Part shown: positions 1 to 26,969 of the stretch, in pieces
Layout of the letters: every line of letters starts with the position of its first letter
How positions within the stretch are numbered: the first letter of the stretch is position 1
Source of the DNA: a virus
Direction: 5' to 3' (one strand)
Length of the DNA stretch: 26,969 nt
Virus genome (UHGV): UHGV-2016197
The notes under the pieces: generated by a model
What the model was told of the DNA's origin: nothing
Databases searched by the model: none
What the model saw: the letters and a program-made list of their open reading frames with translations, nothing else
Translations under genes and position numbers: made by a program

Positions 1-83
1 TCACTCTGCCAGATGGCGCAATGCCATCTGGTATCACTTAAAGGTATTAAAAACAACTTTTTGTCTTTTTACCTTCCCGTTTC

Positions 84-246
84 GCTCAAGTTAGTATAAA
101 AAAGCTGAACGTGAAACATTAAAAACCATTAATATCAATGCATTACAATATCTTTAGTCTAAAAAATAGACTACATAATGCGACAAAACACAACATATCC
201 AGTCACTATGAATCAACTACTTAGATAGTATTAGTGACCTGTAGCA
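84..246. other. attR: Prophage attachment site attR (P arm - 15-bp core - B' flank), lambda type; host chromosome lies to the left
   Basis: Plus strand 91-105 ttagtataaaaaagc is the reverse complement of the lambda common core GCTTTTTTATACTAA. Left of it (plus 81-90) is the B'-type flank (reverse complement AACTTGAGCG); right of it are arm-type Int sites CAGTCACTAT (200-209) and ATTAGTGACCT (230-240). Comparison is to lambda att as recalled from memory. Confidence 0.7.
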
Positions 247-250
247 GAGC

Positions 251-292
251 ATTAGCGCAAGGTGATTTTTGTCCTCTTGCGCTAATTTTTTG
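251..292 (+). terminator. Rho-independent terminator, lambda tI/sib-like retroregulatory hairpin
   Basis: Perfect 11-bp stem ATTAGCGCAAG (251-261) / CTTGCGCTAAT (276-286) followed by TTTTTT. Position just beyond the P arm and near-identity to my recollection of the lambda tI/sib region. Confidence 0.6.
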
Positions 293-783
293 TCAACGCA
301 CTGGGTTAGTTGAATTTACAACCATGCTCAGTATCTCGATAAACGCAGAGAAATGATGCAGTGGTGGGCAGATTGGCTTGATGAAAGTGTGCTGTAATCC
401 TCATATCCAACCTAAGAGATATGCACAATTTTGTGAATAAGATATTGAGAATTAGCGAAAAGTTTTATTTTGCGTATCATCAATTCAGAATACAAAGTCA
501 CATGCTAATGTTCTGCATTGGTATCTTTTGCTTATCCATGTCTACATTATCGCCAAAATAATAGGTTTTGCCTATCAATTATTTGAATTACTTCCATGAA
601 ATTATAACGCACTTGTAATTTTTGATTATTTTTACCTCTCAAGTGTTTTGTTTCTTCTATCTCTTTGTATTTTTAGCGAAAGTATGCCATATTGCATTCT
701 AATATAACGTGGCGTTGTTTCTGTTTAATGATTTAAATAGTTCAACATAATATTTGCTAACAAATTATATCCAAGCAAATCAT

Positions 784-1929
784 ATGATATTATCATTACA
801 ATATATTAGAGGAATAGCATCATTACTTGTTGTTTTATTCCACTTCAGATTCTTGCTAAATGAGCACTACTCTCAGAAAGATTTGGGTGACCTATTATTT
901 GGGAATGGGCTGTCTGGAGTTGATATATTCTTCATATTAAGTGGATTTATCATCGTATACTCAACAAGAAAGAAGGAAGTTAATGATACTTTCTCATTCT
1001 CAATTAGAAGAATATTTAGAATATACCCATTACTAATCACATGCTGTTGCATGTATTACATAATAAACACTCAATTTCTAACCTATGCTACAGTTGAAAA
1101 CTTTAGAACATTACTTATTTCCATCATTCCATTAAATATAAACTGGAATGAAGGCGCTCCATTCTTTGCCTATAATCTTTTGTACCCGGCCTGGACGATA
1201 ACATATGAAATTGGTTTCTATGTTTTTTTCGGGGTATCAATGTCTATTTCGCATAAATACAGAACAATTATCTGTTCTGTTTTTATAATCATGGTGGTCT
1301 CATTTACACAATACTATGTGAATGGAAATATATCATTTTCAGGTGATGTTAGTGCAGGGTTATTTACAGATAACTGGTTATTAGGATATACAAATGTTAT
1401 TACATCTCCAATGATGTATGAATTCGTTATTGGGATGTTTCTTTCTGAAATATTTACAAACATCAACGAAAGAAAAAGTATTAAAAGGATACTTTCAAAG
1501 TATTCGCTTCAAATACTATGGATTTCATGTGGTATATCCATAATATTATTCATTATCCAGCGACCTTATGGGCATGGATTGAATGGATTTGGGACTATGG
1601 CGATGATACTTATTGCATCATCATTAGTATATGAATACTGCAATATAACACCCAAAATAAAAATATTTAATTTCCTTGGTGAAATATCATATTCTTTATA
1701 TCTAATTCACGCCGTGATACTTGCTTTGTTCTTCTATTATAAGGCAGACCTTGCTGAAATTGGCATAACTGGTGGATTTTCTGTGTTTTTTTCCTTGGTT
1801 ATTATCTCAATAACTGCATCATATCCAATATATATTCTCATTGAAAAGCCAATGATAAATATAGGCAAACGTTTAATTGACAAGAGAAACAATAGCATTA
1901 ATAAAAAAGAAACCGAAATAACAGCGTGA
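784..1929 (+). CDS. Acyltransferase family 3 integral membrane protein; probable surface-polysaccharide (O-antigen) O-acyltransferase, lysogenic conversion moron
   Basis: Translation has the acyltransferase-3 N-terminal pattern (LQYIRGIASLLVVLFH ... GVDIFFILSGFII) and multiple hydrophobic segments. Strongly AT-rich relative to the rest of the window. The ORF-track start at 754 is TTG; first ATG is 784. Sits where Sf6 carries oac (between tailspike and att). Confidence 0.8.
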   Translation: MILSLQYIRGIASLLVVLFHFRFLLNEHYSQKDLGDLLFGNGLSGVDIFFILSGFIIVYSTRKKEVNDTFSFSIRRIFRIYPLLITCCCMYYIINTQFLTYATVENFRTLLISIIPLNINWNEGAPFFAYNLLYPAWTITYEIGFYVFFGVSMSISHKYRTIICSVFIIMVVSFTQYYVNGNISFSGDVSAGLFTDNWLLGYTNVITSPMMYEFVIGMFLSEIFTNINERKSIKRILSKYSLQILWISCGISIILFIIQRPYGHGLNGFGTMAMILIASSLVYEYCNITPKIKIFNFLGEISYSLYLIHAVILALFFYYKADLAEIGITGGFSVFFSLVIISITASYPIYILIEKPMINIGKRLIDKRNNSINKKETEITA

Positions 1930-1941
1930 TAATGACAAAGT

Positions 1942-1968
1942 TAGTGCCGGGATACCCCGGCACTTTTT
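1942..1968 (+). terminator. Rho-independent terminator of the acyltransferase gene, shared with the convergent tailspike 3' end
   Basis: Stem GTGCCGG (1944-1950) / CCGGCAC (1957-1963), loop GATACC, then TTTTTAAT. The tailspike stop codon (1967-1969) lies inside the T tract. Confidence 0.55.
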
Positions 1969-3913
1969 AATCTATTTCGTAAGTGACAGTGATTATCACC
2001 TCTGCATTATTACCCAAAACATTTCGATATATATTCATATTACCTGATAATGTAGTTGCTCCAGTAAGAGTTATATAACTACTATTTGCATCAACCCTTG
2101 GAAGTAAAGCGGTAACTGCTGTTGTTAAATTATTATAGTAGCCTGTACTTCCAACATATGCAGCTTTATTGCTTGATACATATGGTAACCCTCCAATTCT
2201 GAAACCATCTCCTGACCCAATTAAAGTTATACCAAGGTGACATGTTGCCGTTATGATATTGCCACTCCTGACATAATTTCCTTTCTGCTGATAATATGTG
2301 GCATTACCACCTACAGTCGGAATCCAAACTCCAGTTTCTATATCACCACATGACCAGTCTTCTGCTGTTGTTAGTTTTCCAGTAACAATAAATTTACTTC
2401 CCCCACCAGAATTATAAGGAACAAAAATTGGATTTATTCTTGCATAAGTGTTACCGGTCTGCTCATTAAGATCATTTCTACCAATAAGAACCTGACCATT
2501 TTCAAAGTTTGATATCTGGCAGTCAGTTACACTCCAGCCCCTTAATTTTACATCAGCATCCATGACGCCAATAAGCTTGCCAGCGTTACCAATTTTTTCT
2601 TTATGCATATTTACATACACATTTCTTACCGTAACAGACTGAGGGAACAGATAATTAGCAGGATTGGTTTTATCACTTAAAACAGATATTACCCAAGGTC
2701 TGTATTGAGTACTTACTTCACAATAAAATCCATCAATAAGTGTTCCAGATGCCGCTGGTCCAAGTAGTATTCCACCTGTAGAGTGATGCGCACTACCTCC
2801 AATTACTCTCCCCTTAACGCAGTTAATATAGGCAAAATATCCTAAATCTTGATTGTCATAGGCTGACATAGCACAGTCTCTAACTGTTACTCGCGAATTT
2901 CCTCCATCATAAGCTGAGCCATCAGTTTTCTTACCAACTATTGATATAAAGTTACCAATAGCAACTCGACTATAAAAAGTTTTTTTATAACACCCCTCAA
3001 TTAAAATATCCCAGTTTTCAAACTGAGCATATATATCATAAGAGCTGGCGTTCCCATAATCTATGAAATCACAATATCTTATTTTCGGCGTATAAACGGC
3101 ACTTTTTATCTTTATACCACCTAATGCTCTCTCCCCACCTGTGAATCTAATGCCAGTAACGGTGTAATCGCCTTGATAGAAATTATCTGCGGTAGGATTA
3201 TTTTCGTCAGAATCATCACCCAATATAATAGCAAATTCACTCCCTGAATAATTAATTGTAGCCCCCTTATTTGAATATATAGTTACAGGCCTTATAAACT
3301 CCAAAGAATTACTTATTAGATACTCTCCATAAGGAAAAAAAATCTCAACTGGTGGTGAGTACTTAGGTCTGGAGTTTACGTAATTCATAATATTGATTAC
3401 ACCAACATCATCATTCGTGCCATCACCTTTAAACCCAAAGTCTTTCGCGCTCACAAAATCTGCATTTTTATCGTGCTGTGCTCTCTCGATTGCCATAGAG
3501 AGAGGTTGTTTTACACGAACAACTGAATCATCAACTAATAATGGCCCATTTTCAGATAGCAATCTTTCCTGAAATTGATCAGGATCATACTTCAGCACAT
3601 TAGGAAAATAGAACTGCTGCGAACCATACGCATCATAAACAGCCATAGAATGACCTTGCACAGTTACGAATTTGGCAATCTGCCCGTTATATACCGGATA
3701 TCCAGCAGCGTTAATGATGATTGGCTGTGCAACAGAAACGTGAGAGCCGTCTTCGTTTTCCACATAAACCTGAATCTGGTTTTCAGGATTTACAGGGTCA
3801 GTGTCAATTTTACCGATATAAATTTTGCCATTGGCTACGGCTTTAAAAGAACGCGCCATAGTGAAAAGTTGCGAAGGCATCGATACGATCACATTGGCTG
3901 TAATGTCTGTCAT
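1967..3913 (-). CDS. Tailspike protein (P22 gp9-type head-binding N-terminus, divergent receptor-binding domain)
   Basis: N-terminal ~110 aa ([11 protein letters not shown]...[20 protein letters not shown]...[13 protein letters not shown]...VLKYDPDQF) match the P22 gp9 head-binding domain from memory; remainder has beta-helix-like repetitive composition. ATG verified at 3913. Confidence 0.9.
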
Positions 3914-3977
3914 TTAATTTGCTCCAGATACAAGGAATCGCCGCAGCATGGCTACGGTGAGTATTTGTTTGCTTTTT

Positions 3978-4000
3978 GCACTACACTTTTTGTGTAGTGC
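3978..4000. repeat. Perfect 9-bp inverted repeat with 5-nt loop in the tailspike leader
   Basis: gcactacac (3978-3986) ttttt gtgtagtgc (3992-4000); not followed by a U tract on either strand, so operator or RNA hairpin rather than terminator. Confidence 0.4.
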
Positions 4001-4047
4001 TATCTCTCAAGGCCATAGCCGCTGAGTAGCTACGGTGAATTTTGGGC

Positions 4048-4074
4048 ATAAAAAAACCCAGCCGAAGCTGGGTC
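4048..4074 (-). terminator. Rho-independent terminator (minus strand)
   Basis: Minus-strand RNA CCCAGC-UUCG-GCUGGG followed by seven U (plus-strand A run 4050-4056). Confidence 0.6.
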
Positions 4075-4121
4075 GTTGCGTTGGTTATCTGTCAGTAGTT
4101 ATGTACTGGCTGAAGGATTTG

Positions 4122-4147
4122 TACAAAAACCCACCTGACGGTGGGTT
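4122..4147 (-). terminator. Rho-independent terminator immediately downstream of the 322-aa gene (minus strand)
   Basis: Stem AACCCACC (4128-4135) / GGTGGGTT (4140-4147), 4-nt loop, U-rich tail on the minus strand (UUUUUGU). Confidence 0.6.
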
Positions 4148-4153
4148 TCATAA

Positions 4154-5122
4154 TTAGATTTCTGGTTTCATTCTTCCAAAAACCTTTTCTATTCCTTTTT
4201 CGTATTCTTCTCTTGTCTCACTCATCGCTGCGACCCCAAGAAGCTTACCGATATGCTGACGCAAAGCCTTGACACCAATTTCAGAAAGGAACAGATGCAA
4301 CTTATCAGATTGTTTTCCGTTCTCGTCTCGGCTGGCTCGAATCTGTTCAAGGATTTTACCTTTACTCTTTGCTAGCGGGGTGTATATCTGCATGTTGGTT
4401 AGCTGCCCAAAACGAATAGGCCGTCCTTTCTCTGGCCTATTCAGGCCGTACAGTCGATACCACTCCTCGTATAGCTCATCTGGAAATTCCTTTTCATATT
4501 GACGAGCTTCTTCACGAACAAACGCTTTGAACTCGTCAATGACAGCCTGAACTTCTGGACGATAACCAGCAAGCGCATACGCAACCCCCTTAATTCCCGC
4601 CTTAGCGGAGGCATTAATAAGTCTCTGTGCTGCGGCGGCTGCCTTTAACCGTGATTGTGGTAGATCGTCATTATCTTTGGCTTCTATTAGTGCCCTACCA
4701 ATATCAACAATTGCTGTAATGTCATAACCTAACGCTTGATGAACGGTTTTAGACTTCGAAGTAAGTTGAAATTTATAGGGATTTTCCATTTTTCGCTGCA
4801 ATTCTAGATCTCGGTATTTGCTCATATACTGAGCGCCAAGTAGTTGATCTAAATCCCTGGCATGTTCACCAATCCCTAGCAACTGAGATAATCCAGTTTT
4901 CGTAACAACGACAGTTTTCGACTCGTCATCCAGTACATAACATTCAGCATCAATGCCAAAATCATCTAAAAAGTTACCACGATGAGTTGCCCTGAGAATC
5001 TTACTTTTCCATCTTGCAGCAGCTGCTTTCTTTGCTATTTCAGAACGCTGCTCTTTAGTCAGCGACTTTGCGCGAGCGATCCCGCCCTTAGCTTTCCCTT
5101 CACTACTTTTCTTTTCTGTCAT
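4154..5122 (-). CDS. Hypothetical accessory protein, P63C-domain-like, with basic N-terminal putative nucleic-acid-binding segment; function unknown
   Basis: 322-aa ORF; ATG verified at 5122 with AAGGTG Shine-Dalgarno. N-terminus KGGIARAKSLTKEQRSEIAKKAAAARW followed by ATHRGNFLDDFGIDAECYVLDDESKTVV resembles the pattern I recall for P63C-domain phage proteins. Own promoter and two terminators; not part of the P22 core virion gene set. Confidence 0.7.
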   Translation of the reverse strand: MTEKKSSEGKAKGGIARAKSLTKEQRSEIAKKAAAARWKSKILRATHRGNFLDDFGIDAECYVLDDESKTVVVTKTGLSQLLGIGEHARDLDQLLGAQYMSKYRDLELQRKMENPYKFQLTSKSKTVHQALGYDITAIVDIGRALIEAKDNDDLPQSRLKAAAAAQRLINASAKAGIKGVAYALAGYRPEVQAVIDEFKAFVREEARQYEKEFPDELYEEWYRLYGLNRPEKGRPIRFGQLTNMQIYTPLAKSKGKILEQIRASRDENGKQSDKLHLFLSEIGVKALRQHIGKLLGVAAMSETREEYEKGIEKVFGRMKPEI

Positions 5123-5277
5123 AATGCAAGCACCTTGTTGTGATATATGCTTGCATTATATACACTGTACACACATACAAGCAAGCATAAAACCAAAACA
5201 AAATGCTTGCATTACAACCGCGCTACTCCAACTACACATTATCATCTGGTATCCTGCACAAAACTAAGGAGGTTGGT
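5123..5277. promoter_or_regulatory. Divergent control region with four copies of a 9-10 bp operator-like motif (ATGCTTGCAT and its complement) and a perfect TATAAT for the minus-strand gene
   Basis: Motif copies at 5124-5132, 5147-5156, 5181-5188 and 5203-5212 in alternating orientation, forming two inverted-repeat pairs with 14-15 bp spacers. Minus-strand TATAAT at 5155-5160 abuts one copy; AAGGAGG Shine-Dalgarno at 5266-5272 serves the plus-strand ORF. Confidence 0.5.
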
Positions 5278-5606
5278 GTGCTTGAATGGTTTCTGTTGGC
5301 TGCATTAGTCGTTTCTGGTTTGGTGTATGAGTATCGAATGCACTCTCTAACAAAAAAATAGGAATTCTAGAAAACGAATATTGTGCTCTCAAATCCTCAC
5401 TGGAACGTGAGCAAGGGGACTTAAAAATCTCTCTGTCTAGCATTGAGCGTTCTATAGAGAGCTTAGAGGATAAGGTTGATCGTATAAAGAATGAGGATAT
5501 TCATGATATTAAGGACGACATATCCTTCTTAAAATCTTGGTTGAAAAATGTTGGGAAAATTGCCACATCAACACGAGATAAGCTCAATCCATCCATGGAT
5601 GACTAA
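5278..5606 (+). CDS. Small membrane-anchor ORF (27 codons, GTG start) that reaches a 83-codon coiled-coil-like downstream frame only through a -1 shift at an A7 tract; possible recoded gene, phase-variable gene or frameshifted pseudogene
   Basis: Strong SD AAGGAGG + 5 nt + GTG (5278). Frame 0 reads (M)LEWFLLAALVVSGLVYEYRMHSLTKK then TAG at 5359-5361. Heptamer A_AAA_AAA at 5352-5358; -1 frame continues IGILENEYCALKSSLEREQGDLKISLSSIERSIESLEDKVDRIKNEDIHDIKDDISFLKSWLKNVGKIATSTRDKLNPSMDD to TAA at 5604-5606 and has no ATG/GTG/TTG start of its own. Confidence 0.3.
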
Positions 5607-7766
5607 TTACTCCTGTGCCATTCCGCTTAGCGATGCCACAATTCCAGCTCTTGCTAAACGCTGGAACTCTTCGTTTCCTAGTGCCTCGCGTATTGCTTTT
5701 ACGGCGGCCTTATTTGCCATAAATCTGCGTTCCGCTGCCGCTAATGCTTCTTTGCTTCCGCCTGCTCTTACTGCTTTAGTGGCTTCCTGAACTGCTTTCT
5801 CTATCGCATACCGACCACTACGTGTGGTGGCAATTTTAGATACAGCGCCTTTTAACCCAGCGCCAACTAAAGCACCTGCGGCAGCGCCTGCAATGCCTCC
5901 TCCAGCGCCACCAACAATGGCACCTGATGTTGAGTTGGCAATTGCATTTAACACTGTTGATGTGACGTTGGATAAACCAGCATCCAGATCGCGTAGTACA
6001 TTGGCAGTTCTCCCTGTTCTTTCAATATACTGCTGAGGTTTCACTGCTGCTCTTGCAAGAGTGCCATACGCATCAGCAATTCTTCCAAGCTCTGAGGAAT
6101 ATCTGCTAATGGCTTTTACATTTTGTGGAGTGAGTATCTCTGCGATATGGTTAATTCCTGCTGCATCAGCTTTGCCACCACGTACACCATGCGAGATGGC
6201 ATCCTGCAACATTGATGATATAGCAGGAACACGCTCTGATTCTGGCAGCGCGCGGATCATAGAATGGAATCCAGCAGGACCATTAAGACCTTTAGCTGAC
6301 GATGATTGAAGGGATTTTACTCCATTCGTAATCAGTGCATCTGTTGCCAAATCACGCCCGAAAACAGACTCTGCACTCTCTTGTGCTGATAACCTCGCTT
6401 TAGACAGATCATTAGCTTTTTGCCAGTCATCAAGAAATCCGCCGTTTTCCGCCATTGTGCGCATATCATCAGTAATTGCCCGGCGTATTTCCCCTGCTCT
6501 CCTTGCCGCATTTGCCTCTCCGCTACGCTTATATTTTTGCTCCGCATCAGCAAATTTCGCTCTCCATGCTTTCATGCCATCAAATGTTACTCCACCTTGA
6601 TTGTTTGCCTGAACAAACTGTTTCATTTCAGGAGTAAGCGGTATGCCGGCAGATCGCTCTGCCTGAATAACGGCATTACCATTTAGCATTCTTGCTTTTT
6701 GATTTGGCATTGTTGACCGTACGTCATCCCATGCCGCGCGCTCGGCATCCTTCATCTGATCAAGATTTTGAAGAATCCTTTGTTTTATAGCCGCACTTTT
6801 TTCTGATGCCGTTCCAGATGCGGCCCCAAATTCATCAAGGTTTCGACTTAACTTTGATGATATTTCGTTAAATGCTGCCTGATGGGCGTCCTGAACAATT
6901 CCTGGTGTTGATGCCAATGCGCCTTCGGCTTGTGCAATTCCACGACTTCCAGATCGCATTCCTGGTGTTAATGCGTTTATATCAATTCCAGCAGACTCAG
7001 CCGCTTTTGCTACATCTTCGGACACATTAGCGGCCTGACTGGCAATTGACTGACGCCCAGCACCTGACTTTGCCATCCTGGAAACATCATTAGCAGAATT
7101 CAGTGCTGCACCACCAAGAGCCTGTGAAACCCTTGGCGCAATAACGCGCCCGACACCTGAAAGAACGCCTTGAGCACCAATATTGATACCACCGTTAATG
7201 GCAGCATTTTGTGCAAAGTCGCCCTCCTGATTTGCAGCATCAGCAAGAGAACCTGCAATCATGTTTCCTGCGGAACCGATATCTCCAGCGAGCTTTGCTG
7301 TCGCTCCAGCAGCTTTTGCCGCTGTGCCAATTGGCAGGAGATACCCACCAAATGTTTCACCGGCTTGCGCCCAACGGTCTGTCGGTCGATCGACAGGGCG
7401 ATAAACATCATCCAAAACCTTGGGGCCACCAAGCCCATGGCTGATTGCATTAATCAGACTTGCGCCACCCTGCAATACGTCAAATGGTATGTTTACCAGA
7501 CCACGACCAGCCTGTTCTGCAATTTGCCCTGCACTTTGACCACCTGTGAGCCAATCGCCAGCTTGTTGCATCAATGATGGTTCTTCTTTCTGCTGCTGAT
7601 GCGGAGGGTATGCTGCATAAAACTGATCTCTTGCTTCAGCCCATTTGTCACCAGCCTTAGGGGCAACAACCTCATCAAAATATTGCGCTTGAGCCTGTGC
7701 TTTCTGTTCTTCAGTTAACGCCTGATACTGTGGAGAGGCGATAACATCTTTCCATGCTTTAGCCAT
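5607..7766 (-). CDS. Ejection (pilot) protein, P22 gp16-like
   Basis: 719-aa Ala/Gly/Gln-rich protein at the gp16 position, last gene of the head-tail operon; ATG verified at 7766, overlapping the upstream stop (TAATG). Confidence 0.75.
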
Positions 7767-9154
7767 TAATCACCCCATAGTGAAGAAAAGTTACTGCTGG
7801 CTGCTGGCTGTGATACCTGTGCAGGTTGAGATTGCTGCCGCTGAGATTTACCAACATTAACGTTATATTGTTGGTTGTAATTGTTGGTGTATTCCTGAAT
7901 CTCACGAATCGACTGCTGCATAGCCTCCGGGCTTGAATAGTCAACCTGCGGCATCCCCTGAAAATACATCTTCGCTTCTGCAACGGTGTTAATACCACTG
8001 GCACCCATGTCCCTTGCTGCCGCCACACCCTGTTTCTGCATTCTGCCCTGAATACGTTGTGCTGAGTTATATAACTGGCGCTGCTCTTTTCCCGTTAATC
8101 GGCTGCGAACATCAGCACCAATTGCTGGATTACCTGCACCGCCTGTCATTCCTGTCATGAAATCGAGAGCAGAAGCGTCTGCATTTGCGATCGCGTCGAT
8201 ATCCTTCTTCATGGCATAGTTTTGTGCTGATGCAGACGATGTTGCCGGCGCAGCGATTGAACTGGCAGGAACGCGAACCATATTCCCCTCGTTGTCGATG
8301 CCTTCGTAGAACGCATTAGCCCCAGCGCCGTGAAGTTTCCCTCCTACCGTTACAGTTCTGCCATCTGATAACTGAACTGTACGCTCATCATTCCCAGCGG
8401 TTCCTCTTGTTGACGCTCGCTGCATTGCCAAATCCTGCCCGCGTCGCGCAGTAGAAGCAGATAAGTCCTGACCGCGCATCGTGATGTTCTGACCTCGTGC
8501 TGTTAGCGCCTCTCCAGCCTGATTGCTGCGGATTGTCTCTGCCAGCCTGCCTCGGTCAATTTCACGACCAGCCATCTTGTCCTGAACATTGAAGTAATCA
8601 ATCGGACCAAGAGCAGCCATCCCAAGGTGATCAACAAACTCACCAAATCCTGAAGGATTCTGCTGATACATCTGAGCAACGCTGTTAGGGTCAACACCGA
8701 CGCGAGTCAGTTCCTTGGCGTTGTTTTGCAGCCATGATTGCATTGCTTCTGGAGACGATGACGCAAGGCGTGCGCCAGCCGCTAAGGTGCCGATAGAATT
8801 ACGCTGGTCTTCATCAATGAATCCCATGCCTTTACGAACGGATTCAATCTGGTCTGGATATTGAGTAGCCAACTGACGCAAAGCACCGCGATCACCAGAC
8901 GCATAAGCATTAGCGTACGCCTGCTGAAATTCTTTCTGCCGCTGAGCCTGCTTCTCCTGCTGAAACACCCCCGCAATACCTGAAAGGCCTTGCAAAGCAG
9001 TCAGCCCAACATTGTTAGCGCCTGAACGCTCAATATCATTGTTCTGCCTGATAAGCTGAAGCGTATTGCCGATGTCATTTACGCTCGGAGCGTTTGAGTT
9101 GACGCCGCCGATACCAGCCAACAATCCGCCATTTGATCCTTGCCAAGTAGCCAT
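7766..9154 (-). CDS. Ejection protein, P22 gp20-like
   Basis: 462 aa, conserved position between gp7 and gp16 homologues; ATG verified at 9154. Confidence 0.75.
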
Positions 9155-9163
9155 GATTACCCC

Positions 9164-9856
9164 TTAAAACAACGAGCCAAGCAATCCGATACCAGCACCA
9201 ATGCCAGCGCCCCAAGGTGTTGATGTTCCCAAAAGGCTGGCAAGACCTGCACCGGCAATCGCACCAGACGTGCCACCGCTAATTGCAGTCTGAAGACTTG
9301 ATGGTTTATTGGCATTAGCAGCGGCAAGAGCTGCGCTTTGCTGTGCAATGCTGCTCATGTTGTTGGCGTACGTCTGCCCGGCGTTTGCCTGACCTTGCAG
9401 AGCACCAAGCCCAACGTTTGCCAGATTGTTGTAATTGCTCATCTGGTTTGATAACCAAGACTGACCGAGAGTCGGCGCGATCGTAGCCAGTTGATTGCTT
9501 GTGGCTGTCGAACCAAGTCCTCCCGTAGCCTCCGCAGCAGCAAGACTCTGGTAACGAGCCTGACCTGCAAGGTCTTTATACTGCTGAGAGTTGTAATACT
9601 GATTAAGTGCCTGCCCCTGACCTTCCAAACTGGAAAGGTTCTGAAGCTGGTTAACATACTGCTCCGCAAGAGGCGTGAACGGAGCAAGGTTTTTCATGAT
9701 CGTCTGCCACTGCTGATTTTGCAGGTCTGCGGCATACTTCTGAGCTTCTGCGGCATACTTTGCACTTTTATCAGAACTGCCACCTTTCCCGCCTTTTTCA
9801 TGGCAATAAGGTTCCTCGCCGCGCAGTTTTCTGCCCAGCTTAAATGCATATAACAT
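9164..9856 (-). CDS. Ejection protein, P22 gp7-like
   Basis: 230 aa; N-terminus MLYAFKLGRKLRGEEP...KGGKGGSSDKS and Gly/Ala-rich C-terminus ending GLLGSLF match P22 gp7 from memory; ATG verified at 9856. Confidence 0.8.
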   Translation of the reverse strand: MLYAFKLGRKLRGEEPYCHEKGGKGGSSDKSAKYAAEAQKYAADLQNQQWQTIMKNLAPFTPLAEQYVNQLQNLSSLEGQGQALNQYYNSQQYKDLAGQARYQSLAAAEATGGLGSTATSNQLATIAPTLGQSWLSNQMSNYNNLANVGLGALQGQANAGQTYANNMSSIAQQSAALAAANANKPSSLQTAISGGTSGAIAGAGLASLLGTSTPWGAGIGAGIGLLGSLF

Positions 9857-9858
9857 GG

Positions 9859-10314
9859 CTATCTCCCGTGATTCAGGAAGTCGATTAGTTCTTCGCGTGT
9901 GGCGCTGTAAAACGTCACGTCATCCACGCCTTTGAAGTATTTCTTGATGGTTCCGACACGCTTAAGGCCAATCATTGCGCAGTAAATCTGCCCGTGGCGG
10001 AATTTGCGTGCGGCGAACGATGTGACGCACTGAACGGTGGTGTTAGTCAGAATGTATCGCCAGAACGCCAGCCCGATTTCCTTGCTGAAGCCGCGAATCT
10101 CTGGCAGGTACATGGCGTGGCAATCGAATGTCAGCGGCTGAATCTCCTGATAGTAAACAATGCCGCCGAACTGCCCGTGCACGTTCACCTCAAAGTAACG
10201 GCAATCAGGTTTGTAGTCGTATCCATCACCGTTGTTGCTTCCGGCAATAATGTCAGGGTGATTTCCGACTGCTTCGATCAGGTCGATGTTTCGCGTTGGT
10301 TTGAACTGAATCAT
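9859..10314 (-). CDS. P22 gene 14-like protein (assigned by position)
   Basis: 151-aa ORF between tail needle and gp7 genes, as gene 14 is in P22; ATG at 10314 overlaps the needle stop (TAATG). Confidence 0.65.
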   Translation of the reverse strand: MIQFKPTRNIDLIEAVGNHPDIIAGSNNGDGYDYKPDCRYFEVNVHGQFGGIVYYQEIQPLTFDCHAMYLPEIRGFSKEIGLAFWRYILTNTTVQCVTSFAARKFRHGQIYCAMIGLKRVGTIKKYFKGVDDVTFYSATREELIDFLNHGR

Positions 10315-11162
10315 TACTGCTCCGCGATTATCTTGATGGTTGTGGCAGTAAACGCCGCACCATTAGACTGAATGGTTAACGTGCTGCCATTTGTGGCAAG
10401 AAAGCCGTCTTTATCCACGCTGAAGAACGTAGCTAACAGGATGTTATCGGTTGTTGTCGCCGAGTTGCGACTGCTTACCAGAGTGTCAGGAACAGAGCCG
10501 GAAAAGGTTAGCTGCATTGACCTGTTGGAGGTTCCGCTGGGCCACGTCCCGACGATCGACAGCTTGAATAACAGGGTTTTGTTCTCGTTGAACACAACCA
10601 TCTTGTTGTTAACGGTGTCGAAGAATGGTGCCAACGAGCCGGATGACGGCGTGAGCGTTTTCAGCAGGCTAACAAGGTTGGTCGGCGCTGTCGGAATGGT
10701 TACAGATACGCCAGAGTAAACAACCTCTGACTTTTTTCGAGTAGTGGCATACTCCAGAGCATCAATGCGCGTTTCATGGTCTGAAAGCGTGTTTTGAATG
10801 GCGACAACTTCATCAGTCAGATAATCAATATCGTTTTCTGCTGTCGTTAATCGCGAATCAAGGCCGACTATCGCCGCTTCTGCGTTAGTGATCCTTGTTT
10901 CGTGGTCCTGAATCTTCGCTTCAGCTGATGCCAGTCGAATTTCGTGATCGACCAGAATCACATCCTGCGCATCGTTCCTGACTTGTGCGTCATAAGCGCC
11001 CTGCCCTGCTTCATTGGCCTTGTTCGCCACGTTACCAACATCTGTACCTTGCGCGATAACGTAAAGCAGATACGACTGCGAGAAGATATTGCGTGGAAGG
11101 ACTGATGTATCGAGCCGCGTAGCCTGGATGATTACCGGCTCATTGAGATTCGAATCAGCCAT
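10314..11162 (-). CDS. Tail needle protein (P22 gp26-type coiled-coil N-terminus with Sf6-type C-terminal knob domain)
   Basis: From ATG 11162 (TAATG overlap with the gp10 stop) 282 aa: [43 protein letters not shown]... matches the gp26 N-terminus from memory; the C-terminal ~130 aa are a beta-rich domain unlike the P22 gp26 helical tip. The ORF-track start at 11264 is an in-frame extension into gp10 and was trimmed. Confidence 0.85.
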
Positions 11163-12580
11163 TACTCGATCCTTATCTGGCAACCAGACAGAGTGACAGG
11201 TGACTTCGTGATAACGCGCAATTTGAAGCCAATGTTTTTCCTGATGCGCCCTACTTTCTTCCACAAAACGCGTTTGTCGTAAACGAACGGTTCATTCTGC
11301 TCAATCATCTGCTCACGCCCGTAATTGATGCCGTCAGTGGTTGCAGAGAGGAACAGGCGGTCGGCGTACTGCGCAACGCCAGTTGACGATTCAACCTCAA
11401 GGTCGAAAACTCTGGCGTTATCCGCTTTGAACAACGGAGTAAACAGCAGGTGTTCCTGTTGCTTGTCGTACTGGCTGCTGATGTCGAATTGCAGTTTCCC
11501 GGTAACAGATTCCAGCTTATCGCCGCACGTTATCTGATTGCCTTCGTAAATGAAGTCGATAGCGCGGTACACATCGTCATACAGGCCTGTTTTCAACACA
11601 CACCATTGCGGACCATTGGCGCTTGAAGATGCGTCGTAAACAAGAACATGGCGCGGAAGGTGGATAATCAGCAATTCATGAGCATCAAACCGCAACGATT
11701 CCATCACGCCATCAGCCAGTTCATCAGCAGTGTAGGAGCGTAGTATTTTCTCAATGCTCGCGCTGGCGATTGGTGACACCTGACCGGAGCCGATGATGTA
11801 TACAGACGGCGCACCTGTTGCCGGATTGCTGATGAACGCATACGAATCAGCAAACGGCGTTTTGCAGTAAGTCCCGGCGATTCCTTTTTGCACCATCAAC
11901 GATGGCTGGGCGACATACAAAGCGGCACCAACAGTGGTTGCGCCCGTCAGGGAGAAATATTCAATCGTCGATGAGCCAAAGCAGACGATGAAGTCTCGCC
12001 ATGTTCCGATGCCGATGATGCCGTCAGGCTGCGACTCGGCACGATATTGTGCGCTGTAGCGGTCAGGATGCGATTCGTCTTCAGGGTCAGTGATAAACCA
12101 TGAATCTGTGCCGTCTTTTGACCACGCATAACGCCCACGTAAGCGCGTAATGTCGCGGACTGAGCCTAACTCATACTGAGTAAAACCGCTGTCTGTAGGC
12201 CAGTTTGAGACGGTTTTAACCGTGCCGTCATAACGATACTCGACCAGTTGACCATTAACGCCTACCGCCTGTGATGTCCGACCATGCGCCATTGATACAC
12301 GACCACTTCCGGCGACGTCACCGACTTCACTTTCGCCTTTGTACAGCTTGCCACCACACACACGATAAACAGCATTCTGCGCCATGTTGTACTCAACTCC
12401 GCGCGATACGCCGTTCACATCAGAACGTTTGGCAATGCCCGGGAATGAGCGAAGATATCCGCTGCTGTTCAGGATTTCTTTGGGTGTAGCCAACATATTC
12501 ACTGGCAGATAGTCGATATAGTCGGCGTTTCTAAAGTCTTTGCCGACACCTTTCATAAGCGGAAGTTGCTGAATCGGCAT
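11162..12580 (-). CDS. Tail hub protein, P22 gp10-like
   Basis: 472 aa, same length as P22 gp10; position between gp4 and needle; ATG verified at 12580. Confidence 0.9.
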
Positions 12581-12589
12581 TTATTCACC

Positions 12590-13051
12590 TCACGTACTCG
12601 GATCATCTTTCTCGATGTAAAACCGATTCCACGTAAACGCGCTTTTGTTACCACTACCGCGAGGCATATCATTTCGCCGCTCAAGTGGTGGTATTTTGGT
12701 TAAAGCGATACAGATTGTTTGATATGCACTGTCAGCAGCGGTAAGGAGAGCGTCTGACGGCTGAATGACGTTATCCATGCACACTTGCACAGCGAGTTTC
12801 AAAGCGACGCCATCATTTGCCCATGCAGGGATACCTGAATCATCGTCAGGTAACGGCATGATGCCGTTTTCTGTATCAGCAAACTGATACCCAAGCTCGA
12901 TACCTTTCGCCTGCCATGCTGCCATCATGTCTTCGAGGTCATTAATGGCATCTTCAATTGCCTGAGGGTCAGCATCTGTCAACGTGGCATTGGAATACAG
13001 CCCGGCTTTTCGTAAAGCCTTTAGAACGAGATCACCCTTCGTTTTCGCCAT
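12590..13051 (-). CDS. Tail accessory / head completion protein, P22 gp4-like
   Basis: 153 aa; N-terminus MAKTKGDLVLKALRKAGLYSNATLTD resembles P22 gp4 from memory; ATG verified at 13051. Confidence 0.85.
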   Translation of the reverse strand: MAKTKGDLVLKALRKAGLYSNATLTDADPQAIEDAINDLEDMMAAWQAKGIELGYQFADTENGIMPLPDDDSGIPAWANDGVALKLAVQVCMDNVIQPSDALLTAADSAYQTICIALTKIPPLERRNDMPRGSGNKSAFTWNRFYIEKDDPST

Positions 13052-13220
13052 CTTCTTCCGCCTTAGCCACTTTTTGCTTCGTTGCGGTTTCTTCAGGAGT
13101 TTTTACCCAACCTTTTTTCAGGTGAGATTTAACTTCTTCGTCATCAACAATGATGTAATCGACAGCAAACTGACCACAGGTGATCATGTTGCCAGGCTTA
13201 TAGAGCATTGTTCGTGCCAT
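13032..13220 (-). CDS. Small hypothetical protein between coat and gp4 genes
   Basis: 62 codons from ATG 13220 with GGGAGA Shine-Dalgarno 5 nt upstream; the ORF-track TTG start at 13259 was trimmed. Overlaps the gp4 start by 20 nt. Confidence 0.4.
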   Translation of the reverse strand: MARTMLYKPGNMITCGQFAVDYIIVDDEEVKSHLKKGWVKTPEETATKQKVAKAEEDGENEG

Positions 13221-13229
13221 TGTCTTCTC

Positions 13230-13256
13230 CCAATAAAAATGGGGCCGAAGCCCCAC
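13230..13256 (-). terminator. Intrinsic terminator/attenuator immediately downstream of the coat gene
   Basis: Minus-strand RNA GGGGC-UUCG-GCCCC followed by AUUUUUAUU, 5 nt after the coat stop codon. Confidence 0.55.
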
Positions 13257-13261
13257 CAAAA

Positions 13262-14515
13262 TTACTGCCCGGCAATAACGATGCCCGTATATTCAGGAAC
13301 AAGTACAGAGCAACCGTACAGGGTGGTGAAACGCGCAGTGGTTACACCTTTGATGTGGTCGAAGGCGTAAGACATGATCAGCGTAGCGCCCTGCTCGGTG
13401 GTTGCTGTCATTACCTGTGGACCCTGACCAGTCGGGAACGCCAGCTTGCCGTACATCAGTTCAACAGAACCATCAGCCCAGAACAGGTTAGCCGGTGCGG
13501 CATTTTTGTTGAGAATGGTGATTGCTGCGCTACTTGCCGCATTAGCATCAACGTTTGCATATGGTCGGCTGGCGACATCCGCGTTGTCAGGCGGCAGAAT
13601 TTTCGGGGAGATAGTTACTGTCGTTCCGCTTACTGCCAGAACGCGGAATACCTGCGGCTGCCCGGTGGTATCTTTGGTGATCTGGTGTACAGAATTCACC
13701 CCTGCGATGGTAAACGCATCGCCAACCTGCAAACCTTCAGCAGATACCGTAATGGTCCCCTGTCGGTTATCCACTGGCATATCGTTAGCATCTTTGGCTT
13801 CAACCTTGTGCGCAGGTGCTGCTGCCAGCGTAATGGAAGTTGCTGTACCCTTCGGAACACGACCAGAAATATCGGTCTTGTAGCTATCGAAGGACGCAAC
13901 CGGAGGGATTTGCGCTTTTTCGTATGCTGTCAGGGTTGCGCCCTGAGCATAGGCACGGTGACCAAGCTCGCCAGCAAGGTCTTTGTAGTTGAAGGGGTTC
14001 CAGAAAGAGCGACGGTTGATACCCTGAGGTACACCAATCGCCGTCATGGTGGCATCAATACCTGCCGCACAGTTCCACAAATCACGGCCCTGTGAACCTG
14101 TGGTTGAGTCAGCCATCGTGATCACGTTAGTAGCACGCTGCGTAACCATGGAAATCAGGTCAGAGTCAATCTGTGCAGCAAGGCGCATACCTGCGGCGCG
14201 ACCAGCTTCAGTTTTATGTTCCGGGTCACGCATTTCACGCGCATCCAGAGTGTACAGAATGTTTTTCGGCTCCTTGAACACAGAAGGAACAAGGCGCTGA
14301 ACCAGTGCTGTTGGCGTTTTGCCGCTGAGGTCTAGGCCTTCCTCAATGTTCATGTGGTAATGCTGCGGACGATACAGAACATCACCTGCTCGCTGCATTG
14401 CTGTATCACCGGGACGGAATTTTTTAGCGTTACGGGAAACTACGCAGGCGGCCTCAAAGCCTTCAACGTAGTTTTCGAACATGATTTCAAGGTCTTTTGC
14501 TAATTGGTTAGCCAT
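13262..14515 (-). CDS. Major capsid (coat) protein, P22 gp5-like
   Basis: 417 aa following the scaffold gene; a C-terminal FWADGSVELMYG-type segment resembles the P22 coat from memory; ATG verified at 14515. Confidence 0.9.
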   Translation of the reverse strand: MANQLAKDLEIMFENYVEGFEAACVVSRNAKKFRPGDTAMQRAGDVLYRPQHYHMNIEEGLDLSGKTPTALVQRLVPSVFKEPKNILYTLDAREMRDPEHKTEAGRAAGMRLAAQIDSDLISMVTQRATNVITMADSTTGSQGRDLWNCAAGIDATMTAIGVPQGINRRSFWNPFNYKDLAGELGHRAYAQGATLTAYEKAQIPPVASFDSYKTDISGRVPKGTATSITLAAAPAHKVEAKDANDMPVDNRQGTITVSAEGLQVGDAFTIAGVNSVHQITKDTTGQPQVFRVLAVSGTTVTISPKILPPDNADVASRPYANVDANAASSAAITILNKNAAPANLFWADGSVELMYGKLAFPTGQGPQVMTATTEQGATLIMSYAFDHIKGVTTARFTTLYGCSVLVPEYTGIVIAGQ

Positions 14516-14533
14516 GCTTAATGCTCCGATAGG

Positions 14534-15427
14534 TTATTTTTTTGCCTTTTTAGCGGCGAAATACGGCGTCCAGTCACCAGTTTCCAGCGCCTTGGCTTTC
14601 AGTTTGTCGAGGTTGTTGATTACTGCGCCGTTGCTCCCCTTAACTGTCGGGGTTGTGGCTGCCGTGGTTTTTGCTTTTGGCATGATTCTGGCCTTCGATT
14701 CGATACGTTCCAGCAGACGACCAATTGCTACGGGGTTGGTAGCTTCTGCCAGTTGCTTGCGCAGTTCAGCGTTGCGACCGAGTGCCAGAACAACGATTTC
14801 CGGCTTCTCTGACTCAAACAAGATCGCGTTTTGTGTCTCGATGGGGATTTCCTCGAGTACGGTCTGCTCAGCTTCCTGATAGCCAGGAACTTTGAGAGCC
14901 TTAACACGTTGCTGATATTTGGATAATCGCTCTTGATAGGCAGCCTGAAGCTCCTGCTCCTTCTGCTTGCGAGCCATCTCCTGTTGCTGGTACTTGCCGT
15001 TATCCTCTGCCCACTTAGCCATGCGTTGCTGGTAGATTTCTTCATCGAAACCGATGTCCTCATCATCCAGTTTTGGCATTCGCGGTGGTTGAGTGATTAC
15101 CGGCTGCTGCTCGACGGGTTTCTGAGACTGACGCATCAGCTCTTTCAGCTCGCGGTCCTTCTCTTTAATCGTCTTGCGCAGGTGTTTTACCAGTCCATGC
15201 TCTGCGCCATCTTCGCTGGTTGGCGAATCCAGCTTTTCGTCACCAAAGTAGAATTCCTGTTCTGATTCGTCGTCATCAGTTTCAGTAGCTTCCTCTGCAT
15301 CATTGCCGGAGGACTCACTGCCATCTTCTGTTTCGACTTCTTCAGCCAGTTCGACATCATCAGGAATCTGCTCTGACGCGTCGGTTTCGATTTCAACTTC
15401 TGGTGTGTTTTCTGCCATCTGGTCCAT
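14534..15427 (-). CDS. Scaffolding protein, P22 gp8-like
   Basis: 297 aa, acidic N-terminus, charged helical middle, basic C-terminal tail; position between portal and coat; ATG verified at 15427. Confidence 0.85.
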   Translation of the reverse strand: MDQMAENTPEVEIETDASEQIPDDVELAEEVETEDGSESSGNDAEEATETDDDESEQEFYFGDEKLDSPTSEDGAEHGLVKHLRKTIKEKDRELKELMRQSQKPVEQQPVITQPPRMPKLDDEDIGFDEEIYQQRMAKWAEDNGKYQQQEMARKQKEQELQAAYQERLSKYQQRVKALKVPGYQEAEQTVLEEIPIETQNAILFESEKPEIVVLALGRNAELRKQLAEATNPVAIGRLLERIESKARIMPKAKTTAATTPTVKGSNGAVINNLDKLKAKALETGDWTPYFAAKKAKK

Positions 15428-15517
15428 TTGTTACCCCTGTTTACTCGATGTTCAGCCCATCGGAAGGCAATAGGGTGCCAGGCCTCATAAAGACAGCCAT
15501 TGCACGTTATGGGTTAA

Positions 15518-17716
15518 TTACTGCTGTGGTTGTTGCTGAGTTGATTTTTGCAGGATGCTGCTGATGTCCATGCGCTGCGCATGGCCCTGTGCCTGACTTT
15601 TCAGGACAAGCTCCGCATCAGCACGGGCATTGTCTCCTTGCTGTTGCTGGAACTGTCCGAGCAGTTTCAGAGCCTCGCGGATATCAGATTTCTGCTGGCT
15701 ATCGGCAGATGCGAGGATTTTCACAACATTTGCCGCTGCAACCTGAGCATCAGTCTGTGCCTGGAATGCTTTAACCTGAATGGCTGCCTGTTCGTTCTGC
15801 GCTTTCTGCAATTCAGCCTGACCAGCAAGAAGCTGACCTTGCGCAGCAACCATAGCCGGATCCGGCTGACTGGCCTGTTGTTGTTTCGCCTGCTCAACCA
15901 TCTGCTGTTCTTCTGGTGTTCTCGGCTTAATAACGCCAGACAGAAGCAACTGATTGCGGTTGTATTCTTTAAGGTCGTCCATCCCTTCGCCGTCCATATT
16001 GTCGAGAATCATCGACGATACAAGGTCATGCTTCGGCGTTCCTGGCGGGATAAGTGCCAGCATGGAAAGTAACGACTTAACCGTTGCATCACGGCGAGTA
16101 GCGAACGACTGACCGACATCGACAGTCACTTCATAGTTACCCTGCGAAAGGTCGTTAAGCGCGATAACCTGCCCTGTCTGACGGTCAACCACTTCACCAG
16201 TCATCAGCGCCACGTCATCGCTGCCGTCCTCATTAACGATGCGCATTGGCGTATCGCTGCCATAGACTTCACGCGCCATAGAAAGCCACACAACGCCAGC
16301 GCGGCGCATGGATTTAGCCATGTTGTCCATGTAGATATAGGACTGCGTGTCCATCCGGTTAAAAATGCTATCAACGGTATCGGTGGCGACGTTGCTCGGC
16401 ATGTTCTCAAGCTGCGACGCACCTGTAATTTGCTGAATAGCCGTTCCGGTGTACTGCAATAGCCCGGCAAGAGCAGGAGGCATTTGTGTTGGAGGAGTCC
16501 AGCCAGCAACCTGAGCCTCTGAAATGACTGTTCCGTTTTTGTCCTTCTTGCTGGTCATAGGAAGAACTGCTGGTCTTTTCTTATTCCTCTCTGCCCAGTG
16601 ATTCATTAATGGACCGGGAATGAAATCAACATCCACGATAGGAATGCCATCACCGCCAGCCTGAGTAGCGTTATCTGCAATCATGGAAACCATCAGGTTC
16701 TCAAGACGCTGTGCATCCATCGCTTTTGCTGCGTGGCCTTCAATTCGCTCCTGATTATCAACAAATGAGCGACGCCCATATACCGGGATGAGAGGAATAT
16801 GTTCACCCGGAATACGCTTCGGTTCTTCCAGCCATTCAGCGCCAGACAGAAGACCGCAATAAACGCGGCGCTTCTTCACCGTTCGCTCGCCAATCAGTTC
16901 GAATGCACCATCGGTCAGCTCGTCGACAATATCTTTGATTTGCTCTTCATCATAGATTGCCGTTTCTCCGCTAACAGGGTTGCGCCACGCCGTGAGCTTC
17001 ACCTTCTCTATGCGAACTTCGTAGTAGCGTCCAACATAGATGGCATCGGGCGTTGACCAGTCATATTGAGTGCCAGTGTCATCACGAGAAAGGCTTGCCG
17101 CGATGGAATCAGGGTATTCAGCCTCGAACGCTTTAGGCGTCATGGAGAACATTTCCATAGCCCACATAGCATCAGAGCGGTCATATTGCTTGCTGTCCTG
17201 ATCGAAGAAGACGCATGTCGCTGGGTCGTAAACAGGAAGAAGACTGATGCGTCGCTGCTCGTTACTCGGATCCATTTCATCTTCGTAATCGGCACACATG
17301 CGGAAACAACCGAATCCGCCCGTTACAGCATCATCAAATGCGTTATCACACGCTTCGCCACCGGATGTTTCCTGATAGTCAGCGCGGAATTTGCCGTTCA
17401 TTTTTTCGGCTAACGCTTCCGATGCCTTGTCATCCTTAGGCCTGAACTTAACGCTGATGCGATTCTGTCGATACTCGCCAATGATGCGATCACATTCACG
17501 GGCAATCTTATTCAGTTCAAAGCGCGGGTAATGCTCAAACCTGCCTTCATCAAATGAGTAACCAGCGTTTGTGCTGCCTTCCCACTGTGCGCCGGATACC
17601 CGGACGAAACGTTGAGCCTCAATAATCTGCTCACGCATATCCTGCGTTGCTGACCAGGCATTATCAAAGTTGCACAGCACCTTGCGATGCCAGTCAGTCA
17701 TCTTTTTTTCTGCCAT
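15518..17716 (-). CDS. Portal protein, P22 gp1-like
   Basis: 732 aa; multiple segments match P22 portal from memory (YEDE..., IKRRRVY-like KKRRVY, PEEQQ, DPAMVAAQGQLLAGQAELQKAQNEQ, DARADAELVLK); ATG verified at 17716. Confidence 0.95.
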   Translation of the reverse strand: MAEKKMTDWHRKVLCNFDNAWSATQDMREQIIEAQRFVRVSGAQWEGSTNAGYSFDEGRFEHYPRFELNKIARECDRIIGEYRQNRISVKFRPKDDKASEALAEKMNGKFRADYQETSGGEACDNAFDDAVTGGFGCFRMCADYEDEMDPSNEQRRISLLPVYDPATCVFFDQDSKQYDRSDAMWAMEMFSMTPKAFEAEYPDSIAASLSRDDTGTQYDWSTPDAIYVGRYYEVRIEKVKLTAWRNPVSGETAIYDEEQIKDIVDELTDGAFELIGERTVKKRRVYCGLLSGAEWLEEPKRIPGEHIPLIPVYGRRSFVDNQERIEGHAAKAMDAQRLENLMVSMIADNATQAGGDGIPIVDVDFIPGPLMNHWAERNKKRPAVLPMTSKKDKNGTVISEAQVAGWTPPTQMPPALAGLLQYTGTAIQQITGASQLENMPSNVATDTVDSIFNRMDTQSYIYMDNMAKSMRRAGVVWLSMAREVYGSDTPMRIVNEDGSDDVALMTGEVVDRQTGQVIALNDLSQGNYEVTVDVGQSFATRRDATVKSLLSMLALIPPGTPKHDLVSSMILDNMDGEGMDDLKEYNRNQLLLSGVIKPRTPEEQQMVEQAKQQQASQPDPAMVAAQGQLLAGQAELQKAQNEQAAIQVKAFQAQTDAQVAAANVVKILASADSQQKSDIREALKLLGQFQQQQGDNARADAELVLKSQAQGHAQRMDISSILQKSTQQQPQQ

Positions 17717-17717
17717 A

Positions 17718-19196
17718 TCAACCTACACCACAAGGAATTGAGTAACTGGAATAGTCGGGTTGCGAAGCCGACTCCGGGCAATGCATACACATCATCAGCG
17801 CATCAGCCAGGTTAGGAGATGGAATACCGAGCTTCTGCTTCATTTCGACTTTGGTCATCAGCTCAAGCTTTCCGTTACCGTTGAATTTGCGTTGGATCTG
17901 CGTTAGCTCTGCGAATAGCTTGTTGAGGATATTCTCTCCAATAGCCTCTTTGTCAAAGCTAAGCATTTCATCAGGGTCGGCGTATTCACCATGCTCTACC
18001 GCCCGGTATGTTCGATAAAGCCTGTCAGCCAGCGTGTAATAGAACTGCGCTCGCTTGTTTCGGAATACATCTCCAATAGTGCGGACGTTATCACCCTGCA
18101 CAACTTCATCAGTCCATGCCCCAGCCTGATATGGAGCATCTTCGTCGAATGGCGATTCACTACCTTTAAACATTGTTACGGTGACTTTCTTTCCACTGAA
18201 ATAGTCTGTTATCTGTCGACGAAGCCCTGCTCCAAGTCCATCTCCATCAAACAGGAAATGATCAACATCATCGATTACCGCCAATGAAGATGCCCAATCA
18301 GCACCCTCGTTTATATCCATGAGCAGCCCTTCACATACGCGCTTAACAACTGATCCATGTCGCACTGCATATCCTTTGGCATCTGGGCCGGTGTCTGACG
18401 GGTCATGCGCTGCAATCACTGCACCTTTAGCTTTCCATCCGAGCTTAATGTGGGCGTCTGTTGCAGCCTCTAACCATGCAAACTTGATAATAGCCATTTC
18501 TGATGCCCCCACCGGTTCACCAAGATACACATGCCGATAAAGCTCGTGATTAGCCTTCTTCATAATCTCCATATCCCTGCGGAGAGTTTCCGGGAACCAT
18601 GGATTAGCTGTGTAGTTGATCTGCTTGACGATGCAGTAGCGATTACCGTTTTCGTCATAGTCGGGGTATATGCGATTCGTAACAAAGCGCTGATGTGTAT
18701 CGCTGAGTCTGTTCTTCGGGTTGTATGCAACCCATATTTCCGACTCAACCACTCGACCATACTCAGCGCTGTAGAACTCTTTACGTACCGTTGGGATAAG
18801 CGTTTCCCATGAGTCCTTTGATACGTTTTCTGCTTCCTCTACAAGGGCGGCATCGAAGTTTGCGTAACCTTTGATATTTTCCACGTTAAGGCGCAGGAAG
18901 TCGAAACTGATACGTCCGCCGCTATTGGCAAATATCTCTGTCTTATTGATAGTCACCAGTGAGTGGAGGTTTCGGCGGTTAATCTCTTCAACAATTTCCG
19001 CATAGCATGATTCCTTGATGGACTTCATGTACTCACGAAAACAGATAAGCTTCCATCCGTGATAGATGACGTTATTGAGGAGGATTGTTATGAACGTTCG
19101 CGTCTTGGCGGAACCTCGCCCGCCATAAGCTACCTTGAATCTGGCTGGCTGCAGGTATTCCTCAAACGCTTCAGGAATGCTGCATTGCTCTGTCAT
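17718..19196 (-). CDS. Terminase large subunit
   Basis: 492 aa with Walker A-like motif (GGRGSAKT) near the N-terminus; directly upstream of portal; ATG verified at 19196, overlapping the small-subunit stop (ATGA). Confidence 0.9.
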   Translation of the reverse strand: MTEQCSIPEAFEEYLQPARFKVAYGGRGSAKTRTFITILLNNVIYHGWKLICFREYMKSIKESCYAEIVEEINRRNLHSLVTINKTEIFANSGGRISFDFLRLNVENIKGYANFDAALVEEAENVSKDSWETLIPTVRKEFYSAEYGRVVESEIWVAYNPKNRLSDTHQRFVTNRIYPDYDENGNRYCIVKQINYTANPWFPETLRRDMEIMKKANHELYRHVYLGEPVGASEMAIIKFAWLEAATDAHIKLGWKAKGAVIAAHDPSDTGPDAKGYAVRHGSVVKRVCEGLLMDINEGADWASSLAVIDDVDHFLFDGDGLGAGLRRQITDYFSGKKVTVTMFKGSESPFDEDAPYQAGAWTDEVVQGDNVRTIGDVFRNKRAQFYYTLADRLYRTYRAVEHGEYADPDEMLSFDKEAIGENILNKLFAELTQIQRKFNGNGKLELMTKVEMKQKLGIPSPNLADALMMCMHCPESASQPDYSSYSIPCGVG

Positions 19197-19636
19197 TGCG
19201 TCTCGCTTTTTACAATGTTATACACTGGAGCTTTTGGAGCCATGGAGCCGTCATCAGATGTATGGTTGACGTCCTGCTTCTCTCGCCATTTATCTTTCTG
19301 TCTGTTCTTGAGCCAGAAGATGGCGGCAGTTGTATCAGGCGGGTAATACTTCTTAAGCGGAGTTTCGACAATTCTGTTTTCAATAACACGAATATCGATG
19401 TCTGGAGCCACGAAGCCCATAGCGCGTTGATAAAGACGGTCACTAACTTCTGCATCAGCGACGGCCTTACCCTTTTTTATGGACTCCGAAAACTTAGGAT
19501 AATCAAGCTTCCACTTGTTAATAGTTGACTCACTGACTTCAAAGAAATCAGCAAGTTCTGCGTCTGTATAGCCCAGCAAGCACAGTTTGCGTGCCTGTTC
19601 GGCATACGCCTCTTGATACTTTGTTGGGCGCGCCAT
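19193..19636 (-). CDS. Terminase small subunit (Sf6-like architecture with N-terminal HTH)
   Basis: 147 aa, translationally coupled to the large subunit; N-terminal HTH-like segment LCLLGYTDAELADFFEVSESTINKW; ATG verified at 19636. Confidence 0.75.
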   Translation of the reverse strand: MARPTKYQEAYAEQARKLCLLGYTDAELADFFEVSESTINKWKLDYPKFSESIKKGKAVADAEVSDRLYQRAMGFVAPDIDIRVIENRIVETPLKKYYPPDTTAAIFWLKNRQKDKWREKQDVNHTSDDGSMAPKAPVYNIVKSETQ

Positions 19637-19638
19637 GT

Positions 19639-19881
19639 TTATGCTCCGGTAGTGAACAGGTCTAACGCTTCCTTCGATTTACGCACCGCTTCGATAGTGC
19701 GGGTCGTGATATCCGAATTAGCGCCGCCTGACTGGAAGTGAATTTTGAATAGCTCAAGCTTCAGCTCGTCAGTGCCAATGAACTGAAATGCTTCTTCTGC
19801 GGCTGCGTTCTGGTTCATGACCAGTTTGTAAATCTCTAACTGGAATTTCTGTTCTTCAGTCATGGGAATAATCTCTGCCAT
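19639..19881 (-). CDS. Hypothetical 80-aa protein coupled to the terminase genes
   Basis: ATG verified at 19881; stop 2 nt before the small terminase start; P22 carries an 80-codon ORF in this position as I recall. Confidence 0.6.
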   Translation of the reverse strand: MAEIIPMTEEQKFQLEIYKLVMNQNAAAEEAFQFIGTDELKLELFKIHFQSGGANSDITTRTIEAVRKSKEALDLFTTGA

Positions 19882-19984
19882 TGTTGGCTCCGTTTATCCG
19901 TTAAAAGGGATATCAGTTAAGTTATCCCGTGTAGGGTATAAGCCATTATCAAAGCCACTCTGTAGGGAATGGCTTTTGTAATAA

Positions 19985-20356
19985 CTACTGTTCGCTTAGC
20001 TTCTGCTTCAGCAAGTAACCTTCAAGCATCCAGATTTTGTTTACAGCATTCTGCCGGGCAATCTTCCGACCAATTTCTGCATCAAAATTTTCCGGACTTG
20101 CACAGGCACTCTCTCCGGTGACGGTGAAGCCGTTGCGCAGCACCAGGACGCAGAACGTCAGCAGAGAAAGTGATTCGTGCGGCTGGTAGTTTACCTCTCC
20201 GCCAGTATGTTTCGCTTTTATGGCTTTGCCAAAGGCACCATCCTCTGCTGTGAAATATGCCTCCTGAGCAATAATTCCTTCGATATGGTCTGGCGTAACG
20301 CGCGGTGCCGTTTTGCCTTTCTCAACGATTTCTTTTTCGATTTGCTGGTCGTTCAT
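19985..20356 (-). CDS. Gp49/Sf6 gp66-family-like hypothetical protein
   Basis: 123 aa; central segment LLTFCVLVLRNGFTVTGESACASPENFDAEIGRKIARQNAVNKIWMLEGY resembles this phage family from memory; ATG verified at 20356. Confidence 0.6.
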   Translation of the reverse strand: MNDQQIEKEIVEKGKTAPRVTPDHIEGIIAQEAYFTAEDGAFGKAIKAKHTGGEVNYQPHESLSLLTFCVLVLRNGFTVTGESACASPENFDAEIGRKIARQNAVNKIWMLEGYLLKQKLSEQ

Positions 20357-20581
20357 AATTATGACCCTGTAGAGTGGTTGCTTGATTAGGATGTCTTTCC
20401 ATCAGTCCGCCACCACAAAGAATCTTTTTTGCCATAAGGCAGGAGGTTCATCTTTCAGTGGCTGCCAGTGTTATTTCCCCACTTACTGGCTTGGGTTGTT
20501 TCGCGGTACTTCCGTAACTGGTTGCCCAGAATAAATTCCGGTTTCATTATCAAGCCCACCAGTAGATGGGCTTTGGAATGG

Positions 20582-20845
20582 CTACTTCACTTTTGCTTTT
20601 GCTTCCGCTCGCTTACGCCGGCGCTCTTCTTTCCTCTCGGCTTTTGCCATGTCCATGAATGCCTGCATGATCGAGTTCCGCATCATGTAGCTAACAAAGT
20701 GATGATTGACACAGCCGTTTAGGCGCAGCTGCTCGCCAAACTCATCCACCGAGGCCAATGCTTCCATCATGCCCTTCTCGCCTTTCATGAACTCTGAGAA
20801 GTCGCGCCCCGCTCTGGAGGCGCATTCAATGACACGATCACTCAT
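20582..20845 (-). CDS. Hypothetical 87-aa protein with Lys/Arg/Glu-rich C-terminal tail
   Basis: ATG verified at 20845 overlapping the KilA-N stop (ATGA), so translationally coupled; no family recognised. Confidence 0.55.
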   Translation of the reverse strand: MSDRVIECASRAGRDFSEFMKGEKGMMEALASVDEFGEQLRLNGCVNHHFVSYMMRNSIMQAFMDMAKAERKEERRRKRAEAKAKVK

Positions 20846-21339
20846 CCCGGAAGCCCGGGGATCGTAATCTGCAGCTGGTTAGCCAGGGAGTTAATCTCAG
20901 CGACCAACACTGGCTTCGTATAGCGCCATGCCGCCAGCCCTTGTCCGCAGAAACTCGCCATGTCTTTCTTCTGGTCAAACTCATGACATTTCATGTTGAG
21001 CTGCGCACTTAAGCTGTTGCGATGCTGAAGTTCTCCGGTGAAGTAGTCATCGAGGACTTTATAGGCCGCGTACTTGAACCCGGGGTTTAACCAAGCCGCA
21101 TAATCGTAAGCAACAAACTTCCCGCCATATGTTCCACCGTGTACACCGCGCTCAGTAAAAACCACAGATTCGTGGTTTTTCTCCAGCTCGGCTAAGAACT
21201 CTTTGGTCTGCTTGTTTCGCAGGTAGTGGTAAGGCGATTCAGATTCACTTTTACCACTGGCTTTCCACATATCAGTGAGGCAGATCATGCCATCTTCACC
21301 GATACGAATTGGTTGATTGAAGAGGGTTAATGATTTCAT
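20842..21339 (-). CDS. KilA-N domain protein (moron)
   Basis: 165 aa; N-terminal region resembles the KilA-N (APSES-like) DNA-binding domain from memory; ATG verified at 21339; flanked upstream by two terminators. Confidence 0.7.
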   Translation of the reverse strand: MKSLTLFNQPIRIGEDGMICLTDMWKASGKSESESPYHYLRNKQTKEFLAELEKNHESVVFTERGVHGGTYGGKFVAYDYAAWLNPGFKYAAYKVLDDYFTGELQHRNSLSAQLNMKCHEFDQKKDMASFCGQGLAAWRYTKPVLVAEINSLANQLQITIPGLPG

Positions 21340-21454
21340 AGCGTGTACCTACTCTTTGAAATGAACCTTTGCCGCACAGGAAACCAGCCCACCGAGGCTC
21401 GCCAGCACTAACTGGTATCCTCAAAGGCCCATTCCAAAGGGGCAGGTTCGGTGT

Positions 21455-21480
21455 AAAAAACATGCGTTGCGGTACGCATT
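21455..21480 (-). terminator. Second intrinsic terminator after the lysis cassette
   Basis: Minus-strand RNA AUGCGU-ACCGCA-ACGCAU followed by G then UUUUUU. Confidence 0.45.
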
Positions 21481-21484
21481 TATT

Positions 21485-21510
21485 GGAAAAAGCCCCGCAT
21501 CGCGAGGCTC
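21485..21510 (-). terminator. Intrinsic terminator after Rz
   Basis: Minus-strand RNA GCCUCGC-GAU-GCGGGGC (one G-U pair) followed by UUUUUCC. Confidence 0.55.
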
Positions 21511-21540
21511 ATTAAATGGACTTTGTGATTTGCAAAAAAA

Positions 21541-22008
21541 TTATTTCAGGCATTGCGTCCTGATGTATTCCTGCAGGTAGTTAACCTGCGCGGTTATCTT
21601 GTCGATTCCACTTCGTAGACGGTAATAATTGAGTTCAGCATCTGCTGTAAGTCTTGGGCTTTCTCCATCGCCCATGCTGCTGGCTCCGGTCGTTGACTTT
21701 GCACAGGTGGCGGCGACTTGCAGCCGCTTACGGCCAGCAATGACATCGCTATGCAGACGCTCAATGGTTTCTTTCGCATCAGCCAGTTCTCCGGTGTATT
21801 TGGCATCCAGTGCAGCGACATCACGCTGGCGGGTCTGCATGTCTTTAATGGTGGCGGTCGCCAGGAGGAGTTTCTCAGTGGCCTTATCGCGCTGGTCTCT
21901 GTAAGTGATGGCGTTGTCGCGGTAGTGGTTCACGAAGAAAGCCAGTGCGCCGATTAACGCCAGCACCAGCAACTGCAGCCAGTAACGCTTAACCAGTGCG
22001 CTAATCAT
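21541..22008 (-). CDS. Rz: Rz, inner-membrane spanin subunit
   Basis: 155 aa; N-terminal TM segment then [17 protein letters not shown] ... [23 protein letters not shown], closely matching lambda Rz from memory; ATG at 22008 overlaps the lysozyme stop (ATGA). Confidence 0.9.
21594..21779 (-). CDS. Rz1: Rz1, outer-membrane lipoprotein spanin subunit, embedded in the +1 frame of Rz
   Basis: From ATG 21779: [20 protein letters not shown] with a lipobox (VSGC) followed by a Pro-rich mature part; lies entirely inside Rz. Confidence 0.8.
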
Positions 22009-22454
22009 GACAGGAACAGAGCTCGCTCTGCCTTGCGGCGATTCGTGAGCCCCGGCATCACCTTTCCGCCTGATTTATTCCAGCGCAGAAATTCATCTGC
22101 CGCGCCTTTTATATCGCCAGCATTCAGCTTTTTCAGCAGTGTAGATGTGGAAAGAGCACGCGACCCAACGTTGTAAGCGAACGACACCAGTGCGTCGAAC
22201 TGGCCTTGTGTCAGCTTCACCCTGACAACTTTCAGCACGTCATTCTCATAACCAACAAGCCCTGTTTTCAGAAGCCTGTCAGCGGTTTGCTGGTCGATAG
22301 TCATACCGCGCTTTACTGGCTTTCCGTCAACCGGATGGGTCCAGCCATAGCCGATGGTCCACGGCGCATCTCCCGTTCCGGGGTCTGGGTAAGCAGTCAG
22401 CCGACAACCTTCAAATTTTTTTATCAGAGCAATTCCGTCAGGACTGGTTTGCAT
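22005..22454 (-). CDS. Endolysin, T4/P22 gp19-type lysozyme (GH24)
   Basis: From ATG 22454 (GGGAG Shine-Dalgarno 6 nt upstream) 149 aa: [24 protein letters not shown] ... ERALFLS, matching the P22 gp19 family from memory. The ORF-track start at 22526 is TTG and was trimmed. Confidence 0.85.
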
Positions 22455-22791
22455 CGTCAACTCCCGCCTTTTTTGCTGCAAGTTTTTTAATAAGATTGCC
22501 GATCGAATCGGTGCCGATGTATCCAATAAAGACGCTGGCTATGTAGGCGAGGTTGCTGCTCAGGCCGATAAAGTCCAGAAGGTCACGAACGAACCAGGCA
22601 ATCATCGCGCACATCAGCGCATCAATTAGCGTTTTTGTTACCGCGCCGCCGTTATAGCGACCACGCAGATACGCCATGATAAAAGCCAGCATTGCACCAA
22701 TACCCTGCTCCTTGGCGGCAAGTAGCGCAGCGATGAAATCTTGTTTGTATGGCAATTTTTTCTCCCTACGCCTGGCACGCGAATTGACCAT
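22438..22791 (-). CDS. S: Class I holin, lambda S-like; start uncertain (ATG 22791 inside the HNH gene, or TTG 22755 just after the HNH stop)
   Basis: From [24 protein letters not shown]... to the end the protein is collinear with lambda S ([24 protein letters not shown]...) as recalled. AGGGAG then 6 nt then in-frame TTG at 22755. Confidence 0.85.
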
Positions 22792-23266
22792 GATATTTCC
22801 CCCTAAACTCTGAGATTACCAACTCAGCAAGTTCGAGATCATCGAAGTAACCCAACCAGATCTGCTTCTTATTTCTACTTCCGCAAACTCTCCATTTCCC
22901 ATTCTTAACATCAAGCCTGACGCCCTTTATGGGATTCTTTCCTCCGGATGGTTTGCGTCTGTTATATTGATTTTCTGATTTGGTCGATAATCTGAGGTTT
23001 TTAATGCCATTGTTTAATGGGTTTCTATCTAAATGATCCACGTCCATTTCTGGCATGCATCCATATACATACAACCAAGCCAGCCGATGCTCTTTATAGA
23101 TTTTCCCATCTATACGTATTTGCCTGTAACCAGATCCATTAATCGTTCCAGCTCTTGAGCCAACTTTAATTCTGCGATTGCTGGATTTAACCCAAGTAAA
23201 AACCCCTGAAACAGGCTCATAGTGCATAAGGCTTTTCAGGACTTGCTGAGTGATTACCATCTTCAT
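22766..23266 (-). CDS. HNH homing endonuclease with AP2-like C-terminal domain
   Basis: 166 aa; HNH motif region [10 protein letters not shown]...[25 protein letters not shown] and C-terminal [27 protein letters not shown]; ATG verified at 23266 with GAGGAGAGAG upstream. Confidence 0.8.
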
Positions 23267-23365
23267 AGTCTCTCTCCTCGCAATAGAAGCGGGAGCTGTG
23301 CGTTGTAGAGAAGCGCCTCACCCATTGCGTTTAAGGGGTAAGTGTTTAGCTGTATGGATGGTCGC

Positions 23366-23394
23366 GAATAAAAAAGCCCACGGCGCGGTGGGCA
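23366..23394 (-). terminator. Intrinsic terminator within the late leader
   Basis: Minus-strand RNA GCCCAC-CGCGCC-GUGGGC followed by UUUUUUAUU. Confidence 0.55.
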
Positions 23395-23644
23395 ATAGAG
23401 GGTAGTGCGTTGAGCTTTTGCTCTTATGGTCCTGGTAGGTATTTGGTGTGTGGTGACCGGTGCTGTGTTTTCCGGCATGTAAATGAACTACCCGTCGTCG
23501 CCATGGTGAGCCTTTACCTCACCATCTAGCTGATAAGTTAGCGCATCAGCCTGCGCATTCACCACAACGATAATTGCACTGCGCCTGTTTCGGTTAGCGT
23601 AACGGGATTAACCGGTCACCCCAATGCAATTATCTGTTGTGCAG

Positions 23645-23678
23645 ATACAAAAAAGCCCCGAGCTATTAACTCAGGGCT
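23645..23678 (-). terminator. tR'-like terminator of the short late leader RNA
   Basis: Minus-strand RNA GCCCUGAG-UUAAUAG-CUCGGGGC then UUUUUUGUAUCUGCACAACAG; the U tract and following bases match the lambda tR' region as recalled. Confidence 0.7.
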
Positions 23679-23706
23679 TTATTTAACGAGTGCATTTATC
23701 CATCGT

Positions 23707-23745
23707 TGAGTCAAATTTACCCAACTTTATTCAAAAAGTCAATAT
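23707..23745 (-). promoter_or_regulatory. Late promoter pR' with qut-like region (target of Q antitermination)
   Basis: Minus strand TTGACT (23742-23737) - 17 bp - TAAATT (23719-23714) then TTGACTCAACGATGG, matching the lambda pR'/qut sequence from memory; about 40 bp downstream of the Q stop. Confidence 0.75.
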
Positions 23746-23784
23746 CATGCCGTTAATATGTTGCCATCCGTGGAAATCATGCTG

Positions 23785-24408
23785 CTAACGTGTGACCGCA
23801 TTCAAAATGTTGTCTGCGATTGACTCTTCTTTGTGGCATTGCACCACCAGAGCGTCATACAGTGGCTTAACAGTGCGTGACCAGGTGGGTTGAGTAAGGT
23901 TTGGGATTAGCATCGTTACAGCGCGATATGCGGCGCTTGCTGGCATTCTTGAATAGCCGACACCTTTGCATCTTCCGCATTCTTTCTCAACAACTCTCCC
24001 CCACAGCTCTGTTTTTGATATATCAACCGCACGGCCTGTACCGTGGCAATCTCTGCATCTTGCCCCCGGCGTCGCGGCACTACGGCAATAATCCGCATAA
24101 GCGAATGTTGCGAGCACTTGCAGTACCTTTGCCTTAGTATTTCCTTCGAGCTTTGCCACACCACGGTATTTCCCCGATACCTTGTGTGCAAATTGCATCA
24201 GATAGTTGATAGCCTTTTGTTTGTCGTTCTGGCTGAGTTCGTGCTTACCGCAGAATGCAGCCATACCGAATCCGGCTTGTGATTGCGCCATCCCCATAGC
24301 AGCCATCACATCAGTACCGGAAAGAGAGTCAGAAGCCGTGGCCCGTGGTGAGTCGCTCATCATCGGGCTTTTTGGCGAATGAAATTTAGCTACGCTTTCG
24401 AGTCTCAT
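23785..24408 (-). CDS. Q: Late gene antiterminator Q (lambda type)
   Basis: 207 aa; matches my recollection of lambda Q almost residue for residue, including the Cys-rich zinc-binding segment (CRDCHGTGR...CGRCKGVGY); ATG verified at 24408. Confidence 0.9.
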   Translation of the reverse strand: MRLESVAKFHSPKSPMMSDSPRATASDSLSGTDVMAAMGMAQSQAGFGMAAFCGKHELSQNDKQKAINYLMQFAHKVSGKYRGVAKLEGNTKAKVLQVLATFAYADYCRSAATPGARCRDCHGTGRAVDISKTELWGRVVEKECGRCKGVGYSRMPASAAYRAVTMLIPNLTQPTWSRTVKPLYDALVVQCHKEESIADNILNAVTR

Positions 24409-24593
24409 GGCCTTCCCCTTTTTCCCTGTTTGACCATCAGGACGCCGTTAACTATTACGTGACGCTCGCCTTTGCTGTCTCGGTTGTACTTGAGCACTGT
24501 TCCTCTTGCGCAGGAAAGCATCCTCGCCACTTCGGTCTGATTGCCTCGTGTCTGGATAAGAAGCTCTGGTATCGTTTGAATTGTGGCGTTCAT
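24405..24593 (-). CDS. ninH: NinH
   Basis: 62 aa; TIPELLIQTRGNQTEVARMLSCARGTVLKY resembles lambda NinH (GNQTEVARRLKCSRGTVRKY); ATG verified at 24593. Confidence 0.8.
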   Translation of the reverse strand: MNATIQTIPELLIQTRGNQTEVARMLSCARGTVLKYNRDSKGERHVIVNGVLMVKQGKRGRP

Positions 24594-24952
24594 ACGTTCT
24601 CCAGTTCGGTGATTTTTATTCCAAGCCGTCCGCCTGGTACTTTCACACCACGAATTACGCGAATGTCATCGAATTGCTCGTCGTCTTCCGCAAATCCGGC
24701 GTGGATAAGGGAGTCGAGTAAACCTTTCAGGATGTTGTCGAGGTCGCGGCGGCGGGAGTCTGGAACGTCTGCGATGACTTTGATACGGAGTCGTGATTTG
24801 GTGAAAATGTCTAACTTGAGTTGGCGAATGATTTGCTGAACGTCTTTTCGGTATTTCTGGCCTTTATCGCTGATGTAGTATTGGCTTCCCCGTCTTCTCC
24901 AGTAGGTATTCAGCGACGGCGGGTATGGAAGCACAAACTGATATTCGTTCAT
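24590..24952 (-). CDS. rusA: Holliday junction resolvase RusA
   Basis: 120 aa with the RusA signature PDSRRRDLDNILKGLLDSL and C-terminal GGRLGIKITEL; ATG verified at 24952. Confidence 0.9.
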   Translation of the reverse strand: MNEYQFVLPYPPSLNTYWRRRGSQYYISDKGQKYRKDVQQIIRQLKLDIFTKSRLRIKVIADVPDSRRRDLDNILKGLLDSLIHAGFAEDDEQFDDIRVIRGVKVPGGRLGIKITELENV

Positions 24953-25239
24953 GGTTTAATCTTCCCCTCCTTCAGCAGTATCGCCTGCGTCCTGATCACG
25001 CCTTCGAGGTGGTAAAGTCTGGCGTCTTTGTTGTCGAGGTTATGGGTGCGTCGGTCGATCTCCGCGTGGCAGTCGCTACAAGCCCATGCGCCGATCAGGT
25101 CGTCAGGTTTCATTCCCGTTCCGCAAATTCCAGCCATCCGGTAATGTGCCAGAACTGTAGTTTCAGGATTGCCATTGCATACGCCGTAAATACGTACCTG
25201 ACATTCTCTGCCGCGTGCTTCTTTGCGTAGATTGGCCAT
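24949..25239 (-). CDS. DUF1364 (YbcO-like) putative nuclease
   Basis: 96 aa; ARGRECQVRIYGVCNGNPETTVLAH ... CSDCHAEIDRRTH resembles DLP12 YbcO from memory; ATG verified at 25239. Confidence 0.75.
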   Translation of the reverse strand: MANLRKEARGRECQVRIYGVCNGNPETTVLAHYRMAGICGTGMKPDDLIGAWACSDCHAEIDRRTHNLDNKDARLYHLEGVIRTQAILLKEGKIKP

Positions 25240-25961
25240 TAAGCAGCCTCCCCTGTTACTTTCAGCATTCCGTTATCGAGCAGCTTTCTGGTCAGCCACT
25301 GTTGACCACGCCCGGTGATTTTTGTGGTGAACGATATCTGTATTCCGTGATTTGTGTTGACTGCTGTTTCTTTCACTGTGAAATAGCCGCGCTCCATATA
25401 TTCCTGCATTGGCACATTGCGCCGGGAACCTGAAGCAATAAGGATTTTGTGATCGCGCATCCACGCAAACAGTTTGTTTGGACCAATACCGACAACCTTT
25501 GCAAAGTTTCCAATCAAAATTCCGCTGGCTTCGCCAACGCGATCGGCAAACTCAACTTTAGGTGCGGCAATTGCGAGCTGGTTTTCCAGTTGCATTTTCT
25601 GCTCAGCAAGATCAGCAGCAAGGCGCAACGCTTCTGGTAGCGTTTTGGGGATATTAACCGCAGCTTCTTCAAGCTCTCGCCAACGGTCAACAAGACGAGC
25701 GGTGAATTCCGGCGACAACTGAGCGACGACAATAATGCTGTCTCGCTTACCTTGTTCGCCCTCAAAAACGTAAGCCTCTACGCCACGAAGTAATCCTAAG
25801 TTATTGATTTTTTCGAAAACCACCATTGGGGGATTTCGGATCACACCTCGAGCCGCCAGTCGTTCAATAGATTGTTTCACCTTGTCATGACGACTTCCCA
25901 CCAACTCAGCGATTTCAATGCTTGTCATTTTGATGGCATTGCCATTTATTAACTCATTCAT
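25239..25961 (-). CDS. Phage regulatory protein, Rha-like N-terminus with KilAC (ANT) C-terminal domain; antirepressor-like
   Basis: 240 aa; N-terminal MTSIEIAELVGSRHDKV (Rha-type) and C-terminal AAPKVEFADRV...LFAWMRDHKIL...EYMERGYFTVKE (KilAC-type); ATG verified at 25961. Confidence 0.75.
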   Translation of the reverse strand: MNELINGNAIKMTSIEIAELVGSRHDKVKQSIERLAARGVIRNPPMVVFEKINNLGLLRGVEAYVFEGEQGKRDSIIVVAQLSPEFTARLVDRWRELEEAAVNIPKTLPEALRLAADLAEQKMQLENQLAIAAPKVEFADRVGEASGILIGNFAKVVGIGPNKLFAWMRDHKILIASGSRRNVPMQEYMERGYFTVKETAVNTNHGIQISFTTKITGRGQQWLTRKLLDNGMLKVTGEAA

Positions 25962-26130
25962 CGTCTTCTTCCTCGTACATTGAGCTATTCGGATCGCTCA
26001 TCAGCTCTGCGCAGCAATCGGAGCACACGTGAACTTCCAGCACATGCAGCTTCTGACCGCAGTTAGCGCACGTTAAAGCCCGCTCGACGCTTTCTTTCTG
26101 GTATTGAAGGGATTGGGATGGGCTAAGCAT
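25954..26130 (-). CDS. ninF: NinF-like small zinc-ribbon protein (not in the supplied ORF track; below its length cut-off)
   Basis: Hand-translated 58 codons from ATG 26130 to TGA 25954-25956: [58 protein letters not shown]; two Cys pairs; stop overlaps the next start (ATGAATGA). Confidence 0.65.
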   Translation of the reverse strand: MLSPSQSLQYQKESVERALTCANCGQKLHVLEVHVCSDCCAELMSDPNSSMYEEEDDE

Positions 26131-26539
26131 TATTGGCGTCCTGCATCATGAGAAAGACAATCATGGCGGCGCGGAGTGGATTAGACTGATACTGAATTCC
26201 GAACTTTTGACAAGATGAAATCGCATCACACCACTCGTGATATTCGCCTTCATATCTCGTATCGGTACTATCAAACATTATGCTGATTTTGTTTTCAGTG
26301 ATAATTGGCCACGCATATTCAGGATTATTGCAAGGATTGAAGCAATTTCCGTTTGAAGAACGGAAGCCATTAATATCCCTTTTTTGCGTCTGCCAAATAG
26401 GACCTCTTTCGTCAGTGGGGATCTCAGAATCGAAATCTGCTTCGTCATCAGGTATGAAGAAATGCTCCTCCATATCTAAAGCCTCACATACTCGCTTGTT
26501 AATTTCAAAATCACTTAACTGTGAATAATCCATTGTCAT
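26123..26539 (-). CDS. Hypothetical nin-region protein at the NinX position
   Basis: 138 codons from ATG 26539, which overlaps the ninE stop (ATGA); the ORF-track start at 26575 is GTG and was trimmed. Confidence 0.55.
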
Positions 26540-26712
26540 TTCCTCGCACGATGCCTTAGCCACCGGATATCCCACAGGTGAGCCGTGTAGTTGAAGGTTT
26601 TTACGTCAGATTCTTTTGGGATTGGCTTGCGTTTATTTCTGGAGCGTTTCGTTGGAAGGTATTTGCAGTTTTCGCAGATTATGTCGGTGATACTTCGTCG
26701 CTGTCGTCTCAT
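26536..26712 (-). CDS. ninE: NinE
   Basis: 58 aa from ATG 26712 (ATGA overlap with the ninB stop): [52 protein letters not shown]... matches lambda NinE from memory. Confidence 0.7.
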
Positions 26713-26969
26713 TCGTACCTCCTGTCGGTAAATCTGACACCCTGACCAATAGCCCATGCTGTTGTGTACTCGATCAGACTTGCCATACGCTTCACGCTCA
26801 TCTGCGCGCTGCTTTCGCGAATGTTGACGTATTCACCTTCAAGGCCGGGCAAAACATCAGCTTCCTGCTTTGTTGCCACTGCATGACCGCTTATCAACAA
26901 AACCTTCCATTGTTCTGGTTTTAACCATTTGCCGCACCATTGAACCTGACTTGCGATATCCGCCAGCAT
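26709..26969 (-). CDS. ninB: NinB (Orf-family recombination mediator), 3' portion only; 5' end lies beyond the window
   Basis: C-terminal 86 aa [40 protein letters not shown]...[23 protein letters not shown] resemble lambda NinB from memory. Confidence 0.8.

Follow-up and report, generated by a model that had tools for sequence, protein, structure and literature searches.

A lambda-type attR junction and a neighbouring Sf6-type integrase gene remnant at the probable end of a P22-like prophage in the ybhC–ybhB interval

P22-like phages that carry a lambda-type integration module are represented by Huey (PQ850609), JEP4 (MT740315), vB_EcoP-720R6 and phiHS3, which have in common a layout consisting of xis, int (with a product 99% identical to lambda Int), attP, the terminator tI, a remnant of an Sf6-type int gene, an accessory cassette, and the tailspike gene. 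In Huey, an isolated phage, the run xis-int-attP-tI-remnant is intact upstream of the tailspike gene, and the integrase is identical to lambda Int at 353 of 356 residues. Phage phiHS3, for which the genus Hueyvirus has been proposed, is reported to integrate upstream of ybhC, to excise both spontaneously and when induced, and to carry out lateral transduction (10.64898/2026.05.19.726188). Two other systems are comparable in part. The E. coli B strains REL606 and BL21 carry a defective prophage at att-lambda, and Sf6, CUS-3 and HK620, with their P4-type, argW-directed integrase, keep a full int gene and have attP on its far side.

The stretch of DNA analysed here, referred to as the window, comprises 26,969 nucleotides of the virus genome UHGV-2016197. 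Its first 292 positions are very probably the attR (P-O-B') of a P22-like prophage having a lambda integration module and residing in the classical lambda attB between ybhC and ybhB/bioA. The layout of the window is that of the Huey-type phages, whose virion genes are ∼94–95% identical to those of the window over about half its length; Huey differs in having a UmuD-like gene and another tailspike where the window has an O-acetyltransferase gene and an E. coli B-type receptor domain. In comparison with lambda attR itself, the core, the ybhC/ybhB site, the order and spacing of P1, H1, P2, X1, X2/F and H2, and the strand of the hairpin are the same, whereas the inner P arm is 76% identical, the sequence past the T-run is unrelated to the lambda b region, and the adjoining virion genes are those of a podovirus (P22/Sf6 type) rather than a siphovirus.

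The initial annotation had placed the prophage end at 91–105 on account of a 15-bp lambda core, and this position is borne out by the sequence comparisons. The core, GCTTTTTTATACTAA, has a single match in the window, located at 91–105 on the minus strand without any mismatch; the plus-strand letters at these positions, TTAGTATAAAAAAGC, are the reverse complement of lambda's 15-bp common core, O, which forms the crossover region of attR. The number of matches expected by chance is ∼0.08 even when up to two mismatches are allowed, and no further match is present in the 27-kb window. A junction alignment was constructed from the window, the empty ybhB–ybhC interval of K-12 MG1655, the int–ybhC interval of a lysogen, and lambda attP. 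In this alignment positions 1–105 are 100% identical to the K-12 intergenic region, as expected from the earlier description of a B'-type host flank, and divergence from K-12 begins directly after the core (105/106), at the point where homology to the lambda P arm starts. The other K-12 arm, B, is identical to the attL flank of the lysogen E. coli 162.2.

Host DNA corresponding to the B' (bio-side) arm of lambda attB thus occupies positions 1–90, as judged by identity to K-12. Two core-type Int sites flank the crossover region: B', CAAGTTAGT, at 87–95 on the plus strand, read from the sequence and the same in K-12 attB, and C, CAGCTTTTT, at 99–107 on the minus strand, identical to lambda. These two assignments follow the established lambda att literature. 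The coordinates given previously for the core, the arm sites and the hairpin are accurate throughout. In the attR of E. coli 162.2 the core (1823–1837 of its compared stretch) departs from the exact sequence at a single base (T instead of C, at the end next to the P arm), and the attL core of the same prophage is exact.

An accidental likeness between AT-rich intergenic DNA and lambda att has in its favour that the region is AT-rich and nothing more, and it can be dismissed outright in view of the exact 15-mer, set against its chance expectation, and of the 179 of 206 bases that are identical to lambda over 91–296 in an alignment free of gaps.

The host flank can be followed well beyond the left edge of the window. 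In related contigs the stop codon of ybhB ends just before window position 1, and contigs encoding an identical tailspike protein run leftward through ybhB, bioA, bioB, bioF, bioC, bioD and uvrB; one sibling contig is 99.986% identical to the window over positions 1–13913 (13.9 kb). Because the flank is identical to K-12 and runs leftward into ybhB, bio and uvrB, it is assigned to the bio-side (B') half of att-lambda. Integration at the lambda attB locus, as initially proposed, is therefore upheld by a continuous ybhB/bio flank in the sibling contigs, and the suggested comparison of positions 1–90 with the host chromosome returns K-12 ybhB–ybhC intergenic DNA beside an att site. The same evidence bears on the idea that core, P arm and host flank together were acquired when a phage once excised aberrantly, in the manner of lambda-bio transducing phages, and are now a fossil inside a larger element. 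Such a fossil does occur in the PPompW prophage of O157-type Stx phage records, as a decayed interior copy of 81% identity. Here, however, the flank is 100% identical to K-12 and continuous for more than 8 kb in near-identical contigs, in the chromosomal order ybhB-bioABFCD-uvrB, which refutes an internal origin and leaves it scarcely any credence as against an attR at a true prophage end. In the Stx2a phage record LC567818.1, the PPompW part (2540–2800 of the compared stretch) comprises a decayed B' flank, core, P arm and tI at ∼81% identity; the copy sits between effector genes and a host-specificity gene and looks like a fossil attR left after an old aberrant excision. For the window, the comparisons fix the exact right end of the prophage at 91–105 and identify the insertion site as the classical att-lambda, which is mainly a gain in annotation.

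To the right of the core, positions 106–296 align with the lambda P arm and tI without gaps, and no insertion or deletion is present. Identity to lambda is 71 of 94 bases (76%) over 106–199 and 93 of 97 (96%) over 200–296. The arm-type Int sites that had been noted are retained in full and without indels: P2, CAGTCACTATG, at 200–210 on the plus strand is identical to lambda at 11 of 11 positions, and P1, CAGGTCACTAAT, read on the minus strand at 230–241, at 12 of 12. Between them lies the IHF site H1, AATCAACTACTTAGATA, at 211–227 on the plus strand, with 16 of 17 bases as in lambda. Toward the core, likewise on the plus strand, follow the Xis site X1 at 183–198 (14/16, with its spacing preserved) and the F/X2 region at 151–180, comprising Fis and Xis sites, in which the F/X2 block agrees with lambda at 18 of 24 positions and X2 (165–180) at 14 of 16. 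The H2 IHF region at 117–145, also on the plus strand, is less similar overall (20/29), and its IHF consensus core, TATCAATGCATTA, is kept at 133–145, including the WATCAANNNNTTR of lambda. On sequence grounds, sites for IHF (H1 and H2), Xis (X1 and X2) and Fis (F) are present at the spacing found in lambda, and binding of the respective proteins is predicted.

The distribution of differences among related att sites is in accord with this prediction. An alignment of eight such sites was used, which includes that of a Salmonella phage (∼78% identity) and the decayed copy from an O157-type prophage. Little or no variation is seen in the core, P1, P2, the IHF cores and the hairpin (P1 is invariant in all eight, P2 nearly invariant, and the ATCAA of H2 invariant), while the spacers vary, with identities down to ∼78%. 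Conserved sites separated by varying spacers are the pattern that would be expected of functional protein-binding sites. The inner P arm (106–199) occurs as two alleles, one found in lambda and E. coli B and the other in the window and Huey, which are ∼75% identical to each other and differ by no indels; the window agrees with the Huey allele at 87 of 94 positions, and E. coli B has the lambda allele. For the outer arm and tI, identity is ∼96% throughout the copies. A recombination breakpoint close to position 200 could account for the contrast between inner and outer arm, as could a stronger constraint on the P2-H1-P1-tI segment.

Just outside P1, on the int-sense strand, there is a GC-rich hairpin with a T-run behind it. 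That this strand is the plus strand can be seen from Huey, whose int gene, once the genome is turned to match the window, is read on the plus strand into attP and tI. The tI terminator and sib hairpin extend over 244–293 on the plus strand and consist of a 12 + 3 bp stem-loop at 251–286, a T-run at 286–291, and an outer pairing of 6 bp between 244–249 and 288–293. Hairpin and T-run (249–293) agree with lambda at 45 of 46 bases, and the lone change, at position 274, is unpaired. The predicted fold has stems of 6, 12 and 3 bp over 244–293, the lambda sequence folds identically, and the fold has a z-score of −3.5 relative to shuffled sequences. The earlier recognition of a tI/sib-like hairpin is thus confirmed with respect to sequence, predicted fold and strand. 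Owing to a mismatch within its stem, tI is absent from the output of a consensus terminator scan of the window, and folding was used instead; Rfam at the gathering threshold yielded no family anywhere in the window. The counterpart element of phage 434 is annotated as a terminator.

In lambda the longer stem of read-through transcripts is a substrate of RNase III and the basis of sib retroregulation. The longer stem between 244–249 and 288–293 is predicted here as it is in lambda, and in an element that hardly varies among the eight sites it is accompanied by no covariation. According to the folding model, the U-run and the next two bases take part in the outer six pairs, which would therefore form only in transcripts that read through the terminator. 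Retroregulation of int by sib, which the initial annotation had suggested, is plausible in view of the 45/46 identity of the hairpin and the predicted fold, and it can operate only when excision or infection has brought int and sib together again. The window itself contains neither pL nor the N-type antiterminator nor int.

The integrase that would have made the junction had been postulated to be of lambda type and encoded outside the window. Support for this comes through analogues. E. coli 162.2 harbors a P22-like prophage between ybhB and ybhC with xis, a 356-codon int gene (99% identity of the product to lambda Int) and, in the interval from int to ybhC, an exact core. Two proviruses in IMG/VR, UViG_2861053794_000004 and UViG_2740892281_000005, both share virion genes with the window and have an attR 92–95% identical to window positions 1–386; both encode an Int 99% identical to lambda Int and Xis, and both have an exact, directly repeated core at the opposite end. 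All three complete P22-like analogues examined have therefore kept int, xis and attL, with the Int and Xis genes adjoining ybhC. Among 80 IMG/VR loci selected solely by their P22-type tailspike, the lambda block of core, P arm and tI is present in 18, and a full Sf6-type int gene at high identity in 27. The lambda int-att-tI module thus circulates as a unit among lambdoid phages with differing virions and is found in about one-fifth of the P22-type proviruses sampled. The combination of a lambda attR with a P22-like prophage is common among public sequences, has been documented experimentally, and is already known.

By analogy with these prophages and with the biology of lambda, a lambda-type Int would have recombined attP (POP') with attB (BOB'), and the genes for Int and Xis together with attL (BOP') would lie ∼38–42 kb to the right, adjoining ybhC, where int, xis and attL of this prophage are predicted. 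Excision would then engage Int at P2 and the core, Xis at X1 and X2, Fis at F, and IHF at H2, with attR paired with the P' arm of attL. In the prophage state sib would be separated from int, as in lambda, so that int mRNA made from pL at induction would be stable. After excision or infection, tI/sib would again be located downstream of int; transcripts from pI would be expected to terminate there, whereas antiterminated pL transcripts would form the longer, RNase III-sensitive stem, and the int mRNA would be destabilised.

An intact attR does not by itself prove a functional partner, as the attR block on the defective prophage of E. coli B illustrates. The junction might thus be a true integration scar whose int, xis or attL has been lost or rearranged, for example through an insertion sequence beside ninB, in which case excision would not occur and attR and sib would be inert relics. 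Along with the E. coli B prophage, at the end of which positions 1–3411 recur at 98% identity, this possibility draws on the right-hand side of the window, where ninB is shortened to 86 codons and an IS element with an rve_3 transposase lies 86 nt past the window's edge in sibling contigs. It is nevertheless rather improbable, since the window contains an uninterrupted P22-like virion, lysis and Q module, ninB is non-essential, and the three complete analogues have kept their integration functions. The attR of a prophage that retains its partner site and integrase gene is accordingly preferred. Look-ups with exact protein sequences (the tailspike, the 86-residue NinB, NinX and the HNH protein) led to the bio-side flank only or to unrelated phages and did not reach attL or int. 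A scan of IMG/VR with a cassette-specific 44-mer returned four E. coli B-type proviruses and one P22-like provirus (with a tailspike 85% identical), none of which yields attL or int. The ninB–IS junction extends over window positions 26709–26969 and beyond (1–368 of the sibling stretch), and draft assemblies break there; the same junction is found in no complete E. coli genome.

Homology to lambda stops near position 295, just past the T-run. The tail genes, which had been described as lying directly beside attR, are in fact 1.6 kb away, with an int remnant (314–397) and an O-acetyltransferase gene (784–1929) intervening. The mosaic joint itself is an 18-nt linker at 296–313, whose last three bases, TGA, share the reading frame of the remnant. 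This joint represents the exchange point, with a lambda int-att-tI unit in place of an Sf6-type int-att unit. The remnant, identified from its translation and DNA identity, is the 3' end of an int gene of the Sf6/CUS-3/HK620 type on the plus strand and comprises 27 codons and a stop (84 nt), a pseudogene fragment. Its translation, IYNHAQYLDKRREMMQWWADWLDESVL followed by the stop, corresponds to the Sf6 Int C-terminus, GIYNHAQYLDKRREMMQWWADWLDEKVR and stop, and positions 314–384 have 97% DNA identity to the 3' ends of the int genes of Sf6 and CUS-3. RefSeq has an 84-nt partial CDS at the remnant in related genomes, including E. coli 162.2. Sf6, CUS-3 and HK620 have the same head gene type, the same int 3' end, and the same order of int, accessory gene and tailspike gene; they retain the full int gene, whereas the window keeps its last 27 codons and has the lambda module in place of the rest.

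The behaviour of this remnant is the only mildly unusual point of the junction. In the copies examined that still have it, among them those of P22-like prophages, phage 434, Salmonella phage 29485 and E. coli B, its first codon is the same and follows immediately upon an in-frame TGA. It is preceded by two different linkers, and in some P22-like proviruses the lambda b region follows tI instead. Differences between remnant copies, counted in the old int frame, are 8 synonymous to 1 non-synonymous for the Salmonella phage and 5 to 0 for REL606. Homology between copies stops at about 384–386, just ahead of the cassette-specific sequence. In vB_EcoP-720R6 the remnant is identical to the 3' end of the functional int gene of CUS-3, and the tail gene that follows has 2946 nt, the length of the CUS-3 endosialidase tailspike gene. 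The pattern of the remnant sequences fits repeated homologous exchange with full-length int genes. A further, tentative suggestion, which we regard as possible though doubtful, is that the remnant has been maintained as a 'boundary sequence', serving lambdoid phages as a recurrent point of exchange for cassettes of host range and serotype conversion.

From position 398 to about 3411 the sequence is a low-GC cassette (28–39% GC), in which the O-acetyltransferase gene lies together with the receptor-binding portion of the tailspike gene. The accessory O-acetyltransferase gene (Acyl_transf_3), at 784–1929 on the plus strand, is recognised by PF01757 (E = 4.5e-31) and phrog_3333 (E = 9e-72) and has a GC content of 28–33%. 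The tailspike gene, at 1967–3913 on the minus strand, encodes a P22-type head-binding N-terminus (PF09008, E = 6.7e-66) joined to a receptor-binding C-terminus that belongs to the cassette; identity to P22 gp9 is 76% and is confined to the first 114 residues. The 98% identity to the defective prophage of E. coli B holds for all of window positions 1–3411, a span that takes in attR, tI, the remnant, the acyltransferase gene and, of the tailspike, its C-terminal 480 residues. The E. coli B prophage differs in that the remainder is not P22-like (tail-fibre assembly genes come next), its tailspike ORF is without the P22 head-binding domain, and the inner P arm has the lambda allele. The interval separating the int remnant from the acyltransferase gene was considered as the possible site of a fossil Sf6-type attP; this was rejected, as the Sf6 attP is on the other side of int and window positions 398–783 match the E. 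coli B-type cassette only. Between the convergent acyltransferase and tailspike genes there is a strong GC-rich hairpin with a T-run (1943–1964), which is probably a shared terminator.

The virion genes follow the P22 order, namely tailspike, gp4, gp10, gp26, gp14, gp7, gp20, gp16, coat, portal and terminase. In tblastn comparisons with P22, identities are 93% for gp10, 92% for gp14 and 81% for gp7, and fall to 29% for coat and 35% for portal. Pfam matches in the sibling contigs include P22_CoatProtein, P22_Tail-4, Phage_stabilise, P22_gp7 and Phage_P22_gp16. Gene order, the PF09008 match and the tblastn identities all agree with the initial assignment of the virion module as P22-like; to judge by sequence, the head genes within it are of the Sf6/CUS-3 type. 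Since the late and terminase genes point toward attR, headful packaging in situ should load ybhB, the bio operon and uvrB. Lateral transduction is hence expected for this prophage, and it has been reported for the related phiHS3 at the same site (10.64898/2026.05.19.726188).

The window had also been interpreted as a three-way mosaic, in which lambda-like Q and holin genes accompany the P22-like virion genes. Both components are present, but the number of parents is overstated, because such Q and holin genes are usual for P22-like phages. The Q protein of the window is 99.5% identical to lambda Q, but lambda Q has 97% identity to P22 gp23 as well; for the holin, identity is 80% with both lambda S and P22 gp13. 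Given these relationships, lambda-like Q and holin genes are normal in P22-like phages and require no third parent. Of the other lysis proteins, the endolysin belongs to the P22 gp19 type, and the spanin resembles its P22 counterpart more closely. The holin gene is a 117-codon ORF at 22438–22791 (PF05106, phrog_126), compared with 107 codons for lambda S. A pinholin of the phage 21 type was considered for the 71-codon ORF at 23263–23478 and rejected, as this ORF has no family match and the holin is encoded at 22438–22791.

Two minor features of the gene map may be added. An HNH endonuclease gene at 22766–23266 is located between Q and the lysis genes and overlaps the start of the N-terminally extended holin gene of the lambda family, and this unit of HNH, holin and lysozyme genes recurs in lambdoid prophages with unrelated virion modules. 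At 4154–5600 the window contains a gene for a 322-codon P63C-domain protein (phrog_2384, function unknown) and a small ORF; the P22 counterpart of this position, between gene 16 and the tailspike gene, is immI (ant, arc, mnt and sieA).

Follow-up and report, generated by a model that had tools for sequence, protein, structure and literature searches.

A probable O7 lysogenic-conversion gene, encoding a tailspike-paired AT3-only acyltransferase, in a P22-like prophage at the lambda attachment site

Prophage serotype-conversion genes are an ordinary and well-known kind of gene, and the question raised by the left end of UHGV virus genome UHGV-2016197 is whether an acyltransferase gene found there belongs among them and, if so, which host polysaccharide it would modify. 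The window referred to throughout is the whole 26,969-nt stretch of this genome. A first-pass annotation made from the sequence had placed an AT-rich acyltransferase-3 gene between an attachment site and the tailspike gene, and had proposed a serotype-converting O-acyltransferase that masks the receptor recognized by the prophage's own tailspike. The serotype-converting reading is supported by the analysis reported here, with this acyltransferase as an uncharacterized member of the kind. The features of the locus are collected in Table 1.

Table 1. Features at the left end of the window (positions are those of the window)
Position	Strand	Feature	Details
1-86	.	Host DNA just downstream of ybhB, bio-side arm of the lambda attachment site	
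87-295	+	Lambda-type att core, P arm and sib/tI hairpin	att core 91-105, ttagtataaaaaagc
314-397	+	IntS-type (Sf6/HK620-type) integrase fossil	last 27 codons (314-394) and stop
398-783	+	AT-rich non-coding leader of the acyltransferase gene, presumed promoter region	
784-1929	+	Predicted AT3-only membrane O-acyltransferase	381 aa; Pfam PF01757 match
1943-1968	+	Intrinsic terminator of the acyltransferase gene	stem 1943-1964, T-run 1964-1968
1967-3913	-	P22-type tailspike	648 aa; Pfam Head_binding (6.7e-66) and pectate-lyase-like domain

Window 784-1929 encodes a genuine AT3-only acyltransferase in which no catalytic motif has been lost. The plus-strand open reading frame can be started at 754 (TTG) or 784 (ATG) and ends at 1929; the 381-aa ATG form is the version found in gene callers and RefSeq. 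It is the longest open reading frame on the plus strand of the window, and each of the remaining plus-strand frames of at least 90 aa overlaps a minus-strand one, in line with its description as the only long frame on its strand. The protein matches Pfam PF01757 (Acyl_transf_3) with an E-value of 4.5e-31 and 108.5 bits (cutoff 31) over profile positions 2-325 of 326, and it falls into PHROG 3333 ('O-acetyltransferase', 9e-72), with a weaker match to PHROG 6705 ('O-antigen acetylase', 6.6e-14). Three motifs, R/K-X10-H, FFXISG and RXXR, are common to or essential in characterized AT3 acetyltransferases (PMC7448272), and all three are present: R9-GIASLLVVLF-H20 in TMH1, FFILSG (49-54) in TMH2 and R76-IF-R79 in TMH3. 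In a 48-sequence alignment of relatives, H20, F49, F50, S53, G54, R76 and R79 do not vary at all, and R9 is retained in at least 90%; the window protein keeps every residue that is invariant across this alignment.

The AlphaFold2 model (pLDDT 93.6, pTM 0.92) is all-helical, with about ten long helices and a C-terminal helix. Neither the model nor Pfam reveals a second domain or a fused periplasmic SGNH domain within the 381 aa. When the model was compared with the PDB using Foldseek, HGSNAT of the TmAT superfamily was the sole meaningful fold match, which means that there is no solved AT3 structure with which to compare the protein; against BFVD, one unnamed viral protein was matched. No match was obtained for the protein among NCBIfam models, PDB sequences or PADLOC defence systems.

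The DNA to the left of the gene indicates how the locus was put together. An alignment with REL606 (locus L002), at 98% identity, places window position 1 at position 8001, the first base beyond the ybhB stop codon, and positions 87-295 align to lambda 27534-27742, comprising the attP core, P arm and sib/tI, at 87% identity. By this alignment the element upstream of the gene can be regarded as a true homologue of lambda attP-sib/tI, as its earlier description as a tI/sib-like hairpin implied. The hairpin itself (244-292; -29.2 kcal/mol, z = -4.4) is nearly identical to that of lambda, lies at the lambda distance of about 150-190 nt from the att core and would block read-through from ybhB. A mosaic junction at 312 forms the left boundary of an imported cassette, and it is followed by an integrase fossil whose translation (IYNHAQYLDKRREMMQWWADWLDESVL, then the stop) is exactly the IntS C-terminus of strain 2018-05-5CC and almost identical to Sf6 Int; at the DNA level the fossil is 97% identical to the 3′ end of Sf6 int. 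Since the fossil is of the IntS type, the acyltransferase-tailspike cassette must have been imported from an Sf6/HK620-type argW phage, and the gene order in such phages is int, acyltransferase, convergent tailspike. The first-pass annotation began the gene at 300, which is close to the junction, but the integrase remnant and the non-coding leader that follow are not part of the acyltransferase gene, and the gene itself runs from 784. Phage Kapi1 was considered as a guide to the locus and rejected, as only the int-fossil and boundary sequences are common with the window and the conversion gene of Kapi1 is unknown. The prophage as a whole is absent from the complete-genome set, in which the best match has 75% coverage at 94.5% identity.

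The 472 nt 5′ of the acyltransferase start carry 0-5 differences over eight independent contigs in two integration contexts. A scan for sigma-70 promoters upstream of the gene found none that was convincing, with 8 of 12 matches at best in the 398-783 leader; the best candidate, a weak one, has its -35 element at 724-729 and its -10 element at 746-751. The search for a Shine-Dalgarno sequence upstream of the gene likewise gave none that was convincing. Phase variation of the Dam/OxyR type known from gtr and oafB, or of the repeat-slippage type known from NeuO, was rejected because there are no GATC sites within window 1-2469 and no tandem repeats within window 1-4200. At its 3′ end the gene has its own terminator, as had been proposed, with a 9-bp stem containing 7 G-C pairs followed by TTTTT (-19.1 kcal/mol, z = -3.7), and the stop codon of the convergent tailspike (tta, 1967-1969) lies inside the T-run. 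An Rfam scan of window 1-6000 returned nothing real; the miRNA-type matches that it gave to a hairpin at 5113-5221 are due to chance.

Base composition joins the gene to its neighbor. The acyltransferase coding sequence has 31.0% GC compared with 49.0% for window 3914-26969, and to this extent it is indeed far more AT-rich than its surroundings. The contrast does not extend to the receptor-binding part of the tailspike (1967-3560), which is also AT-rich at 36.7% GC and whose GC3 (0.237) is lower than that of the acyltransferase (0.291). The compositional island is therefore a two-gene cassette and not the acyltransferase alone. The lowest-GC 1146-nt frame in the whole window begins at 401, and the GC content of the acyltransferase gene is the same as in the O7-specific rfb genes (30.7%).

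The head-binding domain of the tailspike, which is N-terminal, is encoded at about 3575-3913, and the AT-rich remainder forms the receptor-binding beta-helix part. Matches of the tailspike in the PDB extend over residues 1-196 at most and are to the head-binding domain and to part of the Sf6 tailspike. The tailspike of St11Ph5 (54% match) was set aside as a guide to the receptor, given that its O5ab host and O-antigen-independent infection route allow no receptor assignment. The exact acyltransferase protein was read on 24 contigs, and the gene is identical or differs by one base on eight independent contigs. The tailspike receptor domain and the acyltransferase occur together in all 51 complete genomes that carry the gene and on all eight contigs shown. 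These eight places are divided between the att-lambda and argW contexts of integration, and in all of them the acyltransferase is convergent with a tailspike of 648 or 649 aa. The order is argW, intS, acyltransferase, convergent tailspike in the argW copies and att, int fossil, acyltransferase, convergent tailspike in the window. Thus, the acyltransferase and the tailspike receptor domain travel as one AT-rich cassette among P22-like phages with different integrases.

The acyltransferase gene is present in 51 of 5426 complete E. coli genomes, with the open reading frame intact in every one. At least 43 of these 51 genomes are among the O7 wzy matches, which overall amount to 97 of the 5426, an association that goes back to no more than about three independent acquisitions, namely those of the B-like lineage, 2018-05-5CC and strain 81. 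All hosts whose O-antigen genes were read directly are O7 by genotype, and strain 2018-05-5CC has the O7 rfb cluster. E. coli B and BL21 carry a decayed copy of the cassette in which the acyltransferase gene is intact and the tailspike is truncated, with stops; the window gene differs from the REL606 copy by two non-synonymous and five synonymous changes. Among more distant relatives, five that were sampled (36-52% identity; E. coli, a metagenome contig and P. aeruginosa) adjoin prophage tailspike, tail-fibre-like or beta-helix genes, and a sixth (41%) lies within a Salmonella O-antigen cluster, beside gnd. In a tblastn search of the phage collection, the best match is an uncharacterized Pseudomonas phage protein at 39%.

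The best-studied analogue is Oac (OacA) of Sf6, also an AT3-only O-antigen O-acetyltransferase of a P22-like phage with the R-X10-H, FFxxSG and RxxR motifs. The gene for it lies between int and the tailspike, with which it converges on an annotated terminator, and the proposal that the window gene occupies the position of oac in Sf6 is borne out by this arrangement, with int beside oac. In Sf6, acetylation of the O-antigen blocks the phage's own endorhamnosidase tailspike, and Oac gives immunity to Sf6 itself (PMC9558356); the same masking of the phage's own receptor is proposed for the window acyltransferase. The two differ in length (381 aa in the window, 333 aa in Sf6), in host polysaccharide (presumably E. 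coli O7 for the window, that of S. flexneri for Sf6) and in the integrase, which is present in Sf6 whereas in the window it has been replaced by a lambda-type att with an int fossil left behind. Because identity is only 24% over 192 residues of the N-terminal half (E 2e-6, pairwise), the window acyltransferase is, on sequence grounds, not an Sf6 Oac orthologue; a tblastn search of the phage collection at E 1e-3 did not retrieve Sf6.

Other phage-borne AT3 O-antigen acetyltransferases are OacB of Sf101, OacD of SfII and Oac of PhiV10 (O157) (PMC9558356), all of them enzymes of temperate phages that modify the O-antigen used as receptor; Sf101, SfII and PhiV10 are not among the tblastn matches to the acyltransferase. 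Salmonella OafA and OafB share the AT3 transmembrane domain, the conserved His and Arg of TMH1 and RXXR, but they are AT3-SGNH fusions, whereas the window protein lacks the 11th helix and the SGNH domain. OafB is prophage-associated and protects against phage BTP1 (PMC9558356), and the signature of its type of phase variation (Dam/OxyR) is absent at the window gene. The gtrABC genes of P22, SfV/SfX and coliphage Hf4s occupy the same niche from att/int to tailspike and also block re-adsorption by modifying the O-antigen, but they comprise three genes and add glucose from Und-P-glucose, unlike the single, predicted acyl-CoA-dependent AT3 enzyme of the window.

We consider it probable that the acyltransferase gene serves lysogenic conversion in a P22-like prophage inserted at the lambda attachment site, and that its AT3-only product O-acylates the O7 antigen and masks the receptor of the tailspike. 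The enzyme would reside in the inner membrane with about ten transmembrane helices. By analogy with characterized AT3 enzymes, it would carry an acyl group through a transmembrane pore and attach it, on the periplasmic side, to a hydroxyl of the host O-antigen; the group would most likely be acetyl, drawn from acetyl-CoA in the cytoplasm, with His20 and Arg9 of TMH1 and R76-xx-R79 as the presumed catalytic elements. The O7 O-polysaccharide of E. coli is the likeliest substrate, and it is also what the adjoining convergent tailspike presumably uses as its receptor. Acylation would block tailspike binding or cleavage, the same phage and others that share its receptor specificity would fail to adsorb to lysogens, and the antigenic type of the host cell would change. 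We infer which acyl donor is used, that O7 is the substrate, that the gene is expressed in the lysogen and that the receptor is masked. O-acetylation is not known from published descriptions of the O7 repeat unit, and a search of the accessible literature library on O7 O-acetylation or on the acyltransferase gene in E. coli B found nothing relevant.

The substrates of AT3 enzymes are diverse, including ECA, OPGs, exopolysaccharides and peptidoglycan, and some members transfer succinyl (PMC9558356). The window enzyme could thus target another envelope glycan (enterobacterial common antigen, colanic acid, K capsule, osmoregulated periplasmic glucans or peptidoglycan), in which case its proximity to the tailspike would mark a moron insertion site and imply no functional pairing. 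Source annotations of its relatives as 'ExoZ-like exopolysaccharide production protein' point in this direction, as does the intact gene in E. coli B, whose strains are rough and make no O-antigen, so that the acyltransferase there either has not yet decayed or has another substrate. We regard a different glycan as an unlikely target, however, given the strict co-inheritance of the gene with one tailspike receptor domain over two integration sites, its restriction to O7 backgrounds and the 41% relative inside an O-antigen cluster; the SGNH domain of the OatA-type enzymes that act on peptidoglycan is lacking as well. It also seems improbable that the O-antigen is modified for a role other than self-exclusion, such as protection from other O7 phages, altered immune recognition or provision of an O7 form preferred by a partner tailspike variant. 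Some tailspikes do need O-acetyl groups, for example G7C gp63.1 (PMC6393563). Such a role would also suit strain 81 (O7), where the slot beside an 85%-identical tailspike holds an acyltransferase of quite another kind, an AT3-SGNH protein of 666 aa, and a recombinant tailspike allele, of the strain-81 type at nt 451-900, that was found with the window-type acyltransferase. On the other side, the immunity conferred by Sf6 Oac is directed at Sf6 itself, and a tightly linked pair is most simply read as masker and binder.

That the gene is a silent or decaying passenger, AT-rich foreign DNA left unexpressed (for example through H-NS silencing) and with no current function, is very improbable. A passenger would fit the high AT content of the region, the failure to find a good promoter or ribosome-binding site upstream, and the B-lineage tailspike, which is truncated and contains stops. 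Decay is nevertheless hard to reconcile with an open reading frame that is intact in 51 of 51 complete genomes, differs by at most one base on the eight independent contigs, keeps all alignment-invariant residues and, relative to REL606, has changed mostly at synonymous positions (5 vs. 2).

If the acyltransferase is an O7-converting enzyme, as we favor, the mechanism itself is textbook lysogenic conversion. The junction at the int fossil offers a clean example of cassette movement between P22-like phages. Possible, though on balance doubtful, is a wider picture in which receptor recognition and masking form a mobile two-gene unit, the PHROG 3333 subfamily is paired in this way with depolymerase tailspikes in podovirus and siphovirus prophages of Enterobacterales and Pseudomonas, an unrecognized O-acylated O7 subtype exists in the whole E. 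coli B-like lineage, and AT3-only and AT3-SGNH enzymes are swapped beside near-identical tailspikes in a phage-phage arms race. Extraintestinal pathogens are found among O7 strains, and E. coli B was ancestrally O7. The anonymous 'acyltransferase family protein' of E. coli B, REL606 and BL21 would be explained as the fossil of an O7-specific converting phage; strains of the BL21(DE3) type lack the gene. If O7 is acylated, some O7 strains would differ chemically from the textbook O7 structure, which would bear on serotyping, on O-antigen glycoconjugate vaccines and on the host range of therapeutic phages.

Apart from the acyltransferase gene, all long genes of the window, which covers the right-hand end of a prophage of the P22-like type, lie on the minus strand, as the first-pass annotation had noted when it called this the only long plus-strand ORF. 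Read from its ATG the product has 381 aa, the same form as in RefSeq and gene-caller records on many contigs. Its placement in the acyltransferase-3 (AT3) family is borne out by an end-to-end match to Pfam Acyl_transf_3 (E 4.5e-31; 108.5 bits, cutoff 31) and by the motifs, all of which are present. It also matches PHROG 3333 'O-acetyltransferase' (9e-72); NCBIfam, PDB sequences and PADLOC returned no match. According to PMC7448272, a set of motifs recurs in 30 AT3 acetyltransferases that have been characterised, and OafA, Oac or OafB depend on them; the set is complete here: R9-X10-H20, F49-F50-I-L-S53-G54 and R76-I-F-R79. Across an alignment of 48 relatives (29-51% identity) H20, F49, F50, S53, G54, R76 and R79 do not vary at all, and R9 hardly varies. 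The AlphaFold2 model built from this alignment (pLDDT 93.6, pTM 0.92) is all-helical: about ten helices long enough to span a membrane form a bundle, with a C-terminal helix and no additional domain. Human HGSNAT was the only meaningful PDB fold match of the model (probability 0.96), which agrees with the published joining of AT3 and HGSNAT into one superfamily, TmAT. The protein is no orthologue of Oac, the O-antigen O-acetyltransferase of Shigella phage Sf6, with which it shares 24% identity across its N-terminal half (E 2e-6). When 50,697 phage records were searched by tblastn, the phages with characterised O-acetyltransferases named in PMC9558356 gave no match, the best phage match being an uncharacterised Pseudomonas phage protein (39%).

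Features of the acyltransferase region, in window coordinates
Feature	Position	Strand	Remarks
att core	91-105		lambda homology
sib/tI hairpin	244-292		folds at -29.2 kcal/mol, z = -4.4
Integrase-gene fossil	314-397		last 27 codons, IntS/Sf6-type; beside lambda-type att and sib
Acyltransferase ORF	754/784-1929	+	sole long gene off the minus strand
Downstream terminator	stem 1943-1964, TTTTT 1964-1968	+	7 G-C pairs in stem
Tailspike, 648 aa	1967-3913	-	P22 head-binding domain (E 6.7e-66), then pectate-lyase-like beta-helix
Other long genes		-	with the tailspike: ejection proteins, coat, portal, terminase, lysis genes

The tI/sib-like hairpin reported upstream of the gene is genuine: window 87-295 aligns with lambda 27534-27742 at 87% identity and spans the att core, P arm and sib/tI hairpin. 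Window position 1 is the first base past the stop codon of host ybhB, and tI therefore separates the acyltransferase from a host gene read in the same direction, a layout that fits the putative insulating role. Downstream, the tailspike stop codon (1967-1969) does fall in the T tract of the terminator; on the minus strand no T-run follows the stem, so the hairpin is better suited to ending transcripts of the acyltransferase than those of the tailspike. Scanning upstream of the gene yielded no good promoter and no good Shine-Dalgarno sequence. Phase-variable regulation is unlikely because window 1-2469 contains no GATC site and repeats were likewise not found.

The gene had been described as far more AT-rich than its neighbours. 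This holds against window 3914-26969 (49.0% GC, compared with 31.0% in the coding sequence and 31.6% in its leader, 398-783), and the gene-sized frame of lowest GC begins at 401, but it does not hold against the receptor-binding part of the tailspike, which is likewise AT-rich (36.7% GC, GC3 0.237). The compositional island is therefore a two-gene cassette and not the acyltransferase alone. The O7-specific rfb genes, for comparison, have 30.7% GC. Across the whole window GATC is under-represented (62 sites, where shuffled sequence gives an expectation of 106 +/- 9).

Window 314-394 translates to IYNHAQYLDKRREMMQWWADWLDESVL followed by a stop, the final 27 residues of an IntS-type integrase, the same as in E. 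coli 2018-05-5CC and nearly the same as in Sf6 Int. The gene order in 2018-05-5CC is argW, intS, acyltransferase (one amino-acid difference) and convergent tailspike, with 99% identity to window 312-3924. Sf6 shares this layout, its tailspike and terminator being followed by oac and int in reverse orientation, and the position earlier likened to that of oac is indeed occupied in the same order of int/att, acyltransferase, terminator and convergent tailspike. Since the window phage has a lambda-type att and sib, the cassette was gained from an argW/IntS-type phage by recombination. Its left junction is inside the int 3′ end and its right junction at or near the head-binding domain, with sequence from ~3573 onward homologous to many other P22-like phages. 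On 24 contigs the protein was read in identical form; the eight loci listed include both att-lambda and argW sites, each with a convergent 648/649-aa tailspike, and differ by 0-1 nucleotides in the acyltransferase and 0-5 in its 472-nt leader while the remaining prophage varies.

Beyond the tailspike, a terminator-like hairpin (4055-4074, minus strand) sits within a conserved boundary sequence (4015-4108). A 322-aa P63C-domain protein (4154-5122, minus strand; PHROG 2384) is encoded where related P22-like phages have antirepressor Ant or HNH/Arc genes. Between it and the gp16-like ejection gene (5607-7766) lies a hairpin of ~100 nt (5113-5221, minus strand), which may act in immI-region regulation; its matches to Rfam miRNA precursors are due to chance.

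The acyltransferase is present in 51 of 5426 complete E. coli genomes, each time together with the tailspike receptor domain. E. coli B, BL21, REL606 and natural isolates related to them account for fifty, one of which is labelled O7:H4. In the B-type copies examined or listed, a decayed att-lambda prophage has a tailspike without its N-terminus and an intact acyltransferase, which differs from that of the window by 5 synonymous and 2 non-synonymous changes. The remaining genome, 2018-05-5CC, has an argW prophage and an rfb cluster annotated O7 (wzx, wzy, vioAB, wbbD). O7 wzy occurs in only 97 of the 5426 genomes, and at least 43 of the 51 are among the O7 wzy matches listed. Strain 81, a 52nd genome with an argW tailspike of 85% identity, is O7 too, so that the O7 link comes from roughly three independent acquisitions. 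In BL21(DE3) (locus L016, 745001-795000) the lambda DE3 prophage fills the att site and the B-type element is absent; none of the 51 is a (DE3) strain. The defective REL606 prophage (locus L002, REL606 788649-808058) also encodes, at 11730-12722 of the locus, another AT3 acyltransferase that is unrelated (330 aa; 31% identity over 83 residues) and adjoins a tail-fibre assembly gene just past the truncated tailspike.

It is chiefly the neighbourhoods of relatives that speak for an O-antigen substrate. In E. coli argW prophages a 52% relative lies between intS and a tailspike (head-binding domain plus Peptidase_S74), and a 36% relative repeats the order tailspike, acyltransferase, int. A 51% relative comes after a Peptidase_S74 fragment. 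Another in E. coli (39%) adjoins a prophage lysis cassette and converges with the gene of a 732-aa protein that had no Pfam match and is probably a tailspike or tail fibre. The P. aeruginosa relative (40%) overlaps the end of a 692-aa beta-helix protein adjoining a GpJ-like tail protein, and the Salmonella relative (41%) resides in the O-antigen cluster beside gnd. A receptor-binding depolymerase as partner, or residence in an O-antigen cluster, is therefore the rule in this subfamily. PDB sequence matches of the window tailspike reach residues 1-196 at most, covering the head-binding domain and a stretch of Sf6 tailspike. Its receptor domain (1970-3559, minus strand) aligns over 95% of its length, at 54% identity, with a tailspike from the virulent G7C-like phages St11Ph5 and ShWW44; the isolation host of St11Ph5 is O5ab, and its infection is reported as O-antigen-independent.

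Classical lysogenic conversion, by analogy with Sf6 Oac as the documented model (PMC9558356), is the best-supported reading. The analysis establishes the family, motifs and fold of the protein, the cassette, its linkage to the tailspike and its host restriction; from these we infer the acyl donor, the acceptor, expression and exclusion as follows. The enzyme would carry an acyl group, probably acetyl from acetyl-CoA, through the inner membrane and pass it to O7 repeat units; the acylated O7 would block the cognate tailspike, so that lysogens escape re-adsorption, and would alter antigenicity. Against this reading stand the promoter and Shine-Dalgarno scan and the persistence of the gene in rough B strains. 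Also against it, the published O7 structure is not known to carry an O-acetyl group.

That the substrate is another glycan seems unlikely to us. We likewise doubt that the O-antigen is modified for a purpose other than self-exclusion, for which two observations speak. In strain 81 (locus L003, 2910-6917) the near-identical tailspike is paired with a different, 666-aa acyltransferase in the same slot, 28% identical to that of the window over its AT3 region and long enough to include a further domain of SGNH type at the C-terminus. Most differences between the two tailspikes lie at nt 451-1050 and 1651-1947, and a recombinant allele on another contig (L021, 11184-13130), strain-81-type at nt 451-900 and otherwise window-type, accompanies a window-type acyltransferase. 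That the gene is a silent passenger is very improbable. The first-pass observation is confirmed, and its interpretation, a candidate serotype-converting enzyme that would mask the phage's own receptor, stands as a supported hypothesis.

The gene, in the position that oac has in Sf6, would be an uncharacterised member of a kind already well known, the AT3 O-antigen acyltransferases carried by phages. What the analysis adds is the proposed assignment to O7, the int-fossil junction that reveals movement of the cassette, and an explanation for an anonymous gene of E. coli B/BL21.

Follow-up and report, generated by a model that had tools for sequence, protein, structure and literature searches.

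The interval between the ejection-protein gene and the tailspike gene in the window, as we call the whole 26,969-nucleotide stretch of DNA analysed, is the known 'ant moron' of an E. coli prophage of the P22-like (Lederbergvirus) kind, here in a reduced state. It does not encode a new two-gene defence system but houses two accessory cassettes that are independent of each other. The reading that best joins the evidence, to which we assign a probability of about one half, is that this reduced ant moron carries a P63C cassette encoding an autoregulated DNA-binding protein together with an inactivated or leaky hkcB in the sieA slot. The anatomy, conservation and mosaicism of the interval and the frameshift in hkcB were observed directly. 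That the P63C protein binds DNA, regulates its own gene and controls the divergent slot, and that HkcB acts in exclusion, is inferred.

A reduced ant moron between genes 16 and 9

The term ant moron denotes the variable non-structural region of P22-like phages between P22 genes 16 and 9, as set out in the available text of PMC2629481. In the window, its left border is formed by the gene for a gene-16-type ejection (DNA transfer) protein (719 aa, 5607–7766, minus strand), annotated as 'DNA transfer protein' in 611R6, HK620 and RefSeq relatives, and its right border by the tailspike gene (1967–3913, minus strand; Head_binding, E 6.7e-66). Homologues of both flanking genes are in place, and the gene content between them varies among relatives. 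An earlier note on this DNA had described the interval as non-structural and accessory and had placed it at the position of sieA in P22; the first point agrees with the variable region described in that text, and the second with relative L091, whose gene-16-adjacent slot holds sieA (PF26849:SIEA).

Directly 3′ of the stop codon of the P63C gene lies a terminator hairpin (4127–4148) with the inverted repeat AAACCCACC-TGAC-GGTGGGTTT, which corresponds to 'tMNT' when its coordinates are mapped onto the HK620 annotation; in relatives, the equivalent hairpin separates the P63C gene from a convergent mnt gene. A second intrinsic terminator (4055–4074, minus strand) corresponds to HK620 'tANT' and is a remnant of the deleted mnt-arc-ant segment. 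The promoter and the two terminators that the earlier note had assigned to the P63C gene are all present, but the hairpins are not private to that gene, being those known as tMNT and tANT in HK620. Loss of the mnt-arc-ant part by deletion, as in HK620, would have left the two independent accessory cassettes. An Rfam search of positions 3800–5800 detected no sar RNA and returned only sub-threshold miRNA-hairpin artefacts on the dyad.

A portable P63C cassette and its exchangeable partner

The P63C-family gene (4154–5122, minus strand; ATG at 5122–5120) forms, together with its control region and terminator, a portable cassette of 1,156 bp (5280–4125, minus strand; boundaries from blastn against L085–L091) that is 99% identical among prophages with differing flanks. 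This cassette is paired with five divergent genes, namely hkcB, SieA and genes for two small membrane proteins and a soluble protein, small membrane proteins making up four of the five slot variants. All five slot genes rely on one ribosome-binding site, four of them start at the identical GTG, and prophages that differ in cargo have an identical control region as far as the start codon of the cargo gene. The gene-16-adjacent slot, in which hkcB would be one of several interchangeable genes and which holds sieA in relatives, appears to be a site of cassette exchange whose expression signal is conserved, and is thus a rational place to seek new superinfection-exclusion proteins, HkcB included.

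This mosaicism bears on the proposal, made in the earlier note, that hkcB and the P63C gene constitute one self-contained two-gene system for exclusion, defence or counter-defence. The two genes do diverge around one common control region, hkcB adjoins three different P63C subtypes and sieA occupies the hkcB slot in one relative, all of which would be in keeping with a joint function. Such a system is nevertheless very unlikely, since the identical P63C protein and cassette are paired with five slot genes, while hkcB, in the 31 contigs in which its neighbours were recorded, adjoins hkcC in 9 and neither hkcC nor a P63C gene in 11, the three P63C subtypes being seen as well. Moreover, hkcB is frameshifted in the window, and the P63C family extends beyond Enterobacterales, where no HkcB accompanies it. 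A search of PADLOC-DB 2.0 returned 0 families for the P63C protein and for HkcB only DpdH (E 0.002, 16 bits), a compositional coiled-coil match, so that neither protein has a meaningful match to a defence model; NCBIfam likewise gave nothing meaningful for either. As a known mosaic region with one broken gene, the interval does not make the window a new defence system.

Four repeated sites embed the promoter of the P63C gene

The divergent control region common to the P63C gene and the cargo slot spans 155 bp (5123–5277) and carries four ATGCAAGCAT sites in which the promoter is embedded. Site 1 (ATGCTTGCAT, 5203–5212) is the outer site on the hkcB side. Site 2 (AAGCAAGCAT, 5179–5188) has one mismatch, and its complement supplies the −35 element TTGCTT (5184–5179). 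Site 3 (ATGCTTGCAT, 5147–5156) is overlapped by 2 nt by the −10 element TATAAT (5160–5155, minus strand), and site 4 (ATGCAAGCAC, 5124–5133) abuts the P63C start codon. Exact TGCAAGCA 8-mers occur three times in the 27-kb window, all within 5125–5211, and the one-mismatch fourth lies at 5180–5187. The resulting promoter, TTGCTT-18-TATAAT, was not flagged by a generic promoter scan because its −35 element matches the consensus at only 3/6 positions.

The same + − + − quadruplet, with a spacing of ~23/31/24, immediately precedes the P63C-family gene in 55 of 81 sources, made up of the window and 54 of 80 further loci, and these loci come from Proteobacteria, Acidobacteriota, Myxococcota, Firmicutes-type MAGs and others. 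A GCAAGCA core is near-invariant at the four sites, whereas the proteins are only 43–52% identical. Across these sources site 2 supplies a −35 element, TTGCAT, followed by a spacer of 17–18 bp in 46/55, and a −10-like hexamer with at least 4/6 matches to TATAAT overlaps site 3 in 42/55. The canonical quadruplet was absent from 26 of the 80 loci, many of them an acidobacterial subgroup with other repeats. Helical phasing was also considered, and the 23/31/24 spacing does not place all four sites on one helical face.

Repeated conserved sites that overlap the gene's own promoter and start codon, as in these 55 of 81 sources, have the layout of an autoregulated gene, and they improve on the earlier view that no function could be assigned by pointing to a sequence-specific, autoregulated DNA-binding protein. 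The P63C protein would bind the four ATGCAAGCAT sites in its own control region and, because site 2 forms the −35 element, site 3 lies at the −10 element and transcription start and site 4 at the start codon, binding would repress its own promoter. The protein may also modulate the divergent slot adjoining gene 16; this is the weakest step, since the symmetric position in the hkcB direction lacks a good −10 hexamer (1/6 matches).

Alternatively, the four repeats could act as nucleic-acid structure, either as hairpins in read-through RNA that sequester the P63C start codon together with its ribosome-binding site or as a cruciform or recombination site, with the activity of the P63C protein lying elsewhere, for example in defence, anti-defence or mobile-element maintenance. 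The control region does fold as a long hairpin (−49 kcal/mol, z −5.97; 0/200 shuffles as stable), the loop that separates site 3 from site 4 contains the Shine-Dalgarno sequence, with site 4 abutting the start codon, and the ~60 invariant columns of this large family exceed the conservation of many simple repressors. However, the arm sequences are invariant rather than covarying, and the flanks of partner arms match no more often than those of non-partner arms. Judging by the conserved −10 element, transcription would begin within site 3 and leave the 5′ arm out of the gene's own transcript. In the 26%-identity relative L104, an altered N-terminal motif of the protein goes with different repeats (TGCACGT), and in the P63C protein itself neither PADLOC or NCBIfam matches nor a catalytic motif was recognised. 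We regard a purely structural role as quite unlikely and retain the sites as putative targets of the P63C protein.

The P63C protein is probably an autoregulated DNA-binding protein

The 322-aa protein comprises an N-terminal basic motif (GGxARAxxLTxExRxxIAxKAAxARW, aa 8–42), an α/β domain (aa 43–150) and a helical region (aa 156–315) that contains the Pfam P63C domain (PF10546, aa 199–286; E 6.8e-14, 52.7 bits against a cut-off of 26.1), and it matches phrog_2384 over its full length (aa 6–321, E 1.9e-104). The minus-strand ORF, its basic N-terminus and its P63C-like core, all recognised in the earlier note, are real. The locus is not undescribed as had been supposed: hkcB is already named in HK620, the 322-aa protein is RefSeq WP_000136767.1, found identically in hundreds of assemblies, and the locus DNA matches 244 of 5426 complete E. 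coli genomes. A literature search found no functional study of P63C proteins, hkcB or IS1 passenger genes. At E ≤ 1e-3, the protein has 1682 homologues and the family comprises 3209 clusters (50% identity), so that a very large family gains a testable hypothesis: its members would bind DNA at a defined 10-bp site and regulate their own genes.

The P63C product is most likely a sequence-specific DNA-binding protein, and is the only protein that accompanies the four sites in every context. A 52%-identity subtype (L103, L117) has a near-identical control region, and its first ~25 codons, in which the basic motif begins, are almost the same. This motif is a separable module and also occurs in a small transposon-borne protein (hhalign 98.3%, E 1.6e-14). 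DNA would be read by the N-terminal basic motif, possibly together with a Bro-N-like α/β domain, with multimerisation or partner binding as candidate roles of the helical P63C domain. Taken as a whole, the protein is best described as probably an autoregulated DNA binder that combines a P63C domain with a putative Bro-N-like fold. An AF2 model reached a pLDDT of 71 (moderate), with low confidence in the N-terminal motif. Weak fold matches of the protein, all below significance, were mostly to Bro-N, antirepressor-N, KilA and 'repressor domain' phage proteins. Neither a Foldseek comparison of the protein with the PDB nor a PDB sequence search with the family profile gave a match, and a PDB search with the profile of the small transposon-borne protein gave a single chance match only. 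Pfam detected no DNA-binding domain or any other family in aa 1–192, even at E ≤ 10, and hence no sequence membership of the N-terminal half in Bro-N, KilA-N, AntA or P22_AR_N. Two catalytic readings were rejected: a tyrosine recombinase based on the conserved 'ALRxH...Y', in which R and H are not invariant and for which no recombinase fold was found, and a PD-(D/E)xK nuclease based on 'YD...DxxK', in which the window protein has R in place of K and the residues are spaced non-canonically.

The character of these fold matches raises the possibility that the protein acts mainly through protein–protein contacts, as an antirepressor-like analogue of P22 Ant or of Bro-N/KilA/Rha proteins that binds a repressor or host factor, the four sites serving to keep its expression off in the lysogen. 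In relatives, the P63C gene directly adjoins the mnt-arc-ant genes of immunity I, in other Enterobacterales the cassette adjoins CI-like repressor genes or a Bro-N-like gene, and genes harmful to lysogeny are typically under tight multi-operator control. A relation to P22-type Ant is undetectable, however (hhalign against 611R6 Ant, probability 2.4%), and many prophages carry the P63C gene and ant together. The family is equally conserved in IS1-family transposons of bacteria that have no nearby phage repressor, which speaks for a role that does not depend on any one phage repressor. An antirepressor-like switch is thus an unlikely account, and autoregulation through DNA binding remains our preferred one.

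Family members in IS1-family transposons

In 22 of the loci compared, the P63C-family gene lies inside IS1-family transposons with perfect 8-bp target duplications, terminal inverted repeats GGTAGTGkSTCAGTTTGAA and an adjacent IS1-family transposase. The P63C family ties prophage accessory regions to IS1-family transposons with passenger genes. It is conceivable, although we put this forward tentatively and as a doubtful generalisation, that P63C proteins are dedicated regulators of widespread undescribed IS1-family transposons (2.3–4.7 kb), where they would bind four invariant ATGCAAGCAT sites in the region that separates their own gene from that of the transposase. P22-like prophages would then have captured the regulator and its control region as a fixed platform of promoter and ribosome-binding site, on which superinfection-exclusion-type membrane genes (hkcB, sieA and others) would be exchanged, with junctions at the start codon or immediately upstream of it. 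The window cassette itself does not belong to such a transposon, as the window has no IS1-type inverted repeat within 3 mismatches and its ORF list no transposase gene adjoining the cassette.

The window copy of hkcB is frameshifted

The plus-strand ORF had been described as one gene encoding a single transmembrane helix followed by a coiled coil, but it is split between two frames. The 5′ part (5278–5361, plus strand) begins with a GTG at 5278, encodes the N-terminal hydrophobic helix MLEWFLLAALVVSGLVY (Kyte-Doolittle mean 1.94 over aa 1–17) and ends after 27 codons at a premature TAG (5359–5361). The 3′ part (5358–5606, plus strand) lies in the −1 frame relative to the 5′ part and comprises 82 codons that encode the coiled-coil region and end in SMDD before the stop codon. 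Alignment with HK620 and vB_EcoP-611R6 placed the lesion at a one-base deletion in a homopolymer (5352–5358), which is A7 in the window and A8 in both relatives. When the frames are joined, the product matches phrog_5962 over 108 of 109 positions (2–109, E 1.9e-61) and is 99% identical to HkcB clusters P0121–P0127. The HkcB family comprises 26 clusters, all enterobacterial, and Pfam gave only weak coiled-coil-type matches for the coiled-coil part.

With one base deleted in the A run, hkcB in the window is inactivated or at best leaky. A functional HkcB could still be made if A7 were a homopolymer sequencing or assembly error, or if the gene were expressed through −1 ribosomal or transcriptional slippage on A_AAA_AAA, after which the in-frame stop follows, a possibility that we place below an even chance but take seriously. 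Errors of this kind are commonest in A runs such as the one that holds the deletion, the rest of the gene is 97–100% identical to intact copies, and a −1 shift on A_AAA_AAA yields exactly the wild-type ...LTKKIGIL.... On the other hand, A7-type alleles are called in other assemblies (P0134) and may represent a recurrent real variant, while an exact-pattern scan of IMG/VR found A7 in 0 contigs and A8, kept in frame, in all 31 matching viral contigs (31/31), so A7 is not a conserved recoding signal. Inactivation or leakiness is therefore kept as our reading of the window copy. Intact HkcB is a candidate inner-membrane superinfection-exclusion protein.

Comparison with known systems

Tn3-family TnpR acts at res, which separates the divergently oriented tnpA and tnpR, through sites placed to repress both genes. 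Transposon-borne P63C members resemble this arrangement in layout: several putative sites of the element-encoded protein lie in the short stretch that divides its gene from a divergent transposase gene, where binding could repress the two. Unlike TnpR, the P63C protein has no serine- or tyrosine-recombinase fold or motif; the transposase of the P63C transposons belongs to the IS1 family, and the window lacks any transposase. Phage and viral regulators that combine an N-terminal module of Bro-N/KilA-N type with a C-terminal module such as P63C were reportedly described by Iyer, Koonin and Aravind in 2002. The window protein shares with them a C-terminal P63C domain above the Pfam threshold, and the resemblance of its N-terminal α/β domain to Bro-N and antirepressor N-terminal models is weak and below significance; it differs in having no Bro-N/KilA-N sequence match and in its extra N-terminal basic motif.

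The interval as a whole corresponds to the P22 ant moron or immunity I region (sieA-hkcC-mnt-arc-ant; Villafane, Casjens et al. 2008, PMC2629481): it occupies the same position between genes 16 and 9, is non-structural and highly mosaic and retains remnants of the mnt and ant terminators. Unlike the P22 region, it has no mnt, arc, ant or sieA, and its P63C cassette is absent among the P22 and epsilon34 moron genes named in the text of PMC2629481. For P22 SieA, the proposed targets are gp16 and gp20 (Leavitt et al. 2024, PMC10883804). HkcB has no Pfam SIEA (PF26849) match or other sequence similarity to SieA, with which it shares the genomic slot alone, and it has one hydrophobic helix and a coiled coil where SieA is a multi-pass membrane protein. 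Like SieA, HkcB is predicted to be membrane-anchored, and its gene adjoins those for gp16 and gp20; in L091 a SieA-family gene takes up the same slot. The closest counterpart is HK620 hkcB (AAK28903.1), a homologue of epsilon34 gene 14. Although the window copy is frameshifted (A7) and neighbours the P63C cassette instead of the hkcC of HK620, its product is ~98–99% identical once the frames are joined, and the gene lies at the same position and in the same orientation, adjoining gene 16.

Genomic setting of the locus

The window represents a P22-like (Lederbergvirus) prophage or phage whose late operon lies on the minus strand, with ejection-protein genes encoding gp7 (9164–9856), a gp20-type protein (7766–9154) and a gp16-type protein (5607–7766). 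The tailspike gene, at 1967–3913, encodes a P22-type head-binding domain. These flanking genes identify 4122–5609 as the interval between the homologues of genes 16 and 9, and the earlier note was correct in calling it a non-structural region. In the literature (PMC2629481) this interval is termed the 'ant moron'; it is the one insertion in the P22-like morphogenetic cluster that is both hyper-variable and non-structural, and in P22 it comprises sieA, hkcC, orf59a, mnt, arc and ant. Just past the tailspike gene, on the opposite (plus) strand, a 391-aa Acyl_transf_3 protein is encoded at 754–1929; its gene occupies a position comparable to that of the O-antigen modification gene of HK620 and is probably an O-antigen-modifying lysogenic-conversion gene.

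Coordinate mapping showed that the hairpin terminator at 4127–4148 and a second terminator at 4055–4074 are the HK620 features tMNT and tANT. The two terminators previously attributed to the minus-strand gene in the interval are both present, but they are remnants of the immunity I genes.

The P63C protein

The minus-strand gene (4154–5122) encodes the 322-aa protein with a P63C core that had been recognised from the sequence, with the Pfam P63C domain at aa 199–286 (E 6.8e-14) and a full-length match to phrog_2384 (E 1.9e-104). It is identical to RefSeq entry WP_000136767.1, a 'P63C domain-containing protein', and the assembly collection indexes the identical protein in 605 blocks. Homologues number 1682 at E ≤ 1e-3, and of the 5426 complete E. 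coli genomes 244 contain matches to DNA from this locus. Besides this gene, the prophage carries two more genes of the KilA-N/Rha antirepressor-like class, both on the minus strand, encoding a 165-aa KilA-N + ORF11CD3 protein between the lysis and packaging genes (20842–21339) and a 240-aa Rha + ANT protein in the nin region (25239–25961).

An AlphaFold model built from an input alignment of 31 sequences has moderate confidence (pLDDT 71) and consists of low-confidence basic helices (aa 1–40), a confident α/β domain (aa 43–150, pLDDT about 80–90) and an all-helical region (aa 156–315) that contains the Pfam P63C region. Searching the family profile against 1.84 billion representatives returned 3209 clusters at E ≤ 1e-3, many of which start at about profile position 40 without the basic motif, confirming this motif as a separable module. 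In a subtype with 52% identity (as in protein entry P0088; comparison loci L103:960–1175 and L117:3075–3292), the first ~25 codons are almost those of the window gene and the sequences then diverge; the gene is mosaic here, with its joint in the basic motif or directly past it. A more distant P63C-like gene adjoining hkcB (locus L104:8204–9330, 26% identity) has a changed N-terminal motif (GGKARAAKMTAEQRKESSRKAVAAKK) that lacks RW.

hkcB and its frameshift

The plus-strand gene (5278–5606) is hkcB of HK620, and its joined pieces match phrog_5962 end to end (E 1.9e-61). The earlier note had described it as one ORF with a transmembrane helix and a coiled coil; in the window, a frameshift splits the gene into a first piece of 27 codons, from GTG at 5278 to TAG at 5359–5361, and a second piece of 82 codons (5358–5606) in a different frame. 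Alignment showed that one A is missing from a homopolymer, which is A7 at 5352–5358 versus A8 in HK620 and vB_EcoP-611R6. Exact-pattern scans of IMG/VR found A8 in 31 contigs and A7 in none. P0134, an entry from another assembly, is a gene call typical of the A7 allele, and P0136, compared by length and coverage alone, has the same values. The A7 tract could be a real mutation or a homopolymer error. Since A_AAA_AAA is followed by an in-frame TAG (5349–5361), a low-level −1 slip would restore exact wild-type HkcB, and the gene could be leaky. HkcB belongs to an orphan family of narrow range, whose 26 clusters come from E. coli, Salmonella and Klebsiella and are all annotated as hypothetical.

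Independent exchange of the P63C cassette and the slot gene

The cassette boundaries were defined by blastn of the window against prophages encoding the identical P63C protein. The cassette is a sharply bounded segment of 1,156 bp (window 5280 to 4125) with 99% identity, and its flanks vary between prophages. Downstream of it, relatives have mnt-arc-ant, a ClpP-like gene with mnt-arc, or the tailspike gene directly, the last being the arrangement in the window. The ant moron of L086/L089 includes a gene for a 178-aa ClpP-family (CLP_protease) protein (4276–4812), placed between mnt and the P63C cassette.

On the other side, the divergent slot beside gene 16 is occupied by five variants: HkcB, with one hydrophobic helix and a coiled coil; two proteins of 75 and 62 aa, with three and two hydrophobic segments, respectively; a soluble 140-aa protein; and a SieA-family protein (PF26849), for which the junction precedes the start codon by a few bases. 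All five share the same Shine-Dalgarno sequence and four use the GTG of hkcB, the coding sequences parting immediately past the start codon. The ~30-nt segment GGTATCCTGC.CAAAACTAAGGAGGTTGGTGTG, comprising the Shine-Dalgarno sequence and GTG, is located at 5247–5280 in the window, around 2840–2860 in loci L085, L086, L088 and L091, and at L002:3313–3346. Common to HK620 hkcB beside hkcC and to P63C cassettes with other slot genes, this segment is the recombination junction.

hkcB likewise changes partners. Among 31 IMG/VR contigs with hkcB, its neighbour is the window P63C type in 6, the 52%-identity subtype in 4, the 26%-identity P63C-like gene in 1 and hkcC in 9, while the remaining 11 have no P63C type and no hkcC. 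The occurrence of the same cassette with five slot genes and of hkcB with varied neighbours leaves the 'self-contained two-gene module' of the earlier note unsupported: comparison with related P22-like prophages shows that the two travel independently, and that hkcB and the P63C gene form a true two-gene system is highly improbable. The data instead support a slot beside gene 16 that is polymorphic: sieA, hkcB and further genes, most of them for membrane proteins, can take one another's place there. By its position, HkcB is thus a candidate superinfection-exclusion protein. No evidence linked the P63C gene or hkcB to any known defence system.

A conserved operator-like control region

In the 155-bp control region between the two genes (5123–5277), ATGCAAGCAT or its complement occurs four times, as site 1 (5203–5212), site 2 (5179–5188, with one mismatch), site 3 (5147–5156) and site 4 (5124–5133), which abuts the ATG. 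The 27-kb window has three exact TGCAAGCA 8-mers, and all of them fall inside this region. We compared 80 loci encoding P63C-family members, taking one genome per species, with proteins 42–76% identical to the window protein and hosts including Acidobacteriota, Myxococcota, Alpha-, Beta-, Gamma- and Deltaproteobacteria, Firmicutes-type MAGs and Chloroflexi. A + − + − quadruplet lies directly upstream of the P63C-family gene in the window and in 54 of the 80 loci, with a spacing of about 23/31/24 bp and a core, GCAAGCA, that is almost invariant at all four sites. Embedded in the quadruplet is a sigma-70 promoter whose −35 hexamer, TTGCAT, is supplied by site 2; across these 55 sources, the spacer is 17–18 bp in 46, and the −10-like hexamer, which extends two bases into site 3, has at least 4/6 matches to TATAAT in 42. 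The window sequence is TTGCTT-18-TATAAT, a predicted promoter that agrees with the earlier proposal that the P63C gene has its own. A mostly acidobacterial subgroup (L022, L026, L032, L037, L040, L047, L049, L056 and L081) lacks the TGCAAGCA quadruplet and has alternative repeats, ATACTTGCTCGGGCA ... TCGGGCAAGTAT.

The repeats might instead have a structural role as a hairpin, with the P63C protein having an unrelated activity, and the ~100-nt imperfect dyad at 5113–5222 would indeed fold strongly as RNA (−49 kcal/mol, z −6). However, the arms are invariant, and positions flanking the would-be partner arms show no excess of matches over those flanking non-partner arms. Invariant arms argue for sequence-specific recognition over mere base pairing, and we consider the hairpin explanation improbable. 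Several sub-threshold Rfam matches of 5113–5222 to eukaryotic miRNA precursors were dismissed as artefacts of the hairpin shape.

Across all contexts, no protein other than the P63C-family protein itself always accompanies the sites. The control region of the 52% subtype (L103, L117) is almost identical to that of the window, and the upstream repeats of L104 are built on TGCACGT (ATGCACGT...ACGTGCA), unlike the window sites. Together with its changed N-terminal motif, this gives L104 the look of a regulator-operator pair of the same design with altered specificity. From these associations we infer, with a probability of roughly 0.5, that the P63C protein is an autoregulated DNA-binding protein. 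An antirepressor-like protein whose main role is to bind other proteins seems a distinctly less likely description. As an autoregulator, the P63C protein bound at sites 2 to 4 would block access to the −35 hexamer, to the point where transcription begins and to the start codon, and the cassette is probably self-repressing. Control of the divergent slot from the same sites is geometrically plausible but only weakly suggested, because no good −10 hexamer is found at the symmetric position towards hkcB.

The P63C family in IS1-family transposons

A divergent IS1-family transposase (NCBIfam transpos_IS1, E 5.8e-17; Pfam DDE_Tnp_IS1) is encoded upstream of the P63C-family gene in 29 of the 80 loci. 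Where members of the mostly acidobacterial subgroup have an adjacent transposase (L022, L037, L040 and L047), it has an extra N-terminal cysteine-rich (zinc-finger-like) segment. In L010 and L058 the place of the transposase is taken by a divergently encoded 406–429-aa protein in which a SWIM-type zinc-finger-like motif (CxCPD...CKH) was noted by eye. At 22 loci from many phyla, terminal inverted repeats (GGTAGTGkSTCAGTTTGAA) are present at both ends and are flanked by perfect 8-bp target-site duplications, delimiting elements of 2303–4699 bp (for example, among L011–L082, L013:4973–7275, L023:4240–7280 and L062:2946–7644), and cross-locus homology ends at the ends of the unit. These features together mark the units as bona fide IS1-family transposons with the P63C-family gene as a regular passenger or accessory gene.

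Downstream of the P63C-family gene, 22 loci encode a small, usually convergent protein of 58–98 aa, with one 269-aa exception (examples are L013:6969–7208, L079:3933–4223 and L010:4296–4592). Its C-terminus corresponds to the basic motif of P63C aa 8–42, GGxARAxxLTxExRxxIAxKAAxARW (hhalign 98.3%, E 1.6e-14), and the protein has no relative in Pfam, NCBIfam or PDB. In L010, the motif appears by eye to be joined to an N-terminal part resembling HicB, a hint that the motif is a DNA-binding module.

The window has no inverted repeat of this type and no transposase adjoining the cassette. In other Enterobacterales, the cassette occupies various prophage accessory positions, for example beside CI-like repressor genes.

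Comparison with known systems

The locus is best read as a reduced ant moron, in which a portable P63C cassette adjoins the sieA slot, here filled by a frameshifted hkcB. What the earlier note observed is partly confirmed and its interpretation partly supported. The ant moron region, the P63C gene and hkcB are already catalogued. The searchable literature yielded no description of P63C-carrying IS1-family transposons, and we found no earlier account of the conserved operator layout, of the link to transposons or of the slot for cassette exchange; all three are directly testable. In the transposons, the stretch that separates the P63C-family gene from the transposase gene holds the four sites, a layout that may be likened to that of Tn3, in which TnpR acts at res.

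Follow-up and report, generated by a model that had tools for sequence, protein, structure and literature searches.

The immunity I (immI) region of phage P22, where Mnt and Arc act at the overlapping promoters Pant and Pmnt, occupies the same slot as the cassette described here, i.e., between gene 16 and the tailspike gene. The two are further alike in that a small dedicated control region carries inverted-repeat operators over promoter elements, and in their autoregulation, which is presumed for the present locus. They differ in that the window analysed here (the whole stretch of 26,969 bp, derived from a P22/HK620-like (Lederbergvirus) phage or prophage) is without mnt and arc, that the presumed binder is without a ribbon-helix-helix Pfam match, and that four asymmetric 10-bp sites with starts 23-24 bp apart stand in place of a single operator of 17-21 bp. 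The sequence of these sites is unrelated to the Arc and Mnt operators.

The OR1-3 sites of phage lambda, at which CI and Cro control PR and PRM, provide a second comparison, since there too several similar sites lie approximately 23-24 bp apart over -35 and -10 elements and are subject to autoregulation (again presumed here), while the divergent promoters of lambda have a counterpart in the ancestral two-gene form of the present locus, in which sites A and B act as -35 elements. In contrast to OR, the sites considered here are 10 bp long and arranged as inverted pairs, with the last site lying over the start codon, and the P63C protein encoded downstream is without a recognisable helix-turn-helix repressor domain and is not part of this phage's immunity region. 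C proteins of restriction-modification systems and toxin-antitoxin systems represent compact mobile cassettes in which the gene product binds to paired inverted repeats that cover its promoter and start site, with leaders that are short or absent. The present cassette differs from these in its protein family and motif, and has no toxin, antitoxin or restriction-modification partner inside it. Finally, the MS2 coat protein hairpin and T4 RegA resemble the present locus in that a repeat lies over the ribosome-binding site and the start codon, with a hairpin being possible, whereas here the predicted transcription start omits the 5' arm, compensatory covariation is lacking and two of the four sites are located upstream of the promoter.

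The repeat region lies between a gene encoding a 322-aa P63C protein on the minus strand and an hkcB-like gene on the plus strand, in the following setting:

9164-9856, minus strand, gp7, a late gene
7766-9154, minus strand, gp20, a late gene
5607-7766, minus strand, gp16, a late gene
from 5278 (start codon GTG), plus strand, hkcB-like gene, the other gene flanking the repeat region
about 4125-5240, no strand assigned, mobile cassette consisting of the four sites and the P63C gene, with approximate borders taken from megablast matches
4154-5122, minus strand, 322-aa P63C gene, with the P63C domain at residues 199-286
5009-5098, minus strand, basic N-terminal module GKAKGGIARAKSLTKEQRSEIAKKAAAARW of the P63C protein (codons 9-38), a candidate DNA-recognition element
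1967-3913, minus strand, tailspike gene, a late gene
754-1929, plus strand, O-acetyltransferase gene

The hkcB-like gene of the window (5278-5606) possesses a run of seven A residues (5352-5358) where phage vB_EcoP-611R6, E. coli 14EC017 and HK620 have eight, and its frame is broken after 27 codons; it is either a pseudogene or the product of a homopolymer sequencing error. A terminator-like hairpin (4074-4055, minus strand) is present 3' of the P63C gene, and this region matches a stretch of HK620 annotated as remnants of ant and mnt terminators.

The four sites, designated A to D, and the expression signals with which they coincide are as follows:

5203-5212, minus strand, site A (distal), ATGCAAGCAT on the gene strand, at -90 from the ATG
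5179-5188, minus strand, site B, ATGCTTGCTT on the gene strand, at -66 from the ATG
5179-5184 on the plus strand, -35-like hexamer TTGCTT inside site B
5155-5160, minus strand, predicted -10 hexamer TATAAT, sharing its final two bases with the beginning of site C
5147-5156, minus strand, site C, ATGCAAGCAT on the gene strand, at -34 from the ATG
5131-5136, minus strand, ribosome-binding site AAGGTG, 8 nt before the ATG and overlapping site D by 3 nt
5124-5133, minus strand, site D (proximal), GTGCTTGCAT on the gene strand, at -11 from the ATG

On the plus strand these sites read ATGCAAGCAc (5124-5133), ATGCTTGCAT (5147-5156), aAGCAAGCAT (5179-5188) and ATGCTTGCAT (5203-5212), thus representing four copies of the motif ATGCAAGCAT/ATGCTTGCAT in alternating orientation (5124-5212) upstream of the P63C gene; TGCAAGCA is taken as the core of the sites and TGCTTCCA as an altered form of this core. 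Each 10-mer is near-palindromic (ATGC-WW-GCAT), and its orientation is therefore set by the central AA/TT alone. The inverted pairs are A-B and C-D, with site starts 23-24 bp apart within a pair. Both this direct reading and the comparative data presented below confirm the original prediction of four alternating operator-like copies arranged as two inverted pairs; the spacers are 13-14 bp rather than 14-15 bp in length.

The -35 and -10 hexamers are separated by 18 bp (5161-5178), and transcription is predicted to start near position 5148, with site C covering the end of the -10 and this putative start. Site D is located between the ribosome-binding site and the ATG (5120-5122), and ends one base before the latter. 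The proposed overlap of the copies with the minus-strand TATAAT and with the ribosome-binding site and start region is correct, the former involving site C and the latter site D. A strict promoter scan did not list the minus-strand promoter in sites B and C, because its -35 matches TTGACA at only three of six positions. No intrinsic terminator was called in 5123-5277, where the loops of the repeats are 13-14 nt in length, the flanks are unconserved and a U-tract is lacking; on the last of these grounds a reading of the repeats as a terminator was rejected.

A motif search of the window and of related genomes bore the motif out. Two exact matches to ATGCWWGCAT are present in the window, both of them in this region, while ten window matches have at most one mismatch to the motif (7.2 expected), four of them within 89 bp; only 2 of 3000 first-order Markov simulations produced four matches in a stretch of 100 bp. 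The comparative set consisted of 124 distinct upstream regions pooled from genome, viral and E. coli loci, in which a four-site call meant the presence of all four sites, each with at most two mismatches. Four sites were found in 89 of these 124 regions, at approximately -87, -64, -32 and -8 from the start codon, in lineages extending from Enterobacterales to Acidobacteriota, Myxococcota and Oscillospiraceae. Start-to-start spacing was 22-25 bp for A-B, 30-32 bp for B-C and 21-25 bp for C-D, and the same layout was observed in most of 48 homologous genes for which 200 nt of upstream sequence was inspected. Measured over the 100 nt that precede each of 36 homologous genes, site density amounted to 34.7 per kb, compared to 0.062 per kb elsewhere in the same loci (a ~560-fold difference).

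Among 46 distant loci, whose proteins are <60% identical to that of the window, each position of a site carries 1.3-2.0 bits of information, compared to 0-0.3 bits in flanks and spacers. Two informative exceptions occur outside the sites, i.e., TA at positions -4/-3 relative to site C and a GGAG-like signal just 5' of site D; in most non-enteric relatives the last AT of site D is the AT of the ATG. Furthermore, all 72 non-redundant loci have TTGCnn within site B, at a distance of 16-18 bp from the -10, and TAnnAT ends in site C in 54 of the 72, compared to 4 at the corresponding position of site A, which served as a control. These positions, along with the 16-18 bp spacer, identify the array as a sigma-70-type promoter, as judged from sequence, in which one site lies over the -35, one over the -10 and the predicted start, one upstream and one over the first ~25 transcribed bases.

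Inverted pairs of this kind might alternatively act as RNA, with either the pairs themselves or a nested A-D/B-C hairpin concealing the start codon and its ribosome-binding site, serving either as a translational operator or as a signal for transcript stability or processing, and possibly bound by the N-terminal module. In such a structure the C-D hairpin would place the ribosome-binding site in its loop and the start codon at the 3' stem, and the whole region, if transcribed, folds to -50.9 kcal/mol (z = -5.6); in this prophage, late transcripts, which judging by gene order proceed from gene 16 to the tailspike gene, would include it. However, the conserved -10 ends in site C and predicts a start at the 3' edge of that site, so that the gene's own mRNA would be without the 5' arm and is predicted to be unstructured (z = 0.7), while the A-B pair is positioned upstream of the promoter. 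Since a single consensus underlies all four sites, every forward copy complements every reverse copy, and the nested hairpin is thus an automatic result of the arrangement; its long form is, moreover, unconserved in the spacers. Watson-Crick counts of 807 and 806 within pairs compare to 781 and 794 across pairs (of 890), and a recurrent G-to-A change at position 7 of site D occurs without compensation, and for want of pair-specific compensatory change an RNA hairpin is not favoured. Rfam matches were all far below the gathering scores and represented generic microRNA-like hairpins. Some sources apply the name 'RNA-binding protein' to small proteins carrying the module, although this name has no Pfam or NCBIfam basis. 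In view of the start geometry, the missing compensation and the sub-threshold Rfam matches, the RNA model is ranked low and considered improbable.

The association between the sites and the gene family was also evident from the DNA side. A blind scan of IMG/VR for exact matches to the pattern ATGCAAGCAT-N10-18-ATGCTTGCAT yielded 42 loci, and in no fewer than 36 of these a family gene or its module lies beside the pattern. An adjoining homologue was detected by tblastn in 33 of the 42, five of these homologues being just 25-32% identical, while the N-terminal module is carried by L077, L088 (a truncated P22-like locus) and L095, which encodes a more distant P63C protein. In L077 (3924-6135), an approximately 1.3-kb insertion interrupts a P63C-family gene downstream of about codon 41 and leaves the module as a 41-aa ORF behind its sites, and an interpretation of this locus as encoding a free-standing 41-aa module protein was rejected. 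L070, L072, L083, L085 and L090 each have a single site pair, the exact pairs of L070 and L072 adjoining unrelated genes. In L092 (8155-8385), a 65-aa ribbon-helix-helix-like ORF that adjoins a tyrosine integrase gene is preceded by a ribosome-binding site and by a perfect C-D-like pair whose last site includes the ATG; no P63C homologue was found within 13 kb of this pair.

The 322-aa protein belongs to PHROG 2384 (function: unknown) and matches Pfam family PF10546 over residues 199-286 with 52.7 bits (gathering cut-off 26.1), and all 30 aligned homologues likewise match this family. Full-length homologues that are 45-90% identical occur across phyla, in Enterobacterales, Burkholderiales, Xanthomonadales, Alphaproteobacteria, Myxococcota, Acidobacteriota, Syntrophaceae and Oscillospiraceae, and the genomic contexts of the family loci are phage or prophage throughout. 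A literature search on P63C function and on the motif returned nothing relevant. The most conserved stretch of the family is the 30-aa N-terminal module, with the consensus GGxARAxxL[ST]xExRxEIAKKAAxARW, which an AlphaFold2 model renders, at low confidence, as two helices (residues 12-19 and 23-39). Profile searches of the module against Pfam, NCBIfam, PADLOC and PDB gave no usable match, the 322-aa protein has no ribbon-helix-helix match in Pfam, and the AlphaFold2 model matched no solved fold. Given this lack of a matching family, PDB sequence or solved fold, the module is regarded as a candidate DNA-binding element.

Its candidacy draws on the way in which sites and module are distributed: both are present in 99 loci, the module only in 17, the sites only in none, and neither in four, these counts being uncorrected for phylogeny. 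The 17 module-only loci mostly have a degenerate site D, shifted sites or variant motifs. Relatives that are 25-32% identical and possess a canonical module keep canonical sites (L066, L068, L069, L073, L094 and ORF23 of phage ST104); for example, ST104 ORF23, which is 29% identical, has sites at -92, -68, -36 and -11 from the start MSDKES. Conversely, four homologues from as many lineages, in which the module is missing or the N-terminus is different (L048, L053, L057 and L058), have none of the four sites, and are still 44-50% identical elsewhere in the protein.

Changes in the module are likewise accompanied by changes in the repeat. Helix 2 is SEIAKKAAAARW in canonical members, and ESSRKAVAAKKE, without RW, in the type represented by phage 933W; this subfamily is 27% identical and without ATGCAAGCAT, having in its place an ACGTGCA/TGCACGT repeat that is kept in 933W relatives of 87% and 52% protein identity. 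Three ACGTGCA/TGCACGT copies are located near the start upstream of ST933Wp35 in phage 933W (L196:1082-1117), and such copies are also seen in L222 and L224. L225, of the 933W type and with helix 2 REIAKKAAAAKKE, is back to ATGCAAGCA. An acidobacterial group with an extended N-terminus and the helix EIARAA(I/V) possesses a related but different repeat, GGGCAAGTATA. In these sequences, the sites track the module and not the rest of the protein.

The main observation against the module as recogniser of the sites is provided by abundant proteins of ~78 aa which end in the module, with up to 92% identity over the aligned stretch, and which have no such sites within 1.5 kb, though these would be expected upstream. 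Such proteins (L107-L112, P0122-P0240 and also L022) follow the pattern KRPxDxNxLAKxIVDIATGE...GGxARAKSLT..RSEIAKKAAAARW; their loci are without ATGCAAGCAT sites and have a common upstream element, GGTAGTGGnnCAGTTTGAAA, instead.

Megablast comparison with E. coli genomes revealed that the cassette is one moving unit among P22-like prophages, found between different flanks: its matches break at query positions 26 and about 1141-1181, beyond which the flanks differ, and in prophages without the P63C gene similarity returns only at about 5240-5247. Because the stretch ~4125-5240 moves as a unit, the repeats are part of the P63C cassette and not of the adjoining gene. The four sites are kept in enteric cassettes across 57-100% protein identity. 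Since the enteric cassette holds the P63C gene alone, with no second gene, the P63C product is the parsimonious candidate for the binder. A conserved terminator, AGGTCGCAGAAATGCGGCCTTTTTT, adjoins site A in most enteric cassettes; it is directly upstream of that site in L007, L009-L011, L197, L222 and many of L135-L191, and is missing from the cassette of the window. The evidence directly shows that the sites exist, how they are spaced, that they are deeply conserved, and that they are inherited together with the gene and its module.

In phage vB_EcoP-611R6, the closest cultured relative, the P63C gene is flanked by gene 16 on one side and by a complete mnt-arc-ant module on the other. These immunity I genes, present in the closest relatives, are missing from the window (3914-4153), and no mnt or arc ORFs or Pfam matches were detected between 3914 and 5606; in the relatives, mnt and arc form a separate module that adjoins the P63C cassette. 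The P63C gene occupies the immI/sieA slot, where accessory genes insert in such phages, and in phage ST104 a P63C-family gene directly follows cI. The suggested tie of the array to the lysogenic state is a guess from this gene position. The prophage repressor, which had been put forward as a possible binder, is not implicated, as the array accompanies the P63C gene in unrelated phages and in other bacterial phyla.

About two thirds of the non-enteric loci examined contain a divergent gene for an IS1-family-like protein with helix-turn-helix (HTH) and DDE regions (e.g., L039:1979-2866, with equivalents in L013, L014, L019, L023, L032, L041, L043, L049, L050, L052, L059 and L060). The promoter of this gene consists of a -35 TTGCAT, which is the opposite strand of site A, followed by 17 bp, (C/T)ATAAT, about 7 nt and the ATG, and is of the leaderless type. 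With site A supplying this -35, the ancestral form of the locus is one in which control is bidirectional and sites A and B serve as the two -35s. The designation 'divergent promoter region' in the original prediction therefore suits the ancestral two-gene form but not the window, which has no convincing plus-strand -10. A plus-strand promoter for the hkcB-like gene with site A as its -35 was rejected, no acceptable -10 being present in the window, and no IS1-family insertion sequence gene was found in the window.

With its N-terminal helix-turn-helix and with site A as its -35, the IS1-like HTH+DDE protein might itself bind these operators, as might the prophage immunity repressor, a host regulator, or Mnt/Arc, whose genes adjoin the cassette in close relatives of the prophage. 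However, perfect sites are found without the IS1-like gene in enteric cassettes and in several Burkholderiales and gammaproteobacterial loci, and this persistence makes the IS1-like protein an unlikely binder. The window, for its part, is without mnt and arc in the interval from the cassette to the tailspike gene, and conservation across phyla and unrelated phage types rules out any one host factor or phage repressor. Furthermore, the sites vanish where the P63C protein's own module is missing. Binding by a protein other than the P63C product is hence considered unlikely.

The link to a DDE gene in many loci, the evident mobility of the cassette and the potential of the four sites to extrude as a cruciform might also suggest structural DNA sites for recombination, transposition or replication, i.e., cruciform ends or internal sites of an IS1-related unit. 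Yet the sites lie between two genes, internal to the cassette and away from its approximate ends at 4125 and 5240, and a search around the IS1-like/P63C gene pair turned up no terminal inverted repeats. The IS1-like protein scores 67 bits against an NCBIfam cut-off of 100, and a register of the sites that is fixed relative to the -35, -10, ribosome-binding site and ATG, as seen here, would be expected of expression control. A structural role of this type is regarded as very improbable, and more so than either of the two preceding alternatives.

Taken together, the dense and conserved sites, their overlap with the predicted -35, -10 and start, and their co-inheritance and co-varying specificity with the P63C gene are those of an operator array, and we consider it probable that the four sites act as autorepression operators of the P63C gene, bound by its own product. 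That a protein binds here, that it is the P63C product, and that repression is the effect are points we infer from these comparisons; the dedicated autoregulator of the original prediction gains support in this manner from phylogenetic footprinting, promoter geometry and co-occurrence with the module. The operators would form part of both the sigma-70-type promoter and the translation start of the P63C-family gene, and the protein would read the core TGCAAGCA via its basic N-terminal two-helix module, occupying the inverted pairs A-B and C-D. Occupation of site B would cover the -35, occupation of site C would cover the -10 and transcription start, and site D would lie over the initial 25 bases of the transcript, within which both the ribosome-binding site and the start codon fall. 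With promoter and start covered in this way by bound sites B, C and D, RNA polymerase would be excluded or blocked, and such occupancy may hold expression of the accessory gene at a set level.

More tentatively, and with slightly less than even confidence, the module may represent a new portable sequence-specific DNA-binding motif for TGCAAGCA, and the P63C proteins phylum-spanning, phage-borne transcription factors with subfamily-specific operators. If this is true, the presence of the module in thousands of ~78-aa proteins, along with the pairing with the IS1-like gene, would point to a wider regulatory or mobile-element system.

The array also marks the true start codons of P63C-family genes and the borders of a compact accessory cassette that moves among P22-like phages. 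The annotated starts in ST104 (L197:1117-2196) and 611R6 (L001:5080-5484) run across the sites; for ST104 orf23 the most likely start is 36 nt downstream of the annotation, at MSDKES, while that of the 611R6 hkcB-like CDS is most likely the GTG after the ribosome-binding site AAGGAGG, and not the ATG inside site A. The element thus belongs to a familiar class, and is notable for its cross-phylum nucleotide conservation and its candidate DNA-binding module. P63C-domain proteins are common in prophages, including the Stx phage 933W and Salmonella phages of the ST104/ST64T type, and have no assigned function; a cis-element whose nucleotide sequence is kept in sources as distant as E. coli prophages, Acidobacteriota and Clostridia provides a handle on the function of this family.

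Follow-up and report, generated by a model that had tools for sequence, protein, structure and literature searches.

The window, meaning the whole stretch of 26,969 nucleotides that was analysed, is a P22-like (Lederbergvirus) prophage of E. coli. Its bases 1-330 have matches in 5,416/5,426 complete E. coli genomes, and the window appears to include either a prophage end or a cryptic-prophage segment widely shared in E. coli. The site under study lies in the variable region between the tailspike gene and gene 16, where a short plus-strand gene is present in two pieces. The features of the region, named according to the homologies given below, are as follows.

754-1929, plus strand: O-antigen-type acyltransferase (Acyl_transf_3), adjoining the tailspike
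3913-1967, minus strand: tailspike with a P22 head-binding domain
4154-5122, minus strand: P63C-domain protein (phrog_2384), divergent from hkcB; same arrangement in vB_EcoP-611R6
5267-5273, plus strand: strong Shine-Dalgarno (SD) sequence AAGGAGG, 4 nt ahead of the GTG start
5278-5606, plus strand: whole hkcB (phrog_5962 family), disrupted as judged by homology; convergent with gene 16, the stop codons abutting directly
5278-5361, plus strand: hkcB 5' fragment; GTG start, 27 codons, premature TAG attributed to a frameshift
5352-5358, plus strand: A7 homopolymer, very probably the site of a 1-nt deletion; A8 in all intact orthologues
5359-5361, plus strand: TAG stop, in frame only through the deletion; in A8 alleles part of ATA GGA (Ile28-Gly29)
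5358-5606, plus strand: hkcB 3' fragment in the -1 frame, 82 codons plus TAA
5607-7766, minus strand: gene 16-type DNA transfer (ejection) protein, full length
Further rightward: genes 20, 7 and 14; needle; gp10; gp4; coat; scaffold; portal; terminase

The 5' fragment is a 27-codon ORF with the sense sequence VLEWFLLAALVVSGLVYEYRMHSLTKK, followed by the stop. It consists of a transmembrane helix plus YEYRMHSLTKK, and its N-terminus is hydrophobic, with a Kyte-Doolittle maximum of 2.16 at residues 2-16 (15-residue window). The ORF ends ACA AAA AAA TAG, which places an A_AAA_AAA heptamer at 5352-5358 in the 0-frame register of GTG 5278, as in a slippery heptamer. The TAG is an out-of-frame reading of A-TA-G. 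Positions 5331-5603 are open in the -1 frame, which terminates with TAA at 5604-5606; counted from ATA 5358 it contains 82 sense codons, or 83 with the stop. An earlier sequence-only reading had reported the A7 run with its in-frame TAG, the 27-codon membrane-helix ORF and the A_AAA_AAA register, and direct reading confirmed all three. Its 83-codon downstream frame also stood, as 82 sense codons plus the stop, but its statement that this frame has no ATG, GTG or TTG was wrong, for TTG 5541 and ATG 5595 lie within it. Both fall in the last 22 codons, too late for either to serve as a start for most of the -1 frame.

The SD sequence and GTG start are conserved in HK620 hkcB, epsilon34 gp14, SEN22_15 and P22 sieA. 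A start at ATG 5203, which gives a 52-aa ORF spanning 5203-5361 as in the 611R6 annotation, was rejected in favour of GTG 5278 because all homologues, and sieA too, retain the SD and the GTG but not the sequence further upstream. AAAAAAA occurs 11 times in the window compared with 11.05 expected from shuffles, and the A7 run is by itself not statistically unusual. What gives the site meaning, as far as can be judged from sequence, is the homology of both of its halves to one known gene.

That gene is hkcB. Megablast of 5120-5650 against phage genomes matched vB_EcoP-611R6 with 100% coverage and 98.7% identity, and HK620 with 98.8% identity; the matching feature in HK620 is hkcB. HK620 hkcB (AAK28903, 109 aa) is one CDS of 330 nt on the strand opposite gene 16, which it abuts, and 611R6 also has a single ORF at this position (URC09199). 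HkcB is a 109-aa protein of phrog_5962, its function recorded as unknown, and its gene occupies the genomic slot of sieA in P22. In a three-way alignment of the window, HK620 and 611R6 the tract is the sole indel, with A8 in both phages and A7 in the window. The 246 nt from the tract to the stop are 100% identical between the window and both phages, and the 3' fragment is nucleotide for nucleotide HK620 hkcB codons 28-109. With A8, translation runs on through ...T K K I G I L E N E Y... to give a single protein of 109 aa. This conceptual A8 translation matches phrog_5962 over profile positions 2-109 of 109 (E = 1.9e-61) and is 98-99% identical to the HK620 and 611R6 proteins. The homology and the A8-to-A7 difference are thus read directly from the alignments, by which the two fragments together are identified as the accessory gene hkcB of coliphage HK620. 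The sequence-only reading had suggested that the downstream frame can be expressed only as a fusion and that the two frames might be joined in orthologues; both points are right for the intact gene, in which A8 makes one ORF of them. Tryptic peptides spanning the junction of the full-length protein would be, for example, KIGILENEYCALK or IGILENEYCALK.

Database homologues of HkcB are single ORFs of 107-109 aa. The window copy sits where the family sits, in the variable region ahead of the tailspike, where it converges on gene 16 and abuts it; it departs from the family in its in-frame TAG after codon 27. By alignment it is a disrupted member of the HkcB family, homologous but not intact. Ten homologues align across the junction without a gap, and S23, K27, L31 and E34 are invariant. 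Between HK620 and epsilon34, codons 28-109 have a pN of 0.26 and a pS of 0.68, which reflects purifying selection on the part of hkcB that the window frame has lost. None of the database homologues compared is an anchor-less version with its own start. The genes of epsilon34, SEN22 and CUS-3 (50% identical) have the same SD and GTG. At the tract position they read TTA AAA/AAG CAA AAG ATA (L-K-Q-K-I), with no A homopolymer at the junction. A homologue with 68% identity (P0017) has T-Q-K-I-K there.

Other members of the family show features of their own. In DNA the 3' end of hkcB is its best-conserved part, with 83% identity to epsilon34/CUS-3. Two homologues (P0022/P0023) are chimeras in which some 60 unrelated N-terminal residues precede the last 44 of HkcB (DKVDRIKNEDIH...PSMDD), which points to a mosaic recombination joint within hkcB in other phages. 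Two others (P0014/P0016) begin MVSVGCISRFWFGVW..., which is the hkcB -1 frame with the TGA at window 5328-5330 read as Trp. From their sequences these appear to be annotation artefacts, namely gene calls with a TGA=Trp genetic code on short contigs, and not true variants.

Tract length in other genomes was determined with a length-neutral pattern, GCACTCTCTAAC N{4,12} TAGGAATTCTAGAAAACG, which allows 4-12 bases between the flanks. The scan found A8 in 31/31 IMG/VR viral contigs. Among 11 metagenome contigs, 10 had A8 and 1 had A7. The pattern had no match in the GTDB species-representative genomes, presumably because the E. coli representative does not carry this prophage. The region is present in 82 of 5,426 complete E. 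coli genomes. Each of these 82 loci has exactly one base more than the aligned 91-nt A7 query, and an identical match did not occur; the sequence of E. coli CE10, checked directly, has A8 and an annotated intact CDS of 109 aa. In total, A8 with a single ORF is found in more than 120 related phages, comprising HK620, 611R6, 31 viral contigs, 10 metagenome contigs and 82/82 E. coli genomes.

Three further contigs have other tract lengths or backgrounds. One (L056, ERR10498788) has A6; its nearest relative is an A8 locus with 99.6% identity, the tract being the sole gap. Another (L057, ERR4656897) has A10 in another hkcB background, and a third (L058, SRR16764780) has A7, also in another background. 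Compared with their nearest relatives, L057 and L058 each contain 3-4 further gaps; they are probably noisy assemblies with unreliable tract lengths. With three gaps against its nearest relatives, L058 was not counted as an independent recurrence of A7. Homopolymers are indel hotspots, and this tract is an ordinary one without switch behaviour.

The A7 allele is carried by the window and nine contigs (L040, L045-L051 and L059); over up to 3.6 kb these nine match the window with 99.97-100% identity. They represent nine accessions, comprising six Logan runs, two ENA metagenome assemblies and OIEW01000152.1. The last, which is the lone A7 contig of the metagenome scan, matches window 5124-10608 with 100% identity. 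When the truncated 52-aa ORF was looked up exactly, it was present in 8 contigs from 7 samples (ERR10376750, ERR10376537, SRR6256381, SRR22865514, SRR22865522, SRR4408126 and ERZ28665555), and a further look-up found the A7 allele in ERZ28521452 as well. For the nearest A8 loci, identity to the window is ~99.0% over 3.6 kb and does not exceed 99.5% in the 0.5-0.7 kb around hkcB. Within the lineage of the window the tract is A7 in 10/10 members. Recurrence of A7 in independent assemblies shows a real allele, as opposed to a sequencing error; since all copies belong to one near-identical lineage, the alignments point to a single mutational origin from an A8 ancestor. Reproducibility and confinement to one lineage are both observed in these contigs.

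Very probably, then, the split gene results from the loss of a single A from A8, an inactivating and possibly slightly leaky frameshift of hkcB in one prophage lineage. One A would have been lost from the ancestral A8 in the hkcB of a P22-like (Lederbergvirus) E. coli prophage. The deletion would shift reading onto the TAG directly 3' of the tract, so that the standard product would be the 27-residue membrane anchor only. Codons 28-109, the long helical part, would have no usable start, stranded as they are in the -1 frame. The mutation would have had a single recent origin and would be stably inherited in its lineage. A7 would then be null or strongly hypomorphic, the product affected being a non-essential membrane protein that lysogens probably express. 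We infer both the loss of function and the low leakiness of the allele from this arrangement. Among the options that the sequence-only reading had listed, an inactivating frameshift is the one that the orthologues favor, as they fuse both frames through A8. The -1 frame shows no decay at all, which is equally expected for a very recent mutation and has no discriminating power. The persistence of the A7 lineage across many samples argues that the allele is at least tolerated, and it could have a mild advantage.

Some authentic protein may still be made from the disrupted gene. A -1 ribosomal slip on A_AAA_AAA, or one A added by RNA polymerase, would give exactly wild-type HkcB, and a small amount is probably produced from the A7 allele. 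This leak is probably incidental and well under ~1% of products, a figure inferred from published reporter data. Unstimulated heptamers in E. coli frameshift at 2-10x a 0.055% background, and A_AA.A_AA.A is among those giving >0.10% without stimulators (PMC4066793). A counterpoint is that the window has a true slippery heptamer in the right register with the stop in the A site; considering the 25-60% frameshifting at C-AAA-AAA in pDEST17, a T7 overexpression vector (PMC1851650), the leak could be higher than assumed. Those values mean that context can matter for the frameshift level at such heptamers.

Recoding signals were sought around the tract. Folding gave no stimulatory RNA structure, with z = +0.48 for 5359-5450 and z = -0.08 for 5330-5420 compared with shuffles. 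The 22 nt upstream of the tract contain no SD-like element (GGAG/AGGA-type), and the whole window has no match to an Rfam family or frameshift element. Of the properties of a programmed -1 site, the heptamer is therefore present, and the stimulator and a conserved two-frame layout are missing. Programmed -1 frameshifting, which the sequence-only reading had proposed, is not supported, considering the single clonal lineage, the missing stimulator and the divergent homologues that do not have the tract. Its proposal of transcriptional slippage fares no better. Productive slippage is expected at runs of ~9 or more in many bacteria and the run here is 7, and the split layout is not preserved among homologues.

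Among the remaining explanations the one that survives best, though we consider it unlikely, is that the frameshift is leaky or compensated and has a biological use. A7 would be kept for a low, tuned supply of authentic HkcB, in the manner of a 'savior indel' with compensatory frameshifting (PMC5009743). The A7 allele would then be a maintained leaky hypomorph, in which a -1 slip at the UAG pause or an added A yields a low level of HkcB that the lineage tolerates or prefers; this too has only a small chance of being right. The heptamer register is correct for such a use, the shifted product would be identical to the wild-type protein, and the A7 lineage is present in many samples. IS1 frameshifting uses an unstimulated A6C site (PMC4066793), and the rates cited above for A_AA.A_AA.A and C-AAA-AAA also speak for it. 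However, the arrangement is limited to one clonal lineage, has neither a stimulatory structure nor an upstream SD-like element, and shows no sign of selection for A7. Unstimulated heptamers reach only the low multiples of background given above. [quoted passage not shown] A wider version of the hypomorph reading would have the A8 tract make hkcB evolutionarily switchable. A maintained hypomorph, if true, would make an accessory gene of a temperate phage a natural instance of a savior indel paired with compensatory frameshifting.

Still less probable is a phase-variable tract, also raised by the sequence-only reading, in which replication slippage would alternate A8 (ON) with A7 (OFF) and hkcB would be a contingency gene. 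Homopolymers are described as indel hotspots (PMC4066793), and the rare contigs with A6 (L056), A10 (L057) and A7 on a different background (L058) are of the kind that switching would produce, although the additional gaps in L057 and L058 point to noisy assemblies. Tract polymorphism among close isolates was not observed, as all 10 lineage members have A7 and the length-neutral and genome comparisons gave A8 in 31/31 viral contigs, 10/11 metagenome contigs and 82/82 genomes. Distant homologues do not have the tract. Eight A's are also short for a contingency tract in mismatch-repair-proficient E. coli, which counts against phase variation.

A sequencing or assembly error, with a true tract of A8 and an intact gene, is very improbable. 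Homopolymer length errors are common on some platforms, but the identical A7 is found in 9 other contigs from 9 accessions, and with at least nine further assemblies carrying it this option of the sequence-only reading was rejected. The ten window genes that were scanned have no frameshift. Eight of these ten virion, packaging and ejection proteins match PHROG profiles essentially end to end and 0/10 are broken, so the window is not riddled with homopolymer errors. Termination-reinitiation at ATA 5358, which overlaps the stop (A-TAG), or at ATT 5364, 3 nt past the stop, would give the 82-aa helical part without its anchor, but this is the least probable of all: neither codon is preceded by an SD, both are very weak initiators in E. 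coli, and no homologue has an anchor-less version with its own start.

The role of the intact protein was approached through structure, profile searches and position. AlphaFold2 predicts a helix unbroken from residue 2 to residue 103, the junction included (pLDDT 86); in this model HkcB is probably anchored in the membrane by its N-terminus, with a long and probably coiled-coil helix after the anchor. A Pfam profile search of HkcB gave only sub-threshold coiled-coil noise. PADLOC gave no defence-system match beyond a weak one to DpdH (E = 0.002, 16 bits). A very weak PHROGs match to an Rz-like spanin (E = 0.07) was not credited. In the epsilon34 genome paper hkcB is placed in an 'ant moron' between gene 16 and the tailspike, its function unknown (PMC2629481). 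That paper was the only relevant one among the papers listed for hkcB, and the SieA paper (PMC10883804) does not mention the gene.

SieA is expressed from the prophage, sits in the inner membrane and prevents DNA from being delivered through the gp16/gp20 conduit (PMC10883804). The window locus and P22 sieA share 34 identical nt including the SD and GTG. HK620 hkcB is preceded by all of the PsieA promoter region, divergence from sieA beginning immediately behind the start codon. In the window this region of HK620/P22 gives way, from 5246 leftwards, to the sequence upstream of the P63C-domain gene; a consensus scan found no plus-strand promoter for hkcB in the window. HkcB is not homologous in sequence to SieA types A-C; the alignment with sieA diverges directly after the GTG, and HkcB does not contain the SieA motif FxRYPxEAxxFNK (from PMC10883804). 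Position and architecture make it plausible, as a guess, that HkcB is a further membrane factor expressed in lysogens; from its position, an exclusion function may be supposed.

Several other observations were made around the gene. E. coli CE10 (L060, NC_017646.1 830467-836558) has its intact hkcB (A8, 109 aa) in a clearly decayed P22-like prophage, in which gene 16 is truncated beside an IS3-family element and the tailspike gene has a frameshift; the intact copy hints weakly at retention of hkcB in lysogens. Window 5121-5214 contains four copies, two per orientation, of an 8-12-nt motif, TAATGCAAGCA / TGCTTGCATTA. The copies sit in the divergent intergenic region between the P63C-domain gene and hkcB, one of them overlapping the minus-strand start codon at 5122, and by their arrangement look like putative operator sites of some regulator. 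A promoter-like match, TTGAGA-17-TAGAAT (10/12), lies inside hkcB at 5392-5364 on the minus strand and is directed towards the P63C-domain gene. The region has 2 promoter-like matches compared with 1.7 in shuffles, and this one is probably due to chance.

The finding has an ordinary cause and matters mainly for annotation, in which the two pieces are one disrupted hkcB, a pseudogene by homopolymer frameshift, and neither a recoding site nor two genes. The case also serves as a worked example: a slippery heptamer and a stop in a single sequence are no evidence for programmed frameshifting before orthologues have been checked. The natural A7 allele and its A8 relatives also form a ready mutant/wild-type pair for an exclusion or defence test of HkcB.

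The split gene resembles several known systems in part. As in contingency loci, a homopolymer lies in the 5' part of a surface or membrane protein gene and the OFF allele is one unit apart; the window differs in that its tract is short, shows no polymorphism among close relatives and is not conserved in the family. In slippage rescue at A/T runs, known from E. coli, endosymbionts and the A8 of human apoB, one extra A in the mRNA restores the frame (PMC1088944; PMC5009743), as it would here. Known bacterial rescues, however, involve runs of 9 or more, and a run shortened to 7 makes transcriptional slippage less likely, not more. The -1 sites of E. coli, dnaX (A_AAA_AAG) and those of the IS1/IS3 families (A_AAA_AAA/G/C), share with the window a heptamer of lysine codons and a start-less -1 ORF (PMC4066793). 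With the exception of IS1 (A6C, no established stimulator), they have an SD-like element, hairpin or pseudoknot as stimulator, whereas the window has none, and their two-frame layout, unlike that of the window, is conserved among homologues. P22 sieA has the slot and orientation of hkcB, likewise encodes a membrane protein and shares the 34 nt with the SD and GTG, but its 164-aa multi-pass product contrasts with the 109-aa single-pass helix of HkcB, and there is no similarity past the first codon. The closest likeness is to HK620 hkcB, whose homologues are epsilon34 gp14, CUS-3 hkcB and SEN22_15. The upstream neighbor is hkcC in HK620 and the P63C-domain gene in the window, as in 611R6, and the A8 single ORF of HK620 stands against the A7 split of a 27-codon ORF and a start-less 82-codon frame. 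At ~99% nucleotide identity the position, the SD and the GTG are the same, and so is the protein once one A is added.

Follow-up and report, generated by a model that had tools for sequence, protein, structure and literature searches.

A KilA-N gene, its coupled small partner and a structured RNA leader in a mobile cassette between the lysis and packaging genes of a P22-like phage

Analysis of a 26,969-nt stretch of viral DNA (UHGV virus genome UHGV-2016197; hereafter, the window) locates a two-gene unit in a P22-like phage, with Rz on one side of it and the packaging genes on the other. On balance, and with modest conviction, we read this unit as the KilA-N version of P22 Rha within an interchangeable family of late-operon accessory cassettes, the expression of which would be gated by an RNA leader. 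Cassettes of this family, which lambdoid and P22-like phages appear to carry inside the late operon, would each comprise a terminator (T1), a short palindromic box, a leader of ~100 nt, one DNA-binding gene of the "Bro network" and a 3' hairpin, the last part having been seen in the p87-carrying units examined. In the Bro-network gene, the N-terminal domain would be KilA-N, Phage_pRha or P22_AR_N and the C-terminal one ORF11CD3 or P63C.

Among the genes of temperate enterobacterial phages that still lack an explanation, those of the Bro network (Rha, KilA, Ant-like) rank with the most common, also in Stx phages. The Bro-network genes of the late operon share one leader, supported by covariation and predicted to occlude the ribosome-binding site (RBS), together with the terminator and the palindromic box. 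This common leader provides a testable handle on how and when such genes are expressed, and genes annotated as "KilA-N morons" may be recast as members of one swappable regulatory cassette.

Gene content, distribution and dispensability

Every feature of the locus lies on the minus strand. The cassette follows Rz (22008-21541; Phage_lysis, 3.8e-39) and precedes a gp49/66-family gene, a DUF2560 gene, terS and terL. The initial annotation had described a KilA-N gene coupled to an 87-aa gene, and this arrangement is borne out: the first open reading frame (21339-20842) encodes a 165-aa KilA-N + ORF11CD3 protein of the HK620 hkbK type, and the ATG of the second (20845-20582), encoding the 87-aa protein p87, overlaps its TGA in an ATGA at 20845-20842. 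Pfam places KilA-N (PF04383) at residues 9-101 (1.3e-15, 57.6 bits against a cut-off of 23.8) and ORF11CD3 (PF10549) at residues 109-161 (2.4e-13, 50.5 bits against a cut-off of 25), with no match to Phage_pRha (PF09669), and PHROG 518 (Rha-like) matches residues 105-163 only. The N-terminal domain is 32% identical to P1 KilA (E = 2e-9). A fold search with the AF2 model (pLDDT 84.6) returned only non-significant matches to APSES proteins (Mbp1 and Bqt4, the best PDB matches) and winged-helix proteins. Its domain content suggests a DNA-binding regulator, possibly with an antirepressor-like role.

The closest functional reference is P22 Rha (orf201), which, like phi80 Rha, occupies the same slot, directly 3' of Rz/Rz1 and 5' of the packaging genes. 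P22 rha is likewise preceded by a T1-type terminator and box, and its leader is 99% identical to that of the window over 98 nt (leader positions 1-98), the two sequences diverging afterwards. Both are accessory genes and both products end in ORF11CD3, the C-terminal regions being 35% identical; the P22 protein, however, combines this domain with Phage_pRha instead of KilA-N, and no p87 follows rha. Because slot, leader and C-terminal domain are all the same, the gene in the window corresponds to P22 rha with a swapped N-terminal domain; the predicted protein, Rha-like in these three respects, is nonetheless not a member of the Rha family as judged from its domain matches.

Other phages carry further combinations of the same domains. 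HK620 hkbK and hkbL are the same two genes (94-100% identical). In HK97, p61, a frameshifted p87, lies behind the KilA-N gene gp73 in the same slot, but gp73 ends in a P63C domain and its KilA-N domain shares only 23% identity with that of the window. KilA-N is also joined to P63C in mEp235 and in Klebsiella copies, and genes of the Rha-ORF11CD3 and P22_AR_N-ORF11CD3 types are found in Stx2a phages. Our literature search found no functional study of hkbK/hkbL or of HK97 gp73. P1 KilA, the founding KilA-N protein, has a homologous N-terminal domain and, like the gene in the window, is annotated as non-essential for lytic development; it differs in its C1-controlled lytic replicon operon, in its C-terminus and in lacking such a leader and a p87.

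The small partner had been left without a recognisable family, and one can now be given: the PHROG 875 profile, which includes HK620 hkbL and HK97 p61 and carries no assigned function, covers p87 over its full length (E = 3.4e-54, positions 1-85 of 85). The protein has three helices, the C-terminal one rich in Arg/Lys, and an invariant Cys/His cluster. It has no Pfam or NCBIfam match, and its family is narrow (clustering at 50% leaves only 20 representatives in a set of 1.84 billion proteins) and without a structural relative in the PDB (best E = 1.7) or BFVD (best E = 0.15); searches for distant relatives yielded none new in viral contigs and none in a metagenome scan. Among the 135 loci with a readable upstream open reading frame, the junction with p87 is an ATGA or leaves 2 nt between the genes in 133; in the remaining two the gap is 1 nt. 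In the loci examined, p87 stands only behind KilA-N-type genes and never behind Rha or P22_AR_N types, an association through which the function of the KilA-N domain might be approached. The two proteins show no co-evolution, since copies of p87 with 96% identity stand beside KilA-N domains that share only 23%.

Of 5426 complete E. coli genomes, 380 contain 80% or more of the 1-kb unit, and 57 phage records have p87, so that the locus is not a chance arrangement. The cassette is found behind Rz genes of 47-100% identity and also among the tail genes of Klebsiella phages; lambda-type relatives do not carry it, and in P22 its place is taken by rha. As in a moron, then, its presence varies among genomes that are otherwise alike. 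Frameshifts in HK97 p61 and in the kilA genes of five further loci (L009, L043, L044, L082 and L083) show that the cassette is dispensable. The contrary possibility named in the initial annotation, that both genes are essential parts of the packaging operon, is countered by their absence from relatives, their replacement and these frameshifted copies.

Terminator, palindromic box and structured RNA leader

The region between Rz and the KilA-N gene begins with T1 (21487..21510), which folds as GAGCCUCGC-GAU-GCGGGGCUU into a 9-bp stem (21510-21490) with a U5 run at 21491-21487 and on this basis qualifies as an intrinsic terminator. The terminator scan of the window missed it; its homologues in L087, L090 and L092, with 8-9-bp stems, six G-C pairs and a U6 run, were called as terminators. 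The T1 sequence is conserved and lies 5' of all 23 displayed leader copies, although the U-run has decayed in a few of them (L207:1639, L203:438 and L059:1564). Hairpin 2 (21455..21479; AUGCGU-ACCGCA-ACGCAU, then U6) has its stem at 21479-21462 and its U6 run at 21460-21455, and was called terminator-like in the scan of the window. It is the form taken here by a conserved GCGCA-N5-7-UGCGC box that precedes every displayed leader copy, with compensatory changes in variants such as UGCGCU/AGCGCA and AUGCGU/ACGCAU, and only the window type has the U-run. Of the two consecutive terminators proposed after Rz, T1 stands, and the second is instead a palindromic box that in most relatives is not followed by a U-run.

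In many families, a TATCAA, TATAAA, TATTAA or TACAAT hexamer was observed 6-9 nt 5' of the first leader helix. The window and P22 variants are without it, and most of the hexamers do not end in T, the conserved last base of a -10 element. The conserved box and the A/T-rich hexamer, at a fixed distance 5' of the leader, could constitute an unconventional or factor-dependent promoter.

A weaker hairpin had also been noted 3' of the gene pair, and it was recovered at 20552..20573 as a 9-bp stem, AAGCCCAUC-UACU-GGUGGGCUU, without a U-run. In nearly all families an AGCCCAC-N4-GTGGGCT hairpin lies directly 3' of the p87 stop codon, and some Klebsiella copies do have a U-run. Both T1 and this 3' hairpin travel with the cassette.

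Between the box and the gene lies a structured RNA leader (21349..21445; helices P1-P6), delineated by folding, a covariance model and covariation. Its minimum free energy is -48.7 kcal/mol (z = -3.6), and the window type has an additional outer helix in which 21447-21442 pairs with 21352-21347. The covariance model has a single match in the window (45.3 bits, E = 2e-8). In a structural alignment made by hand, with 14 leaders from 7 sequence families, 96.4% of cells are paired, against 74.2% in shuffles (0 of 500 reach 96.4%) and 36-52% when the partners are slid, and both sides have changed in 24 of 36 pairs; in an Infernal alignment of 26 distinct sequences, 95.9% are paired against 78.1% in shuffles, with compensatory changes in 26 of 32 pairs, these pairing counts being inflated because the alignments were fitted to the structure, one by hand and the other by the model derived from the hand alignment. 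Asymmetric bulges and single-stranded blocks are conserved as well. A sequence-only MAFFT alignment analysed with RNAalifold had given a misleading branched consensus and was replaced by the hand alignment and then by the covariance model, and a pseudoknot pairing the apical CUCU strand with the GAGA bulge was discarded on inspection of the alignment as inconsistent across families.

The sense strand folds more stably than the antisense strand in 11 of 14 leaders, by a mean difference of -3.2 kcal/mol. The window-type leader has 4 G-U pairs and a clear asymmetry (sense -40.9 versus antisense -25.9 kcal/mol); G-U pairs are few and folds near-symmetric in most other families, and a strand-specific RNA function is therefore well supported for the window type only.

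The Shine-Dalgarno (SD) region (21347..21357; AAAGAGUAGGU) lies 7 nt 5' of the AUG at 21339. By the fold and the alignment columns, the SD is part of two helices, P1 and the outer helix, on the 3' side of each. In P1 this side is formed by the AAAGG of AAAAGGUAA-N5-8-AUG, and in L087 it covaries as CCUAC/GUAGG. With the SD held in the basal helices, translation of the regulator would probably be kept low or conditional. A long 5' hairpin with the RBS at its base is also known from mRNA leaders that sequester the SD and from phage leaders processed by RNase III, such as the lambda N leader. In the window type this hairpin is a near-perfect duplex of ~30 bp, and the leader has no sequence or Rfam relationship to any of these. 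Rfam 15 gave no match in the window at the gathering score, none on the window leader at E <= 5 and none on the leaders of six other loci at E <= 0.1. The AgvB/AsxR anti-sRNAs were rejected as an identity for the leader, as they lie 3' of pR' and not at this position, and a 2026 preprint on Pas sRNAs makes no mention of Rha, KilA, antirepressor, spanin or terminase.

The block of T1, box and leader is also found 5' of P22 rha, of HK97 gp73 and of the Rha and P22_AR_N genes of Stx phages. Where downstream sequence was available or an open reading frame identified, the leader ends a few nt 5' of a Bro-network start codon, as in the window, P22, HK639, an Stx2a phage (two copies), phiEt88, Cronobacter and a Salmonella Kottbus contig (three copies); one copy is exceptional in having an HNH gene inserted. 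For P22 rha, a correction of the start codon is suggested.

Expression of the cassette and competing explanations

An independent promoter had been proposed for 21340-21454, a stretch that proves to be structured RNA leader and in which the scan of the window found no sigma-70-like promoter. More broadly, matching to the sigma-70 consensus revealed no coding-strand promoter in the interval from T1 to the gene, either in the window or in L087, L090 and L092, which represent three other sequence families. Look-alikes of sigma-54, sigma-32, sigma-28 and IHF sites seen by eye in the box region were not consistent across families, and a leader-peptide reading frame from an ATG just after the T-run is conserved in neither frame nor presence. 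The cassette is co-oriented with the adjoining late genes in all three contexts examined. P22 rha is reported to belong to the late operon and to be harmful where IHF is missing (PMC4936722); the rha leader is not described in any detail in the BTP1 transcriptome paper. The proposal of a moron thus holds as far as the unit is discrete, mobile, non-essential and bounded by hairpins, but no sigma-70-type promoter of its own was found in the window or the three other families, and the best reading of the sequence is an accessory regulator of the late operon with leader-gated translation rather than a promoter-driven moron.

Under this reading of a leader-gated late regulator, the cassette would be transcribed only when Q-modified RNA polymerase coming from the late promoter passes T1, which would otherwise keep it silent. 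In the resulting transcript the leader would form a long hairpin with the SD in its basal helices, keeping synthesis of a potentially harmful regulator low or making it depend on unfolding, on cleavage of the long duplex by RNase III or on a bound factor. The ATGA coupling would then yield p87 in proportion to the KilA-N protein, with which p87 might work or which it might modulate. Weighing against this reading are the lack of co-evolution between p87 and its partner, the six loci that have p87 but no KilA-N gene, and the box and hexamer as a conceivable promoter. We think it rather improbable that terminator, box and leader together form an undescribed factor-responsive riboregulator gating the Rha, KilA-N and P22_AR_N genes of P22, HK97, HK620 and Stx phages; equally conjectural candidates for its factor include autoregulation by ORF11CD3 or P63C, the Arg-rich helix of p87 acting on the apical strand or bulge, and control linked to RNase III or IHF. 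If true, this would be a new riboregulator in classic model phages and could explain the old Rha/IHF phenotype.

Classical morons, such as HK97 gp15 and lambda bor and lom, have their own promoter. The cassette resembles them in being extra, dispensable, inserted between conserved late genes, followed by a terminator-like hairpin and spread horizontally, but has an upstream terminator and a putative translational leader in place of a recognisable promoter, and its 3' hairpin in the window is without a U-run. A true moron, with a promoter formed by the box and the A/T-rich hexamer, expression in the prophage and a role in superinfection exclusion or abortive infection, seems unlikely to us. Such a unit would be insulated by the 5' terminator and the 3' hairpin that move with it, and the hexamer of many families lies behind a palindrome that could be an operator. 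Against this weigh the absence of a sigma-70-type promoter from the coding strand in the window, L087, L090 and L092, the variants without a hexamer and the mostly incomplete hexamers, the invariable late-gene orientation in the contexts examined and the late expression reported for P22 rha. The model for a defence role would be BstA, a larger protein with a C-terminal domain of its own, expressed from the prophage beside the repressor and associated with an internal anti-BstA DNA element. It does share an N-terminal KilA-N-like DNA-binding domain with the protein described here and occurs in prophages of the same hosts, setting a precedent for KilA-N prophage defence proteins (PMC8585504). 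PADLOC, however, matched the gene pair neither to BstA nor, significantly and over full length, to any other defence model, returning a weak local match to the candidate PDC-S22 (1.2e-8, residues 60-90 only) and QatB at E = 0.014.

It is more doubtful still that T1, box and leader act mainly at the DNA level, as a recombination linker or palindrome for swapping Bro-network genes, with an incidental RNA fold. Mosaic joints do fall exactly at block edges, as at the end of the near-identity between P22 and the window; very different Rz genes meet at T1; the p87 of L207 is joined to T1 through microhomology; and most families have few G-U pairs and near-symmetric fold energies. Recombination, however, requires sequence identity and not the conservation of base pairs, whereas seven divergent families retain 96% pairing with 24-26 pairs doubly substituted, conserve asymmetric bulges and single-stranded blocks, and always present the leader on the coding strand, ending at the SD of the downstream gene (with the HNH insertion in one copy).

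P1 KilA is lethal and Rha is toxic in IHF-deficient hosts. A toxin/antidote-like couple, in which the KilA-N protein would be toxic like P1 KilA and neutralised by p87, is just as hard to credit as the linker. The tight junctions, the restriction of p87 to KilA-N-type genes in the loci examined and the likeness of the KilA-N domain to P1 KilA would fit such a couple. Yet HK97 is viable with an intact gp73 and a frameshifted p87, KilA-N-ORF11CD3 genes occur without p87 in Cronobacter and Erwinia, and p87 does not covary with its partner. Moreover, p87 survives without a KilA-N gene at six loci, and a p87-like domain was found fused to T5orf172, a fusion that suggests an autonomous binding module.

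Gene order downstream of Rz

The window is a P22-like genome (CUS-3-like, Lederbergvirus) in which every relevant gene lies on the minus strand. An HNH-AP2 endonuclease gene (23266-22766) precedes the holin (22791-22438), lysozyme (22526-22005) and Rz (22008-21541) genes, the last of which has an Rz1-like ORF nested in it. A 201-nt non-coding stretch separates Rz from a 165-aa ORF (21339-20842), overlapping by ATGA an 87-aa ORF (p87, 20845-20582), after which a gp49/Sf6-66-family gene, a DUF2560 gene (P22 orf80 family), terS and terL follow in this order. The 165-aa protein combines a KilA-N domain (residues 9-101, 1.3e-15) with an ORF11CD3 domain (residues 109-161, 2.4e-13). This layout of Rz, hairpins, KilA-N gene and ATGA-coupled 87-aa gene is as proposed in the initial annotation, and the first of the two terminators it placed after Rz (T1, 21510-21487, a G+C-rich 9-bp hairpin with a U5 run) also stands; the second (21479-21455, with U6) is a conserved palindromic box to which a lineage-specific U-run has been added. 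Another 9-bp hairpin, lacking a U-run, follows the p87 stop codon (20573-20552).

An extra hairpin (UCAGGACGCAAUGCCUGA) overlaps the Rz stop codon (21546-21563, minus strand), followed by AAUAAUUUUUUU, and is kept in most relatives with the same Rz 3' end. Between the hairpin 3' of p87 and the gp49/66-family gene lie 195 non-coding nt (20357-20551, minus strand), where the sole Rfam match was a non-significant one to Proteo-phage-1 (E = 4.8, at 20460-20495).

The leader RNA and its cassette

An independent promoter had been proposed within 21340-21454, but a scan of the coding strand of this interval revealed no sigma-70-like site, and the interval is occupied by a conserved structured RNA leader. 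In the computed fold, the segment 21447-21347 forms one long hairpin (-48.7 kcal/mol, z = -3.6), and the window holds a single leader copy (21445-21349, 45.3 bits, E = 2e-8). Regions upstream of KilA-N genes comprise about a dozen sequence families sharing the same fold despite very different sequences. Fourteen leaders from seven families were aligned by hand into six helices (P1-P6), and a covariance model built on this alignment was used to make an Infernal alignment of 26 distinct sequences. Paired cells amounted to 96.4% in the hand alignment and 95.9% in the Infernal alignment, versus 74.2% (0 of 500 reaching the observed value) and 78.1% in column shuffles, and 36-52% and 36-54% with 3' partners slid by 1-3 columns, both alignments having been fitted to the structure; a separate count on the hand alignment agreed. 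Pairs changed on both sides numbered 24 of 36 and 26 of 32, respectively, with covariation scores of 0.507 (versus 0.159) and 0.440 (versus 0.156); G-U pairs are few outside the window-type leader, the only type in which sense and antisense folding energies clearly differ.

In the ribosome-binding site (AAAAGGUAA, 5-8 nt, AUG), AAAGG serves as the 3' strand of P1, which covaries as CCUAC/GUAGG in the Trabulsiella copy; in the window variant the Shine-Dalgarno sequence (SD) is covered by an additional outer helix (ACCUGC/GUAGGU). Two unpaired elements are also conserved, a 6-7-nt bulge on the 3' side (GYGMGRA) and an apical strand (CUCUYGGG). No family in Rfam 15 matches the leader.

Copies identified with blastn and the covariance model precede P22 rha (99% identity over 98 nt), rha of BTP1, HK639 and ES18-type phages, phiEt88 hkbK and a Cronobacter KilA-N gene. 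Stx2a phages have two copies, one ahead of their Rha-ORF11CD3 gene and the other between endolysin and Rz, before a P22_AR_N-ORF11CD3 gene. The leader defines a cassette family and is not specific to KilA-N genes. In copies with a printed downstream sequence or an identified ORF, the leader stops a few nt 5' of a start codon, which belongs to a Bro-network gene (KilA-N, Rha or P22_AR_N heads with ORF11CD3 or P63C C-terminal domains). The sole exception is a Scandinavium locus (L085), where an inserted HNH-AP2 homing endonuclease gene (3678-4229) separates the full leader from the KilA-N gene and the final ~34 leader nt are duplicated. A similar insertion between full leader and KilA-N gene is apparently present in phage Dewey. 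Upstream of every printed copy lie the same terminator (AGCCTCGC-N3-6-GCGGGGCTTTTTT) and a short palindromic box (GCGCA-N5-7-TGCGC, with compensatory variants TGCGCT/AGCGCA and ATGCGT/ACGCAT); the hairpin 3' of p87 is kept across p87 families, with a U-run only in some.

The late region of a Salmonella Kottbus contig (L207, 1639-3534) carries three successive leader-plus-Bro-gene units in tandem. There, p87 is cut after residue 14, its codons (GAGCGGGGCG) running into the 3' arm of T1, a joint that looks like microhomology-mediated cassette insertion.

Distribution of the pair and features of p87

The pair is known but uncharacterised, and is a common, mobile unit. Its DNA matches 238 phage records, including HK620 (hkbK/hkbL), several Stx-converting phages, ECP1 and PhiR49_1 (annotated 'KilA-N-ORF11CD3'), and of 5426 complete E. 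coli genomes, 380 carry 80% or more of the 1-kb unit. The upstream Rz is 47% to 100% identical across loci while the cassette is constant at 96-100%, and tail genes surround the same pair in Klebsiella phages, indicating a horizontally moving module. E. coli-type cassettes (94-98% identity) also appear in entries whose stated hosts are unrelated, a Candidatus Nanosynbacter MAG contig (L082) and Actinobacillus phage vB_Apl-pPE4 (H87, H206), likely reflecting mis-binning, contamination or very recent transfer.

A KilA-N gene precedes p87 wherever upstream DNA was available (~200 fetched loci), and among the 135 junctions that could be read, 133 were either an ATGA overlap or a gap of 2 nt. The six exceptions (L151, L153, L154, L156, L157, L160) have a tail-region p87 without KilA-N gene or leader, the KilA-N gene being deleted down to its last ~60 nt (remnant seen in L151). 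The N-terminal domain of the partner is always KilA-N and the C-terminal domain ORF11CD3 or P63C, the latter in HK97 gp73, mEp235 and Klebsiella phages. The pair is dispensable: HK97 p61 (L090, 2501-2734), next to gp73, is a frameshifted p87 diverging after residue 54, several prophage copies carry frameshifts in kilA, rha occupies its place in P22, and p87 does not accompany the more distantly related KilA-N-ORF11CD3 genes of Erwinia phiEt88 and Cronobacter. In Klebsiella phage ST11-VIM1phi8.1 (L092), a sar antisense RNA-like match (5170-5234, minus strand; 37.6 bits, under the gathering score of 43) adjoins Arc-family genes and a Bro-N gene.

Among 1.84 billion cluster representatives, only 20 belong to the p87 family; searches of Pfam and NCBIfam yielded no family for it, and fold searches of PDB and BFVD no relative. 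The p87 model, of high confidence (pLDDT 92), comprises three helices (3-20, 26-42, 48-86), the last ending in an Arg/Lys-rich stretch. Invariant residues include E7, C8, A9, S10, R11, G13, R14, D15, F16, S17, G44, C45 and N47, with H48 and H49 nearly invariant (at least 90%); speculatively, the conserved residues may form a metal site. In one relative a p87-like N-domain is fused to T5orf172/MUG113, another Bro-network module, which hints at p87 being a binding module in its own right. The KilA-N protein model (pLDDT 84.6) shows an alpha/beta domain at the N-terminus and, as its ORF11CD3 part, two long helices; its best PDB fold matches, non-significant, were the APSES domains of Mbp1 and Bqt4, APSES domains being eukaryotic relatives of KilA-N.

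Expression and relation to Rha

The unit and adjacent late genes share the same orientation in every context examined, and no recognisable promoter precedes the unit in four families. Together with the strong terminator directly upstream and the reported late-gene status of the P22 equivalent, this suggests that only Q-modified, terminator-resistant polymerase would transcribe the unit, late in lytic growth. The leader would then limit or condition translation, with the SD held in P1 or the outer helix (the near-perfect ~30-bp duplex of the window type would make a good RNase III substrate), and re-initiation at the AUGA overlap would yield p87. The KilA-N protein is probably a DNA-binding regulator or antirepressor-like factor, harmful in excess, fitting the lethality of P1 KilA and the Rha phenotype. 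We give this scheme as a whole somewhat better than even chances. A promoter-driven moron expressed from the prophage, with an exclusion or defence role, is considerably less probable. That the cassette is a recombination linker acting at the DNA level, its fold incidental, appears unlikely. A toxin/antidote-like pair seems equally improbable; between HK97 and the window p87 is 96% identical and the adjoining KilA-N domains only 23%, and there is therefore no co-evolution signal.

Rha has been described as a late-operon product, detrimental to lytic growth without IHF (PMC4936722). P22 Rha consists of Phage_pRha and ORF11CD3, whereas the window protein joins KilA-N to ORF11CD3; their C-terminal regions are 35% identical, and the window N-domain is 32% identical to that of P1 KilA. 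Because slot, 5' control region and C-terminal domain are the same and the DNA-binding head differs, the window gene can be described as a domain-swapped Rha. The ORFs were already known as uncharacterised genes, and Bro-network membership is ordinary. Measured against Rfam and the literature that could be searched, with the proviso that a subscription journal may carry an earlier account, the new elements are the covariation-supported leader that model phages have in front of rha, kilA-N and P22_AR_N-type genes alike, its accompanying terminator and box, the fact that p87 is restricted to partners of the KilA-N type, and the recognition of the window gene as a head-swapped Rha.

In P22 (L201, NC_002371; 1506-1612), the annotated rha start (L201:1543) falls within the conserved leader and is probably incorrect. 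Starting instead from the in-frame ATG at L201:1612, which has an SD of its own, rha would encode 178 aa with Phage_pRha and ORF11CD3 domains.

Follow-up and report, generated by a model that had tools for sequence, protein, structure and literature searches.

The dual start of the lambda S gene is the textbook case of a single gene that sets the time of lysis by encoding an effector as well as the inhibitor of that effector. Homing endonuclease genes of T4-type phages form promoter-less cassettes that rely on signals of the host for expression, and the presence of essential host signals within such cassettes favors their retention, as described for the seg and mob genes, for Aeh1 mobE with its 'genes-in-pieces' nrdA and for segG with its embedded gene 32 promoters (PMC2988022). 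An N-terminal HNH domain followed by a C-terminal AP2 domain is a recognized homing endonuclease architecture (PMC10448857) and, in the P22-like phage epsilon34, gene 31 consists of the N-terminus of eaE fused in frame to an HNH homing endonuclease (PMC2629481). Our search of openly accessible literature turned up no account of an endonuclease gene situated at the start of a holin.

The DNA analyzed here, referred to as the window, is the whole 26,969-nt stretch of UHGV-2016197, from a P22-like (CUS-3/Sf101-type) E. coli prophage. Its lysis region, entirely on the minus strand, likely carries a free-standing, I-HmuI-like HNH/AP2 homing endonuclease gene inserted in frame after codon 3 of a lambda-family holin, a reading that comprises a proposed TTG start for the holin, a presumed change of the lysis clock and putative homing. 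The features of the locus, in the order of transcription, are the following:

24408-23785 (-): Q antiterminator ORF, 5' of the late promoter.
23650..23720 (-): late promoter (PR'-type) and Qut-like site, 95-100% identical to the stretches annotated 'promoter / similar to lambda Qut site' in HK97, HK620 and mEp phages.
23367..23393 (-): GC-rich hairpin and T-run (GCCCACCGCGCCGTGGGCTTTTTTATT), a terminator; upstream limit of the identity with insert-free alleles.
23267..23366 (-): 'type A' late leader of 100 nt, standing where the ES3-type empty allele has a different 107-nt leader.
23274..23295 (-): sdi-like hairpin CUCCCGC-uucuauu-GCGAGGAG, whose 3' arm contains the Shine-Dalgarno (SD) motif GGAG (23277-23274), 7 nt before ATG1.
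23258..23266 (-): ATG AAG ATG, the Met1-Lys2-Met3 dual-start motif, now codons 1-3 of the HNH ORF.
22766..23266 (-): HNH/AP2 gene of homing-endonuclease type, free-standing, 166 aa (Pfam, PHROG, AlphaFold model).
22753..23257 (-): the insert, 505 nt long by comparison with uninterrupted holin genes and comprising HNH codons 4-166, the stop, the SD-containing 10-nt spacer and TTG.
22789..22791 (-): alternative in-frame ATG, 36 nt 5' of TTG and inside the HNH ORF, which would add 12 residues to the holin.
22762..22767 (-): new holin SD AGGGAG, overlapping the HNH stop TAG (22768-22766).
22753..22755 (-): proposed TTG start of the holin, in register with lambda S Met3 (S105 start).
22438..22755 (-): holin of the lambda family (class I, S-type), with 105 codons when counted from TTG (Pfam Phage_holin_3_1, PHROG 126).
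22005..22454 (-): endolysin (lysozyme), the start of which overlaps the holin 3' end (Pfam Phage_lysozyme, E 6.4e-48).
22008-21541 (-): Rz/Rz1 spanin genes after the endolysin, from the annotation of homologous loci.

The HNH gene is the first ORF on the Q-dependent late transcript, and scans of the leader for tRNAs and Rfam families returned no gene that would explain the region.

The locus resembles lambda S (S105/S107, sdi hairpin) in that the holin is of the Phage_holin_3_1/PHROG 126 type, that uninterrupted alleles start with MKMP behind an SD-sequestering hairpin, and that TTG stands at the Met3 position. It differs in that the hairpin, the SD and Met1-Lys2-Met3 head the HNH gene in the window, leaving the holin body with a single non-ATG start and a new SD; with the dual-start motif on HNH, an S107-type antiholin cannot come from the classical motif. 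With the T4-type homing genes (PMC2988022) it shares a cassette that lacks a promoter and draws on host expression signals, ribosome binding site-sequestering hairpins, translational coupling (proposed here), embedded signals and presence/absence between near-identical genomes. Unlike them, the window gene, for which homing is putative, lies inside a coding sequence, in frame and three codons in, where it borrows the start codons and re-supplies an SD and a start; moreover, its host gene sets lysis timing, in a temperate lambdoid phage. In epsilon34 gene 31, too, an HNH ORF continues in frame from the N-terminal codons of a resident gene, but in the early-left operon, in a non-essential gene and with a different HNH lineage, and no re-supplied downstream start has been described for it.

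We compared the head of the HNH ORF with holin initiation regions. Its 5' end reads ...GCGAGGAGAGAGACT ATG AAG ATG GTA (ATG1 23266-23264, AAG 23263-23261, ATG3 23260-23258), and a direct comparison with lambda S, which reads GGGGGTAAGAC ATG AAG ATG CCA, shows that the likeness to the S start noted in the first-pass annotation is exact. The homology is not limited to these codons: ~45 nt upstream together with ATGAAGATG are homologous to initiation regions of holins, including the unrelated holin of Salmonella phage UPF_BP1, and the type A leader also precedes uninterrupted MKMPYKQDF holins in two IMG/VR contigs (L036, L040) as well as an unrelated holin in E. coli LR-28. In 40 IMG/VR contigs, ATG-AAG-ATG is contiguous with CCN-TAC-AAA, an uninterrupted gagagactATGAARATGCC heading the MKMPYKQDF holins. 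One filled allele (L026) has ATG AAA ATG GTA, indicating that the form of codon 2 goes with the leader rather than with HNH.

In minimum-free-energy folds of 14 leaders, including that of lambda, the SD falls in every case within a hairpin's 3' arm, with loop and arm sequences that vary by leader type. The window hairpin (23295-23274, -10.5 kcal/mol) has the same geometry as in lambda and the 12 other leaders, and this SD-sequestering (sdi-type) structure lies upstream of the HNH start. RNAalifold returned no consensus structure for 12 leaders, as the different leader types cannot be aligned with one another. No translation initiation region belongs to the 505-nt cassette itself; its ORF is headed by the hairpin-sequestered SD and dual start of the holin. 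Judged from these alignments and predicted folds, the MKM start of HNH is the holin's own start module, sdi-like hairpin included, which goes beyond a mere likeness to S.

The insertion point was obtained from matched filled and empty alleles. Insert-free alleles read ...SD-ATG-AAR-ATG-CCN-TAC-AAA (MKMPYKQDF). Two of them, from E. coli ES3 and 21AR0133, match the window with 100% identity as far as the terminator at 23367 (...GGGCTTTTTTATT) and are unrelated beyond it; they carry ...GGAGGTGAGGCCT ATG AAA ATG CCA TAC AAA at the holin head, and the identity to the window resumes at TGCCATAC (22754) and is 100% onward, the window and ES3 holins being identical at the nucleotide level from codon 4 on. 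Relative to the ES3-type empty allele, the whole 100-nt leader has also been exchanged in the window. This is not the case for a second pair, in which the leader of the empty IMG/VR allele L036 is identical to that of the filled allele L030 over 109/109 nt, through ATGAAGATG, and then continues straight into CCC TAC AAA. Presence/absence polymorphism therefore occurs at one exact site, in the window versus ES3/21AR0133 and likewise in L036 versus L030. The block 23257-22753 sits between holin codons 3 (ATG) and 4 (CCA), and since the flanks of matched alleles are identical, the insert is 505 nt long and lies between these two codons. Alignment with HNH-less lambdoid alleles thus defines the junction as codon 3/codon 4 and shows directly what had been proposed from the window sequence, namely that the HNH gene is placed precisely between the initiation region and the body of the holin.

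These comparisons also bear on whether the likeness of the HNH start to lambda S could be coincidental and the two genes mere neighbors. The sole point for coincidence is that the motif is only 9 nt long. Against it stand the homology that reaches ~45-100 nt upstream into holin leaders, the difference of exactly one 505-nt block between filled and empty alleles, and the HNH heads of the relatives, MKMNIA, MRMPIT and MKRMPLS, of which two keep the holin Pro4 and which include other holin-type heads (MRMP and MKRMP). We consider coincidence virtually impossible, and regard it as refuted by the filled/empty comparisons together with the uninterrupted IMG/VR holins.

We then considered how the holin starts in the filled allele. 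The HNH stop TAG overlaps AGGGAG, which is followed by six A's and by TTG CCA TAC AAA CAA GAT TTC, i.e. PYKQDF after the start codon. The earlier description of a holin body resuming after the HNH stop, with an in-frame TTG behind AGGGAG, is thus borne out by the sequence, as is the statement that the only in-frame ATG 5' of TTG before a stop lies 36 nt upstream, inside the HNH ORF. In alignments, TTG falls on the ATG3 codon of lambda and of the empty alleles, and the reading frame that is left covers an entire holin body corresponding to lambda S105. The downstream ORF matches Pfam Phage_holin_3_1 (E 5.6e-30) and PHROG 126 'holin/anti-holin', and is directly followed in the late operon by the genes for endolysin and spanins. 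It encodes a class I lambda-family holin, with a lysis function predicted from the intact ORF and from the spread of filled alleles in otherwise complete lysis cassettes. The two Met and basic residue that define a dual start at the holin N-terminus, present as Met-basic-Met in the empty alleles, are absent from the holin ORF of the window, in which Met-Lys-Met heads HNH and the codons before the holin body are ...GAG AAA AAA TTG, with no ATG at that position.

The junction is conserved among relatives. In six HNH-clade lineages (99, 77, 70, 61, 58 and 57% amino acid identity), the gene lies directly 5' of a holin in 6/6, and in all six the stop is followed by exactly 10 nt with an SD and then by a non-ATG start directly before Pro. 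An independent upstream HNH gene followed by a normally started holin, the arrangement that would have contradicted the insertion, was encountered in none of the relatives down to 57% identity, all of which share the stop-SD-TTG/GTG junction. The start codon is TTG in four lineages, GTG in two and ATG in none, the absence of ATG being weak statistical evidence since the lineages share ancestry. The anti-SD duplex energy of AGGGAG is -8.9 kcal/mol in the window, and ranges from -11.2 to -12.1 kcal/mol for the equivalent SDs within the stop-to-start gap of the five other lineages. Scanning metagenomes for the junction (GCGTAGGGAGRAAMAWNTGCC) in search of reversions to ATG yielded three true matches, all with TTG, and seven chance matches. 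A frameshift fusion of HNH with the holin was set aside, as there is no slippery site before the stop.

The main competing proposal for the start is ATG 22791, from which a 117-aa holin would be translated with its first 12 residues taken from an alternative frame of the HNH C-terminus, either as the sole product or, beside the TTG product, as a strongly charged new antiholin that would re-create a dual start. The frame from this ATG is open, and its SD-like motif GGGGGA, 6 nt upstream, has a duplex energy (-9.3 kcal/mol) close to that of the TTG. The ATG and its SD-like motif are found in 4/6 lineages, and in lambda it is extra N-terminal positive charge that turns S105 into the antiholin S107 (PMC6116005). 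Public records conflict on the holin start in these genomes, with 117 aa (upstream ATG) annotated on 134 contigs versus 105 aa (TTG) on 23; gene callers, too, choose the upstream ATG. However, the ATG arises from the HNH codons CAT-GGT in a conserved KYHG motif, and both it and its SD-like motif can be accounted for as by-products of the conserved HNH residues R-(G/E)-K-Y-H-G; the ATG itself is probably a by-product of the conserved codons CAT-GGx. Both elements are missing in L013 and L016, in which His is encoded by CAC and which nevertheless keep the stop-SD-GTG junction. Furthermore, the net charge of the 12-residue extension varies from ~0 to +5 between lineages and, by the logic of S107, a +5 N-terminus on a sole product would be expected to block the N-out topology required for hole formation. 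As a conserved holin start, ATG 22791 was rejected on its lack of conservation across the six lineages; as a start used in the window, alone or beside TTG, we consider it unlikely.

The protein encoded by the insert matches Pfam HNH_3 (E 8.6e-15, 54.5 bits versus a cut-off of 24.8) and PHROG 99 'HNH endonuclease' (E 4e-63), whereas the Pfam AP2 match is weak (25 bits, below the 33.3 cut-off). A search of PDB sequences with HNH detected no chain. The best PDB structure match of its AlphaFold model (pLDDT 85) by Foldseek is I-HmuI (1U3E), to which the N-terminal domain of the model corresponds (27% identity over 102 columns, probability 1.00); I-HmuI is an intron-encoded nickase that has different DNA-binding modules. 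The C-terminal three-strand sheet and helix of the model resemble the AP2 domains of AtERF1 and TEM1, with target-normalized TM-scores of 0.40-0.65 and Foldseek probabilities of 0.99-1.00 but E-values of only 0.1-0.4. Residues D77, H78, N86, N90, N99 and N102 are invariant in 11 relatives, and within the HNH clade pS is 0.73-0.99 versus a pN of 0.15-0.33, giving a dN/dS of ~0.08 with saturated synonymous sites. An HNH_3 catalytic domain is supported by sequence and model, the C-terminal part is a candidate AP2 domain, and endonuclease activity is predicted. HNH relatives were all below 60% identity in GenBank phages, where the closest proteins are under 50% identical, and at most 49% in IMG/VR, and the species-representative genome set held a single truncated copy; the informative relatives were drawn from a large protein collection and from exact-sequence look-ups. 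None of 80 more distant relatives (38-49% identity) has a holin directly downstream. Within the clade, HNH subclades track holin types, PYKQDF versus PEKDPGFW/PYKSDPG, as expected if each enzyme recognizes the 5' sequence of its own holin.

The exact HNH protein is present in at least eight lambdoid backgrounds with different Q and terminase families. Among these loci, the cassette is 99.8-100% identical, while leaders range from 63 to 100%, holins from 73 to 100% and lysozymes from 70 to 100%. At several loci the right-hand identity stops 17-24 nt into the holin, and on the left the identity extends over ~0, ~45 or 100 nt. An identical cassette amid diverged flanks of variable tract length fits homing without proving it. 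The filled allele is found in none of 5,426 complete E. coli genomes and on ~157 contigs versus at least 1000 for the same holin without insert, a rarity implying that its spread is either not efficient or costly.

This rarity is also compatible with a passively carried moron or module, moved by ordinary homologous recombination at the initiation-region joint and either inactive here or serving another role, e.g. an attack on competing phage or host DNA late in infection. The gagagactATGAARATGCC joint heads at least four unrelated holin families, indicating cassette exchange at this point without HNH, and homologous recombination at such a common joint could move the cassette without an endonuclease. 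In addition, two prophages of one genome share an identical 3-kb Q-to-lysozyme block, far larger than the cassette, and active homing is not demonstrable by bioinformatics alone, according to the authors of PMC10448857. Yet a near-identical cassette whose flanks lose identity within 17-24 nt to its right and 0-100 nt to its left shows the pattern of co-conversion tracts that are short and vary in length. Strong purifying selection and invariance of the catalytic residues hold across lineages with saturated synonymous sites, the insertion site being the same throughout, and the subclades follow the holin types. Passive carriage is, in our estimate, a somewhat improbable account, though one to be taken seriously.

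Under the preferred reading of a homing endonuclease gene inserted in the holin, the enzyme would nick or cut a related phage resident in the same cell at its uninterrupted ATG-AAR-ATG-CCN-TAC-AAA region, after which repair would copy the cassette in, with variable lengths of flank. The holin would initiate at the weak TTG, partly via re-initiation by ribosomes terminating at the HNH stop, and the S107-type antiholin form would be lost. The TTG, together with coupling to HNH translation, would then determine holin output and with it the lysis clock, in place of a two-start ratio, so that lysis timing would presumably be changed. As the only initiation signals of the holin are inside the cassette, its imprecise loss would inactivate an essential lysis gene, which would favor retention. 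A more far-reaching version, which we regard as doubtful, is that of an endonuclease clade specialized on the first codons of lambdoid holins that has rewired the lysis clock: HNH would be made from the dual start and the holin only by coupled re-initiation at the weak TTG/GTG, with some lineages, the window included, also making a new antiholin with a highly basic 12-residue extension from the overprinted ATG. If so, lysis timing would hang on the expression of a selfish element, the loss of which would kill lysis.

The locus provides a natural case in which the dual start is removed from a holin and handed to another gene, repeatedly and with retention across diverged phages. A gene of homing-endonuclease type has here entered a coding sequence without the help of an intron or intein, taking over the start of the host gene and providing another in its place, and the 'embedded essential signal' retention strategy of T4 would thereby extend to temperate phages. 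Alleles with and without the insert exist between flanks that are 100% identical, which allows the contributions of the antiholin, of start-codon strength and of translational coupling to lysis timing and fitness to be tested directly.

The HK97 gp74/terminase-associated HNH type was set aside for the window gene, as Pfam family, size and position are all wrong. A separate, terminase-adjacent HNH of that type occurs in L030.

The lysis region of the window lies on the minus strand, in the order:

24408-23785, minus strand: Q antiterminator gene, heading the region
about 23720-23650, minus strand: PR'/Qut-like late promoter, 95-100% identical to annotated HK97-type phage promoters
between late promoter and leader, minus strand: two terminator-like hairpins
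5' of the 166-codon ORF, minus strand: leader of 100 nt
23266-22766, minus strand: HNH ORF of 166 codons (Pfam HNH_3 plus a sub-threshold AP2 match)
3' of the HNH ORF, minus strand: lambda-family holin (Pfam Phage_holin_3_1)
3' of the holin, minus strand: lysozyme, then Rz/Rz1

Beyond the lysis genes, the structural genes share 93-95% identity with those of CUS-3, Huey and Sf101, all P22-like phages. The HNH ORF opens with GCGAGGAGAGAGACT ATG AAG ATG GTA and lambda S with GGGGGTAAGAC ATG AAG ATG CCA, so that the S-like MKM start proposed in the first-pass annotation is present as ATG AAG ATG in both. At its 3' end the ORF reads GCG TAG GGAGAAAAAA TTG CCA TAC AAA CAA GAT TTC, where the TTG (22755-22753) shares the frame of the holin body PYKQDF... 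and the sole in-frame ATG upstream of it is at 22791; checked against the window sequence and Pfam, the earlier description of start, stop and TTG is right in every detail. The protein matches PHROG 99 'HNH endonuclease' (E 4e-63), and the best PDB match of its AlphaFold model (pLDDT 85) is I-HmuI (1U3E), over the N-terminal 100 residues. As I-HmuI is a nickase, the window enzyme may nick rather than make a double-strand break. The C-terminal sheet-plus-helix of the model resembles AP2 DNA-binding domains, at E-values of only 0.1-0.4; proteins that join an HNH to an AP2 domain are an established type of homing endonuclease (PMC10448857).

We located the insertion point by comparing filled (HNH-carrying) and empty (uninterrupted) holin alleles. 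Megablast found the HNH gene in none of 5,426 complete E. coli genomes, several of which match both flanks in two pieces with ~500 nt missing. Two of these, ES3 and 21AR0133, are 100% identical to the window between the Q gene and the terminator ...GGGCTTTTTTATT (window 23367), are unrelated from there until 22754, and resume 100% identity at TGCCATACAAACAAG (22754) up to the holin end. Their sequence, GGAGGTGAGGCCT ATG AAA ATG CCA TAC AAA, is that of an ordinary 107-aa MKMP holin with the dual start. In IMG/VR, uninterrupted holins are found behind the window's own leader type as well: gagagact ATG AAR ATG CC occurs in 40 contigs, many running on as MKMPYKQDF..., and the empty locus L036 is identical to the filled locus L030 at 109/109 positions through ATGAAGATG, after which L036 continues with CCC TAC AAA CAA GAC. 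The filled-empty difference is a 505-nt block (window 23257-22753, GTA ATC ... GCG TAG GGAGAAAAAA TTG), the exact breakpoint being ambiguous because of a 2-4 nt TG(CC) repeat. These alignments place the block between holin codons 3 and 4, bearing out the proposal that the HNH gene inserted precisely between the holin initiation region and body.

Holin-gene initiation regions share homology with ATGAAGATG and the ~45 nt 5' of the HNH ATG. These regions include those of the uninterrupted S-type holins described above, of an unrelated 90-aa holin (MKMDERY...) in Salmonella phage UPF_BP1, of another holin in E. coli LR-28 and, in IMG/VR, of three or more additional holin families. In single-sequence folds, 14/14 leaders including lambda form a hairpin whose 3' arm holds the Shine-Dalgarno (SD), 7-9 nt ahead of the first ATG, with arm and loop sequences varying between leader types; this predicted geometry matches that of the lambda hairpin, the sdi element. 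In locus L026 the HNH gene is otherwise 99.8% identical, yet starts ATG AAA ATG GTA behind a third leader type; the first three codons are therefore inherited along with the leader, not with the endonuclease. These comparisons show that the cassette brings no initiation region and relies on the hairpin, SD and Met1/Met3 of the holin. The hairpin, SD and ATG-AAR-ATG(-CC) module is common to at least four to five unrelated holin families (L032-L071 from IMG/VR; L003:1190-1252; L021:1210-1320), among them 82-aa, about 113-115-aa MKMPN..W, 90-aa MKMDERY and S-type holins, and thus the first 3-4 codons of lambdoid holins behave as a shared recombination joint belonging to the leader, not to the holin.

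A search of 5.8 billion proteins gave HNH relatives at 99, 77, 70, 61, 59, 58 and 57% identity. Wherever context was obtained, the HNH gene lies between Q/late leader and holin, the latter belonging to Phage_holin_3_1 except in one case (Phage_holin_3_3).

Table. HNH N-terminus and HNH-holin junction in six lineages (locus; N-terminus; junction)
window / L008; MKMVIT; TAG GGAGAAAAAA TTG CCA
L010; MKMNIA; TAG GGAGGAACAT TTG CCC
L012; MRMPIT; TGA GGGGGATATT TTG CCC
L013; MKRMPLS; TAA GGGGGCGATC GTG CCA
L014; MTISQ, with an out-of-frame ATGAAACGCT remnant upstream; TAA GGAGGATATT TTG CCT
L016; MKISQ; TAA GGAGGCATCC GTG CCC

The stop-to-start gap is 10 nt in 6/6 lineages, each time with a good SD (-8.9 to -12.1 kcal/mol), and the holin start is TTG or GTG directly before Pro in all six; rather than an independent HNH gene followed by a normally started holin, every lineage has the stop-SD-TTG/GTG junction. 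Synonymous sites are saturated between lineages (pS 0.73-0.99; pN 0.15-0.33), HNH dN/dS is about 0.08 where computable and the HNH motif residues are invariant, which argues that the protein has long been kept functional at one site, the holin start. HNH subclades track holin types (PYKQDF versus PEKDPGFW/PYKSDPG). As a control, a holin lies directly downstream in 0/80 loci of more distant HNH relatives (38-49% identity). In the 58%-identical relative (L014:660-690), whose downstream holin is the one of the other Pfam family, the first ATG of the old dual start is out of frame with HNH (ATGAAACGCTATGACT; L013, with ATG AAA CGT ATG, is one base shorter), and HNH uses the second ATG only. L019:499-999 encodes a chimeric HNH protein (P0008) with ~120 N-terminal residues from another HNH lineage and a different upstream region, its last 44 residues, stop-SD-TTG junction and lysis genes being identical to the window; the pattern indicates recombination between two endonuclease genes within the ORF.

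The exact window protein is recorded as 'MULTISPECIES HNH endonuclease [Enterobacteriaceae]' on 97 contigs, and ten of its contexts, with at least three Q families and five terminase types, all have it directly 5' of a holin. Identity across loci is 99.8-100% for the cassette, 63-100% for the leader, 73-100% for the holin and 70-100% for the lysozyme. On the right, filled alleles are all identical through TTGCCATACAAACAAGA and in several the holin sequences diverge after 17-24 nt. To the left they share about 0 nt (L026), about 45 nt (L022, L025, L027 and the IS66-disrupted L006) or, in other loci, the whole 100-nt leader. An identical cassette, short variable co-converted flanks and flank-identical empty alleles fit the pattern that endonuclease-driven homing produces; a comparable pattern could result from recombination at the conserved initiation-region joint. 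Filled alleles are scarce: this holin allele occurs with the cassette on about 157 contigs and without it on at least 1000. An Enterobacter MAG (L006:3001-3090) holds the same HNH gene, 96% identical over 28 codons with the MKM start kept, broken after codon 28 by an IS66-family element. Two prophages of one chromosome (GCA_902505335.1; L030 and L031), with different terminases and flanks that are otherwise 65-75% identical, share a 100% identical ~3-kb block that extends from Q over another HNH_3 gene (169 aa), the HNH gene discussed here and the holin to the lysozyme. Gene conversion between the co-resident prophages would be compatible with this. The Q-to-holin leader can house two endonuclease genes.

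The holin body is complete and does not differ from that of empty alleles, and the sequence comparison shows the cassette re-supplying an SD and non-ATG start exactly at the position of the S105 (lambda holin) start. Holin would then initiate at TTG, partly by direct initiation on AGGGAG-N6-TTG and partly by re-initiation of ribosomes terminating 10 nt upstream, for which scanning/coupling models have been summarised (PMC2988022). The Lys2-bearing antiholin of S107 type would no longer be made; in lambda, S107 loss brings lysis 5-10 min earlier (PMC6116005). This loss could be offset if less holin is synthesised, as would be expected with a weak start codon and with translation tied to that of HNH. 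That TTG/GTG has been kept over saturated divergence fits selection for a weak start; alternatively, the ATG-to-TTG change may make filled alleles resistant to the enzyme they encode. The only holin initiation signals would then lie within the last 16 nt of the cassette, therefore an imprecise deletion would be expected to inactivate lysis.

Most public records start the holin at ATG 22791, which is preceded by an SD-like GGGGGA; database records of window 22438-22791 disagree, giving 117 aa from ATG on 134 contigs and 105 aa from TTG on 23, the uninterrupted 107-aa form being on at least 1000. This ATG arises where CAT-GGT encodes the last two residues of the conserved HNH motif KYHG, and is missing in two lineages with CAC, and the 12-residue extension ranges in net charge from about 0 to +5 among lineages. 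It is unlikely to be the conserved holin start. In particular lineages it may give rise to a highly basic antiholin, the most interesting of the possibilities considered.

Precedents exist for promoter-less homing endonuclease cassettes using host signals, for host genes split by homing endonuclease genes (Aeh1 nrdA/mobE) and for essential signals embedded in such genes, the gene 32 promoters within T4 segG paralleling the holin signals within the window cassette (PMC2988022); in P22-like phage epsilon34 the N-terminus of a resident gene is fused in frame to an HNH homing endonuclease gene (PMC2629481). In the literature, with subscription journals incompletely covered, we found no description of a clade of homing endonucleases specialised on the first holin codons, of capture of the dual-start/sdi module or of a holin start replaced by a conserved weak codon. 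Experimental tests are clear and easy because natural filled/empty pairs with identical flanks exist. Lastly, a 47-nt stretch of the late leader (window 23491-23537, minus strand; ...TTATCAGCTAGATGGTGAGGTAAAGGCTCACCATGGCGACGACGGG...), between PR' and the lysis genes, matches small-subunit rRNA covariance models as a 16S-like fragment (RF02542; E 1e-8 and, at 38 bits, short of the gathering score), and is 100% identical in insert-free E. coli alleles.
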